Shown piece after piece: positions 1 to 13,458 of a stretch of 13,458 bases of DNA. The notes beneath the pieces were generated by a model, which did not search any database, was not told the DNA's origin, and saw only the letters and a list, made by a program, of their open reading frames with translations. Origin of the DNA: Amoeboradix gromovi X-113 (lineage: Eukaryota > Fungi > Sanchytriomycota); NCBI GenBank assembly GCA_018985225.1, contig JADGIF010000233.1, forward strand, positions 1 to 13,458, written 5' to 3'. The position numbers and the translations under genes were made by a program. Position 1 is the stretch's first letter. Each line of letters opens with the position of its first letter.

Positions 1-228
1 TTATTTGAAATAACGATTGGATGAAAGAGTAAGAGAATAGCTGTACAGAATATTTATTTTTGAAATTCGATACAAAAAGTTATTTATTTTCCTTTTATAC
101 TCGTCAACTCCGCAAATAGCTGAATGTCCACTCGCCTCTTAAATCCATAAAATTAATAAAGCTGAAATAATGTTCCAAGTTGTTACAGAAAGTTAGTCCA
201 GTTTTTATATTTGATGTCTCAAATGTAT
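1..228 (+). pseudogene. TnpB/Fanzor2-like internal relic (copy D; REC/WED region)
   Basis: Frame 1 reads LFEITIG*KSKRIAVQNIYF*NSIQKVIYFPFIL, resembling the F..KSKK..QSI...FP segment of TnpB/Fanzor2. 164-228 reads EIMFQVVTES*SSFYI*C. 163-228 aligns at DNA level with 5221-5285, which runs into a RuvC-I-like motif, and partly with 4820-4865 on the minus strand. Confidence 0.6.
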
Positions 229-1058
229 TTATTTTGACTCCAGTATTTCCTCAAAACTGCTAATATATTTATCTGTGGCTTTGGTGTATTTGCCTGCATA
301 TTCAAGGTGCTCACCTAGCCACTGCAATAGGTCTTCCGTGAATTGCTGAAATTCCTCCTTTAAAGCATCATTTAGATTAGAAAAGGGCATTATTGATGGC
401 AAAACTGTGAAGAGTCTTAAGAAATGTTGAAGGCCGTATTTCTGGCTTGGTTTAAAGTTCTGATCCAATTGATATTGCTTTAACTGGGGCCTTTCAAATA
501 AATACAACAGCTGGCAAGGCAACGCAATATTGAAGTAGGCAACTAAACCATCAAGGTACTCGTTTAAATAAAAAAATTGGTCAATTATAGTCTTCTTATA
601 TTCTTGCACTATGTTATCCACGCAAGTTATGTAGTCCACTAGGAAATTGTCAATCACTATGTTTTCCCTGTCATCAATTAGCACCTCTTTAAGAGATTCT
701 GGAATTCCGAAAAAAAGCGTTATGTTTTGAACGGGAATAAACTTAAGGAAACTAGTTGAATCATTTGACACCCCAGCTTTATTTTCCTTGCGTTGTTGCT
801 TCTTAGTTTTTGGCTTAACATCCTTAAATTTCAACTGAAGTGCGCTTGCGAATTCTTTATTTTCTTGGTTCATTTTCAAAATCCTATTTTCTGCTACCTA
901 AATAAATTTGCAAATACCCACTCATCGAATTTTTTGTTCCAACCATGATAATGAATTCTGTATGGTTTTTCAGCATGATCTCTGATGGACATAACCCTGG
1001 CTTTATACACCATAGGTCCGTGATAAGCGTAGACCATTTCAGCAGCTGCAAATATCAT
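229..1058 (-). CDS. EAF3: Eaf3/MRG15 chromo-barrel + MRG domain protein, 2 exons (1058-918, 897-229), 269 aa
   Basis: Exon 1 reads MIFAAAEMVYAYHGPMVYKARV...YRIHYHGWNKKFDEW (chromo barrel). It joins in frame through a 20-nt GT-AG intron to VAENRILKMNQ. The MRG domain follows (LKEVLIDD, YFNIALPCQLLYLFERPQ, PSQKYGLQHFLRLF). Confidence 0.95.
898..917 (-). other. 20-nt spliceosomal intron in EAF3
   Basis: GTATTTGCAAATTTATTTAG. Removal restores the conserved DEW-V motif and the reading frame. Confidence 0.9.
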
Positions 1059-1176
1059 AAGGATTGTAATTGGTTTGAAAAATGTATTACTTCAATTGCG
1101 TAGTATTCGTTAAATGAGTTGGAAGAGACTTGACTTCAGAAAGTGGTAGTTCATTTATCATAAAAAGGCCAATCTT

Positions 1177-1941
1177 ATGGACTGGCTCGGCATAGATTTA
1201 CCATTTCACAAATTAGAATACTTATTGGATAGCCCATTCAATTTAGAAGTGGACAGGTTATATCACCTTAAGAGACTCTCGTACCAGCCACTTGCTCTTC
1301 ACAGGGTTGTGAATTCAAACTATTTTCAAGAATTTTTAAATTTATTTGATATAGAATTAATGAACACCAATCAAGCAATATATGGGATCCAATGGCTAGC
1401 AGTAGTATGCAAAGAGCCCAATATTGCATCAAGACTAGCAATACTGCCATTTGAAAAAATGGTGATACATTCTCAACTTAACGTAAAAAATTCATCGCTA
1501 TCTTTGTTACTCAATGTAATTAAACTCACTGTAAATAGATTAGACTCAAGCAAATTGTCAAAAAGAATGCATATTATACTAGTAGCAGAGCTTCTTTCTT
1601 CTTTGCAGTCACTCAATGGCAAATTAGAAGATTTGACAGTGATTTTGGACTGCTTAGCTAATCTGGATTTTGGGATTGAACAGAATAATCATGACGTAAT
1701 ATTGTCCCCTGAATCATTTAAGAGGCTTAACCTTCTCTTGCAAGTATCAGCTCCAAGCCAAATCAAGAAAAACACACTGCATTACTTATCAGTTTTAGTT
1801 TTTTTCAAATCCAATAGAGACGCATTTTATTTTAGCAGCATGTTTGACTCCATCTTACTTCTTAAAGAGCCAAAACAGCAACTTGATGAATTAAAAAGTG
1901 TACTGAGCCTTGATTCTCGAATGAAAAAGCATTTTAAGTAA
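1177..1941 (+). CDS. Hypothetical Leu-rich, probably alpha-helical (ARM/HEAT-like?) protein, 254 aa
   Basis: 765-nt ATG-initiated ORF in AT-rich DNA, divergent from EAF3 across 118 nt. No motif recognised. Confidence 0.65.
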   Translation: MDWLGIDLPFHKLEYLLDSPFNLEVDRLYHLKRLSYQPLALHRVVNSNYFQEFLNLFDIELMNTNQAIYGIQWLAVVCKEPNIASRLAILPFEKMVIHSQLNVKNSSLSLLLNVIKLTVNRLDSSKLSKRMHIILVAELLSSLQSLNGKLEDLTVILDCLANLDFGIEQNNHDVILSPESFKRLNLLLQVSAPSQIKKNTLHYLSVLVFFKSNRDAFYFSSMFDSILLLKEPKQQLDELKSVLSLDSRMKKHFK

Positions 1942-1979
1942 ATTATCTTTTTGAAACAACAGCTTTTATTTCAATTTCC

Positions 1980-3026
1980 ATGAAGGACGAGGAACTGGTA
2001 AAGATTTTTGATAACTTAAATAAGGAAAATAATCATCAAAAAATTCATGAACATTACCAGCGTAAAATTAAAAAGTTATACCAAGAATTGATAAAATACA
2101 AATATAGTCAAAAAAATGAAAGAGAAAAACTACTGGATCCGAGTAATGAAAATGACAAAGCTTTACAGGATCTGAAAGCTATGGGTGTGCGCCCATCCGC
2201 ATTTGTAAATAAAAAAATTGCTACCCGAGCATTAATTGCTCAAGACAAACTTACTTACTATGGTCAGGCATTAGCTGAAGATGAATTAGACATGACGTGG
2301 ATACAGTTATGCACCATGCTAAAAGTAACAGACAAGAAGCAGGTCCTAAGAACTGTAAAGGGATACCATGACAAATTACCTAATTATCTTAATCTCAAGA
2401 CTACACTTGTCACTTTGATTAATACTGTTGATCCTTTAGGTGCTGTTGTTCCCATGAGTGCTAGAAATAGTGATGAGTGTTTAAAGTATTCAGAAAGATT
2501 AATTCAGCACATTACAAAGATTGCAGAGCATACGGCCAGAACCAAGCCAACTATGTTGACGCCTATCCGTGAGCCGTTACCTATTCGCAGAGCAAGCAAG
2601 AAATCATCTTTTGGTTCCGCTCAAAAGCCGTTGCCTAAAAACAATACAATCCCACCAAACAGCAGATCCATACCTACTACTTCAAACAGATCTGTCAAGT
2701 CTAATTCCTTTTCGAATGTATCTAGTAAGGTGTCTGATATTAACCTAAGTGTTTCTCGCGGATCTACGAAATCAAAGTCGAAATCAACTTCTATTCGCGA
2801 CGATGTATCAATCACATCCTCAATGATTGAGCGTATCATCAATGAGGTTCCTAAAAACATAGTAGCCAATGCATCGATAGAATCTGCCGCGTTAGATGAT
2901 AGCTTTTTGAACCAGTTTAATAATTCGTTAAATATTCCTGATGAAACAGTTAATACTGATTTCTTGAATGAAATAAGCATCCAATTAAGGAAGGGACATA
3001 ACGGGTCGTCTGTATCTGATTTGTAA
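1980..3026 (+). CDS. Coiled-coil protein with Ser-rich disordered C-terminal half; possibly a divergent CEP70-like centrosomal protein
   Basis: 348-aa ORF. The segment ATRALIAQDK...WIQLCTMLKVTD...VLRTVK...L recalls the TR.LI..D...C..L.+.D pattern I remember for CEP70-family proteins. The CDS is confident; the family assignment is weak. Confidence 0.7.
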   Translation: MKDEELVKIFDNLNKENNHQKIHEHYQRKIKKLYQELIKYKYSQKNEREKLLDPSNENDKALQDLKAMGVRPSAFVNKKIATRALIAQDKLTYYGQALAEDELDMTWIQLCTMLKVTDKKQVLRTVKGYHDKLPNYLNLKTTLVTLINTVDPLGAVVPMSARNSDECLKYSERLIQHITKIAEHTARTKPTMLTPIREPLPIRRASKKSSFGSAQKPLPKNNTIPPNSRSIPTTSNRSVKSNSFSNVSSKVSDINLSVSRGSTKSKSKSTSIRDDVSITSSMIERIINEVPKNIVANASIESAALDDSFLNQFNNSLNIPDETVNTDFLNEISIQLRKGHNGSSVSDL

Positions 3027-3037
3027 TAAATTTATTA
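3024..3037. terminator. Palindromic bidirectional poly(A)-signal-like site between convergent genes
   Basis: Perfect palindrome TAATAAATTTATTA, giving AATAAA on both strands. It overlaps the TAA stop at 3024-3026 and lies 5 nt past the predicted SAS-6 stop. Confidence 0.5.
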
Positions 3038-3042
3038 AATAG

Positions 3043-4375
3043 CTATACCTTTTCTTTTGGCCTATACATTATTATTCGTTTACCTGCTTGCCTTGGAGGG
3101 TTTACAGACTCTTTTTGCAGCCAGTTATCTACTATATTAGTGCGCTTTACCATTTTTAGCTTCTAGCCGAGTGTTGGCAAAGTTGAGCTTCTTTTTTAAA
3201 TTTGTATTTTCATGCTCCACATTGTCAAATTCTAATTCTGATTCATTGTAATTACTCTTGTACTGTTTTAACTCAGCAGAAAGTTGATTAATCTTTTTCT
3301 CTTGTGTCAAGGCAAGCTGAGTAGACAGCTTCAGCTTGTTTTTTGAATTTTTCAGTTCCATTTCAAGCTGCTCAATAATGGTATTTCCCTTGTTGACTTC
3401 GTTGTTGGTGTTATTAACAGAAGATGCAACAGACTTGAGTTGATTCTCTAAGTCACTCACCTTGCGCTCGATTTCTTGTTTCTCTTGAATATTAGAATTC
3501 AGATCAGATTCAATTCTTGAAATATGAAACGACTTTGATTTAATCTCTTCTTCTAACAAGGAAATTCTATTCTTGGAAATTGCTAGTTGATTTTGATAGT
3601 TATTACAATCCCTGTTAACTTGTTGCTGATCCTGCAGCTGTCTTGTAGATTCCTGTTGAAATCGCTGCAGCTCATTCTGTAAAGCCGAGTTTTGATTCTT
3701 AAGGGTACTTAGTTGCATTTTCAAACTTTCATTCTCAGTTTGAAGCGCTCTGACACTCTGCTTAGACTCTGAAAGTAAAGTATTAAGATCTTTGTCTAAA
3801 TTAGACATATCCAACTCATTTTGAGCAGTAATATCCTTCAATTCCTGTTGGAACTTGGACTGCTGGTTTATAAAGGCAGAAGTCTTTTCGTTTAAAGAGT
3901 CCTGCAGTTCTTTGATCTTCAAACTATATTGCCGTATTTCTGCATTTAGTCTGGCCTCATTTTTGGCAGATTTGGTTTTCAAAAGAGAATGGTCGTTTTT
4001 TTCTGAAAGAATTTTAGCAGCCAAATAATCATTTTTCACTTCAACACTGGGAATTTCCATTTTTAATTTCAAATGACAGATCGCGCGCCAACTAGTTATC
4101 TCAACTAATTTAAATTGGCTCTCTTTATCAAACACTATAGTCCATTCTTCTTTATTTAAGAGTTCCTTGAATTGCTCAACAAACTGATCGTATTCCATTC
4201 TTAGATCTTGTTCTTTAACTAGTTCCTCAAATATTGTCGGTGTCAAATGTAGTAATGCTAAAAATGTGGGATCTAAGGGGTCACTTAGAATTATAACTAC
4301 TGCATTTTTGATTTGAATTTCTAAATCAAGTGCATGGGTTTCCCCATACTTCTGGACTTTGAGATGATAAAGCAT
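3043..4375 (-). CDS. SAS6: Centriole cartwheel protein SAS-6, 2 exons (4375-3151, 3131-3043), ~437 aa
   Basis: Head-domain motifs LSDPLDPTFL, FEELVKEQDL...F, LVEITSWRAICHLKL and YLA, followed by a long coiled coil with NEVNKGNTII. Splicing 3132-3150 adds NVDNWLQKE, matching the N.V..WL.K motif that ends the SAS-6 coiled coil. Confidence 0.9.
3132..3150 (-). other. 19-nt spliceosomal intron in SAS6
   Basis: GTAAAGCGCACTAATATAG with a CTAAT branch motif. It contains the TAA that ends the track ORF. A tandem TAG acceptor 3 nt further on (22-nt intron) is also in frame. Confidence 0.75.
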
Positions 4376-4440
4376 CTAAAACAGTGGGGTTCTTTGTATA
4401 TTTCAATTCACAGCCAAAAATATTATTTCTTGTGATATAG

Positions 4441-4565
4441 TTCCTCAAGGGCACTGGTTTCTAAGAGGATCAAGAACAGGCGTAATGAACTTACAATAGT
4501 AGTTGCTCCGTTACAGCAGCTGCTCACGCTTTTACTGCCGACGAGCAATTAAACATCGATGCATA
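4441..4565 (-). ncRNA. Diverged omegaRNA-like scaffold / right end of copy C
   Basis: GGCAGTAAAAGCGTGAGCAGCTGCTGTAACGGAG matches copy B GGTAGTGAAAGCGTGAGCAACCACTGTAACGGAG. It ends TTGAGGAA at a similar distance from the RuvC-III motif. Confidence 0.55.
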
Positions 4566-5160
4566 TATTTCAAGCAAATGTTACTTGCTAACATAATGTC
4601 TCTCTCCACTTGTTAGTGACCACTTTCTATATCTTTAATAATTCTGGTGCCTTGAAAGTTCTTGACAAAGAGCTGGTTTCTCTTTCAAGGCCTTTTTTCT
4701 TATTGGAAAAGGCTCGCAGATAGTTTAATCACTTTTGGGAAAGACCAACCTACGTTTGAATAGCCTTCAAATGGTACAGTAATCAATTTTTCATGTGGAT
4801 ATGCATTGAACGAGCCTTTTAGAAGAGTGTATTGTGGGACACCAAATATAAAAACTAGACTTAGTCGTCTTTAAAGGAGGTGCTCCATAAGGAGGCAATA
4901 CTATTATTAATAAAAGTACTTCTTCTTTCATTAATGTCATTTTTCTCTTTAAAATGGAATATGTTACTTGAACCACTATCTCTTTCAAATAAGGTCCTTG
5001 AGTGTCTTAGCAAAAGGTGCATTTTCGTTATCTACTACTTTACCACTATTATCTTCCATTTTCTTTTTCCTCTTACCGCCTTTCGTATAACTTATTTTTG
5101 TATTCTCTTGTTCTTGTTAATCATTGTTTCCAAGATTTTGATGGATGAAAAACTTTTATA
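4441..5160 (-). mobile_element. Decayed, multiply deleted TnpB/Fanzor element (copy C)
   Basis: Motifs occur in TnpB order on the minus strand: IKVFHPSKSWKQ*L (N-terminal K..P..QK-like), NIFHFKEKND, KSSFYIWCP, then one frame from 4801 reading YPHEKLITVPFEGYS...PKVIK...GTRIIKDIESGH*QVERDIMLASNICLKYMH. The right end is homologous to copies A and B. The left limit is approximate. Confidence 0.75.
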
Positions 5161-5218
5161 CTAAAATAATTTACTTGAACAGATTAATTTAATTTAATTT
5201 ACTATCGGTTCATACGCA

Positions 5219-5350
5219 CTTGAAATAATGATTCAAATTGTATCAGAAAGCAAGTCTAGTTTTATATTTGATGTCCAAAGAGTATCTTCTAAGGAATCCA
5301 GTAGATTTGACAAATTTTGGCTTTGGAACTTGGTGACATTTGCCATAGAT
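5219..5350 (+). pseudogene. TnpB/Fanzor WED + RuvC-I fragment (copy E)
   Basis: LEIMIQIVSESKSS, frameshift, FYI*CPK...QILALELG (5311-5334), frameshift, TFA (5336-5344). This is a degenerate form of the RuvC-I I.ALDPG.RTF motif. DNA homology to 163-228. Confidence 0.65.
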
Positions 5351-5414
5351 AAAAATAATAATAAATTAAGTTCTTTTCGGGAGACAATGCTGTTCAAGTG
5401 ATAAAGTTCTTGTT

Positions 5415-5439
5415 AATTCAATAAATAATTTATTGAATT
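5415..5439. repeat. Perfect inverted repeat, 12-bp arms, 1-nt spacer
   Basis: AATTCAATAAAT-A-ATTTATTGAATT, with AATAAA on both strands, 4 nt outside the right end of copy A. Confidence 0.85.
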
Positions 5440-5443
5440 TGGA

Positions 5444-5570
5444 CTCCTCGTTAAAAGTACTGATTTCCGAGAAAACCGAGAATTTTCACAGAGAAACTAG
5501 CACTGCTACCAAATCTATTTAGTTACTGTTCACGCTTTCACTACCCTGAGGCGGGATTGAATAAGGATAC
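5444..5570 (-). ncRNA. omegaRNA-like scaffold of copy A
   Basis: 39-nt block 5530-5568 is identical to 11034-11072. Hairpin GAAAATT-CTC-GGTTTTC. Ends TTTTAACGAGGAG, where homology to copy B stops. Confidence 0.7.
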
Positions 5571-5734
5571 ACATATTTGATGTATATATTCCTTGCTGCC
5601 ATATAATCTCTAATGTTGCACATATTGTAAGACTAACACACGACAGCTTTGTCTGGTCACATATGAATTGTTAAATAAATAGTTTACAAGATAATTATCT
5701 TTTATCTCTTTCTAGGCATTAAAAGACAACTAAT

Positions 5735-5955
5735 TGTTCATGCCTGAACTAGGTTTTAAATGTTGATGAGTGTATGCTGTAACTATTAGTTGTTTCTTCA
5801 GGTTTTACATGTTCAGGATTACACCCATTGATTCCATTTACCATTTGCGAAAATGAAGAATATCAAGTAGTTAAGGTACTGTAAAAACAGGGAGAGTCAT
5901 GTCATTATATAAAAATACATAGAGATTCTCGACAAATGACTTGTTTAACAAGATT
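5735..5955 (+). pseudogene. Partner ORF relic of copy A (possible recombinase)
   Basis: VDECML*LLVVSSGFTCSGLHPLIPFTICENEEYQVVKVL*K/TGRVMSLYKNT*RFSTNDLFNK. Substitutions against the copy B minus-strand frame are conservative. Confidence 0.6.
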
Positions 5956-5989
5956 CGTAGCTGAAAGCGTCTTTCTGAAAACAAGGAGT

Positions 5990-6361
5990 ATGAGTAGAAA
6001 TCTTTATTCAGTTTTGGGATTGAACAGGAAATGTACAATGAACGAGTTGGATGACAGATATAAGGAACTAGCATTACTAAAACATCCTGATAAACCCACA
6101 GGAACCCATGACTCGTTTTGTGAGCTTAATAACATTTACAGTTTTTTGAAATCTAAAAGATCGCTTTATGATCACTTGATGTTCGATGATCTAATAGTTT
6201 ATGATTCTGTAGCTATAAGCCATTTCGAGTTTATTAATAACGAGTTTATATACAACTGTAGATGTGGTGGATCCTATGTTTTGGAACAAATTGATCGCAA
6301 AGTATTTTTAAATCGCAAAATCTGTTCAAATTGTTCTCTTTGTATTGAAATTGTTTATTAA
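5990..6361 (+). CDS. DPH4: Diphthamide biosynthesis protein 4 (J-domain + CSL zinc finger), 123 aa
   Basis: NLYSVLGL...HPDK J-domain followed by YNCRCGGSY...CSNCSLCIEI. The start is placed at ATG 5990 because ATG 5936 lies inside the transposon relic. Confidence 0.93.
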   Translation: MSRNLYSVLGLNRKCTMNELDDRYKELALLKHPDKPTGTHDSFCELNNIYSFLKSKRSLYDHLMFDDLIVYDSVAISHFEFINNEFIYNCRCGGSYVLEQIDRKVFLNRKICSNCSLCIEIVY

Positions 6362-6390
6362 TATTGATATCAAAGCTTTCATGTCATTTA

Positions 6391-8521
6391 TTAAATATTT
6401 GCCAAAACCTCGTTTGCTTTCTTGTACTTTTCCAGTACTTGCTTTACCTTTTCCCTCTCTTTCACTATCAATTCGTCTTCCATAAACAGCTCCTTGATTT
6501 TGTCAGGTTTATATAAACTTTCAACCAATGTTGGATGTAATTCCTTTGTCACACCATTTACCAAGTTGTGCATTATCGCTTTGGGTACTAAATCAAGCAG
6601 CGATTGTCTGACTATCTCAAAGTATGAAATCATCAGTCTTCTTATCAACTGTACTTCAAATTGCTCTTTCTCCGTTAGTTCCTGGTGATGAGTAAACTGA
6701 TTTGGCGTTATTATCCCGGGAACTGCTGTAGGCAATGTAGATAAAGAAAACCCGTCATTAGGATTAGGAATCATTGACTTCCTGTTATTTACAGGTTTTA
6801 AGTCTCTTTTTTTAAAGAAGTACTGCAGCAAAGATTCCTTTTGCTCATCACTTTCGATCTCATCCAGACCCAACACTGTACTATTGCTGCTGAAGTCTAG
6901 ATTGTTATTGTTTATATTTCCACTTGCATTGGTCTGAAAGTTAGGTGACCGTGGCTGTGGGGATCTACTTCGCTCCACCCGTTGTTTATGTTGTTTGTCC
7001 ACTTGAATCGGGTCCCTGGTATCTCTACCCTGCATTGCAGCACCAACCCCAATAAAATCTGGATGGTTCGTGTTGATATATGCCATTTCAATATCCACTA
7101 AACTTGTGACATATGCTAGAGATGGATCCAGTTTATCTCTTAAAAGTCGATCCACTATCTCTACGTTAATTCTAAATACCAGTTAAACACGACGCTAATC
7201 TCGGATATCGCTCTATGTCTTTTGTACAGCACTCAACTGACAATTTCATCAATTCATCGAAAACCATTTCTACACATTTGATAGCAGGATGCAACAACCT
7301 CTTTAGTTGCGGTTTGATCAGTAATTCAAACGCTTTCTCTGGAATGAACAAAGTGGTTCTGCTACCAGTTGCATTACGAATGGCGGTCTTGATATCTTGA
7401 TCAGTCAATTGATCTAAAGGCATAACCTGGTTTATAAGATTGTTATACACGGTATGGTAGAGGTAATAGATCCTCGCACCTGCACACAATTCCAAGGTAT
7501 CAGCTTGACCATCAATGCTTTTGTTAAATTTGTCGCTGTAGCTGCTGATTATACGCAATAAGGAGCTTAGTGAGACATCATGAACAGGTCCAAATTGATC
7601 GTATTCAGATTGATGCTGCTGCATCATCAATGATATTTTTGATTTTAACTCTGGTAACTGCTGCTTAATGTGGTTGACCAAGATTTTATGCAGCAATTGA
7701 AGTAAATAGAACACACCGCACTTGTGAGCAATTGAAGGGAAGTGAGTGGTAAACAGCTCATGCTCCATTTCTCTCGACTCTAAATGACTTGTTTGAAATT
7801 GACCAGGAATTCCAGGTTTATTGATAACAGCAGTGAAGCCATAATAAAGAGAAAACGTTTTCCCTACTAATATTTCGTGTAATGAGTTTAATCCGTCTTT
7901 ATTGTTTGATATGCTGTTGAAGAACAAATCAGATTTAGTTAATACGCCGATAGTTCTTTTCCCATTTGGGTCGACTAGTCTGCACAACCTAAGAGAATCA
8001 GAAGTAGAAAGGTCATTCATACAGGTGGAAACGGCTAGCAATAAAGCGTTCTCTTTTCTTGCGTAGTGGCGAACTAATTGTTCAATCTGTTCATCTAAAT
8101 CATTCGGTTGATGAACAGTAGGAATCTGTATGAGGCCTGGAAGATCAATTAAAGTTAGATTGACGACCTGCTTTGAGAAGAGCTTGAGATATATTGGAGT
8201 AGAGCTGATATGCTGAATAGACTTAGCAATGTTTAGCAATTCATTTTGGACTTGACCAATTGGGATGGAATTCTTTAGATGTAAAAATTCAGCATATCCG
8301 TCTTGATCATTTTCATCTTCTATGTGAATTAATTGAAGAATTAGCGGCTGCTTAGTGCACATATCGACACCTATTGGTAATATTTCATAGCCACACAGAT
8401 GGTTGATCAGGGATGACTTGCCGCTACTTTGGGCACCTATTACGACTAATGACGGAAGATCAACAGACAAATGAAGAGTTTGAAGCTGATTAATTAATTC
8501 AATTACATTGACATTAGACAT
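6391..8521 (-). CDS. DNM1: Dynamin-related GTPase Dnm1/Drp1, 2 exons (8521-7180, 7160-6391), 703 aa
   Basis: G1 GAQSSGKSS, G3 DLPG, G4 TKSD. ELCAGARIYY is Dnm1-type rather than Vps1 ELSGGARISF. Also YINTNHPDF and GED SYFEIVR...DLVPKAIMH. The two track ORFs join in frame across a 19-nt intron (CLT-E-IVDRLL). Confidence 0.92.
7161..7179 (-). other. 19-nt spliceosomal intron in DNM1
   Basis: GTATTTAGAATTAACGTAG with a TTAAC branch motif. Removal gives RYPRLASCLTEIVDRLLRD, collinear with the Dnm1 middle domain. Confidence 0.92.
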
Positions 8522-8709
8522 TGTTACAGGGAACCGTGCTTCAATTTTTTTAATCAAAGCAAGTAGTACTTTGAGACAGAAAAGGTAGCGAAAAGGTACC
8601 GTAATTGTAAAAATATCATTTATTTCTGATTCGTCTTAATTTTTTAGGGGGGTAGTACATTTTTGAGAGGGGTGTATGTAAAGATTGCTTGTGCCTCTTG
8701 GTGTAAAAC

Positions 8710-9597
8710 ATGAACTTTCGGATACTCTCATTAACAGCAGGAATCTTAAGTTTTATTGTTGCTTTTTTCTGGCTATTTTGCGTTATAGGAGGCTCAAATG
8801 CAGATGGGATTCGTGAAGCATCATTTATTGAAATTCAGCGGGATATGATAAGCGGAATGAGTACGGGTATGGGTGGCATGGGTATGGGCATGGGCATGGG
8901 CATGGGTATGGGTATGGGTATGGGTGGCATGGGTATGGGTATGGGTATGGGTATGATGCCTTCATATAGAGTAACTTTTTCCCTAAGTTCATGGTGTGTG
9001 TATCAATACAAACTGCCTACTGGGATGCCGACACCTTTATGGGGAGATCTCGGTGATCTCCCATCCTACGAAATTGAAATGGAGGGTAATTCAGTAATTC
9101 AATGCGTTCATCCTTGGGTTGCTTTAAATGACCGGCGGATCCTCCTCACTCTAGCACAAGTAATTGGCTTGCAAAGTCCAATGTTGTATATGGGGGACTC
9201 ATTTCTTTTGGACAGAGGCTCATCAATGTATTATTTCCTTGAAGTACTTTATTACCTTATGCTTATATTTAGTTCCATTACGGCCATCGTTGCAGTTGTT
9301 GCTGTCACATTACGGCGCCAAATATTACCAGCCATTTCTGTTTCATGCTCTTGCTGCGTCTTACTTCCAGCTATAATTGCCTTTTCTATCTGGACTTTTA
9401 TATATTCTAGATTCTGCAGCTATATCGAGTTTGGAAACATGTGGAGCAATGATGTTTGGATTAGACTGGGCGCGTTATATTGGCTAACTGTGGTTGGCAC
9501 AGTTATTTCGATAGTAGTTGCGATATTTGCACTTCTTAGTTGTCTGCAAATGAGAAGAGAACGCCCTGAACCTAAAGGTCTTACTTCTTCGCCTTGA
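8710..9597 (+). CDS. Four-TM membrane protein, Sur7/PalI (claudin-like) type, with a Gly-Met repeat in the first loop
   Basis: N-terminal TM, a large loop containing TFSLSSWC...C (cf. GLW..C...C), then three further hydrophobic helices with RLG..YWL before the last. Confidence 0.7.
   Translation: MNFRILSLTAGILSFIVAFFWLFCVIGGSNADGIREASFIEIQRDMISGMSTGMGGMGMGMGMGMGMGMGMGGMGMGMGMGMMPSYRVTFSLSSWCVYQYKLPTGMPTPLWGDLGDLPSYEIEMEGNSVIQCVHPWVALNDRRILLTLAQVIGLQSPMLYMGDSFLLDRGSSMYYFLEVLYYLMLIFSSITAIVAVVAVTLRRQILPAISVSCSCCVLLPAIIAFSIWTFIYSRFCSYIEFGNMWSNDVWIRLGALYWLTVVGTVISIVVAIFALLSCLQMRRERPEPKGLTSSP
8866..8958 (+). repeat. Coding hexamer tandem repeat (GGYATG)n = (Gly-Met)n
   Basis: ggtatg/ggcatg units with two extra-Gly interruptions. 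The frame is preserved. Confidence 0.95.
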
Positions 9598-9616
9598 ATT
9601 TATAAAATAAATACTT

Positions 9617-10312
9617 TTATGTAACATTTTTTATTGATGCTTTCCATCGATCTATCAGTATTTTGCACTTGTGAGGTATATCCATTTCTATAAGCTCTCT
9701 ACCGACTTCATTTTTTGGTGGCTTAAATGCTATATAAGCTAAAACATGTCCAATTCTACTTTCTTCAACTACTTTAAAATTTATATCAGTCAACGAGCTA
9801 AGCCAACATACAGCCTTGTCGATCTTTGCTATATTCACTTTTAAATTATGGTTTCCATATATACGATTACCCAAATATCGCTTAATTTTTACAATCTTAT
9901 CCATTTCCGAATGATAAGTCTTTTTGCGTTTGCTCTTTCGAAATGAGCTGGATTTTCGTGGAGATTCAACAGATTTTACATCTTCAACTACTGCCGGTGC
10001 CTTATATAGATCCGGGGAAATAGAGTTAATCAGATCCAAAGGGCTAACTTCTTGAGCATGAATAATGGCTTTTTGTAGATCTTTACGTCTAGTCTTAGCA
10101 AACTCACTGTAATTTTCATCAAAATCTTTCATTAAATCTACACGAACCATACCGAAATCCATGCTTCCATAAAATAAAACCCCCATTTGCTTCTCTGATG
10201 GTTTTCCAATCGATGATGGATATTTTTCTTGTGGTATAATAGCACCTGGCCAATAAGGAAACCCCGGAACCTTTGCAAACACCTTGGAATATGGCATCCA
10301 AGCAGTTGCCAT
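9617..10312 (-). CDS. PWWP-domain chromatin protein with a C-terminal TFIIS-N/LW-like helical domain, ~231 aa
   Basis: VFAKVPGFPYWPG...VLFYGSMDF (PWWP), basic linker RKSKRKK, then ESRIGHVL...CKILIDRWK. The first ATG is at 10312. Confidence 0.85.
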   Translation of the reverse strand: MATAWMPYSKVFAKVPGFPYWPGAIIPQEKYPSSIGKPSEKQMGVLFYGSMDFGMVRVDLMKDFDENYSEFAKTRRKDLQKAIIHAQEVSPLDLINSISPDLYKAPAVVEDVKSVESPRKSSSFRKSKRKKTYHSEMDKIVKIKRYLGNRIYGNHNLKVNIAKIDKAVCWLSSLTDINFKVVEESRIGHVLAYIAFKPPKNEVGRELIEMDIPHKCKILIDRWKASIKNVT

Positions 10313-10389
10313 AGAAATATGTTTCAAGGAAGATAATAATTTTATCAGGGTTAAAGCAAATTTTAAATGTTATAATCCTTAGAAGCTAG

Positions 10390-10905
10390 TTAACATGTGG
10401 CTGCTGGAATTTTGAGTATATCAGATCTCAGCAGTATGGAGTTCTAATCCGTATGACAGTATCGCTGTTTTCTAATACAGCTTAAAATGAAGAAAAACCG
10501 CGGAATTTTAATGCAGAGTTGAAGCAATACTGATAAAACCCATAATGCTTCTTGAAAAATCTTTTCAAGCAAACTGATTTTACGTCCTTCGGATTTCAGA
10601 TGAATTGCATAAATCAATAGCGCCAATCAGCAGTGGTAGTCCCTGATCTAGTGTAACAATCCACTGCCATAAACAGCTCGATTGTTTTCTTGAATATATC
10701 ATTTGTTGCGAATCTGTATCCATTTTTGTATAATTTCAAGACTTTTCCAGATTTTTCTAATAGCTCAAATACTCGATATTCTTCCTTTTCGCAAATGGTA
10801 AATGGAATAAATAGATGTTATCCTGAATATGTCAATTCTAAAGAAATAACTAGTAGGTACAGCATACATTCGTCTCAGACTGATAAGCTGGTCCAAACAC
10901 GGAAA
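10390..10905 (-). pseudogene. Partner ORF relic of copy B; tentatively tyrosine-recombinase-like
   Basis: One frame with scattered stops: DECMLYLLVISLELTYSG*HLFIPFTICEKEEYRVFELLEKSGKVLKLYKNGYRFATNDIFKKTIELFMAVDCYTRSG...LKRFFKKHYGFYQYCFNSALKFRGFSSF*. After a frameshift it reads AILSYGLELHTAEI*Y. Confidence 0.55.
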
Positions 10906-10906
10906 T

Positions 10907-11040
10907 TCGATGCCATGTACGAGGTATGGTACTTTAAAGAAAACCAACTTAGAAACCTGAACCTGTAAAAAGTGTCATTTGAAGATAGATAGAGATCATA
11001 TGGCAGCAAGGAACATATACATCAAGTATATGCATCCTTA
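10907..11040 (+). pseudogene. TnpB/Fanzor C-terminal zinc ribbon + RuvC-III
   Basis: SMPCTRYGTLKKTNLET*TCKKCHLKIDRDHMAARNIYIKY matches the S..CxxCG...CxxC...DRD.NAARNI signature. The second Cys is TAT rather than TGT, and there is an in-frame TGA at 10958. Confidence 0.9.
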
Positions 11041-11158
11041 TTCAATCCCGCCTCAGGGTAGTGAAAGCGTGAGCAACCACTGTAACGGAGATCTAGCATT
11101 GCTAGTTTCTCTGTGGAAATTCTCGAATTTCTCGGAAATCATGTCTTTTAATGAGGAG
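11030..11158 (+). ncRNA. omegaRNA-like scaffold of copy B (guide predicted from ~11159)
   Basis: Hairpins CCC-GCCTCA-GGG, ACGGAGA-TCTAGC-ATT-GCTAG-TT-TCTCTGT and GAAATT-CTCG-AATTTC. Loop CCTCA (11051-55) is complementary to terminal TGAGG (11152-56). Confidence 0.75.
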
Positions 11159-11183
11159 TATACATCAAACAAGGGTTATTCCT

Positions 11184-11414
11184 ATGTCTGATCATTTCAT
11201 AGCCTATAGTCTCTTAATAAACTATCCGTTATCGAATCATCAGCATATAAGCATGATTCAACTCACAAAAGAGTTTAACAAAACCACAAACAAGCAATAC
11301 ACGGTGCTGCAAATGTATGATATATTAAAAGATGGATACGATTTTGAAAAATTTCCACGTCAAGTATGTGAATCAAGCGAATTTGAGCTTGGGATACCAG
11401 CACTAAAAGAGTAA
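11184..11414 (+). CDS. Eaf7/MRGBP (CT20)-like small protein, 76 aa
   Basis: LL.NYPL..HQH.SMI...T..QMY..LK..YDF...F.L follows the Eaf7 pattern P.G..KHF.M...IW..L...YDL...F.L. ATG 11151 lies inside the transposon end, so 11184 is preferred. Confidence 0.6.
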   Translation: MSDHFIAYSLLINYPLSNHQHISMIQLTKEFNKTTNKQYTVLQMYDILKDGYDFEKFPRQVCESSEFELGIPALKE

Positions 11415-11483
11415 ATAATTGATTCACAGAGGTTCTTGTTTTCAAAAAATGTGTTGCTCCTTGTTAGAGTTTGCAATTTAAAA

Positions 11484-12953
11484 ATGACAGATTCAAATAG
11501 TAGCAAGTCCAGCACATTTAGTGAAAGTGGCCGATTTGATTCTCAATTTCAGTTCAATGCCGGAAACTCCCCAATATCAGCCATAATTACAAATAAATCA
11601 TCATCTCAACTAATTGTTGGACACGGTGGCAAAATCAATTTTTACGAATTCCATGGAATGAATCGTGAATGCAGGCCGTATTTGAATGTAGAATGGAATG
11701 ACCAGATAATTAGTGATATGTCTTATTCAGTTAATAATAAGGAGTTTATAGCCTCAAGCAACGCACCATATATAAGATTATACGCTAGCAATGGTGATCT
11801 ATTAGAAGCTTTTGTTCAAGGGGACCCATACCTGCGTGATTTAAAACAGACTAGAGGACATGTCAATGCTATAACTAGTTGTGCCTTTTACCCGGTAGAT
11901 TCAAAAAAGTTTATATCCAGCTCAATAGATGGTACAATACGTATCTGGAGCGTAGAACAACAGCGAAAATCACTGGAATGCATTAGGTTTAGCGCTGGGC
12001 TGTCTAGTCATGCCCATGGGCGAGTTGCTGTGCACTCTGCATGTTTTTTGAATAATTTTATTGTAGCAGGTGGTAGTGACAAGCACATAAAAATTTGGGA
12101 TTTTGAGAGCCATTCTGTGGTCTCAAATAAATATGTTTGTACTGATTCTGTTTCCTATGTTATCCCAAATCCAGATACCCAGCACTTAATTGTTCAGACC
12201 AAAGATGACGTCATTACCGTACTCGATAAAAGGCAACTGAAGGAGCCTGTTCTAAAGATTAAAGATTGCCTTTCCAGAGCCAAAGCATGTTGGAGCCCAG
12301 ATGGGCAGGAAATTGTTGCTTATCAGAACAACTCAATGAAAACTTTTGACCTCTTTACTGGATCTGTTGTCGAGTCGTATGATGTAGACGGCAAACCGTC
12401 TATTTGCTATTGGGATTCTAAATTAGATCAATTAATAATCGGCAAGGGTAGTGGTGATTTAGAATTCCAATACTATTCAGCTTCTGAAAAAAAAGGAATC
12501 TTGTTTCCTGTAATGGCACCTGCAAAAAAGTCCACAATAGAAACTGACAACATTGCTGATACACCTGGTGCCATATATCTACCAAATGCTTTGCCCCTGT
12601 TTCAAACAGATCCGACCGCGTTACTAAGATCCCAGAGAACTACCAAAAGGGAATTAGCAAGAATAAGACGAACGGATGCTACAGCAGCTGTTGAGAAACC
12701 AGTGGATGGAGCAGGTAAAAAGGGAAAGTTAGGAACAAGCAATAGAGAAGCAATAATGGCAAGAGTCTTAAAAGATATACCACCCTTGGTTTATTATGAA
12801 GACCCTAGGGATGCTGTTGAAAAGTACAAGAAGGAAGAAGGAGCCTTTGTTCAACCAGCTTATAATAAATCTCAACCAAATCTTGTTCTTCATGACAGAA
12901 CCATAGAAGAAGAGGAAGAGAAAATGCCCAGAAAGAAAAAGAAAAGAAAATAA
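11484..12953 (+). CDS. WDR70: WD40-repeat protein WDR70/Gad1 homolog, 489 aa
   Basis: GDPYLRDLKQTRGHV signature, DGTIRIW and DKHIKIWD repeats, PNALPLF and EDPRDAV C-terminal motifs, and a basic tail. Confidence 0.85.
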   Translation: MTDSNSSKSSTFSESGRFDSQFQFNAGNSPISAIITNKSSSQLIVGHGGKINFYEFHGMNRECRPYLNVEWNDQIISDMSYSVNNKEFIASSNAPYIRLYASNGDLLEAFVQGDPYLRDLKQTRGHVNAITSCAFYPVDSKKFISSSIDGTIRIWSVEQQRKSLECIRFSAGLSSHAHGRVAVHSACFLNNFIVAGGSDKHIKIWDFESHSVVSNKYVCTDSVSYVIPNPDTQHLIVQTKDDVITVLDKRQLKEPVLKIKDCLSRAKACWSPDGQEIVAYQNNSMKTFDLFTGSVVESYDVDGKPSICYWDSKLDQLIIGKGSGDLEFQYYSASEKKGILFPVMAPAKKSTIETDNIADTPGAIYLPNALPLFQTDPTALLRSQRTTKRELARIRRTDATAAVEKPVDGAGKKGKLGTSNREAIMARVLKDIPPLVYYEDPRDAVEKYKKEEGAFVQPAYNKSQPNLVLHDRTIEEEEEKMPRKKKKRK

Positions 12954-13027
12954 ATGCAAGTTTTTTGTACTGTAATCTCACCTTTTTTATTTTGACATAA
13001 AATTAAAAGCGTCAATATGCATCACAC

Positions 13028-13294
13028 ATGGAGAACCAGTTTCCAATAGATCCAGAGAATCGTGAATTTGAAAAGATAAACCCAATAAATAAGCTAGATG
13101 GATACGGAAACCTTAAAAAGAGGGAAGCCAGAATTAGAGAGTCTTGGATAAGAATTATGGAAAAGAAGATACTAGAGGATCACTTAGCTGATTGCGTGTT
13201 TAAGAATCAAGTTAATGCTCCTGTAGCCTGTAGATCATTGGCAATTGCATTGTCCTCAAAGATGGCCGGTGCATTTGTCACCAAATCACAGTAG
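13028..13294 (+). CDS. NDUFB10: Mitochondrial complex I subunit NDUFB10 (fungal 12-kDa type)
   Basis: REARIRESWIRIM...L..C....VN....C matches the family pattern. Confidence 0.75.
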   Translation: MENQFPIDPENREFEKINPINKLDGYGNLKKREARIRESWIRIMEKKILEDHLADCVFKNQVNAPVACRSLAIALSSKMAGAFVTKSQ

Positions 13295-13345
13295 GTAAAA
13301 AGCTTTCATTTAATAAATCATGATAACATGAATTTCTCGTTTAAT

Positions 13346-13410
13346 AGTGTGGTACACACTCTGTAAAAAGTAGACTGGGGGTAAAAAGCGAGTGACGAGA
13401 TTTACCCAGT
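13346..13410. repeat. Two adjacent stem-loops
   Basis: AGTGTG-GTA-CACACT (13346-60), and ACTGGG(GG)TAAA...TTTACCCAGT (13374-13410). Confidence 0.5.
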
Positions 13411-13458
13411 TGAACTTTTCACAGCAGTGTCCCATATTTCTTCACCTAGGCAATAGGC

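Follow-up and report, generated by a model that had tools for sequence, protein, structure and literature searches.

Three loci within a 13,458-nucleotide stretch of Amoeboradix gromovi X-113 DNA (contig JADGIF010000233.1, hereafter the window) were confirmed to be internally deleted copies of a Fanzor2 (eukaryotic TnpB) transposon, each carrying a structured right end. The window is one contig (C474) of a 10.5 Mb, 1319-contig assembly, with 36% GC. These three copies, A, B and C, are dead, non-functional miniature derivatives and not three copies of a working system. We consider it likely that they are non-autonomous members of an IS607-like Fanzor2 family which are mobilised in trans and whose right end constitutes an omegaRNA scaffold.

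Copy A is a complete miniature non-autonomous element of 485 bp on the plus strand (10674..11158), with left boundary CAGCTCGATTG and right boundary ...AATGAGGAG, which agree with the 28 left and 56 right junctions collected on other contigs. The best other genomic copies are 95% identical to it. Its left end and 5' leader (10674..10915, plus strand), defined by alignments of 21-25 copies, include the terminal motif CTCGATTGTTTTCTTGAATA, which recurs near the right end in direct orientation, and show neither an inverted repeat with the right end nor a target-site duplication (TSD). The Fanzor2 zinc ribbon and RuvC-III remnant (CTRYGTLKKTNLET*TCKKCHLKIDRDHMAARNI) follows at 10916..11017 (plus strand), as read from the translation. 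It contains a TGA stop at 10958-10960 and a damaged first knuckle (C to Y), and the 76-amino-acid piece after the stop gave no Pfam match at E<=0.01, because only half of the PF07282 domain remains. The sequence of the tail after this stop, CKKCHLKIDRDHMAARNI, had been identified correctly in the original prediction but was placed at 10964-11018; by reading and translation it ends at 11017 (10964-11017). The predicted omegaRNA-like scaffold (11030..11158, plus strand), derived from a consensus fold and pair counts, comprises the putative helices P1 (11047-11058, with CCUC in its loop at 11051-11054), P2 (11059-11082), P3 (11086-11114) and P4 (11116-11149), followed by the terminal GAGG (11153-11156). 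The adjoining 11159..11178 (plus strand) is unique DNA unlike the flanks of all other copies; by analogy with TnpB/Fanzor, any transcript of the copy A scaffold would continue into it and so gain its guide.

Repeat pairs, alignment and translation defined copy B as a 520-bp miniature element of a more diverged subtype on the minus strand (5444..5963), with a scaffold at ~5574-5444 and RDYMAARNI as the only nuclease remnant. Copy C (~4640-4441, minus strand) is an old solitary remnant with 73-85% identity to copy A, a tail reading ERDIMLASNI, a scaffold at ~4564-4441 and no recognisable left end; nothing in the genome is closer to it than ~75%. Translation thus recovered, on the minus strand in both cases, the two homologous tails that had been proposed. 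A repeat search of the window aligned 10990-11075 with 5527-5612 at 93% and 11094-11172 with 5430-5508 at 82%, copies A and B being 82-93% identical across three blocks, and aligned ~100 nt of copy A (10988-11090) with copy C (4506-4606) at 73-85%. The shared stretch terminates at GAGGAG in A (11158) and B (5444) and at GAGGAA in C (4441), with unrelated flanks beyond, as had been described from the letters of the window; repeat search and alignment agree on this in all three copies. The repeat also reaches leftwards beyond the tail originally noted, to the sharp left end CAGCTCGATTG at 10674 in A and at 5963 in B, so that each copy is a whole element of 450-620 bp and not a tail alone. From the RuvC D-E-D triad, copies A, B and C retain the last Asp only.

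In the window, these copies have as neighbours eukaryotic genes that encode MRG, SAS-6, dynamin, PWWP and WD40 proteins. We rejected an origin by contamination or from giant-virus DNA, as the copies lie between ordinary eukaryotic genes and on hundreds of contigs. The dynamin gene (Dynamin_N, Dynamin_M and GED) is encoded on the minus strand in two adjacent open frames, 6394-7155 and 7175-8557, pointing to a short intron, frameshift or misassembly. At 8710-9597 (plus strand), an open frame contains GGTATG/GGCATG hexamers (repeat at 8854-8955) that are translated as Gly-Met repeats, and has no Pfam match. Between copies C and B lies an unrelated repeat of ~440 bp with terminal inverted repeats (TIRs) of ~27 bp (4835-5276, with fragments at 163-228); it has 1137 first-look genomic candidates, and scored copies are 79-86% identical.

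The family to which copies A, B and C belong is abundant across the assembly, which puts their similarity far beyond chance. A 206-nt right-end query (10960-11165) returned 793 first-look candidates genome-wide, and all 40 of the 40 scored were 92-95% identical to it. At ~550 bp each, several hundred copies amount to roughly 4% of the 10.5 Mb genome. Paired copies are 443-621 bp long with sharp ends (CAGCTCG... / ...CGAGGAG), with one exception of 936 bp (C977), and sort into several deletion types that each retain a different length of the coding region. The right boundary was knife-sharp in a MAFFT alignment of 30 loci, and in all-against-all BLAST similarity stopped just as abruptly ~400 nt upstream, where the left end of the family reads CAGCTCGATTGTTTTCTTGAATAAATC. 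Among 56 non-redundant right junctions, information content fell to zero directly after ...TTTTAACGAGGAG, and across these and 28 non-redundant left junctions it was at background level just outside CAG...GAGGAG. The prediction of a sharp boundary shared by copies throughout the genome therefore held, with ~0 bits directly after GAGGAG. The final three bases, GAG, are 75-82% conserved, compared with 93-98% at interior positions. Position -1, immediately 5' of the left end, is a purine (A or G) in 25 of the 28 left junctions and is not G-rich.

Neither TIRs nor TSDs were present in the 31 copies for which both ends were available, or at the 28 left and 56 right junctions. The elements are therefore short, non-autonomous and abundant without being MITEs in the strict sense (TIR plus TSD), and "miniature IS607-type derivative" is a better name. 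Flanks of the 31 complete copies searched by BLAST against the fetched genome loci revealed no nested insertion and no uninterrupted paralogue. Of all dinucleotides, AG alone occurs at both junctions (C-AG-CTCG at the left; CGAGG-AG or CG-AG-GAG at the right). A direct motif, CTCGATTnTTTTCTYGRAA, lies at the left terminus and again 24-45 nt from the right end. We also weighed whether a eukaryotic TIR/DDE-type transposon could have acquired a Fanzor gene by capture, as in Fanzor1 or 'Fanzor2*' elements, so that the family would not be IS607-like. A second TnpB-like tail in this genome (NRDVNAASNI, on C826) would be in keeping with such capture, but the 31 paired copies lack TSDs, their two ends match at only 11/21 positions in inverted orientation, and the related nuclease genes adjoin serine recombinases only; capture by such an element is thus highly improbable. 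The C826 tail itself (...CQTCSRLWNRDVNAASNIWKIA; L058, minus strand, ~1381-2160) lies in a 260-amino-acid open frame which has no Pfam match of its own, on a contig with a weak PF01385 match, and may represent a second, Fanzor1-like family.

The coding remnant supports assignment of the family to Fanzor2, as judged from protein motifs and profiles. The family tail matched PF07282 (Cas12f1-like TNB zinc ribbon) at 560 first-look places, and 150 of 150 scored places exceeded the 26.3-bit cut-off, at 49-74 bits; the zinc-ribbon identity proposed for the window tail was thereby substantiated. Longer copies on C385 and C565, which share the window-family right end at 91-92%, also matched PF01385 (TnpB RuvC region), and a further copy, on C977, shares the last ~80 nt at 88%. 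The translation of the longer copies reads IALDPGVRKF, about 130 amino acids, then ECNESFTSQTCTRCGTLKKxNLETYTCTxCHLxIDRDHMAARNI (in outline, IALDPGVRKF ... ECNESFTSQTCTRCG ... CTxCHLxIDRDHMAARNI). The Fanzor molecular fingerprint consists of a DPG motif in RuvC-I and an alternative Glu placed six residues ahead of the first CxxC (PMC10711439). DPG, this Glu and DRD are all present in the C385, C565 and C977 copies, those on C385 and C565 reading DPG ... E-SFTSQT-CTRC-x12-CTxC-x4-D, and the same tail pattern was found in 107 of 120 database relatives. An intact RuvC D-E-D triad, absent from the window copies, can be read in the longer partial copies (IALDPGV..., ECNESFTSQTC and DRDHMAARNI), each of which carries a stop or frameshift, and in an intact open reading frame of a different lineage on C542. 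The Fanzor2-like label given to the window copies is consequently upheld by the fingerprint of the longer copies, by serine recombinases in sister lineages and by the mimivirus protein L79 as best relative.

It had also been suggested that an intact copy may exist elsewhere in the assembly. An intact nuclease ORF was indeed found, in another lineage; no full-length window-family copy, and no recombinase beside its left end, was found among the fetched genome sequence. The only intact nuclease ORF found, on C542, belongs to a lineage that differs from the window family, with about 54% identity over the shared tail (44-58% for individual copies). Here a resolvase-domain gene (PF00239, TnpA) lies directly upstream of, and overlaps, a Fanzor2-like ORF of 569-671 amino acids with PF12323 and PF07282 (68 bits). 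Its best solved relative is 9b0l, the mimivirus 'TnpB-like protein L79' (ApmFz2), at E 5e-16 with the three RuvC motifs aligned; the protein fits the Fanzor fingerprint apart from a first knuckle that is CxC, and EukProt holds an identical entry. In the same locus (L060, minus strand, ~3400-3500), the recombinase has a single in-frame stop at a conserved HTH tryptophan (TLRN*SKSGKI), and the nuclease frame is open, in another frame, across the whole recombinase-coding region.

Serine recombinases occur at 12 loci in the genome, several of them followed by diverged TnpB-like genes, and a recombinase lies directly upstream of the nuclease in the sister lineages on C542, C459, C46 and C392. None of the 12 loci is joined to a window-family left end. 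C46 and C477, 94% identical across a 269-bp overlap at contig ends, have the appearance of one full-length element present twice and interrupted each time by the end of a contig, so that intact copies may be present in the genome yet missing from the assembly. As a full-length master of the window family, C46/C477 was rejected, because the family is related to it at only 77-80%. In a further relative from a metagenome (L089, contig Ga0209194_1000962), a Fanzor2-type protein (P0022) with the tail DRDAMAARNIFIKHCCLKP adjoins an NCLDV major-capsid gene, which places it on a giant-virus contig and fits the view that giant viruses spread Fanzor2.

We then considered the history of the family as recorded in its sequence variants. 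Of the 30 closest copies, 23 have a TGA stop at one and the same site, two codons upstream of the second CxxC, and two others have TGC there as an intermediate. This common stop indicates that much of the amplification took place after the nuclease frame had died, and hence that the copies are non-autonomous. Selection was assessed in 22 'long-type' copies with a 144-codon open frame, for which ~22-26% of changes are expected to be synonymous. Among variants found in at least two copies, those in core codons 1-100 were synonymous in 37 cases and non-synonymous in 30 (codon positions 12/11/44), a mark of past purifying selection on the nuclease core. Singleton variants (23 synonymous, 86 non-synonymous) were neutral. 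The last 44 codons (101-144) had 3 synonymous and 22 non-synonymous shared variants: this tail is conserved, but not as protein. At 24 of the 27 sites where this could be tested, the shared variants of the long type are polymorphic in other deletion types as well. The simplest reading of these variants is that purifying selection acted in full-length nuclease genes and was followed by repeated deletion and recombination among copies, in which case a function of the truncated frame would not be needed.

Such a function is nevertheless the substance of one alternative, in which the 144-codon frame of the long subtype, containing the RuvC-II Glu, zinc ribbon and RuvC-III Asp without RuvC-I, would itself encode a working small protein, perhaps one that binds omegaRNA or has a regulatory role. 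An open frame of 142-149 codons is indeed kept in many copies, and the shared variants of the core are strongly biased towards synonymous changes, though a single deletion junction is common to all long-type copies. However, for the presence of the same variants in other deletion types at 24/27 sites, selection on full-length genes together with recombination among copies is the better explanation, the frame starts without an ATG, the most abundant subtype has a stop and singleton changes are neutral. We regard a small protein as very unlikely, and favour past selection on full-length nuclease genes.

The prediction of an omegaRNA-like scaffold of ~125 nt at the right end gained support from covariation with two foreign relatives, as modelled below. 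Rfam families searched over the whole window gave no match at E<=1. Folded as a single copy, a 172-nt segment was not better than shuffled sequences (z = -0.54), and a 128-nt fold (L004) was modestly better (z = -1.9). We built a covariance model, R1, from 17 family members. It scored copies A, B and C at 205.8, 176.8 and 111.5 bits, respectively, matches that follow by construction because all three were in the training set. Covariation within the family was modest, with 20 double-change cells compared with 10.6 in shuffled and 13-17 in slid alignments; the best within-family signal was a hairpin, GUAGUGA...UCACUG, in which A-U is replaced by G-C in five diverged copies.

Two Fanzor-type genes from outside this genome, both on metagenome contigs, also gave full-length R1 matches, placed precisely at their 3' ends. 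One (L088/L093) scored 38 bits and encodes a protein 48% identical to the window-family tail, and the other (L091/L092) scored 47 bits with 55% protein identity. Compared with the family across P1-P4, L088 keeps 29 of 31 ungapped pairs, 12 of them by changes on both sides, and in L091 P2 differs on both strands and the helix persists. A combined alignment (A3), which was fitted to the model and thus leans towards structure, contained 20 double-changed pairs and 31 double-changed cells, compared with 8.6 and 11.2 after shuffling (0/500) and 8-14 and 9-18 after sliding. Independent single-sequence folds gave the same layout of three to four hairpins closed by pairing of the 3'-terminal GAGG, with z-scores of -1.6 for L088, -1.9 for L004 and -3.1 for L091. 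In C542 and in the relatives L089 and L090, R1 matches were confined to the coding part, indicating that the scaffold is common to a sub-lineage and not to all Fanzor2. Together, model and alignments show the right ~125 nt to be a conserved, RNA-like structured module of four predicted helices that ends at the transposon boundary.

The closing interaction at this boundary has two candidate partners. One is the CCUC of the P1 loop (CCC-GCCUCU-GGG), with which the terminal GAGG can form pairs. In L088, CCUA together with a terminal CUAGG constitutes a compensatory change (CCUC/GAGG to CCUA/UAGG), and L091 retains CCUC and ...AAUGAGGAG. A first closing helix, of UCCUU (11035-11039) with the terminal GAGGA, is broken in L088 and conserved in L091, and was rejected. 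The CCUC of the P1 loop is thus the better-supported partner of GAGG in the model, L091 keeping both options.

Conservation of the right end could partly reflect recombinase binding sites. On a stronger form of this argument, the copies are inert relics whose right end, with its subterminal repeats, is a DNA site for a serine recombinase, and no omegaRNA is made or used today. The direct motif CTCGATTnTTTTCTYGRAA described above resembles subterminal repeats known from IS607-family ends (PMC6188088), and no intact nuclease ORF of the window family was found. The window of this motif also has the fewest shared variants along the element, in a profile from 22 copies that is noisy and too coarse for a fine map of constraint. 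However, a DNA site predicts no compensatory changes, whereas 12 pairs of L088 and P2 of L091 changed on both sides and the helices persist. The constraint extends over ~125 nt and so exceeds the short terminal segments on which IS607-type recombinases act, and purifying selection acted on the nuclease core during family diversification. We therefore think it unlikely that the copies are inert relics of this kind, and retain an omegaRNA scaffold as the preferred reading of the right end.

Each copy retains the left end, then a variable 3' part of the nuclease gene with zinc ribbon and RuvC-III, and finally ~125-170 nt of right end. In the mechanism that we propose, by analogy with TnpB and Fanzor, this right end would encode an omegaRNA scaffold, the last bases of which (GAGG, in ...CGAGGAG) would pair with the 5' CCUC. 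Transcription would run on into the flanking DNA to yield a guide of 15-20 nt, each copy having its own. A Fanzor2 encoded in trans would then cut the matching empty site, favouring restoration of the copy, as drawn from the TnpB/Fanzor literature (PMC10711439, PMC13565253). The family has amplified to several hundred copies, much of this after death of the nuclease ORF, which implies that mobility was supplied in trans. An IS607-type serine recombinase, working on ends that lack TIRs, would be the likeliest supplier. As AG is the sole dinucleotide at both junctions, analogy with the GG of IS607 suggests that the target-adjacent motif (TAM) may lie near 5'-CAG.

Several features of this family recall mimivirus L79/ApmFz2 (PDB 9B0L; PMC3627910, PMC11832414): the domains present and the RuvC fingerprint (DPG, a Glu six residues ahead of the zinc finger, DRDxxAxRNI), an adjacent serine recombinase (here in sister lineages), the lack of TIRs and TSDs, and a scaffold overlapping the 3' end of the ORF. 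The predicted GAGG:CCUC pairing likewise resembles the pseudoknot of the last scaffold bases with a 5' segment in ApmFz2 and TnpB (PMC11832414). However, the ApmFz2 scaffold is 205 nt long compared with ~125 nt here, its TAM is GGG where that of the present family would be CAG if CAG is target-derived, and its motif is xNAAxNI in place of HMAARNI. Unlike the mimivirus element, the window copies are miniature and dead, and are part of a cellular genome of 10.5 Mb that carries the family in hundreds of copies. Bacterial IS607 elements with TnpB (ISXfa1; PMC10711439) and IS607/IS1535 (PMC6188088) similarly have subterminal motifs and no inverted repeats or duplications. ISXfa1 produces a guide RNA of ~150 nt crossing the right boundary, with the fixed base or bases of the right junction belonging to the scaffold (PMC10711439). 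IS607 recombines at GG, whereas here AG is common to both junctions and the host is a eukaryote. PATE (IS200/IS605), the Fanzor1 elements CRe-1..3 and SfAV (PMC3627910, PMC10711439) are also short, with ends kept and proteins supplied in trans. In contrast to these, the present copies derive from an IS607-type Fanzor2, retain the whole scaffold and a piece of the nuclease gene, and outnumber coding copies by hundreds to one.

Since Fanzor2 nucleases and their right-end guide RNAs are known from earlier work, the biology is in its basics not new, and the family is largely expected. In the literature searched, we found no description of such a burst of miniature Fanzor2 copies, and the A. gromovi genome paper (PMC8371127) contains no word beginning 'transpos'. 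The scaffold model obtained here is compact (~125 nt), supported by covariation and fixed at its boundary by 56 junctions, and such models are still scarce for Fanzor2. The intact 671-amino-acid Fanzor2 candidate on C542 and the closest metagenomic relatives are directly testable. A more far-reaching possibility, which we hold to be doubtful, is that the hundreds of protein-less copies form a dispersed library of omegaRNA genes, each with its own flank as guide, and that these RNAs are loaded by one or a few Fanzor2 nucleases encoded in trans, which protect every miniature copy by restorative homing or serve the host for RNA-guided control at those sites. If this were true, there would be hundreds of guide-RNA genes in A. 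gromovi, a eukaryote, for each nuclease gene. Scaffold-bearing miniatures that make up ~4% of a gene-dense genome, with coding copies almost absent, bear on how OMEGA systems persist and on the use of guide RNAs in trans.
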